A stretch of DNA of 64,000 nt. Source: Candidatus Levyibacteriota bacterium (GTDB taxonomy: Bacteria; Patescibacteriota; Microgenomatia; Levybacterales; UBA12049). Numbering within the stretch: the first letter of the stretch is position 1; every line of letters starts with the position of its first letter. The stretch covers positions 12,401 to 76,400 of the forward strand of contig JAGOUW010000001.1 of NCBI GenBank assembly GCA_018061075.1. Reading direction: 5' to 3'. Under the pieces are notes generated by a model. That model was not told the origin of the DNA. It worked only from the letters and a program-made list of their open reading frames with translations, and searched no databases. This document shows positions 1-64,000 of this stretch, piece by piece. The position numbers were made by a program, and so were the translations under genes.

Positions 1-3120
<3,120 letters not shown>

Positions 3121-3436
3121 CTTTATTCTTGCGAATATTGTTAAAGACGCTTACCACATTCAAATAAATGAATGTAGTTTGTCTTGTAAACAACTCCAGT
3201 TAAGGAGCCATATACAAGACGCTTCTCTTCACATGTTAAAGAGCCAAATCATTTGGAAATTAGATCGAGCCTAATAAAATCAAACTTCAATCTAAAGGCC
3301 GCATTTAAAGTGTTTCGTTTCTGGCTAGTGGAGAACTTCCAACTCTAGCCAAGAACCAAACACTTTATACTTATTCTCTTAAAAAAGCTCCCTCTTACTA
3401 GGAAGCTTGTCTAAAAAAACAAGCATTCAAAAAAAG

Positions 3437-3509
3437 TGGACCTGAGGAGACTCGAACTCCCTACCTCCTCATTGCAAATGAGGCGTTCAACCTGCTAAAC
3501 TTCAGGCCC
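3437..3509 (-). tRNA. tRNA-Ala (anticodon UGC)
   Basis: Clean cloverleaf on the reverse complement: GGGCCTGAAGTTTAGCAGG...CCTCATTTGCAATGAGG...GGTTCGAGTCTCCTCAGGTCCA. G3:U70 is present. Anticodon loop TTTGCAA. Position fits the rRNA operon spacer upstream of 23S. CCA is not encoded. Confidence 0.85.
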
Positions 3510-3744
3510 TTATACCTCTGAGAGAATATTCCACAACGAAAAACTTAAATTATTAAACAAATTGAAGCTGAAAAGACAAGAAAACTAAAAGAGGTTGTTT
3601 ACCAAAGAATCGCGCCTGTTAACAACAGGGTTCATCAATATGTAAGTAATTCAACATAAATATCTTTTACGATTTCTCGTCTAGCCTCAGCTAAACTTGT
3701 AAATTGATCTTACCACAAGGCTAGCAAATGTGTCAAGAGTACGA

Positions 3745-4335
3745 TTAACGGGGTTTTGGTGATCTAAGTTTAGCTAACTCGGCTAAATAAGTTTCGTAAT
3801 CTTTTATGTATTCTGGTACTTGCTCAACAGACTCTATCCTTCTGTTTGATTCTAAGGAAACAACCAATGACCTCTCATCTCCAACTGTATCTATATGAGG
3901 ATCGCTTAAACGATAACTCTCTCCGATAAAAACTTCCACTTCTGCATCCGGCTTCATGCTCATATTGAATCGTCCAGTAACAAATTCGCCTTTATCCAAT
4001 ACGGGACGGGAATATCTAGCGCTAATATCTCCAAAATGTGATGCTATTATAAAAAGATCTCTTGGTCTTCCTACTCTCATTGCAGCTGAACTTCCTTTCT
4101 CTCTTCTCATTTCTTTAAATTCTAGAACCATATCTTCTCTTGTAAACCTCAGTAAAAGTGCATCCGGAATTACAAGTTGATCAGGATAAACAAAAGCTAA
4201 TTCAGTAGAAAATGGCCTGGGAACCGCCTTAAGATGCTCAAGTATTTGAGTATCTGTATAGTCCTGTGGAATTTGCCAAGGAATTCTTTGATCACCTACT
4301 CCCGGAGGAGTAGGCCCTTCGTGTGAACCTGCCAT
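3745..4335 (-). CDS. hypothetical protein (196 aa); GC higher than the local average
   Basis: Long ORF with coding-like composition; no recognisable motifs. Lies immediately upstream (in transcription terms) of the tRNA-Ala/23S locus, where a 16S gene would be expected. Confidence 0.45.
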   Translation of the reverse strand: MAGSHEGPTPPGVGDQRIPWQIPQDYTDTQILEHLKAVPRPFSTELAFVYPDQLVIPDALLLRFTREDMVLEFKEMRREKGSSAAMRVGRPRDLFIIASHFGDISARYSRPVLDKGEFVTGRFNMSMKPDAEVEVFIGESYRLSDPHIDTVGDERSLVVSLESNRRIESVEQVPEYIKDYETYLAELAKLRSPKPR

Positions 4336-4428
4336 ACGCGAAAGATTCTAAAACTATATATTAAATATGTCAAATTAGTCACAAAAACTATTGTTAACGC
4401 ATAAATATTCCTGATATACTAAATTCTC

Positions 4429-5688
4429 ATGCTAAAGCACCGCATCGCCAAAAACCCACTCCCTGTTATTTTCTTCACAATTTTCGTCGATCTATTAGGA
4501 TTTGGAATTTTAATTCCTGTTATTCCCCAACTTTTGGCAAATCCTGCATCTGAATATTTTCTTCTCCCAAATGGATGGAGCCTAAACCAGGGCTACATTC
4601 TTTTAGGATTCTTAACAGCTTCTTTTTCTATATTTCAATTCTTGGCAGCTCCAATCCTAGGACAGCTTTCCGATCGGTTTGGTAGAAAACCAGTTCTTGC
4701 AATTTCTCTCTTTGGAACATCCCTTTCATATGTATTATTTGCGATAGGAATTTTAACTAAAAATATTCCCCTACTATTTATATCTCGTGCATTTGATGGA
4801 ATTACCGGAGGAAATATTTCTGTTGCTCAAGCTGCAATTGCAGACGTAACAACACCTGCAAACAGAGCGAAAAACTTCGGATTAATTGGGGCTGCATTCG
4901 GATTAGGTTTTATAATTGGCCCTTATCTTGGAGGAAAATTATCAGATCCGAGTGTGGTTTCCTGGTTTTCAGCAACTACTCCCTTCTGGTTTGCAGCGGT
5001 TCTTTCTTTAGTAAATGTAATCTCAATTCTTTTCTTTTTCCCAGAAACATTAAAAGTTAAAAACACTAAGCTCGTTATAAATTGGAGCAGGTCAGTTCTA
5101 AATATTTATCATGCAGCGATAGACAAAAAACTAAGAACACTTTTCGGAACTGTATTTTTATTCAATGGAGGATTCACATTCTTCACCACTTTCTTTAGTG
5201 TATTTTTAATTACAAAATTTGCCTACACTCAAGGCGATATTGGTGACTTTTTTGCTTACGTCGGACTCTGGGTAGCATTCACCCAAGCAGTTATTGTTAG
5301 AAAACTTTCAGCTAAATTCTCAGAAAAACAATTAATCAGGGCAGGTCTAATAGGAACCGGAATCTCAATCCTCCTCTTTTTCCTTCCTCGTGAGTCATGG
5401 CAATTATTCTTAGTAGTCCCACTAATGGCTATTTCAAATGGAATAAGTTTTGCCAATATAACTGCTCTTATCAGTAAGAGTGCAAGCCCGGAAATCCAAG
5501 GAGAAGTTCTAGGAATTAACTCAAGTGTCGCAGCATTAGCTATGAGTATTCCCCCAATTCTTTCAGGCTACATCGCCGCTTCACTTCACCCAGATGCTCC
5601 AATCTGGATAGCGGGCGGAATACTAATCTTTACAGCCATTTTCTTTTGGACTTTCTTCAAACCCGCTAAAACCCCACTCGATCAATAG
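4429..5688 (+). CDS. MFS transporter (multidrug/tetracycline-efflux-like)
   Basis: Twelve predicted hydrophobic segments. MFS motif A GQLSDRFGRKPV lies between TM2 and TM3. Confidence 0.75.
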   Translation: MLKHRIAKNPLPVIFFTIFVDLLGFGILIPVIPQLLANPASEYFLLPNGWSLNQGYILLGFLTASFSIFQFLAAPILGQLSDRFGRKPVLAISLFGTSLSYVLFAIGILTKNIPLLFISRAFDGITGGNISVAQAAIADVTTPANRAKNFGLIGAAFGLGFIIGPYLGGKLSDPSVVSWFSATTPFWFAAVLSLVNVISILFFFPETLKVKNTKLVINWSRSVLNIYHAAIDKKLRTLFGTVFLFNGGFTFFTTFFSVFLITKFAYTQGDIGDFFAYVGLWVAFTQAVIVRKLSAKFSEKQLIRAGLIGTGISILLFFLPRESWQLFLVVPLMAISNGISFANITALISKSASPEIQGEVLGINSSVAALAMSIPPILSGYIAASLHPDAPIWIAGGILIFTAIFFWTFFKPAKTPLDQ

Positions 5689-6036
5689 CTATCTTCTCCA
5701 ATATGGATTCACACCCCTTGATGGTCTTCCGTCTTCTCCTCTTCCCTTATGAACTAATGGTTCAAAAAGATGAATGGAGACAAATCCTTCACCCTGTGGT
5801 AAAGGCTGAGCGGAAAAACCTTCATTTGAAACATGAAATTTTCGAGTTCCAGCTTCCGTTGTCCTCCCGGGTTTCCCAGCTAAAAGCTCACCGCTCACTA
5901 CAACTGTTCTTTCTCTTGTAGCTGGATTTACACCAGATACATCCAGATTCCAGATCCTACCTTGAGAATCCATGTGCTCTCCATTTGCATCAGCTAAACT
6001 TGCTACTGGTTCTCCTTTTATAAATATAATCGGCAT
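5689..6036 (-). CDS. hypothetical protein (~115 aa); start at internal Met MPIIFIKGE with an AAGGGGGTGA ribosome-binding site
   Basis: A good Shine-Dalgarno lies 7 nt upstream of the internal ATG. The ORF follows the trxB terminator. GC-rich, G/R-rich C-terminus; function unknown. Confidence 0.35.
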   Translation of the reverse strand: MPIIFIKGEPVASLADANGEHMDSQGRIWNLDVSGVNPATRERTVVVSGELLAGKPGRTTEAGTRKFHVSNEGFSAQPLPQGEGFVSIHLFEPLVHKGRGEDGRPSRGVNPYWRR

Positions 6037-6057
6037 ATCATAATCACCCCCTTTCAA

Positions 6058-6086
6058 ACCACAAAAAAACCTCCCGGAGGAGGCTT
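6058..6086 (-). terminator. Rho-independent terminator downstream of trxB
   Basis: Minus-strand CCUCC-CGGA-GGAGG hairpin followed by a U-run (plus strand shows aaaaaaacctcccggaggaggctt). Confidence 0.5.
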
Positions 6087-6215
6087 AAAGTGGTTTTATA
6101 AATTGATTTTACATTACAAAACTACCAACCTCCGTAGAGAGGTTACACATACATGACATGCCTGAGGTAGTTTTTCTAAACATATTTGGAATATACAATA
6201 TCAAACTTATTCGAG

Positions 6216-7139
6216 TCAACTGCTATTTTTATCTCTTAGCCACCATTCTGCTTCTAAGGCTGCAGCGGCACCGTATCCTGCTGCTGTAATTGCCTGTTTA
6301 TACTTCGCGTCATGAACATCTCCAGCCACAAAAACACCATCTACATTTGTCTTATAATGATCTGAGACTTTTATAAAACCGCGTTCATCCCTGTCTATTC
6401 CTTCAAAAACTTTTGAATTTGGGATGTGGCCTATCGCTACAAAAACTCCATGTATTGGCATTTCTGTAATTTCATTTGTTTTATTATTAAGCATACTCAC
6501 CTTTTCTACCACCTGATCACCCAAAATTTCTTTAATCTGAGTATTTAAAACTATTTTTATTTTGGGGTTTTCTTTTACTCTTTTTTGCATAATCTCACTG
6601 GCTCTAAAGCTATCTCCTCTATGCACTAAAGTCACGCTTGCAGCATACTCTGTTAAAACTAAAGCTTCCTCCATAGCAGAGTCTCCGCCTCCAACTACAA
6701 TCACATTTTTATTCCTGAAAAAAGGTCCATCGCATGGTGCACAGGTAGAAACACCCCGTCCAATCTTTTCCATTTCTCCTGGAACACCCAGCCACTTAGT
6801 GTCAGCTCCAGTTGCAATCACTACAGTCTTTCCTTCAAATTCCTCTTCTCCCGCTTTTATCTTAAAAGGTCCACCTGGAGTCGTAAAATCTCCGGAAACA
6901 AATTCCTTTTCGACAATTTCTGTACCAAACTTCTCAGATTGCTTTCTCATCGCAGTCATAAGCTCTGGCCCCTGAATTCCTTGCGGAAAACCTGGAAAAT
7001 TCTCTACAAGTGTCGTTAGCTGAAGCTGGCCTCCCCACTTTGGACCTGCAATGATAAGAGTTTTTAGATTCGCGCGAGTTGTATAAATTGAAGCTGTTAA
7101 ACCAGCTGGCCCTGAACCAATTATTATTACGTCAAACAT
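6216..7139 (-). CDS. trxB: thioredoxin-disulfide reductase
   Basis: GSGPAG FAD-binding motif at the N-terminus. CAPC redox-active disulfide (CAPCDG). NADPH-binding GGGDSA. 307 aa. Confidence 0.9.
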   Translation of the reverse strand: MFDVIIIGSGPAGLTASIYTTRANLKTLIIAGPKWGGQLQLTTLVENFPGFPQGIQGPELMTAMRKQSEKFGTEIVEKEFVSGDFTTPGGPFKIKAGEEEFEGKTVVIATGADTKWLGVPGEMEKIGRGVSTCAPCDGPFFRNKNVIVVGGGDSAMEEALVLTEYAASVTLVHRGDSFRASEIMQKRVKENPKIKIVLNTQIKEILGDQVVEKVSMLNNKTNEITEMPIHGVFVAIGHIPNSKVFEGIDRDERGFIKVSDHYKTNVDGVFVAGDVHDAKYKQAITAAGYGAAAALEAEWWLRDKNSS

Positions 7140-7148
7140 ATTAGAGGA

Positions 7149-7475
7149 TTAAGAAGCTAGAACTTCGTCAATCGCTTTCTTAAAGTTTTCCTTTGACTGT
7201 GCCCCTACTACAGAATTAACCGGCTTTCCGTTTTTAAATAACATGACGGTTGGGATACTCATCACGTGATAATTTCCAGATGCATCAGGATTCTCATCTA
7301 CATTAAGTTTTCCAATTTTCACACGTCCAGCGTATTCTTCTGCAAGCTCTTCAATGATTGGAGTCGTGATCTTACATGGAGTACACCATTCTGCCCAAAA
7401 ATCTACGACAACTGGCAATTCGGATTTAAGTACATCTGCTTCAAAATTCTGATCTGTAAAAGTTAAATCTGCCAT
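7149..7475 (-). CDS. trxA: thioredoxin
   Basis: 108 aa with a WAEWCTPCK active site (WCxPC thioredoxin fold). Confidence 0.9.
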   Translation of the reverse strand: MADLTFTDQNFEADVLKSELPVVVDFWAEWCTPCKITTPIIEELAEEYAGRVKIGKLNVDENPDASGNYHVMSIPTVMLFKNGKPVNSVVGAQSKENFKKAIDEVLAS

Positions 7476-7579
7476 AAAGGTTTATAAAGAATAACAGAAG
7501 ATTATTATTTATGTCAACGATATCTTAATAGTTAAAAATCATCTTGACACACTAAGCTAATCTTTATTAGAATGAACAA

Positions 7580-8359
7580 ATGCCACGACGCGTGAAATCC
7601 ACAACTTCAGAAGCAAAAAGATCAAATCCTGTTAGCTCCCTACTCTCTAAGATTTTAAAAATTAATATTGTATATATACTTGGATTTCTACTTCTAGTAG
7701 CCTCTTTCTTAATTGGAGTTTTAATTACTAAAGTTTCTTATCTAGAAGGAAATGGCGGAACTGCAGTTACAGAACCAACTGACGATACTGGACCAGTTGA
7801 GATTACAGGACCAGTGGACGTTAGCGAAGGACATCTTCCAGTTCTAGGAAATAAAGATGCAAAAGTAACTATTATAGAATTTTCAGATTTTCAGTGCCCA
7901 TTCTGTAAAACACTTTTTGATGAATCACTTGCTCAAATAAAGAAAGATTATGTGGATACTGGGAAAGCTAAATTCGCATATCGCCACTATCCTCTGACTT
8001 CAATTCACCCAAATGCTCAAAAAACAGCTGAAGCTACAGAATGTGCAAATGAACAGGGAAAATTCTGGGAATATCACGATCAATTATTTACATATCAAGC
8101 AGATTGGGAAACGCTAACAGGAGAAGCGCTTGATTCCAAACTAAATGAGTATGCCGTAGCAGTCGGTATCGATGGAACAGAATTATTAGAATGTGTAACT
8201 TCAAATAAATTTGCTGATAAAGTAGGAGAAGATATTTCTGCAGGAAATGAAATAGGAGTAGATGGAACTCCAGCGACATTCATTAATGGAATAAAAATCT
8301 CAGGTGCAGTTCCCTACGAAGAATTTAAAGCAGAAATTGAAAGAGCCCTCGAAGAATAA
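7580..8359 (+). CDS. DsbA-family thiol:disulfide oxidoreductase, membrane-anchored
   Basis: N-terminal TM helix followed by a DsbA-like domain with a CPFC active site (FSDFQCPFCK). Confidence 0.75.
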   Translation: MPRRVKSTTSEAKRSNPVSSLLSKILKINIVYILGFLLLVASFLIGVLITKVSYLEGNGGTAVTEPTDDTGPVEITGPVDVSEGHLPVLGNKDAKVTIIEFSDFQCPFCKTLFDESLAQIKKDYVDTGKAKFAYRHYPLTSIHPNAQKTAEATECANEQGKFWEYHDQLFTYQADWETLTGEALDSKLNEYAVAVGIDGTELLECVTSNKFADKVGEDISAGNEIGVDGTPATFINGIKISGAVPYEEFKAEIERALEE

Positions 8360-8360
8360 A

Positions 8361-9143
8361 TTAGTGTCCGTGTGGAAGATAAGTAATAGTTAACCAAATA
8401 ACTGAGACTCCAAGAATAAAGAAGATAGACTCCTTAAATGCATAACCCTCCTTCTCTTCTCCATGAATCTCAGGTAGTAAATTTGTTAATGCAATGTAAA
8501 TGAAGAATCCTGCGGTAATCGATAACGCATAAGGAAGAATTCCCTCAATTGATTCTCCAACAATTAGAGCTAAACCAGCTCCAACAACCGCTAGAAGTGC
8601 GCTTAGAATATTTATGAAAAGTACCTTCTTTTTAGTCATCCCTTCATGAAGCAAGATTGCAAAATCACCTATTTCCTGAGGAAGTTCGTGCGCGATCACG
8701 GCAAATGTCGTAGCAATTCCTGATGCAGGATTTATCAAGAAAGTAATTGCAATTGCAACTCCATCAATAAAATTATGAACGCTATCACCAAAAATCACTA
8801 AAGGAATATTTACCGTCCCATGCTTTCCCGTTTTTTTATTTTGATGATGTGAATACCAATGAATTCCCCTATCTAATAAGTAAAAGAAAAATATACCAGC
8901 CAAAGTCCATAAGAAGACATTTATTTCAACTCCGCTTAGCTCTTTTACCTCTTCCGCATGTTCAATTGCTTCAGGAAGAAGCTCGAAAAACGCATTTCCT
9001 AGAAGTGCACCGGCAGCAAAAGAAACAAGAACATGAGAAATATTTTTAAGTGATTTATTCCACAGAAGAAGAAGTACTCCTCCCGCAAGAGCCCCTATAC
9101 TTCCAATAAATGCTGATATAAAAATTGATTCTATTCCTGACAT
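8361..9143 (-). CDS. zupT: ZIP-family zinc/metal transporter (ZupT-like)
   Basis: Polytopic membrane protein with HNFIDGVAIA and HELPQEIGDFAILL signature helices carrying metal-binding His/Glu/Asp. Confidence 0.8.
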   Translation of the reverse strand: MSGIESIFISAFIGSIGALAGGVLLLLWNKSLKNISHVLVSFAAGALLGNAFFELLPEAIEHAEEVKELSGVEINVFLWTLAGIFFFYLLDRGIHWYSHHQNKKTGKHGTVNIPLVIFGDSVHNFIDGVAIAITFLINPASGIATTFAVIAHELPQEIGDFAILLHEGMTKKKVLFINILSALLAVVGAGLALIVGESIEGILPYALSITAGFFIYIALTNLLPEIHGEEKEGYAFKESIFFILGVSVIWLTITYLPHGH

Positions 9144-9158
9144 ATTACTTATAATAAA

Positions 9159-9569
9159 TTAAACTTGACATGAACGGCATACTCCAAAAAATTCTAATGA
9201 ATGCGATTTAATCAAAAAGCCATTTTTTGTTTTAATTCCTTCCTCAATCTTTTCTACAAAATTCCCCTCAACATCCTCTATTCTTCCACAATTTTGGCAA
9301 ATTAAATGATGATGATGGGTTTTAGGCAGCTCATATCTATACTTCCCTTCGCCAAACTCCAAGCGCGAAATCAAACCTTTTTGAGTTAAAACGTCAAGAA
9401 CTCTATAGACAGTAGCTTGATCCATCTCAACTCCGCTTGATCTTAAACTCTCGGCAATAGAAAAAACGTCTAAGGGATTTTTCTCTCTATCAAGTAAATT
9501 AAGTAAAGCAATTCGAGCCTCTGTGCTTTTCAAACCTGATTCTTGTAATAATTGTTTTTGTGCTTTCAT
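9159..9569 (-). CDS. zur: Fur-family transcriptional regulator, likely Zur (start at internal Met MKAQKQ)
   Basis: Winged-helix N-terminus, HHHH plus CxxC...CxxC (HHHHLICQNCG...CRSC) metal sites. Sits immediately upstream of and co-oriented with zupT. AAGGGG ribosome-binding site before the internal ATG. Confidence 0.75.
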   Translation of the reverse strand: MKAQKQLLQESGLKSTEARIALLNLLDREKNPLDVFSIAESLRSSGVEMDQATVYRVLDVLTQKGLISRLEFGEGKYRYELPKTHHHHLICQNCGRIEDVEGNFVEKIEEGIKTKNGFLIKSHSLEFFGVCRSCQV

Positions 9570-9662
9570 ATAAACATCAAATAACCCCTTGTACTTTGAG
9601 GTTACTTGATTGTGTAAAGTGTAGAATTTCAAGATCAACACTGTAAGTTATTGCAACTTACT

Positions 9663-9698
9663 TGCAACAAGTATATGCGAGCTATTCGCATTTGTCAA
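9663..9698 (-). promoter_or_regulatory. sigma70-like promoter (TTGACA-17-TATACT) with palindrome ATGCGA-N5-TCGCAT in the spacer; candidate Zur operator
   Basis: The minus strand reads TTGACAaatgcgaatagctcgcaTATACT. The inverted repeat sits exactly between -35 and -10. A TTGCAAC direct repeat lies in the leader. Confidence 0.4.
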
Positions 9699-9828
9699 GG
9701 AGGAGATCTTCAAATCTCCGACGAAGACCCGCCAATAATCGCACCGTGAGCCGCGCTACGAATAGTAGGTAAGGCGAACGGCAAGATATGGCTGGGTCAA
9801 TAGATTAAAAGTCTTCTGGTATAATTAA

Positions 9829-10941
9829 GTGGTGAAAAAACTTATATTTTTACTTGGATTTATTTTATATTTCATATTTATAAACCATGCCTCCGCTCAA
9901 TCCCCTTCCACCGAATTTGTCCCTCCAAAGCAGGAATATTTTAAAGGAGAGGTCACAAAAATAATTAAAAGTGGCACTCGAGATATTCAGAATTATAAAA
10001 ACTTCTTTCAATTTGTAGAGGTAAAAATTACAGAAGGGCCTGAGAAAGGAAAAGTTGTTGCTTTAGAAAATAGCGGCTCAATTAAAACAGCTGAGCAAAA
10101 ATCTTTAGAAAAAGGAGATAAAATAATAGTCTTAAAAGTCACAAATCAAGGCAATGTTTCATATTCAGTATGGGACAAATACAGGCTAAATTATATTTAT
10201 TTTGTAATAATTGGCTTCTTTGCAATAATTTTAATTTTCTCAGGAATTAAAGGTTTAGGTTCAATTCTGGGCATGATTATCAGCTTTACAGTTCTCTTAG
10301 GCTTTATAGTTCCGCAAATATTAAAAGGTCACGATCCACTCCTAATAAGTGTCATTGGAAGTATAGTAATTATGCTGACCACAATATTCCTAGCCCATGG
10401 AGTAAGCAAAAAAACTGCAAGCGCTGTACTCTCTACTCTCATCTCACTAACAATAACTGGAATTCTAGGCTTTTTATTTGTTAAAGGATTCCACCTCACA
10501 GGACTTGGTGACGAAAATAATGTTTTTCTTCAGATCGGAAACCTACAAATAAACTCACAAGGACTTCTCCTTGGAGGAATAATTATTGGAGCTTTGGGAG
10601 TACTGGATGATGTTACAACAGCCCAATCAGCTGCGATTTTTGAGCTTCATAAATTAGACAAAAAACTCTCTATTACTGATCTATTTTCTAAAGGCTACAA
10701 CATTGGCCGAGAACATATAGCTTCAGTCGTTAATACTCTTATCTTAGCTTATGCTGGTGCGTCACTTGGGTTATTTGTAATGTTTGTATTTAATCCTACA
10801 AATACTCCCCTATGGGTAATGCTAAATACAGATATGATTGCTGAAGAAATAGTTAGAGCAGTTGCAGGAAGTATTGGATTAATATTGGCAGTACCAATAA
10901 CCACAATTATTGCTTCTTATGTTGCAAAAAGGTCTACTTAA
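9829..10941 (+). CDS. YibE/F-like polytopic membrane protein
   Basis: Signal/TM segment, an extracytoplasmic domain of about 100 aa, then 7-8 TM helices rich in Gly/Ile. 370 aa. Confidence 0.4.
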   Translation: MVKKLIFLLGFILYFIFINHASAQSPSTEFVPPKQEYFKGEVTKIIKSGTRDIQNYKNFFQFVEVKITEGPEKGKVVALENSGSIKTAEQKSLEKGDKIIVLKVTNQGNVSYSVWDKYRLNYIYFVIIGFFAIILIFSGIKGLGSILGMIISFTVLLGFIVPQILKGHDPLLISVIGSIVIMLTTIFLAHGVSKKTASAVLSTLISLTITGILGFLFVKGFHLTGLGDENNVFLQIGNLQINSQGLLLGGIIIGALGVLDDVTTAQSAAIFELHKLDKKLSITDLFSKGYNIGREHIASVVNTLILAYAGASLGLFVMFVFNPTNTPLWVMLNTDMIAEEIVRAVAGSIGLILAVPITTIIASYVAKRST

Positions 10942-11197
10942 TTATTTCGAAAGTTTCGAATTCTTGATCCGGCATATGTTCAATTTCTAGGTCTTTAACC
11001 TGAGCTAAAAATGGACCTTTTCTGCAGTAATCTATCAATAATTCAAGATTTTCCGCGCTTCCCAGTAACATTGCCTCTACTCTTCTGTCAGGTAAGTTTT
11101 TTACCCAACCTTTCACATTTAGCTTATTTGCTTTTGATTTAACAAACTGCCTAAATCCTACTCCCTGAACAGAACCCGAAATAAAAACATGAATCAT
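10934..11197 (-). CDS. acyP: acylphosphatase
   Basis: VQGVGFR and GWVKNLPDRRVE acylphosphatase signatures. Probable start at MIHVFISG. Confidence 0.75.
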   Translation of the reverse strand: MIHVFISGSVQGVGFRQFVKSKANKLNVKGWVKNLPDRRVEAMLLGSAENLELLIDYCRKGPFLAQVKDLEIEHMPDQEFETFEIIK

Positions 11198-11207
11198 CGA
11201 AGTTATT

Positions 11208-11744
11208 CTAGAAAAACGAACCAGCGTAAGCAAGGAGTAGATTTCTCAAAAATCTTCCTATTAAAACATATGTGAAAAACTTAATTGGAGAATAAGAAAA
11301 GATTCCTGCGAAAATTCCTACAGCATCAAATAATGGATTTGGAATAAAGGAAAATACGATTATAAATAACGCTCCAAACCTGTGGAATGTTTGTTTAAAA
11401 AACTTATACCAAAACGATGATTTCTTTAAGAAAATTTCTTTTCCAGAATGCCCCAACAGAAAACCCACCATGTCCCCTATTGCGGATCCAAGTGCTGCTA
11501 CGATTGCGACAAAAAAAGGATTATATAAAAATCCTCCAGCAACTACGGAAGCAATAGCAGGAGCTGGAAGAAAAAGAGTTGCTGAGCCTATGATATTTAC
11601 TAGAAAAATCCCCAGAAGCCCCAATGAAGAAAAATGAGAAAGCTCATCGCGGAAATAAAAAGAAACTCCAATTAAAGCTAGAGACACTAAAAGCATTATT
11701 AGATAATCTAACTTTAAATGTTGGGGACCTTTATTTTTTGCCAC
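11208..11744 (-). CDS. DedA/VTT (SNARE-associated) family membrane protein
   Basis: Small membrane protein with the VTT-like core LFLPAPAIASVVAGGFLYNPF...GSAIGDMVGFLLG. Confidence 0.55.
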   Translation of the reverse strand: MAKNKGPQHLKLDYLIMLLVSLALIGVSFYFRDELSHFSSLGLLGIFLVNIIGSATLFLPAPAIASVVAGGFLYNPFFVAIVAALGSAIGDMVGFLLGHSGKEIFLKKSSFWYKFFKQTFHRFGALFIIVFSFIPNPLFDAVGIFAGIFSYSPIKFFTYVLIGRFLRNLLLAYAGSFF

Positions 11745-11777
11745 TAAAATTATTGTAGAGGATTTAATTTTAAAATA

Positions 11778-12062
11778 TCAAACCTTGGGAGTTTCATCAG
11801 ATTTTTTAACAGCTTCTTTTAGTTCCTTTAGCTTCCACATAAATAAAGCTCCTCTATTCTTTGCGCTACTATCAACGGCAAACGTAAAAGCTTTTTCCAG
11901 AAGTGGACGGGGATGAGTTTTAGCAAGCTTTATAAATAAGCCTCTATGCTTATAATCATCTAATTCTTCAGCCAGATGCATGCCATATGATTGAAATTCA
12001 CGCGAGATATGCTTATCAACTTTAGGATCATATTTCTCTAATATTGAGCCAATCTTCTTCAT
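11778..12062 (-). CDS. hypothetical protein (94 aa)
   Basis: ORF co-oriented with pth and overlapping it by 4 nt. Confidence 0.4.
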   Translation of the reverse strand: MKKIGSILEKYDPKVDKHISREFQSYGMHLAEELDDYKHRGLFIKLAKTHPRPLLEKAFTFAVDSSAKNRGALFMWKLKELKEAVKKSDETPKV

Positions 12063-12673
12063 TTCGTATTAAATTGGTTTTGGGCGGATTCAAGACCCTT
12101 TTCTAGGGCTGTAATAAGAGCTTTGGAGCCTTTTTTTATCATAGTGCGCGCCTTTGATGCTTCTCCCCCGCGAAATCCATCAAGAACATATTCTGGGCCA
12201 TTTATGTGCTGTTTATCCATTCCGTCTTTATTTTTAGCTAGTCCTATTCCCATTCTAAATCTCCAAAATTTATCATTTTTTATATTTTCAAGAATCGAAT
12301 CGAGTCCATGATGCCCCGCAGTTCCCCCACCAAATCTTATTTTTAAAAACCCTAAAGGTAAATCCAATTCATCATGCACTACCCAAATATCAATCGGCTT
12401 AATCTTGTAATATTTAGCAATTAATCCTACAGCCATGCCTGAATTGTTCATGTAAGTTAAGGGCTTTGCGAGAATCACTTTTTCCATTTCTCCATGCTTT
12501 GGCTGGTAATCTAAAATAAAGATCTCGCTTTTTAATTTATTTTCTGTAGTCCAATTGGATTTATTTACAGGTTCTAAATCTTTGAGAAGATGGTCTAAGA
12601 CCATAAAGCCTACATTGTGGCGAGTGGATTCATATTTGCTGCCTGGATTGCCTAAGCCTACAATCAATTTCAT
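12059..12673 (-). CDS. pth: peptidyl-tRNA hydrolase
   Basis: N-terminus MKLIVGLGNPGSKYESTRHNVGF matches the Pth signature. Confidence 0.9.
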   Translation of the reverse strand: MKLIVGLGNPGSKYESTRHNVGFMVLDHLLKDLEPVNKSNWTTENKLKSEIFILDYQPKHGEMEKVILAKPLTYMNNSGMAVGLIAKYYKIKPIDIWVVHDELDLPLGFLKIRFGGGTAGHHGLDSILENIKNDKFWRFRMGIGLAKNKDGMDKQHINGPEYVLDGFRGGEASKARTMIKKGSKALITALEKGLESAQNQFNTK

Positions 12674-12698
12674 TAAGTATGACTAATTATACCACGTG

Positions 12699-13118
12699 TT
12701 ATCTATAGCGATTTTTGACCTGGAAAAGCGGGTAAAGAATAAGAAATCCTAGTATGACTGACGGGTTAAATGAAACAGCCGCTGCTATTATCCAAAGAAT
12801 CTGACTCCAGAAAAGAAGTCTCCAGCCCTTTTGTTGACCAGCCTTCAACGGCGGGTATGCAAAAATCATAATTATTCCCTGTGCGATTCCCAAAACACTT
12901 CTAATTAAAAGCTGTTGAATTATTTGAGGTCCACCTAGGGTAAATGAGCTTATTACAGCTGAGCCTAGAAAATCCATAACTGATGCGATAGTTATGAGCA
13001 AACCGAAAACAATTGTGAAGAAAGGAATAATTCTTACGATAAAAGCTTTAAGTTCTGGACTTAACGAAGGTAATTTGGAGTATACTTTTTCAAACAAACC
13101 GATAATATCAATTTTCAC
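12699..13118 (-). CDS. hypothetical membrane protein (139 aa, 4 TM)
   Basis: Hydrophobic ORF; no motif recognised. Confidence 0.45.
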   Translation of the reverse strand: MKIDIIGLFEKVYSKLPSLSPELKAFIVRIIPFFTIVFGLLITIASVMDFLGSAVISSFTLGGPQIIQQLLIRSVLGIAQGIIMIFAYPPLKAGQQKGWRLLFWSQILWIIAAAVSFNPSVILGFLILYPLFQVKNRYR

Positions 13119-13193
13119 TCTAAATTTATTCTATAGAAGAATTTTCTTTTTTTCAATTAACTAAAACAATAACTTTTAGCCATTAATACAGAT

Positions 13194-13222
13194 TTGACAA
13201 CTTAAACATAAGATGTTTAAAT
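13194..13222 (+). promoter_or_regulatory. sigma70-like promoter TTGACA-17-TTAAAT, predicting a leaderless transcript for the 13229 ORF
   Basis: TTGACA at 13194, a 17-nt spacer, TTAAAT ending at 13222, ATG at 13229. No Shine-Dalgarno. Confidence 0.4.
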
Positions 13223-13228
13223 GTACAA

Positions 13229-13528
13229 ATGGCTGAAGGCGAAGGATTTATAAGTAGAGTTTTAAATAAATTTGGAGGAAGACCTTCTCATGATGTCACA
13301 CCTACCTCTTTACAAGGAACTTCAACTCCTGATCAAACAACTCCCCAAGATCCAACCCTTGGAAGAGCAAACGTCTTAGATGAAGCTTCGCGAACATTTG
13401 GGGCCACATACACAGGGGCTCCAAGGATGACTCCTCCAACAGCTGAGGGATTGGCAAAAGCTAAAGATGCAGTAGCTTCAGCGCAACCTACCCCACCTAC
13501 ACCAGGAACTCCAACTCAGGGAAGTTAA
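13229..13528 (+). CDS. small Pro/Thr-rich, likely disordered protein (99 aa); GC above the local average
   Basis: Isolated plus-strand ORF with its own consensus promoter. Low-complexity PT-rich composition. Confidence 0.4.
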   Translation: MAEGEGFISRVLNKFGGRPSHDVTPTSLQGTSTPDQTTPQDPTLGRANVLDEASRTFGATYTGAPRMTPPTAEGLAKAKDAVASAQPTPPTPGTPTQGS

Positions 13529-15249
13529 TTCTTCTTATACTGAATTTCAAAGAGGCGTTTTATTTCTTTAACATCAGTCGCATCTTCTGGTTTTTTGTCT
13601 TTATCTCGGAATGAAACTAATCGCGGAAAACGGAGAGCAAAGCCATTTTCTGTTTCAGTTTTTCCAGCTGTATGAAGCGGCGATCTAGTTATTTCATCAG
13701 CTAAAACTTCTATTACTATCTCAGGTTTTATCCAGACTGAAGGTTCAATCGTAGAATTAACTCGAGCTGGCTTATGATCAACTTTAATTTTATCCGCTCG
13801 CGCGTGTATCTCCCGCCATTCATCATCTGACAAACCAGTTCCAATGCGAGAGATACTAACGAACTCATCGCGACCCTTATCGTAAACACCAACCAGTAAT
13901 GCTCCGGCACCAAACTCCACCCTCTTTCCACGCCCTGTAATGTAGCCTAATAAAACGCAGTCAATTGTGTCGCTTAATTCTCCATCAGAATGTCTTTTAA
14001 GTTTTACCCAGTTAAAATTTCTCCCCCCCGCTTCATATGGACTTTGCAATTTTTTGATAACCAATCCCTCAAGTCCTTTTGAAATTGCATCATCAAGTAA
14101 TCCCTGAAGAATCGTTGAATCTATTACTGTTTGATTTTTGGTACGAATCAAAACATCGTCAATTGGTAAAACTTTATCTAGAATCTCCATTCTTTCAGTT
14201 AAGGGTTTATCTAAAAGCTGCTCTCCATCTTTATAGAGAATATCGAAAACAAATGCTTTTAAGGGAAGTGCTTTCGCAGCCTCCTCTATCCCATGCTTTC
14301 TTCTTCTTTTTGTTGTCTCCTGGAATGGTAAAAACTCTTCCGAATCAGGATTATAAGCTAGCGCCTCTGAATCAAGAATTATAGTTTTAGCTTTTATCTG
14401 ATCGAGTGTTGCTTTAATAAGCTCTGGGAACATATGAGTCATCTCTTCAAGATTTCTGCTAAACATACGCACTTTATCTCCATCTTTATGAATTTGAACC
14501 CTAAATCCATCATATTTATATTGCACATCAACCTCTGTCATCTTTTCAATTACTTTTTCAGGGTTTGGAAGACGCTCACACAACTCTGATCGAATTGGAG
14601 AGCCAACTCTAACTTCTAATTTTTCAACAGCTGGCAAACCTTTTTCCCATAAAGTTTTGGCGATCAAACCAAGATCTGACGTACGATTATATGCTCCCTC
14701 TAAAGCTTTTCTTTTAGATTTATCTCCAAGTTTTGCAGTTGCTAATGCGTCCAAAACTGTAGGATCTCCAATTCCTAACCTAGTATTACCGAGTGGAATT
14801 CTTACTAGATGTTTCGCAGAAGAAGCATCAACTTTTCCGAGCAGTCCTGAAAGAAGAGTTTGTCTTTTCTCGACTGTCCCCTCCCCACTTATTTTAGAAA
14901 TCTCTGTCAAAACTTCAAACACTTCACTGACCGTGATATTTGAACTTTTAGAATTAGATAATTCTTGCGCAGCTTTTCCCATATCCCCTAGCTTACTGTT
15001 CAACTTCAAAACATTTTCTTTGTCGCTTCCGTATGCAATACCAATTGAGGATGCTACATTTTTTTCGGCCATTCCTATTTCAAGTGGAGCGAAAAAAGGT
15101 GCAATTCTACCTTGAATTAAATAAACAATTTCTTCAATTTCTTTATCTGGAGTTTTTTTAAACAGCTCTGAAAGTATTTCTATAAGAGATAAACGAGAAC
15201 TTGTCGCTTCTAATTTTTCCAAATATTCTGAAAATTCTGAAAACTTCAT
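13525..15249 (-). CDS. lig: ATP-dependent DNA ligase (archaeal/eukaryotic Lig type)
   Basis: KYDGFR adenylation motif (active-site Lys), plus the nucleotidyltransferase and OB-fold regions. 574 aa with an N-terminal DNA-binding domain. Confidence 0.85.
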   Translation of the reverse strand: MKFSEFSEYLEKLEATSSRLSLIEILSELFKKTPDKEIEEIVYLIQGRIAPFFAPLEIGMAEKNVASSIGIAYGSDKENVLKLNSKLGDMGKAAQELSNSKSSNITVSEVFEVLTEISKISGEGTVEKRQTLLSGLLGKVDASSAKHLVRIPLGNTRLGIGDPTVLDALATAKLGDKSKRKALEGAYNRTSDLGLIAKTLWEKGLPAVEKLEVRVGSPIRSELCERLPNPEKVIEKMTEVDVQYKYDGFRVQIHKDGDKVRMFSRNLEEMTHMFPELIKATLDQIKAKTIILDSEALAYNPDSEEFLPFQETTKRRRKHGIEEAAKALPLKAFVFDILYKDGEQLLDKPLTERMEILDKVLPIDDVLIRTKNQTVIDSTILQGLLDDAISKGLEGLVIKKLQSPYEAGGRNFNWVKLKRHSDGELSDTIDCVLLGYITGRGKRVEFGAGALLVGVYDKGRDEFVSISRIGTGLSDDEWREIHARADKIKVDHKPARVNSTIEPSVWIKPEIVIEVLADEITRSPLHTAGKTETENGFALRFPRLVSFRDKDKKPEDATDVKEIKRLFEIQYKKN

Positions 15250-15641
15250 TCCTTATTTTTTCCTCCCCCATCTTTAGATACTGATTTGTATTCATTATAT
15301 TCTTTGCGTAATTCTTTTAATTTTTTCTCACTCAAATCCTCGAGATCTATAAAATCATTTCTTGCATTTTTATTTGAATGAATTAATTCATCTAGCTTTA
15401 ACTGCGTAGCTCTGTCATTTCTATTCTGTGTATTTTGAATAATGAAAACCGTTAAGAAGGTAATTATCGCTGTCGATGTATTTATTATTAATTCCCATGT
15501 ATCTGAAAAATCAAAAAAAGGTCCAGATAAAATCCAAGTAATTACAAAAAGAATTGCAATCAAAAACATTCCTGGTGAACCTAAAATATCTGATAGCCAA
15601 TTAAAAAGTGACGTTGATAATTTATTAAAATTTTCTTTCAT
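15246..15641 (-). CDS. low-affinity iron permease (Fet4-like) family small membrane protein
   Basis: Two TM helices and the conserved block DTWELIINTSTAIITFLTVFIIQNTQNRNDRATQLKLDELI. Confidence 0.6.
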   Translation of the reverse strand: MKENFNKLSTSLFNWLSDILGSPGMFLIAILFVITWILSGPFFDFSDTWELIINTSTAIITFLTVFIIQNTQNRNDRATQLKLDELIHSNKNARNDFIDLEDLSEKKLKELRKEYNEYKSVSKDGGGKNKE

Positions 15642-15656
15642 TTACTGCATTATACT

Positions 15657-16706
15657 TTATGCCATTACGTATTTTGCGCCTTTGGTACTTCCTGTTTTTT
15701 TAATTATTCCATCTTTTACTAATCCCTTAAGCTCATTTAGAATCGTGTCTTCAGAGACCATAGGAAATAAATTACCAAAAGCTTTGTTTTGAAGATACCC
15801 TATCTTCTGAATATATTCAATAATCTTAATTTGACGCTCTGTTAACATTACAGGTTTTCCTCCAAGTTTTTCTTTTAGATGCGCGTCGATAGAAATATTC
15901 TCAACCTTATCTTTTATTTTTGAGAGTTCAATTGAAAGTCCTTTTGTAAAATATTCTAGCCAAACAGAAAGATCTCCCTGATTATTCGCAACACTTTGAA
16001 GCGCTTTATAATAATCCAAAGCGTCACTATCAAAGTATTCTTCTAAAGAAAAAAAGCGTCTAATGTCATAACCTTCCAAAAATAATAAAAGAGTCGATAA
16101 AGCACGTGCTACCCTACCATTTCCATCTACAAAAGGATGAATTCGGACCAGTTCATAATGAACAATTCCTGATCTCAAAACAGGATGAATATCCATACTA
16201 TCTTTATCATTTATGAATTGCATAAGCTCCTCGATCTGATGATAAATTGCGGTAGAGGGAGGCGGCCTAAAAGTTACCTCTCCTGTAGTGCTATTTTTAA
16301 CTACGACCTGAGTTTTTCTAAAATCCCCCACTTTTTCTGGTGTTAAAATTCTATCCGTTGTAATTTTATGAAGTTCCTTTATTAAATCTTCTGTAATTTT
16401 TACATTCTCTTTAGAACTTAAATGACCAATGTATTCCATCACCTTCCTGTAGTTCATTACCTCCTGAATATCCCGATCGCGAGCTAATACTTCTTTTCCC
16501 TCCATTACTTTTTCAGCTTGATCTAAATTAAGTTCATTTCCCTCAATATGGGTTCCGTAATGAACAGAGCGCACAAGCGCATCCTTCTGGAATTCTCTTT
16601 CGTAATACGGAAGAAGAGGAGCATGATCAATTACTTCACGACAAGCCTCTATTATCCCTATGCTTTTAAGAATATTGTTTGTGATGTTAAACTTTGGCTC
16701 AAACAT
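15657..16706 (-). CDS. fic: Fic/DOC family protein (probable AMP transferase) with C-terminal winged helix
   Basis: Canonical Fic motif HPFVDGNGRVARAL. N-terminal IEGN-containing helix (GTHIEGN) resembling the class II inhibitory motif. Confidence 0.85.
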   Translation of the reverse strand: MFEPKFNITNNILKSIGIIEACREVIDHAPLLPYYEREFQKDALVRSVHYGTHIEGNELNLDQAEKVMEGKEVLARDRDIQEVMNYRKVMEYIGHLSSKENVKITEDLIKELHKITTDRILTPEKVGDFRKTQVVVKNSTTGEVTFRPPPSTAIYHQIEELMQFINDKDSMDIHPVLRSGIVHYELVRIHPFVDGNGRVARALSTLLLFLEGYDIRRFFSLEEYFDSDALDYYKALQSVANNQGDLSVWLEYFTKGLSIELSKIKDKVENISIDAHLKEKLGGKPVMLTERQIKIIEYIQKIGYLQNKAFGNLFPMVSEDTILNELKGLVKDGIIKKTGSTKGAKYVMA

Positions 16707-16740
16707 AATTACGTGGCTAAATGTGCTATAATCATACCAT

Positions 16741-17022
16741 ATGCCGAGTAATTCCCGAGAAACAAAAAAAGAATCTGATCAAAAATTTCACGTAGAACTT
16801 GCGAAACAAATGCTTACGCTATCTACTGCAGCTTTTGGATTAGTTGCGGCTCTAGCTTGGAATGCATTTATTCAAGAATTAGTAGCAAGTTACATTAAGA
16901 AATATTTATCCGTTGGTGGTGCGCTTGTATCAATGGGAATTTATGCGATTATCGTAACTGCTCTAGCGGTTTTTGTGACTTATCAATTAAGCAGAATTAT
17001 TAAAAGACTCGAAAATAAATAG
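16741..17022 (+). CDS. small membrane protein (93 aa, 2 TM)
   Basis: ORF with two hydrophobic helices; no recognised motif. Confidence 0.4.
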   Translation: MPSNSRETKKESDQKFHVELAKQMLTLSTAAFGLVAALAWNAFIQELVASYIKKYLSVGGALVSMGIYAIIVTALAVFVTYQLSRIIKRLENK

Positions 17023-17307
17023 CTAAGGCTTTCGATCTACATCAGTTATTCTTTTTCTTGAATTACCACTAACATCACCTAATAAGCTTATGCCTCGCTC
17101 TCTTAAGCCTCCTGCTTTTACGTTTCTGATATCAAGCGTACCGCTATAATACTGAGGCAATCTAAAGACTACTTCCCCATTCTCTCTAGTTTCAAGCGTA
17201 CCACGTCTAACTCTCGGCTTTGGAGTCGGAAAAGTTAGCCTTGGCTCTAAAGTTCCTTCAGGATTAATTCCTGTATTTGGTTGACCTTCAAAATTCCATC
17301 TACTCAT
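17023..17307 (-). CDS. hypothetical protein (94 aa)
   Basis: ORF upstream of and co-oriented with gpsA. Confidence 0.35.
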   Translation of the reverse strand: MSRWNFEGQPNTGINPEGTLEPRLTFPTPKPRVRRGTLETRENGEVVFRLPQYYSGTLDIRNVKAGGLRERGISLLGDVSGNSRKRITDVDRKP

Positions 17308-17311
17308 ATTA

Positions 17312-18193
17312 TTAAGATTTACTTATTACCTCTTTAAATTTAGCCTCAATTGTCTTAGGAGAATCATCAATTACAGTTTCATAAACAAATTTTGCGAAAG
17401 GAATCTCTACTCCGCCCTTTTCTGATAAAAATGGCACAGAAAGAATATTATTTCTTCCTTCAACTGTACTTGCCACCTGCTGAAGTGCGTCATCTACGCT
17501 CAATTTCGTTAGATATTTTCCAAATCTATAATTTCTACTCTCAAGACTTGAACATGTAAGCACCAGATCCCCCATAATACATTCAATTGCCTCAGGTTCC
17601 ACTTTATAGCCAAATCCTTCACAAAGCGTAATAGTTTCTTTATAAGCATGTCCTATGAGCTGTGATCTAGTATTAATAAAGAATCCTAATCCTTCAGAAA
17701 TTCCACATAAAATAGCATAAATATTCTTAAGTGCTCCAGATAATTCAACAGCCTCTGCGGAGCCCGCAATTTTTACTTTAAAATAATCTGTTTCAAATAG
17801 TTTTTTAATTTTTTCTGCTAGAATAATGTCTCCATCGATTGAGGCTAAATTAACAAGTGTCGGGAGTTTTTCTTCAACTTCTACTGCAAAACTAGGACCG
17901 AAAAGAGAAAAATATTTTATATTCCCTCCTAATACTTCTTTTGCGATCTGGAAAGGAAGCTTATGAGTCCCTTTTTCAATTCCCTTAGAGGTATTAATAA
18001 TAATTGAATTTTTAAGATTTTCTTTATTTTTTGTTAAGACTTCTCTAATTGCTTGCGTTGGTATAGCCAAAACCACGATACTAGCAGGATCAATTTCTGA
18101 TTTTCGATCCCAAACTATATATTCTGCTCCGTTTGTTTTTAAAATTGATGCAATGGCACTTCCCCATGCACCTCTTCCTAAAATTGTTATCAT
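17312..18193 (-). CDS. gpsA: NAD(P)H-dependent glycerol-3-phosphate dehydrogenase
   Basis: N-terminal Rossmann ILGRGAWGSAIA. GPSFAVEV matches the GpsA GPSFAKEV motif. Confidence 0.8.
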   Translation of the reverse strand: MITILGRGAWGSAIASILKTNGAEYIVWDRKSEIDPASIVVLAIPTQAIREVLTKNKENLKNSIIINTSKGIEKGTHKLPFQIAKEVLGGNIKYFSLFGPSFAVEVEEKLPTLVNLASIDGDIILAEKIKKLFETDYFKVKIAGSAEAVELSGALKNIYAILCGISEGLGFFINTRSQLIGHAYKETITLCEGFGYKVEPEAIECIMGDLVLTCSSLESRNYRFGKYLTKLSVDDALQQVASTVEGRNNILSVPFLSEKGGVEIPFAKFVYETVIDDSPKTIEAKFKEVISKS

Positions 18194-18235
18194 ATGAGTG
18201 TGAGATTGAGTATTATAGGCCTTTTTTTAGATTTG

Positions 18236-19051
18236 TCAAATTAGCTTTCTCATTACATGGGGGATTTCGTTAACCAAATCACTCGCGTTATAATAAAGCC
18301 CTACTCTCTCCCCTAGTGATTCTCCAGCTTTTTTATTTATATAACTTGCAGCTGCAGCGCTTAAAACTGCATTATTCTTAGTATAAAATGAAGCTACAAG
18401 CCCAGCCAAAACATCCCCTGTTCCGCCTTTCGTAAGCCCAGCATTTCCTCCTGTTATTTCAATAGCGGATCTAGAATCGCAAACATAGTCCTTTTCACCC
18501 TTAGCTAAAATTGTAAATTCAAACTTCCTAGAAAGTAATTCCACATTTTCTGGATTCAGATCTTTCCCAAAAAGCATTTTAAATTCTTTTTTATTTGGAG
18601 TAATTATTGCGGTTTTTGGTAAAATCTCAGGACTAATTACCTGCAAAGAACCCCCATCTACTACCCACTTTATATTTGGATATTTCATTAAAAACTTTTC
18701 TGTTAGAACTCGTGTATCATCGTCCCCTAACTCCTCACCGTCAGGACGCGGCAAACCTGGACCGATTAAAATAGAATCAGCTTCAGCTATATAATCCTCT
18801 AATTTTTCGCGAGGAACAATTATGCCGTTGATAAACTTAGCCTTAAGCTTCTTAACTATTTCATTATTCATCGGGGTTGAGGAAAAATAGACCATATCTA
18901 CTATTTTTGAGGCTATTTCTAATGCCCAAAAGGCAGAGGAATGAAATAAATGTGAGCCTCCGATTACCAACACTTTTCCATTCTGGCCTTTATGAGAAGA
19001 AGAAGCTGGTACATAAAGTTCTTTTAAAATTGATGGATCAAACTTTTGCAT
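18236..19051 (-). CDS. nnrD: ADP-dependent NAD(P)H-hydrate dehydratase (YjeF C-terminal domain)
   Basis: GQNGKVLVIGGS and GGNAGLTKGGTGDVLAG carbohydrate-kinase-like motifs. Confidence 0.75.
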   Translation of the reverse strand: MQKFDPSILKELYVPASSSHKGQNGKVLVIGGSHLFHSSAFWALEIASKIVDMVYFSSTPMNNEIVKKLKAKFINGIIVPREKLEDYIAEADSILIGPGLPRPDGEELGDDDTRVLTEKFLMKYPNIKWVVDGGSLQVISPEILPKTAIITPNKKEFKMLFGKDLNPENVELLSRKFEFTILAKGEKDYVCDSRSAIEITGGNAGLTKGGTGDVLAGLVASFYTKNNAVLSAAAASYINKKAGESLGERVGLYYNASDLVNEIPHVMRKLI

Positions 19052-20099
19052 TATTTAATTCTATTATCTCCATTGTACGCTGGATTTTCGCAGGAATAAA
19101 CTCCTCATGCGTAGTTGTCACAATTGTTTGTTGATTATCGATAATTCCTAGGATCAAATTAATATGCCCCTCATCTAATTCCGAGAAAACATCATCAAGT
19201 AAAAATATTGGCTTGGTGTCGATATTGTCATGAACATAAGAGAGTTCTAGTAATTTTAGCTGTAAAACTCCCAATCTTTGCTGACCGCGCGATCCAAAAG
19301 ATTTTAGCTCTACAAGCTCACCGACTCCATAATCAAACAATATTTTAAAATCGTCTCTATGAGGCCCAACTAACGTAACTCCAGTCGCAGATTCTGCATC
19401 TCTATACTGCTCCAACCTTTCTTTTGAGATCAAACTTTTATCGTATTCTATTTTAAAATCAAAAATATCTTTCTTTGATTCATTCAAAAAATTTATAAAC
19501 TCTTCTCTTTTTCTCGTAATTACGTTTCCATTTCGGATTACCAGACTATCCCAATACTCAAATTCTTTTTCGTGTCTTGCTCCAGTTTCTTTTGCGATTT
19601 CTAAAAGCGCATTTCTCTGTTTTAAAGCTTTAGAAAAACCCAAAGACGCGATTCTATAGTCTCTGTCTGTTTGGTCTAAAACATTATCTAAGAAATTTCT
19701 GCGAAGTCCTGGAGACCCAACAACTATTTCCAAATCCTGAGGGGAAAAAAGAACTGAGGGAAAATTTCCTACAAAGTCCGCTCTTCTTTTTGCGACTCCA
19801 TTTACAAAAAATCTTTTATATTGCGCTCTTACACCTGCCACTTCCCCCACCGTTACTCCAACTTCTAAGTCAATATCAGAAACTCTGGCTTTTACTTTTC
19901 CCAATTCATGTCCGATTTTTACCATTTGAGAATCTTTTTCCGCCCTAAAACTTTTCCCAGTGGATAAAAGAAAAATAGATTCAATTAGATTTGATTTTCC
20001 CGCAGTATTTGGGCCAATTATTATTAAAGATTTATCTTTAAAATCAAATGAAGATTTCTTATAATTGCGAAAGTTTTGAAGAGTAAGATGGGATAGCAC
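19038..20099 (-). CDS. recF: DNA replication and repair protein RecF
   Basis: N-terminus LTLQNFRNY...GPNTAGKSNLIESI (Walker A). C-terminal SMC-like signature and Walker B (ILLDDVFSELD). Confidence 0.85.
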   Translation of the reverse strand: MLSHLTLQNFRNYKKSSFDFKDKSLIIIGPNTAGKSNLIESIFLLSTGKSFRAEKDSQMVKIGHELGKVKARVSDIDLEVGVTVGEVAGVRAQYKRFFVNGVAKRRADFVGNFPSVLFSPQDLEIVVGSPGLRRNFLDNVLDQTDRDYRIASLGFSKALKQRNALLEIAKETGARHEKEFEYWDSLVIRNGNVITRKREEFINFLNESKKDIFDFKIEYDKSLISKERLEQYRDAESATGVTLVGPHRDDFKILFDYGVGELVELKSFGSRGQQRLGVLQLKLLELSYVHDNIDTKPIFLLDDVFSELDEGHINLILGIIDNQQTIVTTTHEEFIPAKIQRTMEIIELNNAKV

Positions 20100-20103
20100 G
20101 TGC

Positions 20104-20811
20104 CTATTCTATCACAGTGCCAACGAAGTCCTGTCCCTTGAAGTAACTTTCAAGATTTTCAATATTATTTCCATTAAGAACTACTACTTTTACACCTAAT
20201 TCATCTGCCTTTTTAGATGCAATTGGATCAAATGGACTGTTCATTCCAGGAATCCACTCATCTCCTACCATTTTTCTAAAATCAGCCCATGAAATCTTAT
20301 CAAGCGGCTTTGCATCAGGATTTTTTCTTGGATCTTCGCTGTAAACTTGATCTATGTTTGATAAATTTATAAGCTCCTTAATTCCGTAATCTTCACAAAT
20401 CATTACAGAACAATAATCAGTAGACCAACCAGGCTTCCAACCAGATGCGACAACTACTCTCTCCTCTACCTTTCTAATAATTTCATAATGCTTAAGTACA
20501 AATGGGTGGGCAATATCTCTAAAAATAGTTCTAACTAAGTGGGCGTTCATTTTAGTGGCGTGGATTCCTAGCCAATCTAAATCATCACGAGTAAGCTCAT
20601 GCTTAATTACTTCTGCTCCTGCATCTCTATAGTGGCGGGCGATTGTCCCTCCCCCTGTTATCAAAAAAAATTGGCGGTTAGGATTTGCCGCCAACTGTTC
20701 TCTTACGAACTTATTTAGCTTCTCTAGGAACTTAGTGTCAATTCCTCCGTCGGGATAAATAAGGGATCCTCCGACTGAAATTACGACCTTATCTGTATAG
20801 TTTGAACCCAT
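20104..20811 (-). CDS. pyrH: uridylate (UMP) kinase
   Basis: Amino-acid-kinase fold: VISVGGS...ITGGG. C-terminal VYSEDPRKNPDAKPLDKIS matches the PyrH conserved block. Confidence 0.7.
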   Translation of the reverse strand: MGSNYTDKVVISVGGSLIYPDGGIDTKFLEKLNKFVREQLAANPNRQFFLITGGGTIARHYRDAGAEVIKHELTRDDLDWLGIHATKMNAHLVRTIFRDIAHPFVLKHYEIIRKVEERVVVASGWKPGWSTDYCSVMICEDYGIKELINLSNIDQVYSEDPRKNPDAKPLDKISWADFRKMVGDEWIPGMNSPFDPIASKKADELGVKVVVLNGNNIENLESYFKGQDFVGTVIE

Positions 20812-20882
20812 AAATAAGCTTAAAAAAAGACCCTAAAGGGTATTTCAATTGCACTAATTCTATTCCAATGAACCCCTAAACG

Positions 20883-22352
20883 TCAATACACTATTCTTTT
20901 TTGAATAATAGTTCCGCTGGGACGAGTAACAGTTTTTTCAATTTCCCCAGTTTTTATTACGGTTTCCAACCACCCTTCATAAGACCATGGCTTCTCAGGA
21001 TCAGGTTCAATAATTAGATAAAGTGATCCCTTTTTCTCTTTTCCAGGAATATAGCCGTATTTTCTCTCCCCGTGCCACCACAATAAATAATCGTATGCGT
21101 GGGTGTAAACAGGAGGAGTGAATACTAAAACATTGAAGTCTCTTGAATTTGCATCCTTATATACGAAATCTATTGCATCAGTTTTACCTTTTATCTTTGA
21201 CCCCCCACCATGATCATTAAAATCATTTCTATACCATGTTAAAGTTTGGCGCGCAAACATGGCTAAAAACAAGAGCAAAGCTACTACAATTAGTATTCTT
21301 TGCTTTTGTTGCCTTGATAAATAAGCAAAGGATATTCCTGCGATAAAACTAAAAATAATAGGCAACTCCAAAAACCACCAGGCCCACAGCATAGACTTAA
21401 GAGGAAGCATTAAGACAAAAAGTATGAGTGGGTTCAGGACTAAGAACAAAACAAACTTCTTAAGCTCACTTTCCGTCTTTTTATCCTTGAATAGCTGAAT
21501 CAATCCTGCGGCAGAAATAAGAGAGATAATCCCAGCTATCCATAGCTCTCCCGAAACTGATAATAGTGCGTCTCTAAATACATCCAGGTGATTTGTAAAA
21601 GAATACTGAAGGTCTCCTGAAGAATAAGTAGCAAACCTAATTATGCCTCTCAAATTCAAAAAATCGTGCCTTAAATCAAAAAGAATTAGTGGTAATTGCG
21701 TAACAATAAGTAGAAAGACTGATGTGAGAATAGTTTTTAGTCTGAAAATCCCTTTAGGTCTAATTAATAATAGGGTCAGAAAGGTTGAAGCGCCAAAAGT
21801 AACCGCAGTTGCTATTTCAAAGTGAGACATTAGGCCCAGTGTAAATGCAGCCAAAGGCAAACCAACGCTTTTCCCTCTATAAGCTAGAAAAACAAAATAT
21901 AAAAATAAGACAGTCACAGGAGCAATAAAAAAAGGAGGCCAAATAAAACGAGATTGATAAACTATTCCAACTGAGGCAGCAATAAATAATGCGATTAATA
22001 GGCTTGTTCTCTTTCCAAGAGAATTTTTAAACAAAACGGGAACTAGAATGATTGTCAGAATGCCCATAATAAACATGAGAACCATCCCTCCATAAGGGTT
22101 TCCACCAAAAAGAACAAATGGGATAATTAGAAGATAATAAAACCCTGGGCCTTGGAAAAATCCCCCAATCCCTCCTACCTCCATACCAATTAAAGTAGGA
22201 TGTTTATTTACAACAATATCCTTTACGGCCTGGTAGTAAGCTCCCTGATCAAATAAAAAAAGGTAATTTCCTGAAAGAAGTTCAATTGCTCTAGGTATTG
22301 CTCCAATTAAAAGAATTCCTATGACCAAAAGAGGAAAATTGTATCTCTTCAC
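20883..22352 (-). CDS. polytopic membrane protein with C-terminal soluble domain; possible GT-C-type glycosyltransferase (PMT/ArnT-like)
   Basis: Roughly 12 TM helices followed by a C-terminal domain of about 110 aa. No catalytic motif assigned with confidence. Confidence 0.35.
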   Translation of the reverse strand: MKRYNFPLLVIGILLIGAIPRAIELLSGNYLFLFDQGAYYQAVKDIVVNKHPTLIGMEVGGIGGFFQGPGFYYLLIIPFVLFGGNPYGGMVLMFIMGILTIILVPVLFKNSLGKRTSLLIALFIAASVGIVYQSRFIWPPFFIAPVTVLFLYFVFLAYRGKSVGLPLAAFTLGLMSHFEIATAVTFGASTFLTLLLIRPKGIFRLKTILTSVFLLIVTQLPLILFDLRHDFLNLRGIIRFATYSSGDLQYSFTNHLDVFRDALLSVSGELWIAGIISLISAAGLIQLFKDKKTESELKKFVLFLVLNPLILFVLMLPLKSMLWAWWFLELPIIFSFIAGISFAYLSRQQKQRILIVVALLLFLAMFARQTLTWYRNDFNDHGGGSKIKGKTDAIDFVYKDANSRDFNVLVFTPPVYTHAYDYLLWWHGERKYGYIPGKEKKGSLYLIIEPDPEKPWSYEGWLETVIKTGEIEKTVTRPSGTIIQKRIVY

Positions 22353-22366
22353 AGACTAAGTATATC

Positions 22367-23233
22367 TTATTTTTGACAATTCCCACAAAAGAAAGTGCCC
22401 CGCCCTCCTAAGAATATTTTCTTAATTTCAACTCTACAATTAAGACATGGCTTACCTTTTCTCCCATATACCAAAAAATAATTTTGATATGTTCCTTCTT
22501 CTCCAAATGCATTCACGTAAGTCATCTCACTTGCTCCTCCATACTTAAGTCCACGATGCAAAACTTCAAGTAAAGACTCAAAGAGTTTTTTCTTTTCTTT
22601 ACTAGTCAAATCTTTCGCTTTTCTCCTTGGATCAATTTTGGCGAGAAATAAACCATCATTAGCATAAATATTTCCAATTCCTCCTATCTTTTTCTGATCC
22701 ATAATTAATGGTTTTATGGAGAGAGTTGATTTAGATAAAATAGCCTCAAATTGCTGAAAAGTTAAAGCTTTTTGCCCACTCGAAGGTATTGGCTCAGGGC
22801 CAAGTTCTTTAAAAAAAGAGAGCGACTTAACTTCATCTTTTTTAAGAATTTTCAACCAACCGAACTGACGAATATCATTATAATAAAGCATTGCGCCCTT
22901 ATTTAGCGTAAAAATTACATGAGTATATTTATTCGGAACTTTCCCAACTTTTTGAGGTGAAATGTGAATATTTCTATTTTTGATAAAAGCTAAATCATTG
23001 TAAATTAGCTGACCAGTCATCTTAATGTGAATTGCTAAAACATATTCATTTTCAAATTCAATCACTAAACCCTTCCCAAAACGCTCTATCTTAATAATTT
23101 TTGAGTCAATGATATTTTGAGGATCACCCGTAAATATTCTTTTTAATCTAACTTCAACTGAGGCTATTTTATGACCTACTAGATATTTTTGAAGACCAAG
23201 TCTAATAGTTTCAACTTCTGGTAATTCAGGCAT
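22367..23233 (-). CDS. fpg: formamidopyrimidine-DNA glycosylase / Nei family
   Basis: N-terminal MPELPEVE (catalytic Pro2/Glu3). H2TH region. C-terminal CxxC...CxxC zinc finger. Confidence 0.85.
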   Translation of the reverse strand: MPELPEVETIRLGLQKYLVGHKIASVEVRLKRIFTGDPQNIIDSKIIKIERFGKGLVIEFENEYVLAIHIKMTGQLIYNDLAFIKNRNIHISPQKVGKVPNKYTHVIFTLNKGAMLYYNDIRQFGWLKILKKDEVKSLSFFKELGPEPIPSSGQKALTFQQFEAILSKSTLSIKPLIMDQKKIGGIGNIYANDGLFLAKIDPRRKAKDLTSKEKKKLFESLLEVLHRGLKYGGASEMTYVNAFGEEGTYQNYFLVYGRKGKPCLNCRVEIKKIFLGGRGTFFCGNCQK

Positions 23234-23516
23234 CTTCTACATCCTCTATAACTGGTTTTAATGCATCAACTATTCTTTCTATTCTTTCTTCCCTAGGTGT
23301 CAGAACTCCTGTTTTCTCTGGTCTAACTCCAGTCATGCTCACTGTCGACATAGCTATTGTCCCAAAAACATCAAGAGCTTCCACTACTGCGCCTTCAAAC
23401 CTATAATCAGCCACCATTTGAACTCTTCTTCTTATTTTATGCTCCGGGGTCCCATTTGCAACAATCAATTCAACCCACTTTGTTGCTCTAGGTATATCTC
23501 TTTCTACGTCTGACAT
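23226..23516 (-). CDS. hypothetical protein (96 aa)
   Basis: ORF overlapping the fpg start by 8 nt; no motif recognised. Confidence 0.4.
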   Translation of the reverse strand: MSDVERDIPRATKWVELIVANGTPEHKIRRRVQMVADYRFEGAVVEALDVFGTIAMSTVSMTGVRPEKTGVLTPREERIERIVDALKPVIEDVEDA

Positions 23517-23534
23517 AAGTAGCTTTTATACCTT

Positions 23535-24638
23535 TTATCTATCTACTTTGTCAACAAAATCTTTTATCTCTTTTTCAAATCTTTTTTTACTAAATTTATC
23601 TGAGTGTTTTTGCAAGTCATTTGCATTAAACTTTATTTTTTCAAATTTTTTAATCGCACTGTTTATGCTTTCTATTGTCAGGTCATCAAAGAAAACGCCA
23701 GTTTTTCCCTCTATTACAGTTTCTGTTACTCCACCTGATTTATGAGCTATAACTGGCGTCCCATTCATCATGGATTCTACTGGAATAATCCCAAAATCCT
23801 CGTCAAGAGAAGCAAAAATGAAGCCTTTTGCCCCTTTCATTAACTTATCTTTTTCTGCATCTGTTATCTCCCCCAAATACTCAACATTAGAATTTTTTTC
23901 TTTTAAAAGTTCTGAAATTTCTTTTTCATATCCCCCAAAACTTTTCCCAAATACTTTTAAAGGAAGTCCATTTTTTAAGAAAGCGCGCATTATTAAATCT
24001 GGATGTTTTGCCCGAGCAATTCTACCTCCTGTCAAATAATAATCCCCTTTTTCTACAGTGCCACTTGAAACTTCAACTGGTGGATAAATTACAACTGAAT
24101 CTTTTCTGTAAAACTTTTCAATTCTAGCTTTTGTATTATTCGAATTAGCTATGAATTGATCAACATTTTGCGAAGATCTATGATCAATAATGCGAAGAAA
24201 ATGAATTGAAATATTCCCGATTATCTTAGTAATAATGTTTTTCTTCCAATTCCTCGCTGTTTCATATCCATATAAATAACGGGGTGGCGTATGGCAATAA
24301 CAAATAATCTTTGCGTTCTTTTTATTTATAAAATTAGGGTTATATGCTCCAGTCGCAGAAACAATAATTACATCAAATTTTGAGAAATCCATTGAATCAA
24401 AAATTAGAGGAGCAATTAAGCGAAGAGGACTTATCAGTTTCGCTTTAAACGGTAAATTTTGAGCCCAGGAAGTACGAATGTCAAACTTTTCAAAACGTTC
24501 TCTGTGTGGACCCAAATATTTTGGTAAATATACTGAAGTATAAATTGGAGCATTTGGAAAAACATTATGAAGCGATTCCAGAACTCTCTCTGCCCCACCA
24601 TATTCTTTTATATAATCATGAACTATCGCTACTTTCAT
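23535..24638 (-). CDS. glycosyltransferase family 4 (GT-B)
   Basis: C-terminal EDFGIIPVESMMNGTPVIA (E-x7-E-like GT1/GT4 motif). Confidence 0.8.
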   Translation of the reverse strand: MKVAIVHDYIKEYGGAERVLESLHNVFPNAPIYTSVYLPKYLGPHRERFEKFDIRTSWAQNLPFKAKLISPLRLIAPLIFDSMDFSKFDVIIVSATGAYNPNFINKKNAKIICYCHTPPRYLYGYETARNWKKNIITKIIGNISIHFLRIIDHRSSQNVDQFIANSNNTKARIEKFYRKDSVVIYPPVEVSSGTVEKGDYYLTGGRIARAKHPDLIMRAFLKNGLPLKVFGKSFGGYEKEISELLKEKNSNVEYLGEITDAEKDKLMKGAKGFIFASLDEDFGIIPVESMMNGTPVIAHKSGGVTETVIEGKTGVFFDDLTIESINSAIKKFEKIKFNANDLQKHSDKFSKKRFEKEIKDFVDKVDR

Positions 24639-24644
24639 ATTTTC

Positions 24645-25598
24645 CTATAATAAACCCAACTGGTCTTTCATTTCTTCCTCTTTTTTAACTTTCTTGCCCG
24701 CCTTAGCCTTGGCGGCGGCGGATGGTTTTTGGTCTAACTTAAATCTAGCAATAAGACTATTAAAATCTAACTTTTCAAACGAAGAAAGTAAAGCCTCTCG
24801 ATCTATACTTTTAACTTCGCATTCGCTAAATTTAAGATGGACTGGCGCATTTACTTCAATTGTTGCAAGTTTTTTAGCCATAACTGCCTGCTCAGCATCA
24901 GTTGCAAGTTTTTCAGAAATTCTAGGACTAACTTCTCCTAAATTCTCATAGATTTGTTCAAGTGTTCCAAATCTATTCACTAAATCTACTGCTGTTTTAG
25001 GTCCAATTCCCCCAACTCCTGGATAATTATCAGAAGAATCTCCAATAAGCGCTTTATAATCTACAAAATGCGATGGCTCAACTCCATATTTTTCTTTTAC
25101 TTTCTCTGGATCAAATAAAATCATTTTTGTTACTCCTATAATCGGAGCAAGTATTAATACCTGTGAATTTACCAGCTGAAGTAAATCCCGATCGCCGGTT
25201 AATATTATTACCTGATTACCGGGATCTTCTTCTGAAGCCTGTTTTGCCAAAGTCCCAATCAAATCATCTGCTTCATATCCATCTAAATCAAAAACGTTTA
25301 TTTTAACCTTATCCAACACTTCCTGTATGATTTTAAATTGCCCGCTTAAGCCATCATCCATCTTTGGCCTAGTCGCTTGATAACCTGAGAACATTTGCTT
25401 TCTAAAAGTAGGCGCCGCACGATCAAAACAAACTATTAAATGATCTGGATTTAGATCCCCCACTATTTTTAAGATCATTGAGAAAAATCCATAAACAGCG
25501 TTAGTTAATTGACCGTCGGCCGTTTTATTTAAAGGAGGAAGAGCATGATATGCGCGGTGAACTATGGCATTGCCATCAACGAGAACCAGCTTACTCAT
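24645..25598 (-). CDS. 5'-3' exonuclease (FEN-like, Pol I N-terminal-domain homolog) with Lys-rich C-terminal tail
   Basis: LVLVDGNAIVHRAYHA and LTGDRDLLQLV metal-site motifs. H3TH GIGPKTA. No polymerase domain. Confidence 0.8.
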   Translation of the reverse strand: MSKLVLVDGNAIVHRAYHALPPLNKTADGQLTNAVYGFFSMILKIVGDLNPDHLIVCFDRAAPTFRKQMFSGYQATRPKMDDGLSGQFKIIQEVLDKVKINVFDLDGYEADDLIGTLAKQASEEDPGNQVIILTGDRDLLQLVNSQVLILAPIIGVTKMILFDPEKVKEKYGVEPSHFVDYKALIGDSSDNYPGVGGIGPKTAVDLVNRFGTLEQIYENLGEVSPRISEKLATDAEQAVMAKKLATIEVNAPVHLKFSECEVKSIDREALLSSFEKLDFNSLIARFKLDQKPSAAAKAKAGKKVKKEEEMKDQLGLL

Positions 25599-25628
25599 GA
25601 AAGGATTATATCAAGTTTGTAGGAAAAC

Positions 25629-26231
25629 TTAAGCGGAGAGTTTTCTGTAAAGAAGAGTAACTGCGATAATCGATACTGGAATCGTGATTAAAAGCCCTAC
25701 CAATAGTGCTAATGCACCGAGAATATTAATTCCTATGATTAGAAGCATGAATAAGAATATATTAATTACATTTTTATCAGTTGCCTTCCAGCTCATTCGA
25801 AGCGAATCTAAAGCTCCTGCATTTTTATCAACTATATAATAGCTATAAAATTGAAGTCTAAGTGCTAAATAAATTCCAGGAATTACTAGAAGAATAAATC
25901 CAACCATTACTATTAAGCCGTATACAATCGAAGCGCCTATCATTCTAAGTAGATACTGTGGATATGCCCAAAGCTCACTAATCTCAGCTTTATGACCATC
26001 AATAAGCTTCAAAATTATTTTAATGAATCCAATTTGGAAGAAAAGTGTTAGTACCGTAAACCCTAAGGAAACTAATGAAGCCAGTAATCCTTCTCCGAAA
26101 AATCCCTGAACAACACCTTGGACTATTTGATAGACTACGAACGCCACCATTAAAATCGCTATGAACTTAGCGTTCTTTTTAACGAGCTCCCAAGCATGTT
26201 TGATAAGGCCGATTTTGTCGAATTGCTTCAC
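25629..26231 (-). CDS. hypothetical membrane protein (200 aa, ~5 TM)
   Basis: Hydrophobic ORF; no motif recognised. Confidence 0.45.
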   Translation of the reverse strand: MKQFDKIGLIKHAWELVKKNAKFIAILMVAFVVYQIVQGVVQGFFGEGLLASLVSLGFTVLTLFFQIGFIKIILKLIDGHKAEISELWAYPQYLLRMIGASIVYGLIVMVGFILLVIPGIYLALRLQFYSYYIVDKNAGALDSLRMSWKATDKNVINIFLFMLLIIGINILGALALLVGLLITIPVSIIAVTLLYRKLSA

Positions 26232-26273
26232 TCTCGCAATTGTTATACTTTTTTACTCAATTGTCAAGAGGGA

Positions 26274-28142
26274 TTAGGCTTCGATTGGGAGGATTGTGGG
26301 CTTATGACCTGGAAGCATTTTCTTAGGTCCTATTAATTTTTCAAATCCTTCAGACTCAATTGTCTCCTGTTTTAGAAGTTCTTCAGCTAATATATCAAGC
26401 TTCTTTCTAAGCTTTTTAAGAACCCTAGTCGCCTCCTCTAACCCTTCATCAATTATCTTTTTCACTTCATTATCTACTTTTGCCTGCATCTCAGGGGAAA
26501 GCTGATCAGTATCATATGGTGATTCTTTTTGTATTTCTAAAGTAACAGGTCCAAGACTACTCATTCCAAATCTCATAACCATAGCCCGAGCTATATTTGT
26601 CGCGCGTTCTATATCATTTGACGCTCCAGTTGTAATATCGTTAAATACAATTCTCTCTGCAGCCTGACCTCCAAGCATCATCGCAATTTCTTCAATTAAA
26701 TGTGACTTTGTCTCATGCACTCGGTCAATTGGCTCTGTCATAGTATGCCCTAAGCTCATTCCACGACTAACAATAGAAATTCGATGAATTGGGTCAATGT
26801 GAGGCATTTCCCAACCTACTAAAGCGTGTCCAGCTTCATGATAAGCAGTCATTTTTCTATCCATATCTGTTTGAAGTCTTTTCTTTTCAGGTCCTAATTT
26901 CACTTTCGTAGCAGCTTCTTCCAAATCTGACATATCAACTTTTTTTCTGTTATTTCTTGCAGCCCTAATAGCAGCCTCATTAAGCATGTTCTCAAGATCC
27001 GCTCCAGAGAATCCTACGGTTCTTTTTGCTACTTTATCCCAGTCGACTTTTACATCCATTGGCTTATTTTTAGCGTGAATTCCTAAAATATTTTTTCTAC
27101 CCTCAACATCTGGGAGTTCAAGTGCGACACGACGATCAAACCTACCTGGCCTAACTAAAGCTGGGTCTAAAATATCAGGTCTATTAGTTGCAGCCATTAC
27201 CACTAACTGTTCATTTGGTGAAAATCCATCCATCTCAACCAAGATTTGGTTAAGGGTCTGCTCTCTTTCATCATGCCCACCCATAAATCCAGAGCTTCGT
27301 TGTCTTCCAATTGCATCAATTTCATCTATAAAGATGATCGCTGGCTGAGATTTCTTAGCTGTCCCAAAAAGATCACGAACCCTAGATGCTCCAACTCCGA
27401 CAAGCATTTCCATAAATTCTGATCCTGCAATTGAGAAAAATGGAACATTTGCTTCTCCAGCTGTAGCACGCGCAAGTAAAGTTTTTCCAGTTCCAGCAGG
27501 GCCAATCATTAAAACTCCTTTAGGAGTTCTGGCACCAATACTCTTATATTTACCTGGGTTTTTAAGAAAATCAACGATTTCTTCAAGCTCTTTTTTAGCC
27601 TCATCTACCCCAGCAACATCATTAAAGGTAATTTTTGGTGTATCTTTACTGTAAAGCTTAGCCTTTGACTGACCAAAAGAAAAAACACTATCTTGCGCTC
27701 CCCTAGCTTGCCTAAATATAAAATAGAAAAATCCTACCATTAGAAGAATCGGAAGAAGTGACGCAAAAATACTGATCCAGTTATTTAAAGTGGTTTTATC
27801 ATTAATACTAACCTTTGTTTTACTTAGATCTACTCCTGCATCTTTAAAAAGAGTATAAACATTTGATCCTGGTTCTTTAAAAGCTTCGACATTTTTATCT
27901 TCAAGTTTTAAAACAAGCTTATTATCATGAACTTCAATCTCTTTAACATTTCCTCTTTTAACTTCTTGGATTGCTTGAGATAAAGGAACAGCATTTTGAG
28001 TACCCTGAGGCTGATTAACACCAATAAATAGAAGTCCTAGGAAAATAAAAACAGATCCATAAATAAGAAGATTTTTCCAATTCTTTACTTTTTTATTAAG
28101 CTTGGGGAAAAGCGTTTTCTTTGTTTTTCTGCTTACTGCCAT
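26274..28142 (-). CDS. ftsH: ATP-dependent zinc metalloprotease FtsH
   Basis: Two N-terminal TM helices. AAA+ Walker [17 protein letters not shown] region. HEAGHA zinc-binding motif. Confidence 0.95.
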
Positions 28143-28181
28143 TAAGTCGAAATTATAACACAGATCATGCTTGTATTAAAA

Positions 28182-29162
28182 CTACACAAGACCCATCTTT
28201 TCTTTTACTTCATTTAAGGTGCTGCTCGCAACCTCCCTGCAAATATTGGTATGGTCGTTTATCATGCGCTCAATATTAAAGGCACTTTCTATTTCTATTC
28301 TTTTTTCTTGAATAGGCTCTAAAACTTCAAAAATTACCTGGGAAACATCTGCTTTCATCTCAGAATATCTAATTACGCCGGCTCTATAATCCTGTTCGTA
28401 TTTAGTATATGCTTCAATGTGATTAAATAATTTTAAAAAACTAAATAGCGTTGCAACTCCTCCACTCTTTGGAACATCTCCACCACCTGTTCCAGAATCG
28501 GTTGGAACTGCAGCTATTTTTCTTTTTATGTCTTCTAGGTCATCTGTTAGAAGTATCGATGAGCCTTCAACGGTCTTACTCATCTTCCCTTCACCCATAA
28601 GTGATGGTATATATTCCCCAAATGTTTTAAATCTTTCCGGCTCTGGAAAAGTCTGTCCATAAACTGAATTAAACTTTCGAGCTATCTCTCGCGCTACCTC
28701 AAGATGCGGTTCTTGATCGATTCCAACTGGCACTAAATTAGCTTTATAAAGAAGAATGTCTGCGGCCATTAAGACTGGGTAATATAAAAGCCCCATATTT
28801 ACATATTTAGGATATTGAGCCTTTTTATCTTTATACGTTGGCAAATCTTCAAGACGAGAAACTGGATAAATTGTACCTAAAAGATATGCGAGCTCTGTAT
28901 GCTCTGGTACCCTGCTCTGGATTTCAATAAGACACTTTTCTGGATCGAGTCCTGCTGCTAAATAATCCAAAACCACATCTTTTACATTCTGCTGTAAGCT
29001 TTTAGGATCATATGGCGTAGTAATTGCATGCAGATCAACAACTGAGAAAACGCAATCATACTTATCTTGAAGCTCTAGCATGCCTTTTACGGCACCAAAA
29101 TAATTGCCTAAATGAAGGCGCCCCGTCGCACGAATCCCACTGTAAACCTTTTTCTTATCCAT
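28182..29162 (-). CDS. trpS: tryptophanyl-tRNA synthetase (start at internal Met MDKKK)
   Basis: HLGNY (HIGH-class) and KMSKT motifs. About 326 aa from the internal start. The upstream extension would overlap tgt. Confidence 0.8.
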   Translation of the reverse strand: MDKKKVYSGIRATGRLHLGNYFGAVKGMLELQDKYDCVFSVVDLHAITTPYDPKSLQQNVKDVVLDYLAAGLDPEKCLIEIQSRVPEHTELAYLLGTIYPVSRLEDLPTYKDKKAQYPKYVNMGLLYYPVLMAADILLYKANLVPVGIDQEPHLEVAREIARKFNSVYGQTFPEPERFKTFGEYIPSLMGEGKMSKTVEGSSILLTDDLEDIKRKIAAVPTDSGTGGGDVPKSGGVATLFSFLKLFNHIEAYTKYEQDYRAGVIRYSEMKADVSQVIFEVLEPIQEKRIEIESAFNIERMINDHTNICREVASSTLNEVKEKMGLV

Positions 29163-29208
29163 GTTTATGCCGCTAGAATTTATTCTAATCGGTAAGAGGA
29201 TTATAGCA

Positions 29209-30384
29209 TTAAATCCAGGAGTTTTTGAGGGAGGCAAACTTTCCATCGATAATAGATTGTCGGATTTTATTTGTTAGATTTACAGTGAAGTAAACATTGT
29301 GATATGAGGCTAAAGTGTAGGCTAATAATTCCTTACTTCTAAATAAATGGTTTATATATGCTCTGGGATAAGTCTTACAAACATAACAATCACAATTTTC
29401 ATCGATTGGTTTTAAGTCAGAAGCAAACTTAGATTTAGTGATATCAAATCTAAAACGATTCTTGATGTTTCCGATTGGAGGCGAAACAAAAACGTGGCCC
29501 ATTCTCCCAAGTCTTGTTTGAATAACGCAATCAAAGGTATCAATTCCCCGCTCAACTGCTTCAAAAATATCATCTACCTCTCCAATCCCGAGTAAATGTC
29601 TTGGTTTGTCTTCGTCCAAACAAGAAACAGTCCACTCCACTACTTCATACAAATTCTTCTTAGAAGCATGAGCACCTCCTAAAGCTATCGCATCGAAGTG
29701 AGAATTTACAAATTCTGCAGACTTTTTTCTAAGATTTTCAAACTGCCCACCATGAGTTACACCATAGATAAGCTGATCCGATCGTTTCTGCGCCTTCAGA
29801 GACCTTAAAAGCCATCTTTCTGTAAGCTCCAAGGACTTCAAGGTTTTAGACTCATCATAAGTTGGCGACTCTAAATCATCAAAAGCTACTATTAGATCTG
29901 CTCCCAGCTTTTCTTGGATTTTAATAGATGATTCAGGCGAAAGCATGTGCTTCGACCCATCAATGTGAGACTGAAATTCCACCCCATCCTCCGTAATCCT
30001 GTTCAGTCGTGGCTTAGATTCTTCAATATTCGTAGCAATTTCTTCCTTGAGGAACTTAACCCCTGGTTTTTCAAGCCCGACACCAAGAGAAAAAACCTGA
30101 AATCCTCCCGAATCAGTAAAAGTAGGGCCATTCCAATCCATCATTTTAGAAAGTCCGCCCATTTTTTCGACCATTTCCTCTCCTGGCTGAAGCATAAGAT
30201 GATAAGTGTTTCCAAGAACTGCTTGAGGCCCGATTTCGCGAATCTGAGCTCCGGTCATGCTTTTAAGTGTCCCCTTTGTGCCTACTGGAAAAAATGCAGG
30301 AGTCAAAACATCCCCATGTGGAGTTTTTATTACCCCTGCGCGAGCAGACTTATCCTTTGAAATTATCTTAAATGAAGGTTTCAT
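29209..30384 (-). CDS. tgt: queuine tRNA-ribosyltransferase
   Basis: DSGGFQ catalytic block and LGIGEVDD. CxCxxC...H zinc site (CDCYVCKTY). Confidence 0.9.
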   Translation of the reverse strand: MKPSFKIISKDKSARAGVIKTPHGDVLTPAFFPVGTKGTLKSMTGAQIREIGPQAVLGNTYHLMLQPGEEMVEKMGGLSKMMDWNGPTFTDSGGFQVFSLGVGLEKPGVKFLKEEIATNIEESKPRLNRITEDGVEFQSHIDGSKHMLSPESSIKIQEKLGADLIVAFDDLESPTYDESKTLKSLELTERWLLRSLKAQKRSDQLIYGVTHGGQFENLRKKSAEFVNSHFDAIALGGAHASKKNLYEVVEWTVSCLDEDKPRHLLGIGEVDDIFEAVERGIDTFDCVIQTRLGRMGHVFVSPPIGNIKNRFRFDITKSKFASDLKPIDENCDCYVCKTYPRAYINHLFRSKELLAYTLASYHNVYFTVNLTNKIRQSIIDGKFASLKNSWI

Positions 30385-31733
30385 TGTGAGGAATTTTCTT
30401 TTAGTTTAGCTACCAAATCTTTAAACTGATTTCCACGATCTTTATAATTCTTAAACATATCAAAGCTTGCACAAGCAGGGCTTAATAAGACAACATCTCC
30501 TGGAACTGCTAATTTACTTGCAGCCAACACAATCTTTTCCATAGAATCTGCTCCCTCTATAATTAAAGTTTCAGGTCTTACATTTTTTATTTCTGTTTTT
30601 ATTCTTGCCCACTCAGCTCCAATTCCAATGATTGCTTTTATATTTTCAGACTCTCCTATTACTTTTCCTAATTCTTCAAAATTACTATTTTTACTTGACC
30701 CCCCAAGTATTAAAATTTCAGGATTTTGGAAAGATTTTATCGCAGCAATTGCTGTTTCTGGGGTCGTAGAAAATGAATCATTATAGTACTCTACTCCATT
30801 AACTCTACCTACTAATTCAAGTCGATGCTCTAGACCTTTAAATGACTGGAGAGTCTTAATTATAGTACCAGCTCTAACTCCAGCTAAGTAAGCCGCAATG
30901 GTCGCTGCGCAGACATTTTCCTGATTATGTTCTCCTCTTAATAAGAGTTCCCGTGTATCAATTATAGGAATTGAGTTACCATTTGTTCTAAGAATCACTT
31001 GATTTCCTAAAGCAAAACATCCCTCCTCCACTTCGCGCTCCCTGGAAACATAATACGCTTTACCATTTGTTAAAATATCAGATTCATTACTTGGCGGATA
31101 ATCTCTATTTACGATCGCAAAATCATTATCAGTCTGGTGTGAAAGTATATTTCTTTTTGCGTCAATATATTCTCTGTGATCTTTGTGATAATCCATATGC
31201 TCACTTGTAACCATAAGCATAACTGCAATATGAGGGCTTTTTTCTAAATCCGCAAGCTGAAATGAACTCATTTCTAAAACAACCCAGGAATTTGGCGTAA
31301 GTTTTTCTAGAAAATCTAATGGTGGAATCCCTATGTTTCCTCCTAAATATGCATCTCTTCCATCAGCCTTAAGCATTTCATAAATAAGACTTGAAGTAGT
31401 TCCTTTGCCTTTTGTCCCAGTAACTCCAATCACAGGAGATGGACAAAGATCCATAAAAATTTTTATTTGCGAGGATATCTTTTTCTTAGAAACTTTACCC
31501 TCAAGATCTGACAACTTAACACCCGGGGAACGAACCACTAAATCAAACTTATCTAAATCACTTAGATAATTTTCTCCCTGGTTTTGATCTCGAATTTCCA
31601 CATCTGCGCCATTTCTCTTGAAGAATTCTACTGAAGATTTTCCCTCAACTCCTTCTCCGATGACTGCAATTTTTTTATTTTTAAACTGGTCCATAATCTT
31701 ATTATATAAAATAGGCTCGCAATTGCGAGCCAA
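30381..31733 (-). CDS. murD: UDP-N-acetylmuramoylalanine--D-glutamate ligase
   Basis: Mur ligase P-loop GVTGTKGKGTT. C-terminal LLSPACASFDMFKNYKDRGNQF matches the MurD signature. Confidence 0.9.
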   Translation of the reverse strand: MARNCEPILYNKIMDQFKNKKIAVIGEGVEGKSSVEFFKRNGADVEIRDQNQGENYLSDLDKFDLVVRSPGVKLSDLEGKVSKKKISSQIKIFMDLCPSPVIGVTGTKGKGTTSSLIYEMLKADGRDAYLGGNIGIPPLDFLEKLTPNSWVVLEMSSFQLADLEKSPHIAVMLMVTSEHMDYHKDHREYIDAKRNILSHQTDNDFAIVNRDYPPSNESDILTNGKAYYVSREREVEEGCFALGNQVILRTNGNSIPIIDTRELLLRGEHNQENVCAATIAAYLAGVRAGTIIKTLQSFKGLEHRLELVGRVNGVEYYNDSFSTTPETAIAAIKSFQNPEILILGGSSKNSNFEELGKVIGESENIKAIIGIGAEWARIKTEIKNVRPETLIIEGADSMEKIVLAASKLAVPGDVVLLSPACASFDMFKNYKDRGNQFKDLVAKLKENSSQ

Positions 31734-31744
31734 AACTATGTTGC

Positions 31745-31830
31745 GGGGCTAGGAGTTGCGCCTAGCCTGTGAGATTATGAGCCTCACGTGCACTGTACAC
31801 TACCCCGCGCGTTTAGGTATTATACCAGCT
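31745..31830. ncRNA. candidate structured RNA element in the murD / tRNA-Met divergent intergenic region (strand unresolved)
   Basis: Nested helices: an outer GCGGGG...CCCCGC stem enclosing hairpins CUAGG-N7-CCUAG and GUGAG-N9-CUCAC. GC-rich relative to the surrounding sequence. Confidence 0.25.
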
Positions 31831-31897
31831 TTATAGCCTCAGAGCAAACCAGGACGAGTTTAATTTTGATGCATTTTCTGGTATACTTGAGGCTGTT

Positions 31898-31972
31898 GGC
31901 GGCGTAGCTCAGTGGTAGAGCGGTGTCTTCATAAGGCAATGGTCGCAGGTTCGAACCCCGCCGCCGCCACCA
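31898..31972 (+). tRNA. tRNA-Met (anticodon CAU, elongator-like; CCA encoded)
   Basis: Cloverleaf GGCGGCG...CGCCGCC acceptor with G1:C72. Anticodon loop TTCATAA. T-loop TTCGAAC. Overall similarity to elongator tRNA-Met rather than initiator. Confidence 0.8.
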
Positions 31973-31978
31973 AAGTCC

Positions 31979-32000
31979 GGAAGCTCAGGCTTCCTTTTTT
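31979..32000 (+). terminator. Rho-independent terminator after tRNA-Met
   Basis: GGAAGC-UCAG-GCUUCC hairpin followed by TTTTTT. Confidence 0.6.
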
Positions 32001-32009
32001 AGTTATTTT

Positions 32010-32807
32010 TTGGTATATTTAACGGCTGTGGATAAAACTTTAATTCTAATTTCAGATTACGGAACAGGAGATCCTGCTTTTACAGAGGTCATTATTAGAC
32101 TTCGAAACCTCATTCCAAACGTATTTATTCATACACAATCAACTCCTCCCTTCTCTACCGTTAATACAGGATTTTGGATTTATCAGGTAGCCCTAACTCC
32201 AAACCTAAAAAACACTTACATTTTTTCTAACACTGCTCCAAGAAAAGACAAGAAGCATGCTCAAAAAAATAATAAAGGAGAAGTTCTAATGTATGCAAAG
32301 CTTAAAAACGGTTTTGAACTGGTAGGAATAAATGCAGGTTATAATTTCTCTTTTATAAAACCATTTATAGATAAATTCCACCATGTAATTGTAGAAAATG
32401 AAGGATCTCAGTTTAGGTCACGAGATAAATATCCATTTCCCGTAGCTAAAATGATAAAAAAAGATAAATCCTTTATTGGAATTCCCGAGAGCATAAGTAT
32501 AATTCCTGACGCACCGAAAAAATTAATAGCTTCAATTGACGGATATGGAAATATTAAAACATCAATTTATTCATCCGAAGCTAAGTATAAACCAGGGCAG
32601 ATGTTAACTGTAGAAATTAATGCTAAAAAACATGTAGCTACTTACACTGACGGGACTTTTAACATTCACGAAGGAGAATTAGCCTTCGCACCAGGTTCAT
32701 CAGGACACGAGGACCGATTTATGGAATTATTTTTGCGGGGTGGATCTGCTTCAAAATTATTCGATACACCTCAAGTTGAGAGCGAAATTAAGATAAAAGA
32801 GTCTTAA
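32010..32807 (+). CDS. SAM hydroxide adenosyltransferase family protein (DUF62, fluorinase/chlorinase-like)
   Basis: N-terminal LILISDYGTGDPAFTEVIIRL and C-terminal IASIDGYGNIKTSI resemble the two conserved DUF62 blocks. Confidence 0.5.
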   Translation: MVYLTAVDKTLILISDYGTGDPAFTEVIIRLRNLIPNVFIHTQSTPPFSTVNTGFWIYQVALTPNLKNTYIFSNTAPRKDKKHAQKNNKGEVLMYAKLKNGFELVGINAGYNFSFIKPFIDKFHHVIVENEGSQFRSRDKYPFPVAKMIKKDKSFIGIPESISIIPDAPKKLIASIDGYGNIKTSIYSSEAKYKPGQMLTVEINAKKHVATYTDGTFNIHEGELAFAPGSSGHEDRFMELFLRGGSASKLFDTPQVESEIKIKES

Positions 32808-33142
32808 TTCTTAAATAAATTCACCCATTTTTGCCAATTTGGAATATTTTCTACCTCTTTTTTATCCTTTTTCTGAATAAGCTCAGATGGCACAATCACT
32901 CCAGACTCCCCTGGCTTAACCATAAAAAGCTTATTTCTAGCCTCAGTTTCTACGAAATTTTCATCCTGAACTAGAACTAATTGCTGTTTTAACTTATCAT
33001 TTTCCCTTTTTTCCCTTTTTAGATCGTTTTCTGCAGTTACAACTAAATCCTGCTTGCTCCATAAGTCATAAATTGAGCGTACAAGTGTGTTAATTATAAG
33101 AATACAGATAACAATTGCGATGAAGAAAAATATTTTTTTCAT
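32804..33142 (-). CDS. ftsB: septum formation initiator family protein (FtsB/DivIC-like)
   Basis: N-terminal TM, coiled coil, and ETEARNKLFMVKPGE matching the FtsB conserved EQARxxLGMVxPGE block. Confidence 0.6.
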   Translation of the reverse strand: MKKIFFFIAIVICILIINTLVRSIYDLWSKQDLVVTAENDLKREKRENDKLKQQLVLVQDENFVETEARNKLFMVKPGESGVIVPSELIQKKDKKEVENIPNWQKWVNLFKN

Positions 33143-33182
33143 AGTTGACTACGAGCTCAGAACTGTGATATTATAGGCCATT

Positions 33183-34043
33183 ATGAATCAAATAAAACTC
33201 GTTGATGCCAGTTCGCAGTTCAAAAGTTTTCTAAAAGATAAAGGTCACTCGACCTCTACAATTGTAGCATACGGAAAAGACATCGAGCAGCTCGTTGGGT
33301 TCTTAAATGAGCTCGAAAGACAGCATGTTCATGATGTTTCTAAGGAAGACATAGAGGCTTTCTTAGCTAAAATGAATAACGACGGCTATACTCCTAAGTC
33401 AATTTCTAGAAAAATCAATTCTACGAGAACTTTTTATAGGTTTTTAAAAATCAATGAATTCATAACAGACGACCCTTCCCTTTTAGTAGCACACCCTAAA
33501 TATCAGCTTGCTCCTCCTAGAATTTTAACTCCTACCGAATATCGTGCTTTAAGAGATGCTGCTAGAAATGATGCCAGAATGTCAGCTATTATTGAGCTTT
33601 TACTTCAAACTGGAATTAGAATTGGAGAATTAACTGCACTACGTCTCTCAGATATCCAAAAAGAGTCACTTCACATCCCAGCAATGGAGAAACATGGAGA
33701 ACGCCTAGTACCCCTTAATAAAAGGGCTCAGGAAGCCTTAAAAAGGTATCTAGATATTCGTCCAAAAGTTACAGAAGATCATTTATTCATCACTAAATCC
33801 GGAAAGCCTTTCTTAATTAGAAACATTAGAACTTCAGTAGAAAGATACTTTAGACTAGCTGAGATCAAAAATGCTAAGGTAAATGATTTAAGACATACAT
33901 TCGTAGCACATCACCTTAAACATGGGGCTTCAATTGTTTTACTTTCAAAAATCCTAGGTCACAAGAGGCTTTCAACAACTGAAAGATACTTAGAATACGT
34001 TCCAGACAGAGCCTCAGAATCTCAAATCCTCTCAGAATTATAA
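33183..34043 (+). CDS. xerC: tyrosine site-specific recombinase, XerC/XerD family
   Basis: N-terminal SAM-like core-binding domain (STIVAYGKDIEQLVGFL). Catalytic R...HxxR...Y with HTFVAHHLKHGASIVLLSKILGHKRLSTTERY. Confidence 0.8.
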   Translation: MNQIKLVDASSQFKSFLKDKGHSTSTIVAYGKDIEQLVGFLNELERQHVHDVSKEDIEAFLAKMNNDGYTPKSISRKINSTRTFYRFLKINEFITDDPSLLVAHPKYQLAPPRILTPTEYRALRDAARNDARMSAIIELLLQTGIRIGELTALRLSDIQKESLHIPAMEKHGERLVPLNKRAQEALKRYLDIRPKVTEDHLFITKSGKPFLIRNIRTSVERYFRLAEIKNAKVNDLRHTFVAHHLKHGASIVLLSKILGHKRLSTTERYLEYVPDRASESQILSEL

Positions 34044-34044
34044 T

Positions 34045-34377
34045 ATGGCAAGTCCTGATATATTTCTACCTACACCATTTACACCTGAAGATAGAAAATC
34101 AAACAATAGACAATATTCTAATCCACTTCAAATTGTTGAAACCCCAGACATCTCAGGAGACTCACCACATCTAGTCACAGAGGCAGTTCGGGGCGCTATA
34201 GATCTGGGAAGAAGAGTGTTTAATGTTAAAAGAAATATTCGAGAAGGTTTGACTATTGTTCACACATTATCTCCCCAAACACCATATTCCGAGGGTGATA
34301 TTCCAGGAAAAGATAGACCTTATAGAATTTATGAAAGCTTAACCCCAGAAGACGCCGTAAGATTATCAGGAAGATAA
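34045..34377 (+). CDS. hypothetical protein (110 aa)
   Basis: ORF immediately downstream of the recombinase, abutting tRNA-Ile. Confidence 0.4.
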   Translation: MASPDIFLPTPFTPEDRKSNNRQYSNPLQIVETPDISGDSPHLVTEAVRGAIDLGRRVFNVKRNIREGLTIVHTLSPQTPYSEGDIPGKDRPYRIYESLTPEDAVRLSGR

Positions 34378-34379
34378 AG

Positions 34380-34451
34380 TGGGCTAGCTTGGGATCGAAC
34401 CAAGGACATCTACTTTATAAGAGTAGCGCTCTACCACTGAGCTACTAGCCC
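34380..34451 (-). tRNA. tRNA-Ile (anticodon UAU)
   Basis: Canonical cloverleaf on the reverse complement: GGGCTAG TA GCTC AGTGGTA GAGC G CTACT CTTATAA AGTAG ATGTC CTTGG TTCGATC CCAAG CTAGCCC A. Perfect stems; anticodon loop CTTATAA. Confidence 0.75.
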
Positions 34452-34509
34452 CAAACGATCCTCATTATACTAAATTCTGGATGCTAATTGCTAATTGCTA
34501 GAGGCTAAA

Positions 34510-36867
34510 CTAGAGCTGAGCACGTTGGCCTATTACCTGCTCTATTACATTTACATCTTTTCCGTATTTAAGACGAGACAATTCTTTTATTAATTCTGCA
34601 ACTCTTGGATTTTTAGCAGCCTGCTCCTCATCCATATCTTTTGTAGTATCCAAAGAAAATGGAGGCACTGGCTCTCCGTTCACAACTGTTCTCATATAAC
34701 AATTAAAACGGTCAATATTTATTAGATCTGCTTCTGAGAATGTTGGCTGGAATTCATGTGCCAGATAATTCGCATCGGTCACTCCTACTCTAAAAGCAGC
34801 CAATGTTCCCACGTTTCCAAAAATAGCATTTTTAACTTCTTCCTCCATCTGCCCTATAAACTGGTTAGCAACTATTAAATCCAAGCGGTATTTTCTAGCT
34901 TCTGAAAGAATCTGAGCGAAGTCAGGAGTTGCAAAGTTCTGGAACTCGTCAACATAAAGAAAGAAGTCTTTTCTCTGATCCATAGGCATAGTTTGCCTAC
35001 TCATAGCAGCGATAAGAATTTTTGGAACTAAAATCAAACCCAGGAAGCTTGAATTTTCTTCACCAATCTTTCCTTTTGAAAGATTTATAAGGAGAATTTT
35101 TTGATTATTCATAACTTCTTTCACATTAAATGCAGATTCAGATTGGCCAATAATATTTCTCATGGTTTTATTTGTAACGAAACGACCGAACTTAGAAACG
35201 ATGTAATCTAAAACTTCTGATTTGTGAAAGTCAGAAGTCTGAGCAATCTGATCAGTCCAATATCTGCGGACAATTGGATCCTGAACGTGAGGAAGAAGCT
35301 CCTGAACGAAATTTGCATCAGTTAAAACACGAACAACCTCTATAAAAGTGCTTCCTTTCCTACTCATAACTGTAAGCATCGCGTTTCTGATGGCGTGCTC
35401 AAATCGAGGTCCGATAATTCCAGTTTTATTAGGATCATAAAGCTTATACATGAGTCCGACAATTGAGGACACCACGTAGTGTTTTTCCTCTTCAGTATCA
35501 GCTTCTAACATGTTTAATCCCATCGGACGCGATGTATCAGACGGATCAAATAAAATCACATCTTCTGCTCTCTCTGGTGGAATCATTTGTAGAATATCTT
35601 CAATAAGATCTCCATGAGGATCTACCACTCCGACTCCCTCTCCATTTTTAATATCCTGAAGAATCATTTGCTTAAGAAACTCTGTTTTTCCAGTTCCTGT
35701 TTTTCCGATAATGTAAGTGTGTCTTCTTCTATCATCTCTCTCTACATGTACATCTCGAGACAATCCTCTATATATGCTTTTACCCAGAAAAAGCCCAGTG
35801 GTTGGAACATGTGCTGCGACCGGAGCCCTCTTGGAGCTAACCCAGAAAATATGAGGAGTTGCAACAGATTTATTTGGAAAATGAAAAATCGTAGCCAGTT
35901 CTTCTGAGCTTAAGATCGAAGGAGCACCACGCTTTTGATGATATCTATAAATAAAATCATCCATAAATGCTTTTTGCCTTTTTACGCTCACTTTTGTGAA
36001 TGAATTGTGGCCATTAAACTGACTAAAAGCATTTTTAATATTACTTAAATGAGCTTCAGCAGTCTCTTTAGTAGAGGACGCAACAACTAGCCTAACTACT
36101 GTATTAAACCCAGGCTTACTAACTTTAGATTCTATTGATTCAAGTTCTTTTGCGTCAACTGAATATTTTGCCGTTTCAGGATTTGCTTCCTCTTTTTTAG
36201 TATGTGAAACATGATCCTTACCTAATTTTTTCCATGCTGACTCAGCTGGAGAAATAACAATTTGAATCGCAGCTCCCTCTCCTTCAGTCATTTTTGCGAG
36301 AACTGAAGTTATAGTAGACAGTGGATCTACTGCAAATTCTTTATATGTTTTAATTGATTCATAATTATCTTTTTTAAGCCCTAATTGCGCAAAAGCTACT
36401 TTAGAATTTTCTCCGAAAATATTATAGTCATTTCCCACTACAAACCCTTCTTTTAGGGAAGTTTTTTCAGTTACTTCTTTTATCTCAGCATCTGGATAGG
36501 CTCCGTTTATCTGCTTTTCTACAAAATCTTTATATTTATTAGGAACGGAAATAAAAAATCTGATATCTCCTGGCATTCCAACAATTTCAAATGATAATAC
36601 AGGCTGATCTACAAGCCATTGTGGTTTTCCACTTTTATGAAGCGATGCAAAGCTTGAAAAAAGTTGTTCAGCTGCATCAATCTTTACCTCGTTGTCTCGA
36701 GGAAGTGCGATCTGAAGAAGAGTTGAATCAAGTGAAGCTTTTTCCCTATGCCTATATTTATATCTGAGAGCAAGAACGTAGCTAATTCCTCCAATCGCAG
36801 CGGAAAGAAGGCCAAGAATTAAAATGGCCAACATCATGTTAAACATTAAAGCGAAAGGATTTCCCAT
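34510..36867 (-). CDS. TraD/VirD4/TrwB-type coupling-protein-like ATPase (membrane-anchored, 785 aa)
   Basis: N-terminal TM. Walker A IIGKTGTGKTEF followed by VVDPHGDL (compare TrwB IVDPNGD). Walker B FLYVDEFQNF and RKYRLDLIVANQ (RK...Q motif of type IV coupling proteins). An unusual domain of about 330 aa sits between the TM and the NTPase. Confidence 0.55.
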   Translation of the reverse strand: MGNPFALMFNMMLAILILGLLSAAIGGISYVLALRYKYRHREKASLDSTLLQIALPRDNEVKIDAAEQLFSSFASLHKSGKPQWLVDQPVLSFEIVGMPGDIRFFISVPNKYKDFVEKQINGAYPDAEIKEVTEKTSLKEGFVVGNDYNIFGENSKVAFAQLGLKKDNYESIKTYKEFAVDPLSTITSVLAKMTEGEGAAIQIVISPAESAWKKLGKDHVSHTKKEEANPETAKYSVDAKELESIESKVSKPGFNTVVRLVVASSTKETAEAHLSNIKNAFSQFNGHNSFTKVSVKRQKAFMDDFIYRYHQKRGAPSILSSEELATIFHFPNKSVATPHIFWVSSKRAPVAAHVPTTGLFLGKSIYRGLSRDVHVERDDRRRHTYIIGKTGTGKTEFLKQMILQDIKNGEGVGVVDPHGDLIEDILQMIPPERAEDVILFDPSDTSRPMGLNMLEADTEEEKHYVVSSIVGLMYKLYDPNKTGIIGPRFEHAIRNAMLTVMSRKGSTFIEVVRVLTDANFVQELLPHVQDPIVRRYWTDQIAQTSDFHKSEVLDYIVSKFGRFVTNKTMRNIIGQSESAFNVKEVMNNQKILLINLSKGKIGEENSSFLGLILVPKILIAAMSRQTMPMDQRKDFFLYVDEFQNFATPDFAQILSEARKYRLDLIVANQFIGQMEEEVKNAIFGNVGTLAAFRVGVTDANYLAHEFQPTFSEADLINIDRFNCYMRTVVNGEPVPPFSLDTTKDMDEEQAAKNPRVAELIKELSRLKYGKDVNVIEQVIGQRAQL

Positions 36868-36872
36868 TATAT

Positions 36873-37241
36873 TTAAGCCGCCTTTCTATCTATTTGTCTT
36901 TCGTAAACCAAACCAGCTCCAGTTGAACCTTCACTAGCTTTTCCTTTTGTTGCCGCGATTGCAGCTTCAGGCGTTCCAAATCCATCAGGTAAACTAATTC
37001 CAGATCCGTCTACCATGGAAAGCTTTGCGGGAGTCTGCACCGCTCCTGTTCCCTCAAGTGAATGCTCAGGCACAGCTACCGGCTTTACAAATCCAGAAAG
37101 CTCTTCTGCAATTGCAGGCAGTTGATGTGTTGCTTGTACGAAATCATCAGCTTGTGCTATCTCAGCCTTAGCCAACTTTTCTGCCTCAGATGAAGCTGCA
37201 GCAACCGGAATTTTAGGTATTAAATTTTGATCTTCATTCAT
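36873..37241 (-). CDS. hypothetical Ala-rich protein (122 aa)
   Basis: ORF immediately upstream of the coupling-protein-like gene, same strand. Confidence 0.4.
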   Translation of the reverse strand: MNEDQNLIPKIPVAAASSEAEKLAKAEIAQADDFVQATHQLPAIAEELSGFVKPVAVPEHSLEGTGAVQTPAKLSMVDGSGISLPDGFGTPEAAIAATKGKASEGSTGAGLVYERQIDRKAA

Positions 37242-37317
37242 ATAACTATATTATCACAATAAAGCTAAGGGGCTTGAAATAATTATTACAAAAAGTTAAC
37301 AAAAATAATCCTTGAGG

Positions 37318-37851
37318 TCACTTCTTTTTCCAGATTTTTTCTTTCTTTCTTTCCTTGTAGTTTACGAAGCGCGCAATAGTAAATAATAAATCTGATAAAC
37401 GATTTAGATAAACTATAATTGCATTATCAATTTCTTCAGTTCTATTTAAATCTACGATGCGTCTTTCAGCTCGCCTAGCAATCGTACGCGCAACATGAAT
37501 AAGAGAGCCTCCTCTTCCTCCACCTGGAAGAATAAATTGATTTAACGGAGGCATTTGCTTTGTGAGCTTATCAATCAATTTTTCAAACTCTGCGGGCCTA
37601 TGAGCAATTTGGGGAGCTGGTAAAGTAAAAGATACAGCTAGTGAAGAGCCAATTTCTAAAAGATCATTTTGAATTTCTTCTAATTCTTTATTTACTGAAG
37701 CTATCTTTATAAACGCTGAGGCTGCACCAATCGCAGAATTTAATTCGTCAATTGTGCCATAAGTCTCGACTTTCTTATCAGACTTTAAAACTTTTTTTCC
37801 GTCAAAAAGCGAAGTTTTACCCTTGTCTCCTGTTCTTGTATAAATAGGCAT
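37318..37851 (-). CDS. pduO: PduO-type ATP:cob(I)alamin adenosyltransferase
   Basis: N-terminus MPIYTRTGDKGKTSLFDG matches the PduO/MMAB signature. 177 aa. Confidence 0.85.
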   Translation of the reverse strand: MPIYTRTGDKGKTSLFDGKKVLKSDKKVETYGTIDELNSAIGAASAFIKIASVNKELEEIQNDLLEIGSSLAVSFTLPAPQIAHRPAEFEKLIDKLTKQMPPLNQFILPGGGRGGSLIHVARTIARRAERRIVDLNRTEEIDNAIIVYLNRLSDLLFTIARFVNYKERKKEKIWKKK

Positions 37852-38419
37852 AAATATTCTGTTTTGACAATTTTATAGCAGCCTCAAAACTTCCAAAAAA
37901 TAAAGCTACATAGAAAATATCTCCAGCGAGCGTATTTTTGAAAAATGGAATTGCCATTACGTAGGCTTGAAGCATTCCATCGATATTTTTAGGATATAAA
38001 GATGTTGCGTAAAAGAAATTAAAATTAGTAATTAGGAAAAATAAAATTGAGGAAGATAAAGAGGCGGCAATTATGTTTTTAACGGATTTATGAGATCTTA
38101 ACCAAATTCCAATAAGAGCAACAACTAAAAAACTACCATAAACAGCTAGTGTTGATGCGTGAATTAAAGATTGAGGGGAATATAATTTTGAGAAGTTAAT
38201 AAATTGCGGGGAAAAAGGATTTATATATAAAAGCAGATAGTCCGAAACAATTAACGTACAGAAAACGATAATAAGCGAGTACTTCCTGTTAAGGTAAGTG
38301 CCTCCGAAAAGAGCCATTGCAGCAATCGGTGCAAAATTTGCTGGATGAGGAAACAATCTGATTAAGACTGCCATCAAAATAATAAATAATGGGCCAATGT
38401 AATTTTTAATATCTTTCAT
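37817..38419 (-). CDS. small polytopic membrane protein, ECF-transporter S-component-like; candidate cobalamin uptake component
   Basis: 200 aa, about 6 TM. Encoded between the DUF4430 B12-binding gene and pduO, downstream of a putative cobalamin riboswitch. No ECF A/T genes nearby. Confidence 0.35.
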   Translation of the reverse strand: MKDIKNYIGPLFIILMAVLIRLFPHPANFAPIAAMALFGGTYLNRKYSLIIVFCTLIVSDYLLLYINPFSPQFINFSKLYSPQSLIHASTLAVYGSFLVVALIGIWLRSHKSVKNIIAASLSSSILFFLITNFNFFYATSLYPKNIDGMLQAYVMAIPFFKNTLAGDIFYVALFFGSFEAAIKLSKQNIYAYLYKNRRQG

Positions 38420-38420
38420 T

Positions 38421-39116
38421 TTAAAAACTAGTTAATACAAATTCAAGTTTATCATTATTGTTACATTTATAAGAAGAGACACCAGTACTAGCTGATGCAC
38501 CATTTATTCTAAATTCATAAAACTGATTTGCCGCAGCGTCTACCCCATTAAAGGAAGTTATAAATTTACCCATATCCCCTCCATAATCTGTGTACTTAAT
38601 ATTATCTGCTCCAATCGCGGCAACTACTGCTTCCCAGGCTGTCTGATCGGGAATAAGAGCTACATTATAAGAATCAGAAGACTTCTGTCCTGAATAATCA
38701 ACTCCAATTTGTACACTTAAACCCGCAGGAATAGGTGAAGGAGACGATGTAAGTGTCACTATTGGAGCAGTTGATATGTTTGGCACAGAAGTAGGTGCAG
38801 GCGTAACAGCTGAAGATGAATTATTACTTGGTACTGGTGTTGGGGTTAGAGAAATTTTTTGAACAAAAGTAATAGATGGAATTAATTTAGGAGCTAGTGT
38901 AGGAGTTGTGGAGATGGGTTTGGTTGGATTTGTATTTACAACAACTTTTTTAGAACTTGCTCCCAATACTTCTTTATTCTTATTTGCTTCAGTTTCATTT
39001 ACACTAAAAACCGATGCGCCCAGCAAAGACAAAGAGACAAATACAATAATAAACAAACCCTTACTTTTCCAAAGTTTATTTTTTATATCTACTAAATTTA
39101 GTTGTAATTTACCCAT
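38421..39116 (-). CDS. DUF4430-domain surface protein (predicted cobalamin-binding), N-terminal anchor plus Pro/Thr linker
   Basis: C-terminal YEFRINGASASTGVSSYKCNNNDKLEFVLTSF fits the DUF4430 pattern (VNG...G...Y.L..GD.I.W.Y). Start moved to MGKLQL (ATG at 39116), which has an AGAGGAG ribosome-binding site. Confidence 0.6.
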   Translation of the reverse strand: MGKLQLNLVDIKNKLWKSKGLFIIVFVSLSLLGASVFSVNETEANKNKEVLGASSKKVVVNTNPTKPISTTPTLAPKLIPSITFVQKISLTPTPVPSNNSSSAVTPAPTSVPNISTAPIVTLTSSPSPIPAGLSVQIGVDYSGQKSSDSYNVALIPDQTAWEAVVAAIGADNIKYTDYGGDMGKFITSFNGVDAAANQFYEFRINGASASTGVSSYKCNNNDKLEFVLTSF

Positions 39117-39119
39117 AAA

Positions 39120-39290
39120 AAAACTCCTCTTTACCCTGTAAGGGTTTCTCGAGAAGTTCACCAAAAAATCTTGCTCGAGAGTCTAAATAAGGTGGTTTTC
39201 CGACTTTACGGTAGCGGCACTGTGGAGGATTTACGCCTCACTTACCCAATCCCTATTGGTTCTAAGATATTAATACTAGTTATAATGAAA
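39120..39290 (-). promoter_or_regulatory. putative cobalamin (B12) riboswitch in the leader of the DUF4430 / membrane-protein / pduO operon
   Basis: Minus-strand RNA contains AAUAGGGA...GGCGUAAAUCC...CCGCUACCGUAAAG, which parallels the consensus AAUAGGGAA..GGUGAAAAUCC..CCGCCACUGUAA. A B12-box-like AGUCGGAAAACCACC follows. The ribosome-binding site AGAGGAG plus AUG come after a CCCUUACAGGG hairpin. Confidence 0.5.
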
Positions 39291-39305
39291 AGCAACCAGC
39301 AAATC

Positions 39306-41708
39306 TTAACATTCAGAGTGACCGCAAGCATAACACTTGCCGCATCCCTCTTCAAATACGAAAGCTGAAGTTCCGCATTCTGGACAAATATCAAAATTGT
39401 TTGTCTTAGGTTTTGTGTCAATTGTGATTCCTTCTTGAAGCGGAAGCTGCTGGAGAACTGCTATTTCTTCCTGTGGCTCAGATTTTGTTTCAACTGGAGC
39501 ATCAGCTGTTAATTTTATTTGGGCATCAGGAGTACTAGATGGAGGAACTAATTTGTCCTCTACTACTCCATTTACTTTAAACGCATATTGTCTTGCAAGA
39601 ATCTTTGCGACAGCATCAGGAAGTGATCTTACTCTATTTTCACCAAATCCAACACTTCTTGCTCCTCCAATTCCAGACAGCTGAGATATAACCTGGCGGA
39701 TCCTCTCGCGCGGCGGCAGGTTGCCTGCGAGACTTAAATTCAAAGAAATCATGCGTCCTAATGCTTCAGCCATAGCTGCAACATCAGAACCTGTTTTACC
39801 AATTGTTATAAACATTTCAAATGGTTCTCTATTTTGATCATGATTAAGAGTAATATAGGTGTCACCTACTGGAGTTTGAGTCTTATATGTAACTCCTTCC
39901 ATCATCATTGGACGAGGCGCTCTAACTGTGTGATTTGCAACGTCTGGAACTTTTACTTCTTCCTTCTTTTCTTCAACTCTTGAGAGAACTCCCTCCCGTG
40001 ATCCATCTCTCATGTAAGTTACGCCCTTTAAACCATTGTCATAAGCTGACATATAAAGATTTTTTACATCGTCAACCGTATGAGCATTTGGAGCATTAAC
40101 AGTTTTACTTATCGAAGAATCAATATATTCCTGAGCAATTGCCTGAACTGTTACGTGCTCCTCTGGAGTTAAATCATTTGCACTAACAAAATATCCTGGT
40201 TTTTCTGCATCTGGATTCTGTTTTCTCCATTCATCATATAATGGATGAAACATCTTGTGCTCCCCTAACCTATCGCGTCTTATAAATTCAAACTCATATA
40301 CTGGCTCAACTCCAGATGACACTCCTGAAATCAAACTTGTGGTTCCTGTAGGAGCAATAGTTAATAAAACTGCATTTCTGATTCCATTTTTTGCAATCTT
40401 ATCTCTAATTGGCTGAGGTAATCTTTGAATGTGATATCCCTTTAGATATTTTTCTTTATTAAATTTAGGAAATGCTCCTTTTTCTTTCGCAATATCAGCT
40501 GAAGCATCATATGCTTCATTTCTTAGAGTTTCGAAAATCTTTTTAATAGTGGCCTCTGATTCAGGTGCTCCATACTTTAATTTCATTTTTATTAAAGCAT
40601 CAGCAAGTCCTAAAATTCCTAAACCAGTTCTTCTAATGTCTTTTGCTACTTTTTCATTTTCTTTAAAGAAGTAGTATGTATCATCAATTACATTATCTAA
40701 AAATCTCATTGCGACTCTTACGTCTTTTCCAAATCTAGTGTATTCAAATTCTCCTTTTTCATTTACATAAGCTGATAAATTCATTGCTCCTAAATTACAT
40801 ACTGCCCAAGCGCCTAATGGCTGCTCTCCACATGGATTTGTAGCGATTAGAGTTTCAAAATATGCTGTGTTTGATCTCTTATTGCTTCGGTCTAGGAAAT
40901 GAAGACCTGGTTCTGCTGAAGTCCAAGCTGCTTTACAGATAAGATCCCAGAGATATTTTGCTTTAACGGTTTTTTTAACTACGACTTTTCCTCCAAGTTT
41001 TTTCCAACCTTCAAGATCTCCATTCCATTTTTCATCATATTTAGGATCATCTAAGTCTGGGTATTCCAAATCCCAATCTGTATCAGCTTTTACTGCTTCC
41101 ATGAATGCGTCAGAAACACAGACTGATAAATTAGCTCCATTTATGCGAGTAAGATCCTGCTTTACGGTAATAAATTCCTCGATGTCTGGATGCCAGTCGT
41201 GAAGCATAAGCATAAGCGCTCCTCTTCTACTCCCACCCTGCTGAACAATATCTTTCGTAGCTAGAGAATAAAGCTCTGCCCAGTTCATAGGACCTGAAGA
41301 AAAACCATTTACCTTTCTAACACGCGACCCTTTTGGACGAAGACTTGATAAATTAATTCCTACTCCTCCACCTCGAGCCATGATTTCAATCATGATTTTA
41401 AGATTATCTAAAATTCCATCCCTGGAATCTTTTGGAGATGGGATAACGAAGCAGTTAAAGTATGTAACGTCAAATCCAGTTCCTGCTCCAGCTAAAATAC
41501 GTCCGCCTGGAAGAAACTTAAATCCATCCATAGCCTCATAGAATTTTTTCTCCCAATGCTTCTGGTCAGACTTTTTTTCCTGTCCAGCAATCCCCTTTGC
41601 AACTCTTCTCCACATCTCATCTGGAGTTTGTTCCATAGGATTACCTTCTTTATCTTTTAAAGAATATCTGTCTAAAAATACTTTTTGCCTTACTCCATCT
41701 AATTTCAT
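39306..41708 (-). CDS. nrdJ: adenosylcobalamin-dependent ribonucleotide reductase (class II) with C-terminal zinc ribbon
   Basis: 800 aa. Conserved TNPCGEQPL active-site block. C-terminal CPECG...CGKCYACGHSEC 4-Cys motifs. Confidence 0.9.
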   Translation of the reverse strand: MKLDGVRQKVFLDRYSLKDKEGNPMEQTPDEMWRRVAKGIAGQEKKSDQKHWEKKFYEAMDGFKFLPGGRILAGAGTGFDVTYFNCFVIPSPKDSRDGILDNLKIMIEIMARGGGVGINLSSLRPKGSRVRKVNGFSSGPMNWAELYSLATKDIVQQGGSRRGALMLMLHDWHPDIEEFITVKQDLTRINGANLSVCVSDAFMEAVKADTDWDLEYPDLDDPKYDEKWNGDLEGWKKLGGKVVVKKTVKAKYLWDLICKAAWTSAEPGLHFLDRSNKRSNTAYFETLIATNPCGEQPLGAWAVCNLGAMNLSAYVNEKGEFEYTRFGKDVRVAMRFLDNVIDDTYYFFKENEKVAKDIRRTGLGILGLADALIKMKLKYGAPESEATIKKIFETLRNEAYDASADIAKEKGAFPKFNKEKYLKGYHIQRLPQPIRDKIAKNGIRNAVLLTIAPTGTTSLISGVSSGVEPVYEFEFIRRDRLGEHKMFHPLYDEWRKQNPDAEKPGYFVSANDLTPEEHVTVQAIAQEYIDSSISKTVNAPNAHTVDDVKNLYMSAYDNGLKGVTYMRDGSREGVLSRVEEKKEEVKVPDVANHTVRAPRPMMMEGVTYKTQTPVGDTYITLNHDQNREPFEMFITIGKTGSDVAAMAEALGRMISLNLSLAGNLPPRERIRQVISQLSGIGGARSVGFGENRVRSLPDAVAKILARQYAFKVNGVVEDKLVPPSSTPDAQIKLTADAPVETKSEPQEEIAVLQQLPLQEGITIDTKPKTNNFDICPECGTSAFVFEEGCGKCYACGHSEC

Positions 41709-41711
41709 AAT

Positions 41712-42161
41712 TTAATTTATTAATTTTTTGACTTCTTTTTCAAAGTCTTCTATGTCTACAAATCTCTTGAAAACGCTCGAAAATCTTATATATGCAATCT
41801 TGTCTAACTTCTTAAGTCTGCCCGCTACCATTTGCCCTATTTTTTTACTTTCTACCTCTACTGAATCAGCTCCTCTTAGCTCTCTTTCTACTTCTACTAT
41901 TATCTTCTCAATGTCTTCAACTGATACCGTGGTCTTTTCGCAGGATCTACTGATTCCGTTTCGCAGTTTATCTCTATTAAACTGTTCTCGTCGTCCATCT
42001 TTTTTTATAACAACCAGATTAACATTCTCTACTCTTTCATATGTCGTGAATCTTTTCTCGCACTTAACACAATTTCTTCGTCTACGTATTGTTTCGAGAT
42101 CTTCACTGTCTCTGGTTTCTACTACTTCTGTTTCGCGGGAACCGCAATATGGACATTTCAT
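41712..42161 (-). CDS. nrdR: transcriptional repressor NrdR
   Basis: MKCPYCGSRETEVVETRDSED...CVKCEKRFTTYERVE zinc ribbon plus ATP-cone. 149 aa. Confidence 0.95.
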   Translation of the reverse strand: MKCPYCGSRETEVVETRDSEDLETIRRRRNCVKCEKRFTTYERVENVNLVVIKKDGRREQFNRDKLRNGISRSCEKTTVSVEDIEKIIVEVERELRGADSVEVESKKIGQMVAGRLKKLDKIAYIRFSSVFKRFVDIEDFEKEVKKLIN

Positions 42162-42197
42162 AGCTTATTTTTCTTAGGGCAAATTCTTAAAGTTCTG

Positions 42198-42213
42198 ACA
42201 CTAAATCTAGTGC
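42198..42213. promoter_or_regulatory. candidate NrdR box (ACACTAAATCTAGTGC) upstream of nrdR-nrdJ
   Basis: Sixteen-bp near-palindrome resembling the NrdR-box consensus acaCwAtATaTwGtgt, 37 nt upstream of the nrdR start. Only one copy found. Confidence 0.35.
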
Positions 42214-42412
42214 CAAGATCGATCATATGCCCCTAACAGTGGGGTGTCAACTAACAATTACTAGATCAAAAAATATCAGTCGTTTTTTCAGCCTCGTTTT
42301 TAAACAGGACCAAAATTTAAGCAAAAATTAAGAAAAAATCGGGTATAAAAATGTGTTTAAAAATCTTAGTGCTGGGTAAAAAATTAGAACAATGTTTATT
42401 AAAAGCTATATT

Positions 42413-43000
42413 TTACGGCTTAAGCTGATCTGCATTTTTTTCGATGTTTTTTACCTTTTCTAGGTCATCAGTTAAAGTCGCCTCTTTTTCTTCAGATTTT
42501 CCGCTTAAAATTTCAATTTCCTGTTTTTGTTTTGTCGACGAATCTTTAATTCTTGCAAATATATCCCCCACATCTTTTCCCGAATTCTTTGCCTCCTGCG
42601 CTTTTGCCAAAGATTTTTCTAAATATTTTTGGGCTTTTGTTAAAGTAGTTTCCGCCATTTTTTCGTCTCCCTTTTCATAAAGCATTAAAGCACTTGCTGT
42701 TCTCTTATCTGCTTGAAGCAGATAAAAATTAGCTTTCTTAACAGGATCCGATGTTAAAGTTTCAATAATTCGATCCCTAATCATTTTTATAGAATAAAGT
42801 GGACTTCCGGGAAGAATTCCAGGATATGGAAGCTGATATTCGACAGTCGTTGGAACTGGACTTGGAGTAAGACTAGTTGTAGGCATTGGGATACTCTCCG
42901 TTGGCTTTGTGGTTATCTCTATCTCCTGTGCTTGTACGGGGGTTGATACTAGAATTATGAAAAAAATGATTCCCAGTATTAACTTAATTAAAGTATTCAT
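42413..43000 (-). CDS. secreted hypothetical protein (signal peptide, coiled-coil/Lys-rich C-terminus)
   Basis: N-terminal signal sequence ending VQAQE. Pro/Thr stretch. Conserved LPYPGILPGSPLY block. Confidence 0.45.
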   Translation of the reverse strand: MNTLIKLILGIIFFIILVSTPVQAQEIEITTKPTESIPMPTTSLTPSPVPTTVEYQLPYPGILPGSPLYSIKMIRDRIIETLTSDPVKKANFYLLQADKRTASALMLYEKGDEKMAETTLTKAQKYLEKSLAKAQEAKNSGKDVGDIFARIKDSSTKQKQEIEILSGKSEEKEATLTDDLEKVKNIEKNADQLKP

Positions 43001-43049
43001 AAATGAAACTTGTGGAACTAGCCTACTCTACCACTATGAAATTTTAATT

Positions 43050-43646
43050 TCAAGAAGTTTTCTTTGAAATACCAAGCTGCTCAAGAACTAAACTAAGACT
43101 CTCATCTGCATTATGAGAGTATGTATTGACTACAAAATCATAATATTTTCGATCCCAGTATATCCAATTTTCATCTCCGTTAGCATAAATTCTCCTCCAC
43201 TTATCAATATCATTTTTTTCTCTTTCAATTACCTCTTGCTTTGCGCTATCAAGCGACTGCTGCTCTCTGTTTATTAATCTGTCAATTCTAATATCCATGT
43301 GGTCTTCCCCCGCAGAATCTTCACAAACAACAAGAATTTTAAAAATTCCGGGAATATTTTGAGCATTAAAACCAGCTAATTTAGTTTCCAAAATCAAATT
43401 TTTCTCGTCAGTTAGCATCTTTTTCAATTCTTCATCAAAAACCTTATCTTCATCATCTGGTCTTTTATCTGTGTCTTTTGGATCGAGTCCTAGTCTCCCT
43501 CTTACTCTCTCCCAAAAAATATCTCCGCCCTCGACATGGCGCCATCCTAAAGTATCGGCTAAATTCTTTGCAAGAGTTGTAGAACCGGAGGCGATTCGAC
43601 CCGAAACAGTAATATTTCTTATGTCGTTAAGGTCTTGGGGTGTCAT
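43050..43646 (-). CDS. P-loop NMP kinase-like protein (cytidylate kinase-like)
   Basis: ITVSGRIASGSTTLAKNLADTLG resembles the Cmk P-loop region. 198 aa. Confidence 0.4.
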   Translation of the reverse strand: MTPQDLNDIRNITVSGRIASGSTTLAKNLADTLGWRHVEGGDIFWERVRGRLGLDPKDTDKRPDDEDKVFDEELKKMLTDEKNLILETKLAGFNAQNIPGIFKILVVCEDSAGEDHMDIRIDRLINREQQSLDSAKQEVIEREKNDIDKWRRIYANGDENWIYWDRKYYDFVVNTYSHNADESLSLVLEQLGISKKTS

Positions 43647-43677
43647 CTATAGAGTATAAATCTAAGTACAAAATTCA

Positions 43678-44712
43678 TCAAGAGTTATTTTGAAGTGCGA
43701 CAACTCCGGGAAGTGGGACTCCAGATAAAAACTGGAGCATCGCACCTCCTCCCATAGAAACGAAGTCAAACCTATCGAACAAATTATATTTATTTAGGAA
43801 AGCGACGGTGTCCCCTCCCCCCGAAATCTTATGAGCATTACTATTTACAATTGCTCGGGCAATTGAAAGCGTACTTTCTTCAAATCCACCCTCCAAATAT
43901 CCCATCGGCCCATTCCAAACAATCATTGCGCTTTGAGAAATAATATTTTCAAATTCACTAACACTTTTTCCTGAAATATCCTTACTTTCTTCTGAAGAAT
44001 CAGCAATTATAATCTTTGCTGTATCACTTTTAATATCTTCTATTGTTTTTCTATCCTTATCAGTAATTTTCCCTCCAATCAAAATATAATCTGCGATATT
44101 TTGCATCTTGGCAATTATTGGAAGCTTTGTTTCCATCTTCGCTCCCCCTAATATAATAGTAAGAGGATTTTTTGGAGAATTTACAACACTTTCTAAAACT
44201 TTTACTTCTTTTGTAAAATGAAAACCTGGAAATGAGGGTAAAAACTTTGGGACCCCTACAATCGAAGCATGCTCTCTGTGACATGATCCAAAGGCTTCGT
44301 TAACATAAATTTCTCCAAGACTTGCCAATTCTTTGGCAAAATTAAAGTCATTCTCCTTCTCTTCTTTAAAAAAGCGTAAGTTCTCAAGCAGAATCAAACC
44401 TTCTTTAATTTTCCAACCCTTAAACCTACCTATTTTTGTTTCAGATTCATGAGATTCAAATGCATTTGCAAACCATTTAGCAACAGGAAGAAGGCTGTAT
44501 TTCTTATCCCAACCCTCGGGACGCCTTAAATGACCGATAACTATAACTTCGCAGTTGTTTTCAAGAAGATACTCTATGGTAGAAAAGCCTGAGATTAGCC
44601 TTGTTTCATCAAGAATTTCATTACTGCTTGAAAGCCTAACATCACACTCGTATCTAAGGATTACTTTTTTATTTTTAATATCCTCAGATTCTAGGCTCGG
44701 CAAATTCGTCAT
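43678..44712 (-). CDS. pgk: phosphoglycerate kinase (short form, 344 aa)
   Basis: N-terminal KKVILRYECDV...VIVIGHLRRPEG (PGK RxDxNVP / HLGRP region). C-terminal GGGDTVAFLNK...SMGGGAMLQFLSGVPLPGVVAL. Confidence 0.7.
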   Translation of the reverse strand: MTNLPSLESEDIKNKKVILRYECDVRLSSSNEILDETRLISGFSTIEYLLENNCEVIVIGHLRRPEGWDKKYSLLPVAKWFANAFESHESETKIGRFKGWKIKEGLILLENLRFFKEEKENDFNFAKELASLGEIYVNEAFGSCHREHASIVGVPKFLPSFPGFHFTKEVKVLESVVNSPKNPLTIILGGAKMETKLPIIAKMQNIADYILIGGKITDKDRKTIEDIKSDTAKIIIADSSEESKDISGKSVSEFENIISQSAMIVWNGPMGYLEGGFEESTLSIARAIVNSNAHKISGGGDTVAFLNKYNLFDRFDFVSMGGGAMLQFLSGVPLPGVVALQNNS

Positions 44713-44715
44713 AAA

Positions 44716-45810
44716 TTAATCACTAAATTCCTGGCAAAACATTTCTCCATAAATTCCCCCATCGATTACTCCTATCCCAACACTTCCAAAATTTTCTGAA
44801 AGTATATTTTCTCTATGCCCTGCGCTATTCATAAGCCCTTGCATGGCAAGCTTTGTGCTTGGAGCCAATGCTAAATTTTCCCCAGCAAACTTATATGCGA
44901 TATCTGATTCAGCCATTCTATCAAATGGGGATTTTCCTTCTGGTGTATAGTGTGAGAAATACCCACGCTCTAGCATATCCGTACAATGCGCTCTTGCGAC
45001 TTCCCTAAGACTTTGGTCTTCTTCAACTGGCGGAAGATCTAAATTCGCTCTTTCTGCATTTACCAGATCAAGCATATCTACCTCAGACTGCCTGTCGACT
45101 TTTACACTTGTAGTTTTAAAATTAAGCTCTAAAAGCTCATCACTTTTTGGCTCAACTGTTAAAAAAGTCAGCGCATCATTCACTGCTCCACCAAAAACAT
45201 CATTAAGCTCTTTATCAAAACCTTGAATATTTGAAACAAGCGGTGCTCCAAGCCTTGAAGCAGCTACTGAATTTTTCATAAATGGAGAAAGCGGAAGAGC
45301 AACAACCATAGTTAATATGAAAGATAAAAGTACAAATGCTGATGAAATTCCAGGTAAAATTCCCAATGCTTTTTCAATTTTCTTAGGATAATTAATCTTT
45401 TCAAGTTTTCTTAAAACAAATGGAAGAATAGTGTTTCTAAGAAAAATGGTTAATGCGATCTCGCAAACAAAAGCTGCTAGGAAAAACCCTAGTGCATTTC
45501 CAAATCCTTTTGGAATGTTAAAAGTATTAACTAAAAAATCTCCGAAAATATCATAAAAAGTAAGACCGAACAAAAATGAGGCCACAAAACTTACTAGATC
45601 TGCAAATCCCTTTATAAAACCCAATGCATACCCTTCAAGTGCGTAAAAAACGATTATTATGAAGATAGCCAGATCAATAAAATTAAAATTTACAAATGGA
45701 ATTGTAAGGAAATTTAAAAACGCCTGAATCTGTTCAATTGAAATCACAGAATTATTATAGATCATCCTGTCTGTTTTTTCTAAGGGGTGTTGCTTAAAAT
45801 CAAACCTCAA
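44716..45810 (-). CDS. CvpA-family membrane domain fused to a C-terminal CAP/SCP (PR-1-like) domain
   Basis: N-terminal 4 TM with a CvpA-like FIDLAIFIIIVFYALEGYALGF. C-terminal GYFSHYTPEGKSPFDRM...GENLA...HRENILS CAP motifs. Confidence 0.55.
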   Translation of the reverse strand: MRFDFKQHPLEKTDRMIYNNSVISIEQIQAFLNFLTIPFVNFNFIDLAIFIIIVFYALEGYALGFIKGFADLVSFVASFLFGLTFYDIFGDFLVNTFNIPKGFGNALGFFLAAFVCEIALTIFLRNTILPFVLRKLEKINYPKKIEKALGILPGISSAFVLLSFILTMVVALPLSPFMKNSVAASRLGAPLVSNIQGFDKELNDVFGGAVNDALTFLTVEPKSDELLELNFKTTSVKVDRQSEVDMLDLVNAERANLDLPPVEEDQSLREVARAHCTDMLERGYFSHYTPEGKSPFDRMAESDIAYKFAGENLALAPSTKLAMQGLMNSAGHRENILSENFGSVGIGVIDGGIYGEMFCQEFSD

Positions 45811-45871
45811 ACTAAAAAAGATTTATGGTAAATTGTTGTCTCTAAGGCTTCATGAATGATATTATTATTTA

Positions 45872-48040
45872 ATGGATACTATAAGAAAACTTTATCGAAA
45901 GTTTCGAAAGAAAAGATATTTCGGCTTGGTTATTCTACTCCTAGCAATCCCCTTATGCATATTTCTATATAGTTTCGTTTTAAAAGATCTTCCCTCCCCT
46001 ACCAGACTAAATAATCCGACATCGATTCCAGAATCAAGCCAAATATTTGATCGAGATGGAAAACTTCTATATACAGTTTACTCAAATAAAAATAGAACCC
46101 AAATCCCACTTAAAGAAATCCCAAAACATGTTCAGGAATCAACAATTGCTGTTGAGGATAAAGACTTTTATAGGCATGGCGCAATAGATATTAGGGGAAT
46201 AGCTAGGGCTCTTGTTGCAAATGTTTCAGGAAAACCAATTCAAGGAGGTTCAACTCTTACACAACAGCTTATTAAAAGCAGTCTTTTAACTTCAGAACGC
46301 TCAATTCAAAGAAAAGTTAAGGAGATAGTCTTAGCTTTTGTAACTGAGGTTTTATATTCTAAATCCCAAATTTTAGAGATGTACCTAAACCAAATTCCAT
46401 ATGGAGGAACAGCATATGGAATTGAAGCGGCTTCTAAAACATATTTTGGTAAAAGCGCTAAAGATTTAACATTAGCTGAAGCTGCACTCTTAGCAGGACT
46501 CCCTCAAAGCCCTACTCTTTATTCGCCATTTGGGTCACGTCCAGATTTAGCAAAAGACAGACAAGAATTAGTCTTAAGACAAATGCGAGAGCAAGGCTAT
46601 ATCACAGAAGAGGAAGAAGAGGCCGCAAAAAAACAAAAACTAGAATATAAGAATATTTCAAATAACATCCAAGCTCCTCACTTTGTTCTCTACATTAGAG
46701 ATTTAATGGAAAAAAAGTATGGAGAGAAATTTACCGAAGAAGGAGGATTTAGAATCACAACTACCCTAGATTCAAGTATTCAGGAGTTTGCAGAACTAGC
46801 AGTAGCTACAGAAGTCGCCAAACTTAGATTTGCCAGAGTTTCAAACGGCGCGGCAGTTGTTAGTGACCCTTCCAATGGAGATATTTTAGCCATGGTTGGA
46901 AGCAAAGATTATTTTGATACTTCAATTGACGGAAATGTAAATATTGCACTAGCCTTAAGACAACCTGGTTCTTCAATTAAACCTATTAATTATGCTGTGG
47001 GAATTCAAAATGGTTATTCCGCCGCTACAATTTTCGTTGACAAAGAAACTTGCTATCCCCAATCAAATGGCCCTGGATATTGTCCAAAAAATTATGATGG
47101 CAAATTTCATGGAGCAGTAACACTTAGAGAATCCTTGGCAAGTTCTTTAAATATTCCTGCAGTAAAAATGCTTAAACTAAATACTGTTGAAACCATGATG
47201 GCTACAGCCGCAGCCATGGGAATTAATACTTTTACAGATCCTAAGAGGTATGGACTTTCTCTAACTCTCGGAGGAGGAGAAGTTACAATGCTTGATATGA
47301 CTACGGCTTTTGGAGTATTTGCAAATAAAGGCTATCGCGTAGATCTAAATCCAGTAGTTGAAGTAAAAGATGGCCGGGGAAAAACTCTTGAAAAAAAGAA
47401 AAATCAGGCTGCAATTTTCGGTAAAAGAGTTCTCCCTGAGGAGGTTACATTTATAATTTCTGATATTCTATCTGATAATCAAGCCAGAGCTATGGCATTT
47501 GGAACAAATTCAGTTCTTAATATTCCAGGTCAAACCGTTGCTGTAAAGACAGGAACCACAAACGACTACAGGGATAACTGGACAATTGGATACACTCCAA
47601 AATACGTAGTAACAACTTGGGTCGGTAATAATGATAATTCACCAATGGGGGCAGTGGTTTCAGGAGTAACTGGAGCCTCCCCTATCTGGAATGAAATCAT
47701 GTCATTTCTGCTTGAAGATGAAAAAACTGCGCCTTACATTCCTCCACAAAATGCAGTTAGATTAAATGTTTGTCGCCAGTCAGGATTATTCCCGGCAGAA
47801 GGAATAACATGCGACACGAGACCAGATTATTTCGTAAGAAATAAATTTCCTAAAAGAAGAGATCCGGGTAAAACAAATGTTTTCGTAGATAAGACTACTC
47901 AAAATTTACCAAAAGATCCAAAACAAACGGATAACTTAGAGCTCAAGGAACACTACGTTATAACTGATGATACTGGAGACAGATACTGTGTTACATGTGC
48001 GCATCCAGAACTTTCACCATCCCCTACCCCAAACCCCTAA
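45872..48040 (+). CDS. class A penicillin-binding protein (bifunctional glycosyltransferase/transpeptidase, PBP1A)
   Basis: GT51 motifs EDKDFYRHGAID, GGSTLTQQL and QIPYGG. Transpeptidase motifs PGSSIKP (SxxK), SLN and KTGTT. Confidence 0.9.
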   Translation: MDTIRKLYRKFRKKRYFGLVILLLAIPLCIFLYSFVLKDLPSPTRLNNPTSIPESSQIFDRDGKLLYTVYSNKNRTQIPLKEIPKHVQESTIAVEDKDFYRHGAIDIRGIARALVANVSGKPIQGGSTLTQQLIKSSLLTSERSIQRKVKEIVLAFVTEVLYSKSQILEMYLNQIPYGGTAYGIEAASKTYFGKSAKDLTLAEAALLAGLPQSPTLYSPFGSRPDLAKDRQELVLRQMREQGYITEEEEEAAKKQKLEYKNISNNIQAPHFVLYIRDLMEKKYGEKFTEEGGFRITTTLDSSIQEFAELAVATEVAKLRFARVSNGAAVVSDPSNGDILAMVGSKDYFDTSIDGNVNIALALRQPGSSIKPINYAVGIQNGYSAATIFVDKETCYPQSNGPGYCPKNYDGKFHGAVTLRESLASSLNIPAVKMLKLNTVETMMATAAAMGINTFTDPKRYGLSLTLGGGEVTMLDMTTAFGVFANKGYRVDLNPVVEVKDGRGKTLEKKKNQAAIFGKRVLPEEVTFIISDILSDNQARAMAFGTNSVLNIPGQTVAVKTGTTNDYRDNWTIGYTPKYVVTTWVGNNDNSPMGAVVSGVTGASPIWNEIMSFLLEDEKTAPYIPPQNAVRLNVCRQSGLFPAEGITCDTRPDYFVRNKFPKRRDPGKTNVFVDKTTQNLPKDPKQTDNLELKEHYVITDDTGDRYCVTCAHPELSPSPTPNP

Positions 48041-48144
48041 AGTCCCTATTTAAAGTGAGCTTGTAATTTTGTATAATCCAGCTTGGACTTAGTTAATTTC
48101 TGAGGCTAAAAGACGCACTTATCTCTCCTGCTCATTTATAAATT

Positions 48145-50610
48145 ATGGAAATATTAAAATCTTTGATTATTTTTGTGGCAAAAATCCTAATATTTATTGG
48201 GGATATTACCATTTTTATTTTATTACTTCCGTTGAAAATAATTAATGAATTAAAGAGGAAAATATCACTACGCACACCTAGAAATTCCGTGGAGAAAGAA
48301 ATATTTAGCCTGGAAAAGTCTCAAAAAAAGAATGTTTCGTTAAGTATCTCTGAAATAAAAAAACCAAACATAAAACTTCCAACAATTAATATTCCAAAAT
48401 TTAAAATTCCTGACATTAATTTCAGTCTTCTTGTTTCACGATTACCAAGCATAAAACTTCCAAGGATAGTTATTCCCAAGATTAGCACCCCGAAGCTTAC
48501 ATTTCCAAAACTCGAAATTCCAAAAATAGCTCTCCCTAATATTTCAATCCCAAAAATTGAAGCGCCAAAAATTGGACTTCCAAAGCTTTCAACTCCTCAC
48601 ATAAAGAAACACAAGAAAAGAGGTAGGCCAAGAATCCCAGTAGCTTTACCCTTTAAAACTAGATTTAAATATACATTTATCGGAACACTTTTTTCATTTT
48701 TATTTATTTTTCTGCCAATCATTTCCTACGTATTTATAAAAAATTTACCAAACCCTGCGGAACTTTCACATCAGGAAATTGCGCAAACTACAAAGATTTA
48801 TGATAGGAATAAAGTTCTTCTTTATCAAATCTATGCTAACCAAAACAGAACTAACGTTCCCCTTTCAGAAATTCCAAAAGATTTTAAGAATGCGACAATT
48901 GCAATTGAAGATAAAAATTTCTACACAACTCCTGGGTTTGATATCTTAGCAATCGCTCGTTCTGCTTATGCAGATTTAACTGGAAAACCTTTGCAAGGAG
49001 GCTCCACTATCACTCAACAGCTAATAAAAGCTAGACTTCTTACGCCTGAGCGGACAATTGAGAGAAAAGTAAAAGAAGTTATTTTATCTGTTTGGGCCGA
49101 GCAAATTTATTCAAAAGATGAAATCCTAGAAATGTACTTTAACCAAGTTCCATATGGAGGAACAACTTGGGGAGCTGAAGCTGCTGCTCAAACATATTTT
49201 GGAAAAGATGTAACAAAATTAACTCTTGGAGAAAGCGCTTTTCTAGCGGGTCTCCCACAAGCGCCATCGATATATTCTCCTTATAGTCAGACTCCAGATC
49301 TTTGGAAAGAAAGACAGAGAGATGTATTAGAAAGAATGACTGATCTTAAATTCATAACGCGCGAACAAGCACTAAAAGCAGAAAAAGAGAAACTAGTTTT
49401 CAAGCCTAATCAAAATAATATTAAAGCTCCGCATTTCGTAATGTATGTGAAAGATTTATTGATTGAACGATATGGCCTACCAGTTGTTGAACGCGGTGGT
49501 CTAACGGTTATTACAAGTCTTGATCTAAAAACTCAAGATATGGCTCAAAAAATCATAACGGACGAAGTAGAAAAGGCAGGATATCTCAACTTCACAAATG
49601 CAGGTGCATTAATCACGAATCCTACAAATGGAGATATTATAGCTATGATTGGTGGCAAGGATTATTATGATCCAAATGGTGGTAATTATAACGTTACGAC
49701 TGCTTTAAGACAGCCTGGATCAACCATAAAAGTTGTTACTTATTCTGCAGCTCTCATGAATGGATATACATCCACTACCAGTATCCAGGACACGCCTGTA
49801 TCATTCGCTTCCCCTGGATCTCCTCCCTATTCGCCTGTTAATTATGATGGCAGATTTCATGGCAATGTAACACTTAGAAATGCTCTTGGAAATTCTATAA
49901 ATATTCCTGCTGTAAAAACCTTAAATCAAGTAGGAGTCCCTGCCATGGTAAATCTTGGTAAAAAAATGGGGATCTCAACTTGGCAAGATCCAGAAAACTA
50001 TGGCTTAGCAATTACTCTTGGAGCAGCAGAAGCAAAAATGACCGACATGGCGACAGTCTACGGAACATTGGCAAATAAAGGAAATAAGGTGGAGCTAAAT
50101 CCAATTCTAAAAATTACAAATTATCAGGGCGCAATACTAGAAGAAAAAAATGAAATAAAAGAAAAAAGAGCAATGCCTTCTGAGGTAGCATTTATTATTT
50201 CAAATATTTTAGCGGACAATAACGCACGCGCAATGGGATTTGGATTCAATTCTCCTCTAAATATTCCGAAGCACACAGTATCTGTAAAAACCGGTACTAC
50301 AGACAACAAAAGAGACAATTGGACAATTGGCTATACCCCAAAAATTCTTACAGCTGTTTGGGTAGGAAATAACAATAATGCTCCGATGAATCCACTACTA
50401 GCCTCAGGAATCACAGGCGCAGCGCCAATCTGGAACAAAATAATGAATAATTTATTAAAAGAAAGTAATCCAAAAGATGAAATTTATGCCCCTCCCTCAA
50501 ATATAGTGACTCTTCCATGTGGAGGGAAAAATGAATACTTTATAAAGGGAACCGAAAACAGAGGATTTTGTAGGCCAATTAGCCTGAATGAGCAAAGACC
50601 AAATCCTTAA
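48145..50610 (+). CDS. class A penicillin-binding protein paralog with N-terminal (L/I)PK-repeat extension
   Basis: Same GT51 and transpeptidase motifs (EDKNFYTTPGFD, PGSTIKV, KTGTT). A cytoplasmic extension of about 170 aa carries ~12 repeats of the pattern h-P-K-h-x. Confidence 0.85.
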   Translation: MEILKSLIIFVAKILIFIGDITIFILLLPLKIINELKRKISLRTPRNSVEKEIFSLEKSQKKNVSLSISEIKKPNIKLPTINIPKFKIPDINFSLLVSRLPSIKLPRIVIPKISTPKLTFPKLEIPKIALPNISIPKIEAPKIGLPKLSTPHIKKHKKRGRPRIPVALPFKTRFKYTFIGTLFSFLFIFLPIISYVFIKNLPNPAELSHQEIAQTTKIYDRNKVLLYQIYANQNRTNVPLSEIPKDFKNATIAIEDKNFYTTPGFDILAIARSAYADLTGKPLQGGSTITQQLIKARLLTPERTIERKVKEVILSVWAEQIYSKDEILEMYFNQVPYGGTTWGAEAAAQTYFGKDVTKLTLGESAFLAGLPQAPSIYSPYSQTPDLWKERQRDVLERMTDLKFITREQALKAEKEKLVFKPNQNNIKAPHFVMYVKDLLIERYGLPVVERGGLTVITSLDLKTQDMAQKIITDEVEKAGYLNFTNAGALITNPTNGDIIAMIGGKDYYDPNGGNYNVTTALRQPGSTIKVVTYSAALMNGYTSTTSIQDTPVSFASPGSPPYSPVNYDGRFHGNVTLRNALGNSINIPAVKTLNQVGVPAMVNLGKKMGISTWQDPENYGLAITLGAAEAKMTDMATVYGTLANKGNKVELNPILKITNYQGAILEEKNEIKEKRAMPSEVAFIISNILADNNARAMGFGFNSPLNIPKHTVSVKTGTTDNKRDNWTIGYTPKILTAVWVGNNNNAPMNPLLASGITGAAPIWNKIMNNLLKESNPKDEIYAPPSNIVTLPCGGKNEYFIKGTENRGFCRPISLNEQRPNP

Positions 50611-51221
50611 AGAGACTCGAGTATTCTAAATTGAGATTTCGGATCTCCCTTAAAAAGAAAACTATTCACACAAAACATATTTGCTCCTTTTTCTTTTAGC
50701 TTTGGTAATGTAATCTCACTTACTCCTCCGTCAATCTCTATATTTGTAAAACCTTTGTCTTTTATTTCTTTAATTTTTGAGAAAACTCTCTCATCAAAAG
50801 GGCGACCCGAAGCTCCTGCATGAATTCCCATTAAGAGAATTCTATCTAAATCCTCGTAAGAAACTTTAATATCCGAAACTAAAGTATCAATGTCTAATGC
50901 AAGCCCTACCCCACCAAGCTCCTGCCCGCGAGCTACAAATTCCACTTGATCACTCATTTTTTCAATATGTCCTAAGAAAGTTTTAAATCCAGATTTTGAC
51001 AAATCTTCAATATAATCAATTGGCTCTTCAACCATTAAATGTGCTTCTAAATCAAAATATTCTGAGTATTTGGAGAACGGAACTGGATCTAAAAAAGTTA
51101 GATTCTCTTCAAATTTTCCATCTAGAAAATCTATGTGAACGGATTTTGCAAACCCTTTGTATGTTTCAAATTTTTTCTCTATTTCCTCCCAGCTTTGCTC
51201 GAGGATTGTCGGGATTATCAT
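50607..51221 (-). CDS. rpe: ribulose-phosphate 3-epimerase-like
   Basis: MIIPTIL..., VHIDFLDGKFEENLT, HLMV and IDGGV blocks parallel Rpe IAPSILSAD / HFDVMDNHYVPNLT / HLMV / VDGGV. Confidence 0.55.
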   Translation of the reverse strand: MIIPTILEQSWEEIEKKFETYKGFAKSVHIDFLDGKFEENLTFLDPVPFSKYSEYFDLEAHLMVEEPIDYIEDLSKSGFKTFLGHIEKMSDQVEFVARGQELGGVGLALDIDTLVSDIKVSYEDLDRILLMGIHAGASGRPFDERVFSKIKEIKDKGFTNIEIDGGVSEITLPKLKEKGANMFCVNSFLFKGDPKSQFRILESL

Positions 51222-51823
51222 TACTTACCTATTATAACCAAAGCGTCGTAACTTGTCGCCTCTGGGAGATCCGTAGAAGTATCACCAATCGTATAGTCAG
51301 CTGACAATGCTTCTTCAAGATCAGCTAAAATACTTTTCTTTGAGCTTTTTACCTGAATTGTCACATCTGTATAATCAAAATTATCTGCATTTCCAGTGGA
51401 TGCCACCGTAAATCCAGCTTCTCTTACTATTGCTGCAGCAGTCCCAGCAACTCCTGATTCTCCGCTTCCGTTCTGAATTGCAACTGATCCGCTACTTGCA
51501 GGTGTATCTTCTGAAGACGGCGCCTTAGTTGGTGCTTTAGAAGGTGTTTTTGAAGGAGTTGGAGCTTCAGTTTCCAAAGGCTCTTCGGTTGGTTCTTCCT
51601 CTTCTATTACCTCATCGGTTGATTCTTCAAGGGTAATTGATGTGCTATCTTCCTCCGAAGGCTCACTCCCACTTGTCACAAAATATGCAACACTTCCAAG
51701 TAAAAGTAAAATGATTATGAAAAATATTCCAAATAGGGCAACTCTTTTTGAAATTCTTTTTTTTGAGGGTGATGCTGAACCTGAATAAGAGATCTCTTCC
51801 ATACTAGGGTGCCATAATATCAC
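51221..51823 (-). CDS. LytR/CpsA/Psr C-terminal-domain membrane protein
   Basis: TM anchor, acidic/PT-rich linker, then a LytR_C-like domain VAIQNGSGESGVAGTAAAIVREAGFTV...DYTDVTI. Confidence 0.55.
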   Translation of the reverse strand: MILWHPSMEEISYSGSASPSKKRISKRVALFGIFFIIILLLLGSVAYFVTSGSEPSEEDSTSITLEESTDEVIEEEEPTEEPLETEAPTPSKTPSKAPTKAPSSEDTPASSGSVAIQNGSGESGVAGTAAAIVREAGFTVASTGNADNFDYTDVTIQVKSSKKSILADLEEALSADYTIGDTSTDLPEATSYDALVIIGK

Positions 51824-51866
51824 AAGAAATTCTATCTATCAACATTTGATTTGATATAATAACCTA

Positions 51867-53510
51867 ATGCCCAAATTTTCCTTTTTAATATTTGCGTTTC
51901 TTCTTATCTTTTCACTCGTATTTAGTGTTGGAAAAGTCAGGGGTGATGAACTTGATGATCTAAACAAACAAATCGCAGACCTTACAAAAGCTCTTAATGA
52001 TTCAAAATCTGCAACCACTCCGCTAGAACAGCAGGTGGCAGGCATTAAATCTCGCGTAGCATTTATCGAAGCTGATGTAGTAAAAAAAGGTAATGATATT
52101 GATAAGGGCTATAAAGATTTAGAAAAACAAACAGATAAATTGAATTTGGCAATAAGAAACTATTATATTAAGAGTCACTATAATTCTCCGATACTTGTTT
52201 TTCTTTCATCAAATTCCGCTTCTGAAATAACTCAAATCTTAGCCTATCAAAAAGCTGCAGCCGATCAGGATAAAATGATAATTACTAATATTGCGCTTTC
52301 AATTAATACTTTGGAAGAAAAAAAGGCGGCACTCGAAAGTGAAAAAGTAAAACTTGCCTCAGTTAAAGCAAATTTAGATAAAATTATTGGAGATGCCAAA
52401 ACCTACCAATCTAATTTAACTGGACAAATTGCAGCATTATCAGCAAAACAGCAGGAAATTATTAATGCTAGATCTGGAACTTTTACGGCAACCATCGGAG
52501 ACAGTAATTTAGCTGATGATTACAATGCTTCAATCGTTGGATTTAGAGAAGCTGCTCCTTCTGGATATTTTGCAGTATTTGCATTTGGCGCACATACCCA
52601 CAGAAAAGGAATGAGCCAATACGGGGCTCGAGGAAGAGCACAAAGCGGGCAAAGCGTAAATCAAATTCTTAATGCTTATTATGGAAAGGATCCGGTTGGA
52701 AAAGATACCGGTGGAGATATTCAGGTAGCAGGATTTGGAAGCATGAACTTTGAGGAAAGATACTTGATGGGAATTGCGGAAATGCCCTCAACTTGGCATC
52801 CAGAAGCTTTAAAAGCACAAGCAATCGCAGCAAGAACTTATGCTTACAGATATAAAACCCAAGGAACAGAAATATGCACTACTGAAGCTTGCCAAGTTTA
52901 TAACGACGGTAAAGCTTCTAATCCACCTGAAGCCTGGCGTCAAGCCGTTCAAGCTACAAAAGGACAAGTTATTGAAGATGTAGTTACATATTACGCTTCA
53001 ACTCACGGAGGATTTACTTCAACTCGCGGCTGGGATACAACTGATGGTAGTGGCGGAGGTAATTTTATAGACAAAGCTTATGATAAGGTAGGCGGATCAC
53101 CTTGGCTATATAAGGCATGGTATACGCAGGGATATAGTGTTTCTTCTGGAAAATGCGGAAGAAATAACCCCTGGTTATCCCCTACTGAAATGGCTGACAT
53201 AGTAAATGCAGCTATTGCACTTAGAACTGGCGGAATTGATACATCTAGAATTACACCTGTCACAACTGACTGCTGGGGAGGAAATCCATACAGCATGGAT
53301 GAACTTAGAAATTTAGTATCAGGCCAAGGCGGAATTAGCCAAGCAACAAGCGTATCCGTATCACAAGGTAATGGAACCACTTCAAACGTGACTATAAATG
53401 GCGTTTCTCTTTCTGGAGATGATTTTAAAAGAGCATTTAATCTTAGAGCGCCGGGTCATTTATCAATTCCACAATCAGGATTTGCATTCTTTAATATTGA
53501 AAAAAAGTAA
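51867..53510 (+). CDS. SpoIID/LytB-domain peptidoglycan hydrolase-like protein with N-terminal coiled coil
   Basis: Signal peptide, coiled-coil region, then SpoIID-like core with EMPSTWHPEALKAQAIAARTYAY. Confidence 0.6.
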   Translation: MPKFSFLIFAFLLIFSLVFSVGKVRGDELDDLNKQIADLTKALNDSKSATTPLEQQVAGIKSRVAFIEADVVKKGNDIDKGYKDLEKQTDKLNLAIRNYYIKSHYNSPILVFLSSNSASEITQILAYQKAAADQDKMIITNIALSINTLEEKKAALESEKVKLASVKANLDKIIGDAKTYQSNLTGQIAALSAKQQEIINARSGTFTATIGDSNLADDYNASIVGFREAAPSGYFAVFAFGAHTHRKGMSQYGARGRAQSGQSVNQILNAYYGKDPVGKDTGGDIQVAGFGSMNFEERYLMGIAEMPSTWHPEALKAQAIAARTYAYRYKTQGTEICTTEACQVYNDGKASNPPEAWRQAVQATKGQVIEDVVTYYASTHGGFTSTRGWDTTDGSGGGNFIDKAYDKVGGSPWLYKAWYTQGYSVSSGKCGRNNPWLSPTEMADIVNAAIALRTGGIDTSRITPVTTDCWGGNPYSMDELRNLVSGQGGISQATSVSVSQGNGTTSNVTINGVSLSGDDFKRAFNLRAPGHLSIPQSGFAFFNIEKK

Positions 53511-53537
53511 CGTATAATATAGTACGCCCGCATAAAC

Positions 53538-54221
53538 ATGCCTGATATTTTTGTAGGAAATCCTGCTCAACCTCAATCAGAAGCAAAGGAAACCTCTGAG
53601 GTAAAAACTGTGGAAGAACCTGTCCAGCCAAAACCACATATAACTCCCCAGAAAGGAAAACACGCTCATAGTCATCTATTCTCGGCTTACTGTGATCATC
53701 CAAATGCAGTAAGAGTTGCCGATCTTCAAGACGATGAGGAAACTCTTCTATACTTAAGAAGGCATTTTATTACAAATGTTCCATGGATAATAAGAGCCAT
53801 AGGATCTGCTTTAGTTTTTCCTTTCATGTTTTACGTTAATTCCTTCGGAATTATTGATATCTCGTCTATTCCCTATGAATTTATAATTTTTGCTACAATT
53901 TTTTATTATCAGATCGTTTTTTCATATGTATTTATCAAATATTTAAGCTGGTTTTATAATATTTCCTTAGTTACAAATAAAAGAATTATTGATATCGACT
54001 TTTCAAGTCTTATTTATGAAAATGTGGACGCTACGAAGCTTTCTCAAGTTGAGGACGTTGGCTATTCTCAAATCGGAATAGTTAGATCAATTTTTGATTA
54101 TGGAGATGTTAATCTTCATACAGCAGGCCCTACTTCAAATTTTGAGTTCCTAGCTGTTCCCCATCCTGAAAGAGTAATTAAAACAATAAATAACTTGATA
54201 GGAAAAACAAAACATGCTTGA
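53538..54221 (+). CDS. bacterial PH-domain (bPH_2/DUF304, YdbS/T-like) membrane protein
   Basis: Two TM helices, then NKRIIDIDFSSLIYENVDATKLSQVEDVGYSQIGIVRSIFDYGDV typical of bPH_2. Confidence 0.55.
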   Translation: MPDIFVGNPAQPQSEAKETSEVKTVEEPVQPKPHITPQKGKHAHSHLFSAYCDHPNAVRVADLQDDEETLLYLRRHFITNVPWIIRAIGSALVFPFMFYVNSFGIIDISSIPYEFIIFATIFYYQIVFSYVFIKYLSWFYNISLVTNKRIIDIDFSSLIYENVDATKLSQVEDVGYSQIGIVRSIFDYGDVNLHTAGPTSNFEFLAVPHPERVIKTINNLIGKTKHA

Positions 54222-54441
54222 TTTAATTATAAATTTCTTTCAATTTCTAACAATTCTCAAATTTGCATTTCTATTATTAAATTTAATAGCGATAATATTT
54301 CTTTTAATAGTTTATAAACAAGCTCGAGCAATGCAAAAAGTAGTCGATGACGGCGCCAGCTCAATATTACTTAATTCAATTGCGTTAATTAATGCTATAA
54401 TAGGAATGATTATTTTTGTTGCTGCCCTAATCATTCTATAG
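54214..54441 (+). CDS. small membrane protein (75 aa, 2 TM)
   Basis: ORF overlapping the upstream stop by 8 nt; hydrophobic. Confidence 0.4.
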   Translation: MLDLIINFFQFLTILKFAFLLLNLIAIIFLLIVYKQARAMQKVVDDGASSILLNSIALINAIIGMIIFVAALIIL

Positions 54442-54491
54442 AGTGAGTTATTATTTATAGAAATTGACCGGCCAAGAGCCGAAAAGATGAA

Positions 54492-56438
54492 ATGGCAGAA
54501 ACAAATCTAGCATTTAGTAAAGTAGTAGCAACCCCTACGCCTACAGCCTGGTCTCAGGCATATAGCGCAGGACGGCTCTTTGCTGCATTATCTCTCCAAA
54601 CTGACGCAATCCCCCAGGAAGGAGAAGAACATTTAAATTCCTTAGGCAAAGATCTGATCTCAACTTTAGAGAGCGAATTTTTTACTCTTGAGAAAAAAGA
54701 TCTTGAATCAATCAAACAAGCTGTTACTACGACTGCGGAAAGAGTAAAAGATGGAGTAAGACTTTCATTCGTTATCTGCTATTTAAATGAAAATGTTCTT
54801 TATCTTTTTGCAACAGGAGGCGGAAAATCGATTCTTAAAAGAGGTGAAAAAATTGGAACAGTCTTAGAAGCAATAGAAGATAATGCAATTAAATCTGCAT
54901 CAGGATATGTTCAGGAAGGCGACATAATAGTTTTACAAACCAAATCATTTACGAAAATTATCCCATCTTCCGTTCTTGCTCAAGCTTTAGACAGCGATAA
55001 ACCTGAGGAAATATCAGAAAATCTAGCTCCCCATCTTCATGAAAAAACAGAAGGAGCAGCCTCAGCTGTAGTTCTTTTATATAAAAAGATGACAGCCCAA
55101 GAACTCTCACAAGTAGGACTCGAAGATTCTGAAACGGAAGCTATTGACGAGAACAGTGATCAAGCTGAGGTTCAAGATATTCCTGAAAAATCAATTGAAA
55201 CCCAAACAGAAGAAAAAACAGATGAAGCGCCAACTCAAGAAACTACAAATGAAACACTTGAAACCCAAACAGAAGGTTTGGAAAAATCAGAAACAGGATT
55301 TAATGAATCTCCGGAAGCAAAAATCGGAGAAGAAAAACCAACACAATTAGAAACTACAGAGACTCCATCTCCATTCCTAACTGATCAGATTCCAACAAGA
55401 AGAAGAAAAATGTCCATGGGTGCAAACTTAGGATTCTTAAAAAAACTCCCAGGAAATTTGGGACACTCAAGAAAAATTATCCTAACTATTGTAATAGCTT
55501 TAATAGTCGTTATTGTAATTAGTGGAATTTTAGCTCTATTTAACAGGCAAAACAAAGGTACTGAGGAAAAATTCGCAGGAGTATTTAACGTTGCTCAGGA
55601 AAAATATGATGAAGGAGTTAGCCTAAAAGATCTAAATAGCGCTCTAGCTCAAGAAAGCTTTAGGGAAGCTAAAAGAATTTTAGATGAAAACAAAGACACA
55701 TTTAAAGAGGGCTCGGACGAAGACGATCAAATAGAAAAACTGCTTACAAAAGTAAATAATGAAGTAGGCAGCTCAAGCGAGGGAGGAGTAAATGCGCCTG
55801 AGGTTGATAAATCAGAAAGCAATCTTCTTTCTCTTGAAATTGATAACGAGGATGGAACGCACTTTACACAAAACGAAGATTTCGTATATTTCCTGGATGA
55901 CAGCGGTGCAAATTCAATAGACAAAGGGAATGATACTAAAGAGGCTCTATTTGATAAATCATGGAAAAATGCGGGTGGAATTGGAGTTTTCGGATCTAAC
56001 ATTTACGTTTTAGATAAAGACACTGGAATCTCTAAATTTGTTCCCAGCGAAGATGATTACACAGAAAGCGATTACTTGACAGAAGAAGTAGATCTCTCGG
56101 ACGCATCAGGATTGGCAATTGACGGATCAATTTATATCTTATTTAGCAACGGCTCAATTAACAAATATACAAAAGGTGCTGAGGATGACTTTGAAGTAAG
56201 CGGAATTGATAAAGAAATGTCCTCCCCTACTAGAATTGTGACTGGGGAAGATTTTGATAATATCTACGTCCTTGATAATGGCAATGCGCGAGTAGTTGTT
56301 TTAGATAAAACAGGCAAATTCGTAAAATCCTATCAAGCAGGTGTCGCTAAAAACGCGACTGACATAGACGTAGATGAAGCAAATAATGCGATCTTCGTCC
56401 TCTCAAATAGTAAAATCTTCAAAATAGACATAAATTAA
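54492..56438 (+). CDS. large membrane protein: N-terminal cytoplasmic domain, acidic linker, one TM, C-terminal beta-propeller-like repeats
   Basis: 648 aa. A TM segment lies around ILTIVIALIVVIVISGILALF. C-terminal repeated NIYVLD / SIYILF / NIYVLDNG / AIFVLSN blades (NHL/YVTN-like). Confidence 0.5.
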   Translation: MAETNLAFSKVVATPTPTAWSQAYSAGRLFAALSLQTDAIPQEGEEHLNSLGKDLISTLESEFFTLEKKDLESIKQAVTTTAERVKDGVRLSFVICYLNENVLYLFATGGGKSILKRGEKIGTVLEAIEDNAIKSASGYVQEGDIIVLQTKSFTKIIPSSVLAQALDSDKPEEISENLAPHLHEKTEGAASAVVLLYKKMTAQELSQVGLEDSETEAIDENSDQAEVQDIPEKSIETQTEEKTDEAPTQETTNETLETQTEGLEKSETGFNESPEAKIGEEKPTQLETTETPSPFLTDQIPTRRRKMSMGANLGFLKKLPGNLGHSRKIILTIVIALIVVIVISGILALFNRQNKGTEEKFAGVFNVAQEKYDEGVSLKDLNSALAQESFREAKRILDENKDTFKEGSDEDDQIEKLLTKVNNEVGSSSEGGVNAPEVDKSESNLLSLEIDNEDGTHFTQNEDFVYFLDDSGANSIDKGNDTKEALFDKSWKNAGGIGVFGSNIYVLDKDTGISKFVPSEDDYTESDYLTEEVDLSDASGLAIDGSIYILFSNGSINKYTKGAEDDFEVSGIDKEMSSPTRIVTGEDFDNIYVLDNGNARVVVLDKTGKFVKSYQAGVAKNATDIDVDEANNAIFVLSNSKIFKIDIN

Positions 56439-56474
56439 ATTTACAAATTTCCTCTTTTGGCGTATTATTGCCAT

Positions 56475-56909
56475 ATGAAAATCACCAACAAGCGTGCGTT
56501 TTATGACTATCTAATTACAGATAGATTTGAGGCTGGTATAAATCTGAATGGAGCTGAAGTTAAAGCTATAAAAATGGAACATGCAGATTTAACCGGAAGC
56601 TACGTTAGAATTATTGGTTCTGAAGCTTATTTAGTAAATGCAAAAGTTTTCCCTTATGAGTTTGCTAGACCTGAAAATTATGACGAGAGTAGAACCAGAA
56701 AACTTCTTTTACATAAAAGAGAGATAATTAGCCTAAAACATAAGACAGATGGAGCGAATTTAACACTAGTTCCAATCTCTTTTTATGAGACACATGGCTT
56801 AATAAAACTTGAGGTAGGAGTTGGCAAAGGAAAGAAGAAATTTGATAAAAAAACAGCAAAGAAAAAGGCAGATTTGGACCGCGAAATTGAGCAGGAACTA
56901 GCCTCGTAA
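56475..56909 (+). CDS. smpB: SsrA-binding protein SmpB (start at internal Met MKITNK)
   Basis: ITNKRAFYDY...GAEVKAIK...LLLHKREI SmpB signature. Confidence 0.9.
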   Translation: MKITNKRAFYDYLITDRFEAGINLNGAEVKAIKMEHADLTGSYVRIIGSEAYLVNAKVFPYEFARPENYDESRTRKLLLHKREIISLKHKTDGANLTLVPISFYETHGLIKLEVGVGKGKKKFDKKTAKKKADLDREIEQELAS

Positions 56910-56949
56910 ACTTGACTTTTGAAGCTAAATTTGATACCATACGTGCCTT

Positions 56950-57338
56950 GGGGATGCATTGCATCGACAAGATCAGTACTTTAATAATTGCAAGCCGTCC
57001 ACGATTAAAAGACGTAAAATTTGATCAAAAATAAATGTTTCAAAAACATTTAACGCTATAGGGAGAGCTTTCTCTCCTTCTAGTGCTCAACCAGCTTTAG
57101 CATACGCTTAAGCTCTTGAGCTGTTCACTATGTCCTTCTCTCAGTGAGGCATTTTGAGCATAAAATCAGCTGGGAAAACTGTAAAGAAGCTGGTTAGCTC
57201 TTTATTGTAATTATAACCTCGGCTCTATTTATGGATGTTAATTTTCAAAGAATAGAGTGATCAAAATAATAATTAACTAAGCTTGTAGATATTTTAAATT
57301 GCATTTCTTGCACTCGGGATCACTTCCCGACATCTCCA
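56950..57338 (+). ncRNA. ssrA: tmRNA (transfer-messenger RNA)
   Basis: tRNA-like ends: 5' GGGGAUG pairs with 3' CAUCUCC, including G3:U70. T-arm UCGGG-AUCACUU-CCCGA. Discriminator A. Internal tag ORF ...GCU CAA CCA GCU UUA GCA UAC GCU UAA (..AQPALAYA*). Immediately downstream of smpB and followed by a terminator. Confidence 0.65.
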
Positions 57339-57342
57339 CAAC

Positions 57343-57369
57343 TAAAAAACCCGCTCGTAGCGGGTTTTT
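57343..57369 (+). terminator. Rho-independent terminator after ssrA
   Basis: AAAAAACCCGCU-CGU-AGCGGGUUUUUU hairpin plus U-run. Confidence 0.7.
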
Positions 57370-57377
57370 TAATAAAT

Positions 57378-58298
57378 ATGAACAGAGCTGAATACGGACC
57401 AAATTCTGGCCCAAATAATTTAAGGTTTAATCCCTCGGGAGCTTTAATAAGAGTAGCAAGCGAGGCTGCTCCAATTCTGGGCGGTCAAAGCGCATTACTT
57501 ACTCAAGCTGCGGATCCACGAGTTGGCGAACTCTTGGTTCACACTGGTGAAATTCAAAGAAACACGCTTGGAAGACTAAGATTAAATGCAACGCTTGGAT
57601 TTGATATTATTCATGGTACCAATGCGGAAGCAGAAGAGGCATTAACGCGCATAAACAATGTCCATGCAAATCCAAATTTTAGACGTAAACTAACTACCAC
57701 AACTGGCGCACATCAGGAAGGCAAGTCTTATTCCCCCATGACTCAAGAAGCTCAAGGAGTAGTTGCAGGAACATTAATTGTCGGCTCAGTTGAAGGATAC
57801 CAAAGATTTGTCGGTCCTTTATCTGATTCTGAAAGGAATGAATACGCTAAAGACGCGGTCTCAGGAGTTTTTGCCCCAATGGGATTAAAACCAAAAACTC
57901 TACCTGAAACATATGATGGCATCCAAATTCATCTAGAGACAATGATTTATGATGGTAGACTTGCAGTAGGTGACGCCGCTATGAGCCTGATGCCTTATAT
58001 TTTATTAGAGCATGCCTCAGTCCCAAGAGCAATCAAAAATTTTATGCGACTTCAGGCGCTTGATATGCTGCACCCAGAACTAATGAGACAATATGGTTTA
58101 AAGATTACTACTGGAGAAAGAAAAACCGCAAGAAGACGCGCAGATGATATTAAAAAAGCATTACCTCATATGCCTGATTTTATGAGACATAACCCTCAAT
58201 TCCTTACTGAAAGAAGAAGAGCAAATGGAGATACTATTACTCCCTGGCAAACGCAACACCCCAGACTTTACTCGATCCTGACTTCTTTAAGACCATAG
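57378..58298 (+). CDS. hypothetical protein (306 aa), possibly DUF2236/MpaB-like oxygenase family; GC above local average
   Basis: Long ORF with an Arg-rich C-terminus and GC-richer codon usage than its neighbours. Family assignment is tentative. Confidence 0.4.
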   Translation: MNRAEYGPNSGPNNLRFNPSGALIRVASEAAPILGGQSALLTQAADPRVGELLVHTGEIQRNTLGRLRLNATLGFDIIHGTNAEAEEALTRINNVHANPNFRRKLTTTTGAHQEGKSYSPMTQEAQGVVAGTLIVGSVEGYQRFVGPLSDSERNEYAKDAVSGVFAPMGLKPKTLPETYDGIQIHLETMIYDGRLAVGDAAMSLMPYILLEHASVPRAIKNFMRLQALDMLHPELMRQYGLKITTGERKTARRRADDIKKALPHMPDFMRHNPQFLTERRRANGDTITPWQTQHPRLYSILTSLRP

Positions 58299-58947
58299 TT
58301 GCTTCATAAATAGTGGCTCCTGTTGTCAGAACATCATCAACAATCAATATATTCATATTTTTTAAACTTTCTTCATACTTTTTCTTCACGATAAATGCAT
58401 CCTTTATGTTTTCTCTTCTCTCTTTTTTACCTAGCCCCACTTGAGTTATTGTTTCCCTAGTTCTTTCTAAACAATCTATGACTTTAATATTTAACCTTTT
58501 CCCAAGCTCTTTTGCCAAAATCTCAGCCTGATTATATCCTCTTTTTTTAAATTTCCTAGAGCTTAAGGGAACTGGGACCAAAACTAGAGGTAGATTTGAA
58601 ACTTTCGCAAACTCTTCATCTTGAATTAAAGAATCATATAGAAGATCTGCGATAAAAACAGACAAACCAAATAAGTATGGTCTGTATTTGAATTGATAAA
58701 TTAGTTTTTTAGAGATTTTATTAAAGACTACACCTGTGAAAACTCCTTCAGGGCTATTTCTCTTCCGGCAATTTGGATGTGTTTTTCCATCATATGAAGG
58801 GCTCCCACAGACTAAGCATATGTTTTTAGTATCAAAGGAAAGGTGGGAAAAACAGTTAGCGCAAAGGTAATCTCCGAATTTTTTGCAATTTACACAGTAT
58901 TTTGGGAAAATAAAATCAAGTAACCCCATAAAGATATATAAACACAA
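58237..58947 (-). CDS. comFC: ComF-family protein (double zinc ribbon plus phosphoribosyltransferase domain)
   Basis: N-terminal CxxC...CxxC (CVNCKKFGDYLCANCF...CLVCG). C-terminal PRTase motif ILIVDDVLTTGATI. Confidence 0.7.
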   Translation of the reverse strand: MCLYIFMGLLDFIFPKYCVNCKKFGDYLCANCFSHLSFDTKNICLVCGSPSYDGKTHPNCRKRNSPEGVFTGVVFNKISKKLIYQFKYRPYLFGLSVFIADLLYDSLIQDEEFAKVSNLPLVLVPVPLSSRKFKKRGYNQAEILAKELGKRLNIKVIDCLERTRETITQVGLGKKERRENIKDAFIVKKKYEESLKNMNILIVDDVLTTGATIYEATMVLKKSGSSKVWGVAFARE

Positions 58948-59511
58948 ATGGCAAAAATATTTTTATTTAGACACGCACAGAGTACAGATAACATTGAGGG
59001 AGTATTTTCAGGCAAAAGAGATCCCGATCTAACGGAATCTGGAATTGAAGAAGCTAGAAAAATTGCCCATCAGCTAAAAATAGAAAAGGTAACAAAAGCA
59101 TATACATCCCCTCAATTAAGATGCAAACATACCCTAGAAATTGTTCTTGAGCCTCATAAAGGAACAGAAATTATGGTAGTAGCAGATCCTAGAATTCGCG
59201 AAAGAGACTATGGAGATTTAACCGGAAAAAATAAGAAAAAAACCGAAGAGCTTTACCCTAAAGAATATCCAGGTTGGCATAGAGGATACGACTCTCCTCC
59301 GCCAAATGGCGAAAGCATAAAAGATGTTGAGGCTAGAGTTATGGAATTCCTAAAAGAAGTGATCGCAAATGTTTGGCAAAATGACGTGATTTTTATTTGT
59401 GCTTCAGGAAATAGTATTAGGCCATTTAGAAAACATTTTGAAAAAATGACTGATGTTCAAATGGCTTCTTATGAAAACGAGCGAGGCCGCATATACGAAT
59501 ACGAGGTTTAA
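58948..59511 (+). CDS. histidine phosphatase family protein (phosphoglycerate mutase-like)
   Basis: N-terminal IFLFRHAQSTDN (RHG-type catalytic His motif). Confidence 0.65.
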   Translation: MAKIFLFRHAQSTDNIEGVFSGKRDPDLTESGIEEARKIAHQLKIEKVTKAYTSPQLRCKHTLEIVLEPHKGTEIMVVADPRIRERDYGDLTGKNKKKTEELYPKEYPGWHRGYDSPPPNGESIKDVEARVMEFLKEVIANVWQNDVIFICASGNSIRPFRKHFEKMTDVQMASYENERGRIYEYEV

Positions 59512-59536
59512 AATGATATAATTCCCCTACGCTTCA

Positions 59537-59626
59537 GGAGGGTTCGCATAGTTGGTCCATTGCGGGGGTTTGCTAAATCCCTGAGTCGTAAGACTCACGC
59601 AGGTTCGAATCCTGTACCCTCCGCCA
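59537..59626 (+). tRNA. tRNA-Ser (anticodon GCU), type II, CCA encoded
   Basis: GGAGGGT acceptor, 3-bp D stem, anticodon loop TTGCTAA, long variable arm GAGTC..GACTC, G73. Confidence 0.8.
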
Positions 59627-59641
59627 AAATCAACAAATCAG

Positions 59642-59726
59642 GGAGGAGTCGCATAGTGGCCTAGTGCAGCGGTTTACTAAACCGCCAAATCGCAAGATTT
59701 CGAGAGTTCGAATCTCTCCTCCTCCG
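59642..59726 (+). tRNA. type II (Ser-like) tRNA with an unusual anticodon loop UUACUAA (apparent anticodon ACU); possible pseudo- or atypical tRNA
   Basis: GGAGGAG/CTCCTCC acceptor, G73, 3-bp D stem. Anticodon stem GCGGT/ACCGC. Long variable arm AAATC-GCAA-GATTT. T-arm GAGAG-TTCGAAT-CTCTC. No standard Ser, Leu or Tyr anticodon fits. Confidence 0.5.
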
Positions 59727-59805
59727 CACTTTGTAATTTAATAGGGATTGATATATTTTGCACTAATTGACAGAGAATTAAAATTGGAATATACCTAAAT
59801 TATCC

Positions 59806-60813
59806 ATGAGAAGAACTGCCAGCTTACTCTTAGGAGCCTCTTTAATAATTTTATTATCTGCTATTGTTTTAAATCGACATCACCCTGCTTCTGCTGCTAC
59901 CGCTACAAATGTCGTTATCTCAGAAATTCAAGCAAACGGTGAGAATTCAAGCGAGGACTTCATAGAGCTCTATAATCCCACTTCTTCAGATATTAATTTA
60001 GGAGATATGAGACTCGTAAAAAGAACTGCGGATGGCGATACTGATACTGACATCGTAGTATTTTCTGCATCGGATGTAATTAAAGCCCATGGATACTATC
60101 TCTGGTGCCACACTTCTCTTTCCGCAACGCTCACTTGTGATAAAACCTCAACTGACACTGTAGCTAATAATAATAGCATCGGCCTTAGAAATGAACCTAC
60201 AAATACAGGAACGTTAATAGATGCGGTCTCGTTTGGAACAGTCACAAATACTTTAGGCGAAGGAACATCATTATCAGTTCCAATTGCTTCAACAAGTGTC
60301 GAAAGAAAAGCAAATCCTACTTCTACAGCTTCTTCAATGGCCTCAGGTGGAGCTGATGAATTTATGGGAAATGGTGAGGACACAAACAATAATTCTTCTG
60401 ATTTTGTCGGAAGAACAACTCCCCAGCCACAAAACAGCCTCTCAGCAATCGAACCTATTGGAACCCCTTCAGTCACACCTAGCATATTCCCAACGGTTAC
60501 TATGACTCCAACCAATTCACCTTCTCCGACGGTTACACCCTCAACGTCTCCTTCACCAACCGTTACGCTAACTACTACGCCAAGCGTAAGTCCTTCTCCA
60601 ACTAGCACGCCTACCGTAACTATCTCACCTACTTCCATTCCAAGCCCTACTATTACGACAAGTCCAACGCCTAGCGTTTCCCCTACCCCACCTATCCCTA
60701 CCCCAAAAGTAATATTCTCAGGACCTAGATTTACCTGCGCCCTTCACTATAGACCATTAAGATTCTTTAATAAAATTATCTTCATTCCATTTGGTCAATG
60801 CACATACAACTAA
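59806..60813 (+). CDS. secreted lamin-tail-domain (LTD) protein with Pro/Thr/Ser-rich repeats
   Basis: Signal peptide. LTD-like VVISEIQANGENSSEDFIELYNPTSSDINLGDMRL. Then (S/T)P(S/T)-rich linker repeats. Confidence 0.55.
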   Translation: MRRTASLLLGASLIILLSAIVLNRHHPASAATATNVVISEIQANGENSSEDFIELYNPTSSDINLGDMRLVKRTADGDTDTDIVVFSASDVIKAHGYYLWCHTSLSATLTCDKTSTDTVANNNSIGLRNEPTNTGTLIDAVSFGTVTNTLGEGTSLSVPIASTSVERKANPTSTASSMASGGADEFMGNGEDTNNNSSDFVGRTTPQPQNSLSAIEPIGTPSVTPSIFPTVTMTPTNSPSPTVTPSTSPSPTVTLTTTPSVSPSPTSTPTVTISPTSIPSPTITTSPTPSVSPTPPIPTPKVIFSGPRFTCALHYRPLRFFNKIIFIPFGQCTYN

Positions 60814-60852
60814 GCTTGCTTAGCCTCACTTAATCAACTAAAATACACTTAT

Positions 60853-60925
60853 GCGCTTGTAGCTCAACGGATAGAGCGCAAGATTGCGGATCTTGAGGTT
60901 GTGGGTTCGATTCCCGCCAGGCGCG
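60853..60925 (+). tRNA. tRNA-Arg (anticodon GCG)
   Basis: GCGCTTG TA GCTC AACGGATA GAGC G CAAGA TTGCGGA TCTTG AGGTT GTGGG TTCGATT CCCGC CAGGCGC G. All stems pair. C35 and A20 are present. Confidence 0.7.
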
Positions 60926-60940
60926 CATTACATTCGCATT

Positions 60941-61028
60941 GGAGGGTTCGCATAGTGGACAATTGCACGAGTTTCGAAAACTCGAGGGAGTAATCTCTAC
61001 ACAGGTTCGAATCCTGTACCCTCCGCCA
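60941..61028 (+). tRNA. tRNA-Ser (anticodon CGA), type II, CCA encoded
   Basis: GGAGGGT acceptor, anticodon stem CGAGT/ACTCG with loop TTCGAAA, long variable arm, G73. Confidence 0.8.
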
Positions 61029-61032
61029 GGAG

Positions 61033-61467
61033 TTGATTATGAAATTAGAATTTTCAGCAGGTGGAATTGTTTATAAAAAAGAAGGCGGTAAAACGCTAAT
61101 TTTAGTATCCAAACATTCCCAGCACCATGGCTGGGTTTTCCCCAAAGGCTTAATTGGAGATAAAGAAGAAAATAAACACCAAACCAAAGAAGAGACTGCG
61201 GTTCGCGAAGTAAAAGAAGAAACGGGAATAATTGGAGAAATTGAGACTGAAATTAAGCCAACTTCTTATTTCTATGTTTGGGAGAAAGAGAAAATTAAAA
61301 AAACTGTTTATTATTTCATAATGAAATTTAAAGGCGGAGACATAAACGATCACGATGATGAGATGGAAGAAGTTATGTGGATAGATTATAATCAAGTTTC
61401 AGAAAAATTAACTTACGCTTCAGAAAAAGAAGCCTGGGAAGAAGCCAAAAAGCTGATCAATCAATAA
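61033..61467 (+). CDS. NUDIX hydrolase
   Basis: Nudix box GDKEENKHQTKEETAVREVKEETGI (Gx5Ex7REUxEExGU). Confidence 0.8.
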   Translation: MIMKLEFSAGGIVYKKEGGKTLILVSKHSQHHGWVFPKGLIGDKEENKHQTKEETAVREVKEETGIIGEIETEIKPTSYFYVWEKEKIKKTVYYFIMKFKGGDINDHDDEMEEVMWIDYNQVSEKLTYASEKEAWEEAKKLINQ

Positions 61468-61469
61468 TT

Positions 61470-61559
61470 GGAGAGTTCGCATAGTGGCCTAGTGCGTTCG
61501 CTTGGAAAGCGGATGTCGTCGTAAGGCGACCGGGAGTTCGAATCTCCCACTCTCCGCCA
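61470..61559 (+). tRNA. tRNA-Ser (anticodon GGA), type II, CCA encoded
   Basis: GGAGAGT acceptor, anticodon stem TTCGC/GCGGA with loop TTGGAAA, long variable arm, G73. Confidence 0.8.
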
Positions 61560-62117
61560 TTAAGAAGCTTTTTCTAGAGGAAAATTTTTGGAAAGCCAAT
61601 CCCCTGATTTTTCCATAAAAGTAGGTTTTATATATTCTCTATATGGAAGATATCTAACTAAAACATCTTTTGCGTGATCTTTAGAAATATCTCCTAATGT
61701 AATTGTTAAAATTCCTGGGAAAATACTCTTTGTTCTAATGCTTAAAATGTCCTCCCCGTTTCTTTTTGTAAAATAAAAATCATAAAGCTCATGCCAAATA
61801 TAAAAGTGGTCCTCAAGCATAAATCCTTCTGTGGAAATTTTATAATGGAAATTTTTTGGAGGTACATAGGCAAACGCAAAAGACACAAATATTAATGATG
61901 CGACTACGAACATAAGCATATACTGTGAGAAAAGGAAAAGAATTATTTCAATAAAAAATGCAATTAGAATAGCAGTCATATAAAACTGTTTTCCTCTTAC
62001 TTTAAATGGCCTACCTGGTGCTGACCAGGAAAGAAGAGTTCTTACGGTATGATCGTGCTCCTGAGGAAGTGTGTTGCTTACTCTTTGATCTTGATCGTAT
62101 TCTGGGGCAGAATCCAT
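61560..62117 (-). CDS. hypothetical membrane protein (185 aa, 2 TM)
   Basis: ORF with two central hydrophobic helices. Confidence 0.45.
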   Translation of the reverse strand: MDSAPEYDQDQRVSNTLPQEHDHTVRTLLSWSAPGRPFKVRGKQFYMTAILIAFFIEIILFLFSQYMLMFVVASLIFVSFAFAYVPPKNFHYKISTEGFMLEDHFYIWHELYDFYFTKRNGEDILSIRTKSIFPGILTITLGDISKDHAKDVLVRYLPYREYIKPTFMEKSGDWLSKNFPLEKAS

Positions 62118-62196
62118 ACCTATACTTTAACTCAACCTCATTCTATCGTCAATATTTGCTATTTGATTTTTAAACTTTTGTATAGATAATAGGACT

Positions 62197-62541
62197 ATGA
62201 ATCTAACTGATGAAATTGAATTGGTAAAAAAAGAACTACTTGAATTAATCGTTGAGCACCTGCAGCAAAACAAACTCCAAGCGCCAGAAGCCCAACAACT
62301 CGCGAGAGACTTTCTCGCAGTATTACCTATTAAAGATCAGGCAGATTTACTCAATAAATTAAAGGGTTTGGGACAGAAATATAAAGAGGCAAATGAAGTG
62401 TATCTAGAAGAACTTGAAAAAGTAACGGATGAAAAAAGAGACTTAGCGCTAAATTCTATGCGTGATTCAATAAAACAGGGACAAATTGATCAGGCAATCC
62501 AGACTGCAAAAACTCTTACTTCTAATCCTTCACAAGGCTAA
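62197..62541 (+). CDS. hypothetical protein (114 aa, predicted helical)
   Basis: ORF with a conserved-looking charged helical composition. Confidence 0.4.
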   Translation: MNLTDEIELVKKELLELIVEHLQQNKLQAPEAQQLARDFLAVLPIKDQADLLNKLKGLGQKYKEANEVYLEELEKVTDEKRDLALNSMRDSIKQGQIDQAIQTAKTLTSNPSQG

Positions 62542-62651
62542 AACTATAAATTTTCTGTAAAGTTAATATCAAGCTCCTTTTCTCATCAAATTCTATAATT
62601 CTCTTAGATTTTAAGTTAAATTGACAAAAAAGACTTATAAATCTAGACTTA

Positions 62652-64000
62652 TGATAGAAGCTATGAGTACAACACCAGGCGTCGGAGACGGATTACCAAT
62701 CCCTTTAACAGAAGCTGTAAGACCAGTGAGTAAACCTGCTGGACCAGCTCCTATTACTCCTGAAGCAGCTACCAATAATCAGGCGCTTGCATCAATAATA
62801 AGCAGAGATTTAGGAGCAAATCCTACTAGATTAGATGCAGCTCTGGCTGACGCCGCAAGAGTTGACCAATCTGTAGTTCCACCCGCAGTAGATGGTATAA
62901 CTCCACTATCAGAAGCTTTACCTATAGCTGAGCCATTACCCGCAGTTGAGCCCCAGAGACCAGAAACTATGTCTGACGACCCTAGATATAAAGGTTTAGT
63001 TCAGGATCTTAGTCTTAATTATCTAAGATCAAGTGATAGCGAGTGGTTTAATGATAGATTTCCAGATCCATCAGTTGACGAAAATGGATATTTAACAGAT
63101 AAAGATGGTCATAAATGGCTTCCAAGTCAAAATATTGGTGGTAGATTTGCAGAAATGGAAGCAAAAGCTAGAGATCGATTTGCTGAGCTTTACCCAGACG
63201 ACGCAAGAGCATATTCTTCAAAAGCAGGAGAACCAATTACGGAAAGAGCGGATTCAGATCCGGCAACTGTAGCTACGGAAACAAGTCTGGATCATGCAGA
63301 CAGCGCTGACCTCCCAGTAGTCCCAGTTGTGGAAAGCCCTGCTGAAGACCTCGATGCATCAGGCACTGATCTAGATGATACAACAGGTGGATTAACTGAC
63401 GAACAAATTGCTCAGGCTCTAGCTGATATTACAAAAGACTCTCAACCTGCGACTGGTCTTTCATTCGGATTTAGTGAAAAGGCGAGACAAGCACTTGCCG
63501 AAGCAGAAGCGAAGGGAGAATTAAGTGTAGCTGACAGAAAAGCTCTTACTACTGAAATTGAGAGAGCCGAGTACCAAGAGTCATTATTAAGAATAAATAT
63601 TCCTGTACTTGCCGCGAAAGAGAGCCTAGGAGCAAAAAAAGGAACAAAAGAGGAAATCACTACAGCTAAGATTGCACTTAAAGAGGCGACGGCTAAAAGA
63701 AAAGAAGCGTACCGTGAAATGTTTGAAGGAGTAAAAAAATCAGCTAAAGCTGCTCACCGAGAATATAGCGAAGTTCTTGGAGAGATAAAATCTGATGCGA
63801 AAATTCAAATGGAAAGCTTTGAGGCTTCCTATAAAGATGCCCAGGAAAAAGGAACACCCGAAGAAATTGCAGATGCAAAAACGCGGTTTGAGGCTGCACG
63901 AGAACATTACTCAGTGATCAAAAAAGAAAAAAGAAAAGATCTAATCAAAGGACTATTAAAAGCTTTTGGCCTTAGCGCAGTCACTACCATAATCTCTGAC
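62652..64000 (+). CDS. large hypothetical acidic/Ala-rich protein, partial (runs off the window end; not in the supplied ORF track)
   Basis: Uninterrupted reading frame from the ATG at 62652 to the window edge (449+ codons). A TTGACA/TATAAAT-like promoter lies just upstream. GC above local average. Confidence 0.55.

Follow-up and report, generated by a model that had tools for sequence, protein, structure and literature searches.

The window analysed here, a stretch of 64,000 nucleotides, comes from a Candidatus Levybacteria MAG, a member of the CPR. The original prediction had placed five elements on its minus strand within 36873..42213: nrdR, nrdJ, a cobalamin riboswitch, the genes of a DUF4430 protein and a small membrane protein, and a PduO-type adenosyltransferase. 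All of them are present in the positions predicted, every family assignment lies above the curated cut-off (Table 1), and the gene order is kept across CPR genomes, as the prediction needed it to be.

Table 1. Features of the nrdR-nrdJ-riboswitch-DUF4430-DUF6580-pduO locus, in the direction of the minus strand
Feature	Coordinates	Strand	Support
Sigma-70-like promoter of nrdR-nrdJ, TTGACA-17-TATGAT	42222..42250	-	11/12 consensus matches
Two NrdR-box-like palindromes: CCCCACTGTTAGGGG (42244..42230) and CACTAGATTTAGTG (42212..42199)	42199..42244	-	Read from sequence
nrdR, 149 aa, zinc-ribbon and ATP-cone repressor	41712..42161	-	TIGR00244, 187.1 bits (cut-off 124.65); PF22811 and PF03477
nrdJ, 800 aa, class II adenosylcobalamin-dependent ribonucleotide reductase	39306..41708	-	TIGR02504 NrdJ_Z, 581.6 bits (cut-off 399.95); PF02867, PF00317, PF12637 TSCPD
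Cobalamin riboswitch aptamer, class II, RF01689 AdoCbl-II	39187..39256	-	44.4 bits (gathering score 36.5)
Expression platform	39117..39186	-	Sequence and constrained folding
DUF4430 protein, 231 aa, candidate extracellular corrinoid binder	38421..39116	-	PF14478, 37.5 bits (cut-off 23.8)
DUF6580 membrane protein, 200 aa, candidate corrinoid transporter	37817..38419	-	PF20221, 164 bits; only Pfam match
PduO-type cob(I)alamin adenosyltransferase, 177 aa	37318..37851	-	TIGR00636, 197 bits (cut-off 108); PF01923, 189.7 bits
ORF, 122 aa	36873..37241		No family match

The upper part of the locus consists of nrdR, whose identity is given by an equivalog model, and nrdJ, which starts 3 nt past the nrdR stop. 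The assignment of nrdJ to the AdoCbl-dependent ribonucleotide reductases (RNR) stands on its TIGR02504 match; the class I RNR model barely reaches its own cut-off on this protein, and the ~50 ORFs of the window yielded neither an NrdB-like nor an NrdG-like gene. The four-cysteine ribbon that had been read at its C-terminus has to be amended, since the tail (CPECGTSAFVFEEGCGKCYACGHSEC) contains six cysteines in the pattern CPEC-x10-CGKCYAC-x3-C. The promoter upstream of nrdR is the best site found by the promoter scan between 36.5 and 42.6 kb, and its layout is kept in five relatives (L006, L013, L014, L026 and L027). It is overlapped by the tandem NrdR-box-like palindromes, the first of which (CCCCACTGTTAGGGG) sits within the promoter spacer; their centres are 31.5 bp apart, in agreement with a tandem spacing of ~31-32 bp. 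Both this spacing and the NrdR-box consensus, which the palindromes match, were reportedly described by Rodionov and Gelfand in 2005. The proximal box is also kept in relatives (GCACTAGAACTAGTGT in L006, ACACTAGATTTAGTGT in L020). The nrdR and nrdJ genes would thus be transcribed from a sigma-70-type promoter overlapping two NrdR boxes and, because of this overlap, we propose that they are controlled by the dNTP status of the cell.

The riboswitch begins 49 nt past the nrdJ stop. A comparison of the whole window with all 4227 Rfam families matched RF01689 (E = 2e-7) above its gathering score, which confirms the cobalamin riboswitch that had been suspected on the minus strand of 39100..39310; the accession RF01482, which had been given for the AdoCbl-variant family, was wrong, as the Rfam family of that name is RF01689. 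In the aptamer, P1 pairs 39256-39251 with 39192-39187, P3 pairs 39248-39246 with 39195-39193, and the L5 loop is UGCCG (39219-39215). The J1/3 junction is only 2 nt long (AU), and close relatives have it fully paired, a trait of the AdoCbl-binding Cbl-IIb type and not of Cbl-IIa, while the L6 loop is simple and resembles that of Cbl-IIa. The window aptamer scores 72.9 bits with a covariance model built in this analysis (R1); a second match of this model (2620..2692, 19 bits, E = 0.026) lies inside the 23S rRNA and was dismissed as chance. RF01689 was matched in 11 of the 12 relatives scanned, and covariance-model matches number 66, distributed over 54 of 80 DUF6580 loci. In an alignment of 65 distinct homologues, 87% of the cells are paired, against at most 48% in slid controls, and 16 of the 19 pairs show double changes; the P1/P3, P4, P5 and P6 helices all have covariation support. 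Related genomes carry this element in the corresponding position and with such strong covariation that a chance match is excluded.

The expression platform contains the elements of two competing structures. The J1/13 linker (UUAGAC, 6 nt) precedes a short hairpin, P13/L13 (UCU-CGAGCA-AGA, 39180..39169), the stem of which covaries and is paired in 86% of cells over 42 distinct hairpins, compared with 62% and 33% when slid. L5 (UGCCG) pairs with L13 (CG(A)GCA), leaving one bulged A, and this pairing is accompanied by four compensatory changes (in L048, L010, L051 and L044). The platform can form either an anti-sequestor (UCUCGAG/CUCGAGA) or a sequestor in which GAACUUCUC (39159..39151) pairs with GAGGAGUUU (39129..39121), the latter containing the Shine-Dalgarno (SD) sequence; a U7 tract lies at 39123..39117. 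When the entire spacer between nrdJ and DUF4430 was folded without constraints, its MFE was no better than that of shuffled sequences (z = 0). Under constraints, the fold with the anti-sequestor and an open SD reaches -18.1 kcal/mol and the fold with P13 formed, L13 blocked and the SD paired reaches -15.2 kcal/mol, a difference of only ~3 kcal/mol. The same passage from anti-sequestor to SD hairpin is obtained in the constrained folds of the window and of L013, L025, L048, L033 and L011. As the platform alternates between an anti-sequestor and an SD-burying hairpin ahead of the U7 tract, an OFF switch is implied. Without ligand, the anti-sequestor would form and leave the SD of the next gene open. 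With a corrinoid bound, L5 would kiss L13 on the P13 hairpin, and this kissing loop would free the downstream strand to form the hairpin that buries the SD just ahead of the U7 tract; translation would then be blocked and transcription probably terminated.

In 35 of the 66 instances, a DUF4430 gene comes first after the riboswitch. The start of the window gene was placed at the ATG at 39116, which is preceded by the SD and the U tract and agrees with the public gene calls, and a TTG at 39164 was dropped. The PF14478 profile bears out the assignment to DUF4430. The protein is made up of an N-terminal membrane anchor or signal, a Ser/Thr/Pro-rich linker of ~90 aa and the C-terminal DUF4430 domain. 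A single-sequence search of the PDB met only the low-complexity Thr/Pro linker, so a profile of the domain was needed. The profile of the CPR homologues matches human transcobalamin-1 in its beta domain (4kki_A, residues 350-433, E = 6.7e-6) and, more weakly, transcobalamin-2 and intrinsic factor, in line with the known homology between DUF4430 and the C-terminal beta domain of transcobalamin, haptocorrin and intrinsic factor (PMC4350170). Contrary to these eukaryotic B12 carriers, with which it has the beta domain in common, the window protein consists of a beta-like domain alone, on its anchor and linker. Some relatives (L086 and L058) encode a separate alpha/alpha-toroid protein beside DUF4430. 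From this homology and the linkage to the riboswitch, we infer that the DUF4430 protein binds corrinoids.

The small membrane protein had been described as ECF-S-like. It has the six-helix S-component fold, and its closest structural relative is BtuM, the solitary S-component-like B12 transporter of Thiobacillus denitrificans (PMC6072759; PDB 8ovv). This part of the description holds, but the protein has no detectable sequence relationship to CbrT or BtuM and there is no ECF module within the 64 kb: neither an ABC ATPase nor an EcfT/CbiQ was found among the ~50 window ORFs. Neither phmmer nor a 21-sequence profile detected an S-component at E up to 10 among all PDB chains, and Foldseek found nothing significant in the PDB. 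BtuM, which is mainly proteobacterial, shares 14% identity with the DUF6580 protein, without a match at the sequence level. It requires Cys80, in loop 3, as a cobalt ligand (PMC6072759), and this residue has no invariant counterpart in DUF6580: the 21-sequence alignment A1 contains no invariant or near-invariant cysteine, and its invariant residues include R20, H24, N27 and S58-D59-Y60. In Ignavibacterium, an operon runs from a riboswitch through a TonB-dependent receptor to DUF6580, the same context from which BtuM was predicted (PMC6072759). No relevant mention of DUF6580 was found in the open-access library that was searched.

The last gene of the cassette, pduO, shares 35 nt with the end of the DUF6580 gene and is recognized as a PduO-type adenosyltransferase by both TIGR00636 and PF01923. 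The ORF that follows it was rejected as a member of the B12 cassette; it shows no link to B12 and is a conserved neighbour that goes with another conserved neighbour, which is TrwB-like.

Taken together, these results support the core of the original prediction at every point that could be tested, namely a riboswitch-run cassette that would capture, import and adenosylate B12, directly coupled to a class II RNR regulated by NrdR. Most likely, the three tightly coupled genes that the riboswitch would control (DUF4430, DUF6580 and pduO) serve to capture, import and activate B12. The anchored DUF4430 protein would capture corrinoids outside the cell, the DUF6580 protein, with its BtuM-like S-component fold, would carry them over the membrane, and PduO would adenosylate the imported corrinoid to provide AdoCbl for NrdJ. 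The cassette would thus be a B12 salvage system placed straight behind the gene of the B12-requiring enzyme and shut off by its riboswitch when the ligand is bound, an explanation of the whole locus that we regard as probable.

Co-transcription of the cassette with nrdJ, the 'supra-operon' of the original prediction, is favoured: the scan criteria detect neither a promoter nor a terminator between nrdJ and the riboswitch in the window, and in close relatives the riboswitch starts 0-8 nt past the nrdJ stop. Of the 36 DUF6580 loci with an upstream nrdJ, 28 have the riboswitch placed between the two genes. Alternatively, a promoter in the 49-nt spacer could drive the cassette as a transcription unit of its own, a neighbour of nrdR-nrdJ with no supra-operon. 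In fact, 29 of 64 related riboswitches have a promoter-like, sigma-70-type site just upstream, against a background of 7% (for example TTGACA-17-TATTAT in L021, with TTGACA also in L043, L040 and L008), and the window has a candidate of its own, TTGCTT-17-TAATAT (39295..39267), that ends 10 nt before P1 and from which the cassette could be transcribed on its own. Nevertheless, this weak candidate matches the consensus at just 7 of 12 positions and fails the scan criteria, nrdJ is not followed by a terminator, and the seven closest relatives (L006, L013, L026, L027, L016, L033 and L034) have no promoter-like site before the riboswitch and no room for one outside the nrdJ coding sequence. In seven relatives the model match, which takes in ~10 nt on the 5' side of P1, begins between -9 and +8 nt from the nrdJ stop. 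A separate unit therefore seems rather unlikely to us. We hold a similar opinion of the view that control is exerted on translation alone, with the U7 tract as a mere spacer and no termination. The characterized class II member does act on the ribosome binding site (PMC5028336), the start codon directly follows P13, without an additional hairpin, in L055, L070, L039 and L029, and the window hairpin would be an atypical terminator, with a 21-nt interior containing a nested stem, which a simple terminator scan does not flag. Yet about half of the riboswitch instances uniformly have an SD-containing hairpin of 8-11 bp followed by a run of U residues (U5-8, elsewhere given as U6-8) and then the start codon, the scan finds this hairpin to be terminator-like in L013 and L006, and a simple spacer would have no need to consist of U residues only. 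The opposite logic, in which the riboswitch would be an activator or would have nrdJ, reached from the 3' end, as its target in place of the genes that follow, appears very improbable. The element is located in the nrdJ 3' region, and one paper reportedly describes an activating corrinoid riboswitch (PMC10653944); however, the position of L13 relative to the anti-sequestor and sequestor predicts occlusion of the SD once the kissing loop forms, B12 normally represses uptake genes, and elsewhere this riboswitch is found without nrdJ upstream, either following pduO or with a promoter of its own.

The remaining alternative concerns DUF6580, which might not be a transporter at all; it could be a receptor in the membrane, or could assist the DUF4430 protein as a corrinoid-processing or anchoring partner. 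The S-component fold is also found in sensor proteins (PMC11109136), and DUF6580 has neither sequence similarity to proven transporters nor an ECF module nearby. We consider such a role improbable and corrinoid transport the preferred function, which the BtuM-like fold and the Ignavibacterium operon support.

The gene order matches that of a cluster of Lactobacillus delbrueckii, nrdJ-cbrS-cbrT-pduO, the cluster of the ECF-CbrT B12 transporter (Santos 2018, PMC5997447), so the window arrangement is a variant of a layout known from lactobacilli, with an uncharacterised family, DUF6580, in it. In both cases a B12-dependent RNR is accompanied by an accessory protein, a small membrane protein of the S-component type and PduO, and the Lactobacillus species is a B12 auxotroph. 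Contrary to that cluster, the window has a DUF6580 protein in the place of CbrT, nrdR joined upstream and a class II riboswitch between nrdJ and the uptake genes. The arrangement had been presented as undescribed for this lineage. This precedent lies outside the lineage, and the open-access library searched contained nothing relevant on B12-dependent RNR or this riboswitch in CPR/Patescibacteria. The riboswitch itself can be compared with env8HyCbl, a characterized RF01689 (AdoCbl-variant or Cbl-IIa) element (PMC5028336, PMC7367189) the geometry of which, with its J1/13 linker and bulged L13, agrees with that seen here (PMC5028336). The two elements have in common a four-way-junction aptamer that lacks the large P6 extension, a short J1/13 linker and an L5-L13 kissing loop in which one or more L13 nucleotides stay unpaired; env8HyCbl is a translational OFF switch, as the window element would be. 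In contrast to env8HyCbl, the ribosome binding site of the window element is outside L13, where it would be reached via a terminator-like anti-sequestor/sequestor relay, and the element lies inside a gene cluster, not in a leader.

A broader hypothesis may be put forward tentatively, as possible rather than probable. DUF6580 could be an unrecognised family of corrinoid importers, with a BtuM-like S-component fold and a ligand chemistry not based on cysteine, working with an anchored DUF4430 protein and without a dedicated ECF module. It could be the main entry route of B12 in Microgenomates and other CPR, and in some Ignavibacteria/Bacteroidota behind a TonB-dependent receptor; in the present lineage its expression would be governed by a conditional terminator, itself under riboswitch control, within the nrdR-nrdJ transcript. 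If this were true, a single promoter would drive the B12-dependent enzyme and, under B12 scarcity only, its B12 supply line as well.

With their minimal genomes, CPR bacteria depend on neighbouring organisms for cofactors. The present locus predicts that DNA-precursor synthesis in this organism relies on scavenged B12. The class II cobalamin riboswitch is widespread in CPR and occurs in two layouts, either behind its own promoter or embedded directly after an upstream coding sequence, and its relay-type platform is unlike that of the characterized env8 example. In many B12-dependent bacteria the membrane importer of B12 is still unknown (PMC6072759), and the uncharacterised Pfam family DUF6580 gains here a concrete function that can be tested.

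The window is part of a MAG assigned to Candidatus Levybacteria (CPR/Microgenomates), and its B12 and nrd elements span positions 42250 to 37318 of the minus strand in the order tabulated below. Family models recover the components put forward in the original prediction: nrdR, a class II nrdJ, a cobalamin riboswitch between nrdJ and the salvage genes, the DUF4430 and PduO-type proteins and, after the DUF4430 gene, a small membrane protein, here assigned to DUF6580. Searches of the ~50 ORFs of the window revealed neither an ABC ATPase nor EcfT, and no further RNR or B12 gene. A thioredoxin-reductase-like flavoprotein is encoded 32 kb from nrdJ (6216-7139; PF07992, 175 bits) and might provide reductant for the Cys-rich tail of NrdJ.

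Elements of the nrd and B12 salvage region
Feature	Position	Strand	Remarks
Promoter TTGACA-17-TATGAT	42250..42222	minus	
Two NrdR-box-like palindromes	42244..42230 and 42212..42199	minus	centres 31.5 bp apart; conserved in relatives
nrdR	42161..41712	minus	TIGR00244, 187 bits
nrdJ	41708..39306	minus	TIGR02504, 582 bits; TSCPD; six-Cys tail; begins 3 nt past nrdR
Spacer, nrdJ stop to aptamer	49 nt	minus	no promoter-like or terminator-like site
Cobalamin aptamer	39256..39187	minus	Rfam RF01689, 44.4 bits (cut-off 36.5)
Expression platform	39186..39117	minus	70 nt
DUF4430 protein	39116..38421	minus	PF14478; start ATG at 39116
DUF6580 protein	38419..37817	minus	PF20221
PduO	37851..37318	minus	TIGR00636; 35-nt overlap with DUF6580 gene

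The predicted gene order is also kept in related genomes. Out of 80 loci collected with a DUF6580 profile, 36 show nrdJ ahead of the DUF6580 gene in the same orientation, with a riboswitch between the two in 28 of these 36. One 1.14-Mb CPR contig is syntenic with the window (DUF5667, nrdR, nrdJ, DUF4430, DUF6580, PduO, with a TrwB-like gene further along). Downstream of pduO, the window (34510-37241) encodes ORF122, which matches no family, and a 785-aa homologue of TrwB/VirD4-like coupling proteins (PF10412, PF12696); this pair also follows the cassette in loci L014, L034, L039 and L086, with conserved synteny. The form of nrdJ differs between relatives: it is a 1137-aa ORF in L039 (2164-5577), with a ~350-aa insertion past the NPC active-site motif that looks like an intein, and is split into ORFs of 117 and 682 aa in L086 (5362-7766). 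Outside CPR, the Ignavibacterium operon runs from riboswitch to TonB-dependent receptor to DUF6580; in Ignavibacterium album (L073:3601-6489), a classical cobalamin riboswitch precedes this two-gene unit (Plug and beta-barrel receptor, DUF6580), which mirrors the btuB-btuM context and is resembled by L068, L072, L074, L076, L077 and L085.

The concept of a B12 salvage cluster behind nrdJ is already known, since the window shares its gene order with the nrdJ-cbrS-cbrT-pduO cluster of Lactobacillus delbrueckii (PMC5997447). The window has a DUF6580 protein instead of CbrT, and it is set apart by the upstream-fused nrdR and the embedded riboswitch with its relay platform. We found no paper on DUF6580 or this CPR gene arrangement in the open-access literature searched.

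Pfam DUF4430 corresponds to the C-terminal domain of the transcobalamin and intrinsic factor carriers (PMC4350170). A profile built from the CPR domains hits the human transcobalamin-1 beta domain (E = 6.7e-6) and, more weakly, transcobalamin-2 and intrinsic factor. In the window's DUF4430 protein, this C-terminal domain is preceded by a hydrophobic anchor at the N-terminus and a linker rich in Ser, Thr and Pro. A DUF4430 gene comes first after the riboswitch in 35 of 66 cases. In some relatives the DUF4430 protein adjoins an alpha/alpha-toroid protein (L086:8054-10008, faint Prenyltrans match; L058:7178-9717, squalene-hopene-cyclase-like). Because the transcobalamin alpha domain is likewise an alpha/alpha barrel, the pair could, by analogy, be a split two-gene counterpart of the whole transcobalamin.

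RF01689 was detected in 11 of 12 related loci, and a covariance model built from those carrying it retrieved 66 riboswitches in 54 of the 80 loci. Across 65 distinct aptamers, 87% of cells are paired (slid controls ≤48%) and 16 of 19 base pairs have changes on both sides. At 5-12 nt 3' of P1 there is a hairpin whose loop reads CGAGCA; the 3-bp P13 stem covaries (UCC/GGA, CUUC/GAAG, CUG/CAG, CUU/AAG; UCU/AGA in the window) and is 86% paired, versus 62% and 33% for slid controls. This L13 is complementary to L5 (UGCCG) with one A bulged, and both loops changed jointly in four lineages: L048 (L5 U to A, L13 A to U), L010 (C to U, G to A), L051 (G to A, C to U) and L044 (G to U, C to A). Pairing of this kind, a kissing loop between L5 and L13 that leaves L13 nucleotides unpaired, is what defines regulation in the characterised member env8HyCbl (PMC5028336). 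The 2-nt J1/3 matches Cbl-IIb (AdoCbl), whereas the plain L6 loop matches Cbl-IIa. L033 carries tandem aptamers after nrdJ (4161-4237 and 4303-4394, 66 nt apart) and a third on the opposite strand (9078-9168).

A promoter-like site precedes 29 of 64 riboswitches (7% background), but none precedes those of the window or its closest relatives. In these relatives, the model match, which takes in ~10 nt of 5' flank ahead of P1, begins between positions -9 and +8 relative to the nrdJ stop. Both features favour, without proving, co-transcription of the cassette with nrdJ.

The ribosome binding site of the window lies outside L13, ~45 nt further downstream. In the free platform fold (-18.1 kcal/mol), helix UCUCGAG/CUCGAGA takes up L13 and leaves the Shine-Dalgarno open; with L13 blocked and P13 formed (-15.2 kcal/mol), a 9-bp helix GAACUUCUC/GAGGAGUUU, followed by the remainder of a U7 tract and AUG, hides it. 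Constrained folding gave the same two states in L013, L025, L048, L033 and L011. In roughly half of the instances, an 8-11 bp hairpin containing the Shine-Dalgarno is followed by U5-8 and a start codon; the hairpins of L013 and L006 qualify as terminators by simple criteria, and the window's own, with a 21-nt interior, does not. Without the kissing loop, the anti-sequestor would thus form and keep the Shine-Dalgarno accessible, while L13 engagement and P13 formation would bury it just ahead of the U tract and AUG. The two-state folds, the recurrent hairpin/U-tract design and the terminator-like hairpins of L013 and L006 suggest that the riboswitch is most likely an OFF switch on translation, whose control probably extends to transcription too.

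Follow-up and report, generated by a model that had tools for sequence, protein, structure and literature searches.

Organization of the locus

The window, that is, the whole 64 kb stretch of DNA analysed here, carries a cluster arranged in the order nrdR, nrdJ, AdoCbl-II riboswitch, DUF4430, DUF6580 and pduO (Table 1). A profile seeded with the first gene, nrdR, matches 24 related loci, and the sigma-70-like site found at 42250..42222 (11/12) represents a consensus match only; the scan for promoters and terminators was at chance level. Judging from the operon context, the product of nrdJ appears to be a class II, i.e., AdoCbl-dependent, reductase. The aptamer that follows was recognized by Rfam RF01689 at 39256..39187 (-) with 44.4 bits (gathering score 36.5), and by our own covariance model R1 with 74.5 bits, the latter value being circular because this very aptamer is one of the ten seed sequences of R1. 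Folding of the region between the riboswitch and the ribosome binding site revealed no significant expression platform (z 0.28).

Table 1. Genes and RNA element of the cluster, with positions in the window and supporting matches
Feature	Position	Strand	Evidence
nrdR-like repressor gene, first of the cluster	41712..42161	minus	Equivalent ORFs in loci L001 and L003: Pfam Zn_ribbon_NrdR and ATP-cone
nrdJ	39306..41708	minus	Pfam Ribonuc_red_lgC (E 1.8e-125), Ribonuc_red_lgN, TSCPD
AdoCbl-II cobalamin riboswitch aptamer, between nrdJ and the DUF4430 gene	39180..39267	minus	Rfam RF01689
Membrane-anchored DUF4430 protein gene	38421..39116	minus	Pfam DUF4430 (37.5 bits, cut-off 23.8)
DUF6580-family six-TM candidate corrinoid carrier (target)	37817..38419	minus	Pfam PF20221, AlphaFold2, Foldseek
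PduO-type ATP:cob(I)alamin adenosyltransferase gene	37318..37851	minus	Pfam Cob_adeno_trans (E 5.7e-56); TIGR00636 (E 1.9e-58)

The DUF4430 gene, for which ATG 39116 preceded by AGAGGAG at 39130..39124 is the likely start, encodes a protein with a hydrophobic N-terminal anchor, a linker rich in P, T and S, and the DUF4430 domain itself at residues 183-245 of the 247-aa ORF. In TCN proteins, DUF4430 forms the C-terminal domain (PMC4350170). The DUF4430 protein of the window did not match transcobalamin in a phmmer search; it is the likely extracellular B12 binder, belonging to the transcobalamin C-terminal-domain family. Its stop codon lies 1 nt ahead of the ATG of the target, which in turn overlaps the downstream pduO by 35 nt. 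As the sequence-only reading had described it, the target is a genuine ORF of 200 aa with six transmembrane helices, situated between the DUF4430 gene and pduO behind the riboswitch, and evidence from ORF analysis, Pfam, Rfam and AlphaFold2 agrees in this respect.

The target is the only membrane protein within the B12-riboswitch-controlled operon, which upholds its designation as the sole positional candidate for transport; no other candidate transporter under riboswitch control was found in the window. The remaining multi-TM proteins of the window belong to the MFS, ZIP, YibE/F and PMT_2 types, and over the entire 64 kb there is no ORF combining Walker A with the ABC signature, no EcfT and no BtuC, so that the asserted lack of EcfA, EcfT or BtuCD genes nearby is borne out by the survey of ABC motifs and multi-TM proteins. 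The operon holds no gene for corrin assembly or remodelling, only the adenosyltransferase and the B12-dependent reductase, and no gene for a TonB-dependent receptor.

The DUF6580 family and its predicted fold

The target was described initially as a protein lacking any recognizable motif. This does not stand, and the protein can be classified: it matches Pfam DUF6580 (PF20221) over residues 10-181 with E 3.1e-48 (164.5 bits, cut-off 27), the family profile also matches 143/143 divergent relatives, and NCBI already labels relatives "DUF6580 family putative transport protein". A Candidatus Levybacteria MAG encodes a hypothetical protein (P0001) with 100% identity to the target. Clustered at 50% identity, the family comprises about 5,700 groups, the majority of the members listed being nameless or termed "hypothetical protein". 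An NCBIfam search with the target gave no match, a literature search on DUF6580 or PF20221 retrieved neither a paper nor an experimental result on any member of the family, and nothing relevant emerged from a search for ECF or cobalamin transporters in Patescibacteria or CPR bacteria.

The family possesses a signature, which in the target reads R21-x-x-P24-H25-x-x-N28 and is complemented by D60. The conserved polar positions comprise R21, H25 and N28 in loop 1 (L1), S59-D60 in TM3, Y94, T131-N132, Y142 and Y153. The first transmembrane helix contains the stretch M16-A17-V18-L19-I20-R21, corresponding to the DUF6580 consensus A-x-x-x-R with invariant R21. The only cysteine of the target, C53 in TM3, is variable, the position being occupied by C, I, L, M, A or V among 40 close homologues, and no conserved cysteine was detected among 143 divergent members.

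The AlphaFold2 model of the target (mean pLDDT 89.8, pTM 0.84) consists of helices 2-21, 30-42, 45-65, 90-109, 113-138 and 146-199, so the 200 aa are taken up by six helices throughout and include no cytoplasmic output domain. The N-terminus, the segments 44-46 and 108-114, and the C-tail carry lysines and arginines, and the AlphaFold helices together with the positive-inside rule, on which this assignment rests, fit a topology with both termini inside. When the model was compared with the PDB by Foldseek, the pantothenate S-component PanT (4rfs_S) came first with TM 0.55/0.58 and probability 0.94, and beyond this top hit only ThiT and PanT exceeded TM 0.4 among the matches listed. For a second DUF6580 member (AlphaFold2 pLDDT 93.8), ranks 1-4 were taken by FolT, FolT, ThiT and RibU with probabilities of 0.87-0.95. 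For both models, the ECF S-components PanT, ThiT, FolT and RibU were the only matches with TM above about 0.33 among those listed, covering TM 0.42-0.59 and probabilities of 0.16-0.95 with five chains at or above 0.87. All of these resemblances are distant (TM about 0.55, rmsd 4.5-6.7 Å, E about 0.4-0.6, identity 12-17%), and neither BtuM nor CbrT is among the 50 Foldseek matches listed per model for the two models.

At the level of primary structure, searches of all PDB chains with the target (phmmer) and with two DUF6580 profiles, built from 40 and from 143 sequences, yielded 0 hits at E <=10, and the target itself matches no S-component Pfam family. Of the 143 divergent members, 16 weakly match S-component Pfams, namely 9 ECF-ribofla_trS (best E 7e-4) and 7 ECF_trnsprt (best E 2e-4). 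By its predicted structure the target has the ECF S-component fold, albeit with remote matches, and the resemblance suspected from size and topology alone has thus found support in the model comparison. The six-helix topology is shared with PanT, FolT, ThiT and RibU, and the conserved polar residues of DUF6580 fall at L1, the end of TM3, the start of TM4, the end of TM5, L5 and the start of TM6, which, under the predicted topology, correspond to the places where S-components bind their substrate. Features setting DUF6580 apart from the classical S-components are its own R-x-x-P-H-x-x-N signature, the habitual pairing with an extracytoplasmic binding protein, of which classical S-components use none, and the fact that in 79 loci it never stands beside ecfA or ecfT.

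Genomic context of DUF6580 genes

The context of the gene was followed in 79 species-level loci, a sample biased to close relatives because it was chosen by peptide patterns of the target's own subfamily. A same-strand DUF4430 gene occupies position -1 or -2 in 58/75 loci. Pfam confirmed 68/70 of the DUF4430 ORFs, nine of which are fused to alpha/alpha-toroid domains and one of which matches the eukaryotic Cobalamin_bind; the alpha/alpha-toroid neighbour, compared with PDB sequences, matched squalene-hopene cyclase and MstE, while transcobalamin was not matched. A cobalamin riboswitch precedes the DUF6580 gene in 40/79 loci and was not seen upstream in 39/79, 11 of which have less than 1.4 kb of upstream DNA. 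Upstream nrdJ was found in 32 related loci, PduO in 15 loci, and CobA/BtuR in 8 upstream neighbour ORFs. Three loci (L013, L021 and L033) have the order nrdJ-DUF6580-pduO without DUF4430, which marks DUF6580 as the core component since nrdJ and pduO are kept there in the absence of the binder gene.

The family extends beyond CPR bacteria. In four diderm loci (L054, L067, L071 and L073) the DUF6580 gene stands behind a TonB-dependent receptor, with a cobalamin riboswitch upstream in L054, L067 and L073; in diderm Ignavibacteria the order is riboswitch, TonB receptor, DUF6580, and no inner-membrane protein other than the latter belongs to this riboswitch-controlled unit. One Ignavibacteria locus combines a BtuF-like Peripla_BP_2 protein with DUF6580 without BtuCD, and the family also occurs in a Bacteroidales MAG. 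DUF4430 is retained in the divergent subfamilies P0132 and P0149, and the likewise divergent P0136 adjoins PduO. In the subfamily P0140, probably from Bacteroidetes, no B12 gene or riboswitch occurs nearby, so the B12 link is not universal in DUF6580; for several other divergent representatives the contigs were too short for context. DUF6580 is thus persistently linked to DUF4430, cobalamin riboswitches, nrdJ and PduO or CobA adenosyltransferases in CPR and non-CPR bacteria, and the co-occurrence with the first two of these is confirmed at the frequencies given above with the P0140 subfamily as the exception.

An ECF module adjacent to the DUF6580 gene (within 6 kb) was found in 0/79 loci, and approximately 0.9 Mb of related DNA contained one true ABC ATPase, of the DrrA type.

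Relation to known cobalamin carriers

CbrT of Lactobacillus delbrueckii is a proven B12 S-component, which transports cobinamide as well and for which a crystal structure is reported; it is encoded in the cluster nrdJ-cbrS-cbrT-pduO and employs a shared ECF module encoded outside this cluster (PMC5997447). The correspondence with the window operon embraces nrdJ, a small extracytoplasmic DUF4430-type protein at the position of cbrS, an S-component-fold protein with six TM helices and about 200 aa, and pduO, and likewise the succession of import, adenosylation and supply of the B12-dependent ribonucleotide reductase, in both cases without ECF genes in the cluster. In L. rhamnosus, a DUF4430 protein beside rtpR is annotated as lipoprotein component of a cobalamin ECF transporter. 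The combination of a DUF4430 binder and an S-component beside nrdJ is therefore already known from Lactobacillales, and the target system is a variant of it. The distinctions are that no sequence relationship to CbrT is detectable (as compared via searches of PDB chains and the Foldseek matches listed), that the DUF6580 uptake genes lie behind an AdoCbl-II riboswitch, an element unmentioned in the CbrT paper (PMC5997447), that only CbrT has been proven to depend on an ECF module, and that DUF6580 occurs in diderm bacteria too. A tblastn search of 72,556 plasmids with the target and the DUF4430 protein, in which an annotated CbrT-type locus was sought, gave no match.

BtuM-Td from Thiobacillus denitrificans, for which a crystal structure is also reported, is a solitary S-component-like B12 transporter and decyanase, and the invariant cysteine in loop 3 of BtuM, Cys80 in BtuM-Td, ligates cobalt (PMC6072759). 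Alike in the two families are the small size (about 22 kDa), the S-component fold, the lack of ECF genes in the vicinity, the proposed metabolic trapping via an adenosyltransferase, and, in diderm bacteria, the adjacency to a riboswitch-controlled TonB-dependent receptor, as is the case for btuM with btuB. Membership in the BtuM family was nevertheless rejected, the conserved cysteine being absent from DUF6580: Cys80 has no counterpart in the target, whose C53 is not conserved. Moreover, the target gave no sequence hit to any PDB chain, and BtuM, which is mostly proteobacterial, is not partnered by DUF4430. With BtuCD-F the proposed role in B12 import and the separate extracytoplasmic B12-binding protein are shared; identity with BtuCD was rejected on account of size, unrelated fold and the lack of an ATPase, as no ABC ATPase is present in the window, and neither the window nor the related loci encode a BtuC-type permease.

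Proposed function and alternatives

We propose, with a probability of about 0.65, that the target, a protein of the S-component fold, is responsible for translocation across the membrane in a B12 salvage operon. Given this fold and the B12-controlled operon, it is probably the route of B12 import in these bacteria with tiny genomes. In the proposed scheme the membrane-tethered, transcobalamin-like DUF4430 protein would capture cobalamin outside the cell and pass it to a putative outward-facing pocket of DUF6580, lined by the invariant or near-invariant polar residues enumerated above (R21 to Y153). DUF6580 may then reorient by toppling, as S-components do, and release the corrinoid inside, where adenosylation by PduO would amount to metabolic trapping and provide the product serving NrdJ; AdoCbl, in turn, would act back on the AdoCbl-II riboswitch and turn the three uptake genes off. 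Of this scheme, the family, the fold class, the riboswitch, the neighbours and the persistence of the context across lineages have been observed; we infer which substrate is carried, that DUF4430 hands it over, which residues line the pocket, and that the carrier topples.

The mode of energization divides the possible interpretations. The target had been put forward as a candidate solitary carrier, with EcfA and EcfT missing nearby, which does not establish this property: solitary action does not follow from such an arrangement, because CbrT displays the same one and uses a remote module (PMC5997447). Accordingly, one may ask whether the target is a group II cobalamin S-component like CbrT, hence not solitary and in need of a shared EcfA-EcfA'-EcfT module encoded elsewhere, which we hold to be possible, though doubtful. 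The lack of ECF genes nearby is exactly what group II membership predicts, the fold is that of S-components, and the gene order equals the nrdJ-cbrS-cbrT-pduO arrangement of L. delbrueckii with its ECF module outside the cluster (PMC5997447). Against it stand the absence of an adjacent module from all 79 loci and the single, DrrA-type ABC ATPase in some 0.9 Mb, the presence of DUF6580 in diderm Ignavibacteria behind TonB receptors and in a Bacteroidales MAG, a context of BtuM type (PMC6072759), and the missing sequence match to CbrT. TM1 adds a further, weak argument in the same direction by having A17-x-x-x-R21 rather than AxxxA. In group II S-components the AxxxA motif in TM1 is the contact to EcfT. 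Operation of DUF6580 without a dedicated ECF module, similarly to BtuM or BioY, is slightly favoured over a shared module, and we advance it tentatively.

Whether the target translocates anything may also be questioned, as it could be a partner of DUF4430, an anchor, a receptor or a corrinoid processor, with B12 crossing the membrane via an unlinked system. The S-component fold does occur in non-transport sensor proteins too (PMC11109136), and the coupling with DUF4430 is tight (58/75 loci). This explanation appears improbable in view of the missing cytoplasmic output domain, of the three loci retaining DUF6580, nrdJ and pduO without DUF4430, of the Ignavibacteria in which DUF6580 behind the TonB receptor is the sole inner-membrane protein of the riboswitch unit, and of the lack of any other riboswitch-controlled transporter candidate in the window. 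Carriage of another small B12-related molecule in place of intact cobalamin, such as cobalt, a lower ligand (e.g., DMB) or cobinamide alone, is still less plausible, for although cobalt (CbiM) and predicted B12 precursors reportedly have S-component families of their own and CbrT carries cobinamide too, the window operon lacks genes for corrin assembly or remodelling, the DUF4430 and alpha/alpha-toroid partners resemble binders of whole cobalamin, and the TonB-dependent receptor ahead of the gene in diderm relatives implies a large substrate.

Returning to translocation of B12 by the target, we regard it as probable that the protein is a B12-specific S-component-type carrier of a third sequence family. 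As regards the earlier suggestion of a new B12 transporter family, the operon, the S-component fold, the persistent B12 linkage and a sequence matching neither CbrT nor BtuM in the PDB searches make a further carrier family a fair reading, but novelty does not extend to the arrangement of binder and S-component beside nrdJ, which has its precedent in Lactobacillales. A bolder version, in which DUF6580 would constitute a third, widespread family of S-component cobalamin carriers working free of ECF and fed by binders (DUF4430; BtuB or BtuF-like proteins), seems to us rather unlikely in its entirety, and of similarly low likelihood is the assignment of particular feeders, i.e., DUF4430 alone or with alpha/alpha-toroid domains in CPR and other monoderms and BtuB or BtuF-like proteins in diderm Ignavibacteria. 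If true, it would provide a binder-fed solitary S-component, an architecture undescribed for any vitamin transporter.

Among B12-auxotrophic bacteria, only about half are covered by BtuCDF (PMC6072759). CPR/Patescibacteria rely on scavenged cofactors. A role of DUF6580 in B12 uptake, if confirmed, would annotate the approximately 5,700 clusters of the family, explain how the B12-dependent ribonucleotide reductase is fed in its hosts and add a third, sequence-unrelated adaptation of the S-component fold to the largest vitamin, and the pairing with transcobalamin-like binders would mirror in bacteria the B12 capture proteins of mammals.

The target gene and its operon

The sequence-only reading had described a membrane protein of about 200 residues, encoded between a DUF4430 gene and pduO behind a B12 riboswitch, and on all of this ORF call, Pfam and Rfam agree. 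The target begins 1 nt past the DUF4430 stop codon, its final 35 nt overlap the start of the PduO-type adenosyltransferase gene, and the whole cluster is read from the minus strand in the order nrdR, nrdJ, riboswitch, DUF4430, target, pduO. ABC ATPase motifs are absent from every ORF of the 64 kb window, and its remaining membrane proteins are assigned to MFS, ZIP, YibE/F and PMT_2; thus the statement that EcfA, EcfT and BtuCD are missing nearby was right, as was the rest of the description except for the supposed lack of any recognisable motif, the protein matching Pfam DUF6580 (PF20221) with E 3.1e-48. Its sequence is shared at 100% identity by a hypothetical protein from a Candidatus Levybacteria MAG. 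In the first homologue search 3,015 matches came up, some of them already named "DUF6580 family putative transport protein" by NCBI. Comprising 5,722 clusters (50% identity, E up to 1e-3), this large family is catalogued solely under the label "domain of unknown function" and goes unmentioned in the literature searched. The type of system, a B12-controlled nrdJ cluster with DUF4430 binder, S-component-type carrier and PduO, is already known; assigning DUF6580 to B12 appears new. We consider the target to be a corrinoid carrier with a probability of about 0.65.

Downstream of pduO lie a 122-aa ORF having no Pfam or NCBIfam match and a TrwB/TraG/DUF87-like ATPase. A similar ATPase (about 774-796 aa) is found downstream of the cluster in L001, L003, L006, L007, L013, L016, L021, L033 and L060, this synteny being conserved.

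Features of the window and of related loci (L numbers)
Feature	Location	Strand	Remark
DUF6580-family target gene	window 38419..37817	-	real ORF, 200 aa
AdoCbl-II riboswitch (RF01689)	window 39256..39187	-	Rfam 44.4 bits vs gathering score 36.5; between nrdJ and DUF4430 gene
122-aa ORF	window 36873-37241	-	directly downstream of pduO
TrwB/TraG/DUF87-like ATPase	window 34510-36867	-	785 aa
23S rRNA match	window 1-3109	-	Rfam
Separate alpha/alpha-toroid proteins	L001:4671-6005, L012:1971-3308, L014:4662-5954, others		between DUF4430 and DUF6580
Alpha/alpha-toroid fused to DUF4430	e.g. L008:4292-5923, L018:3964-5991, L061:3762-5999
Riboswitch-to-DUF6580 cluster	L054:1568-6525		Ignavibacteriae MAG
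P0140 neighbourhood	L086:5146-6555		counter-example
Second cobalamin riboswitch	L008:7160-7246, L011:7090-7177, L016:7155-7242, L033:7016-7100, L060:7056-7175, L094:764-909		relatives
AdoCbl-II match	L023:5800-5912		just upstream of soluble protein's start
Group I intron	L062:3428-3636	-	Rfam 83.4 bits

Genomic context in relatives

The neighbourhood of the family was surveyed in 80 species-representative and two metagenomic loci, their ORFs being labelled with profiles that took the window's own proteins as seeds. Where the available sequence includes an upstream gene (75 loci), a same-strand DUF4430 gene stands immediately upstream of DUF6580 in 48 and one gene further in 10, and 68 of 70 upstream DUF4430 ORFs were confirmed as such by Pfam. 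nrdJ is present in 32 loci and PduO in 15, while eight upstream neighbour ORFs match CobA/BtuR. A same-strand cobalamin riboswitch, counted from Rfam matches and a covariance model built from ten AdoCbl-II matches, precedes the DUF6580 gene in 40 of 79 loci; 11 of the 39 without a detected one have <1.4 kb of upstream sequence. Since the Levybacteria relatives L013, L021 and L033 keep nrdJ-DUF6580-pduO without DUF4430, DUF6580 is the constant element and DUF4430 the accessory one.

The B12 link extends outside CPR, as riboswitch, DUF4430 and DUF6580 occur in this order in one Chloroflexia and one Actinobacteria MAG. Two Ignavibacteria loci, L067 and L073, show a riboswitch followed by a TonB-dependent receptor and then DUF6580; L071 has the latter two, its upstream sequence being too short to show a riboswitch. 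L054 presents cobalamin riboswitch, TonB-dependent receptor, Diphthami_syn_2, BtuF-like Peripla_BP_2 and then DUF6580, with no BtuC or BtuD within 6 kb. Here the partner of an S-component-fold protein is a periplasmic binding protein. Of the divergent subfamilies, those represented by P0132 and P0149 retain DUF4430 upstream and P0136 adjoins a PduO gene. The association with DUF4430 (58/75) and riboswitch (40/79) does not extend to the divergent subfamily P0140, which has neither B12 gene nor riboswitch nearby: its gene stands between one for a secreted protein of 271 aa ending in a T9SS-type tail, upstream, and those for Mrp/ApbC and NifU, downstream. Function in this branch may differ.

DUF6580 is habitually paired with transcobalamin-like binders. 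Nine Pfam-checked upstream DUF4430 ORFs also contain alpha/alpha-toroid domains, one matching eukaryotic Cobalamin_bind. The toroid is also a protein of its own, 411-450 aa long, in 12 loci, where its gene stands between those of DUF4430 and DUF6580. Fused or separate, toroid and DUF4430 together mimic the two-domain (alpha plus beta) architecture known from transcobalamin and intrinsic factor. The toroid proteins give weak Prenyltrans, SQHop_cyclase or TED matches, and against PDB sequences only squalene-hopene cyclase and MstE are matched; the window is devoid of this component.

Fold, conserved residues and proposed mechanism

The AlphaFold2 model of the window protein, built with a 40-sequence alignment, is confident (pLDDT 89.8, pTM 0.84) and contains six long helices. 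Its best Foldseek match in PDB is the pantothenate S-component PanT (4rfs_S, TM 0.55/0.58, probability 0.94); beyond it TM exceeds 0.4 only for ThiT and PanT, all other listed matches staying below about 0.3. The second model, P0149 from a subfamily with a short L3 loop (pLDDT 93.8), ranks FolT (4huq_S), FolT, ThiT and RibU as 1-4 (probability 0.87-0.95, TM 0.48-0.59). Together with weak Pfam matches among 143 divergent members (ECF-ribofla_trS in 9, ECF_trnsprt in 7), these matches make the predicted S-component fold, suspected from size and topology in the sequence-only reading, well supported, the kinship to known S-components being remote (identity 12-17%, Foldseek E about 0.4-0.6).

Both termini are predicted to lie inside and L1 (22-29), L3 (66-89) and L5 (139-145) outside, which fits the K/R distribution. 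R21, N28 and D60 are invariant across the 143 members, at least 90% of which also share P24, H25, Y94, G104, F127, N132, W136, Y142, G148, Y153, P158 and F159, each position taken singly. The conserved polar residues, located in L1 and the outer ends of TM3 to TM6, probably occupy the substrate site of S-components. In the window protein and the Levybacteria proteins nearest to it, otherwise near-invariant positions are altered (P52 to V, G64 to L, W136 to F), loop 3 (66-89) has a ~14-residue insertion and the NFNFFY segment is longer by one residue; with these changes the clade has its own version of the putative binding site.

In the likeliest scheme, cobalamin would be captured outside the cell by the membrane-anchored DUF4430 protein and handed to the outward-facing pocket of DUF6580, which would reorient, presumably by toppling, and free it into the cytoplasm; after adenosylation by PduO, AdoCbl would be used by NrdJ and would also repress the uptake genes via the riboswitch.

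Relation to CbrT and BtuM

Among known systems, ECF-CbrT of Lactobacillus delbrueckii comes closest. Since cbrT is located there in a nrdJ-cbrS-cbrT-pduO cluster (PMC5997447), the window cluster is its positional counterpart, DUF6580 standing at the cbrT position. CbrT has one ECF module in common with seven other S-components (PMC5997447), and this ECF-dependent carrier, too, has no ECF genes in its neighbourhood. "Solitary" is thus the weak point of the earlier proposal, the carrier reading itself being probable. Nevertheless, dependence of DUF6580 on an ECF module seems less likely than independence: none adjoins its gene in 79 loci (of three ABC-like ORFs, two encode SbcC and the third, 5 kb off, a DrrA-type ATPase), and in diderm lineages it stands behind TonB receptors, as does BtuM. 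Weak evidence in the same direction is the TM1 pattern, A-x-x-x-R and not AxxxA, the EcfT contact of group II S-components. Solitary action of DUF6580 is tentatively proposed, at somewhat less than even odds.

BtuM is a solitary S-component-like B12 transporter marked by an invariant cobalt-ligating cysteine (PMC6072759). DUF6580 would work like both CbrT and BtuM in outline but belongs to neither family, because sequence, Foldseek and cysteine tests were negative: its profiles gave 0 matches to all PDB chains at E up to 10, though solved structures of both are reported; neither is among the 50 Foldseek matches listed for either model; and, as regards BtuM, the sole cysteine of the target, C53, is not conserved. 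It constitutes a separate sequence family, taxonomically broader than either.

Additional observations

A second cobalamin riboswitch occurs in some relatives, though not in the window, right behind pduO (behind the DUF6580 gene in L094/L095), and is followed by a soluble protein of 360-560 aa without dominant Pfam match; the same kind of protein comes after pduO in L013, L021 and L023. These proteins form a loose BLAST set, some pairs having no match, and bear C-terminal Cys/Gly-rich motifs (e.g. GSCG or GCAGGG), several with a terminal CxxC...CxxC tail. They may represent a B12-regulated enzyme of new type, for instance a B12-independent isozyme.

In the 23S rRNA match of the window, model positions 1-2768 span 3,109 nt, and the ~340 nt extra may be an insertion or intron. 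A group I intron was detected near the DUF4430-DUF6580 pair of the Patescibacteria locus L062.
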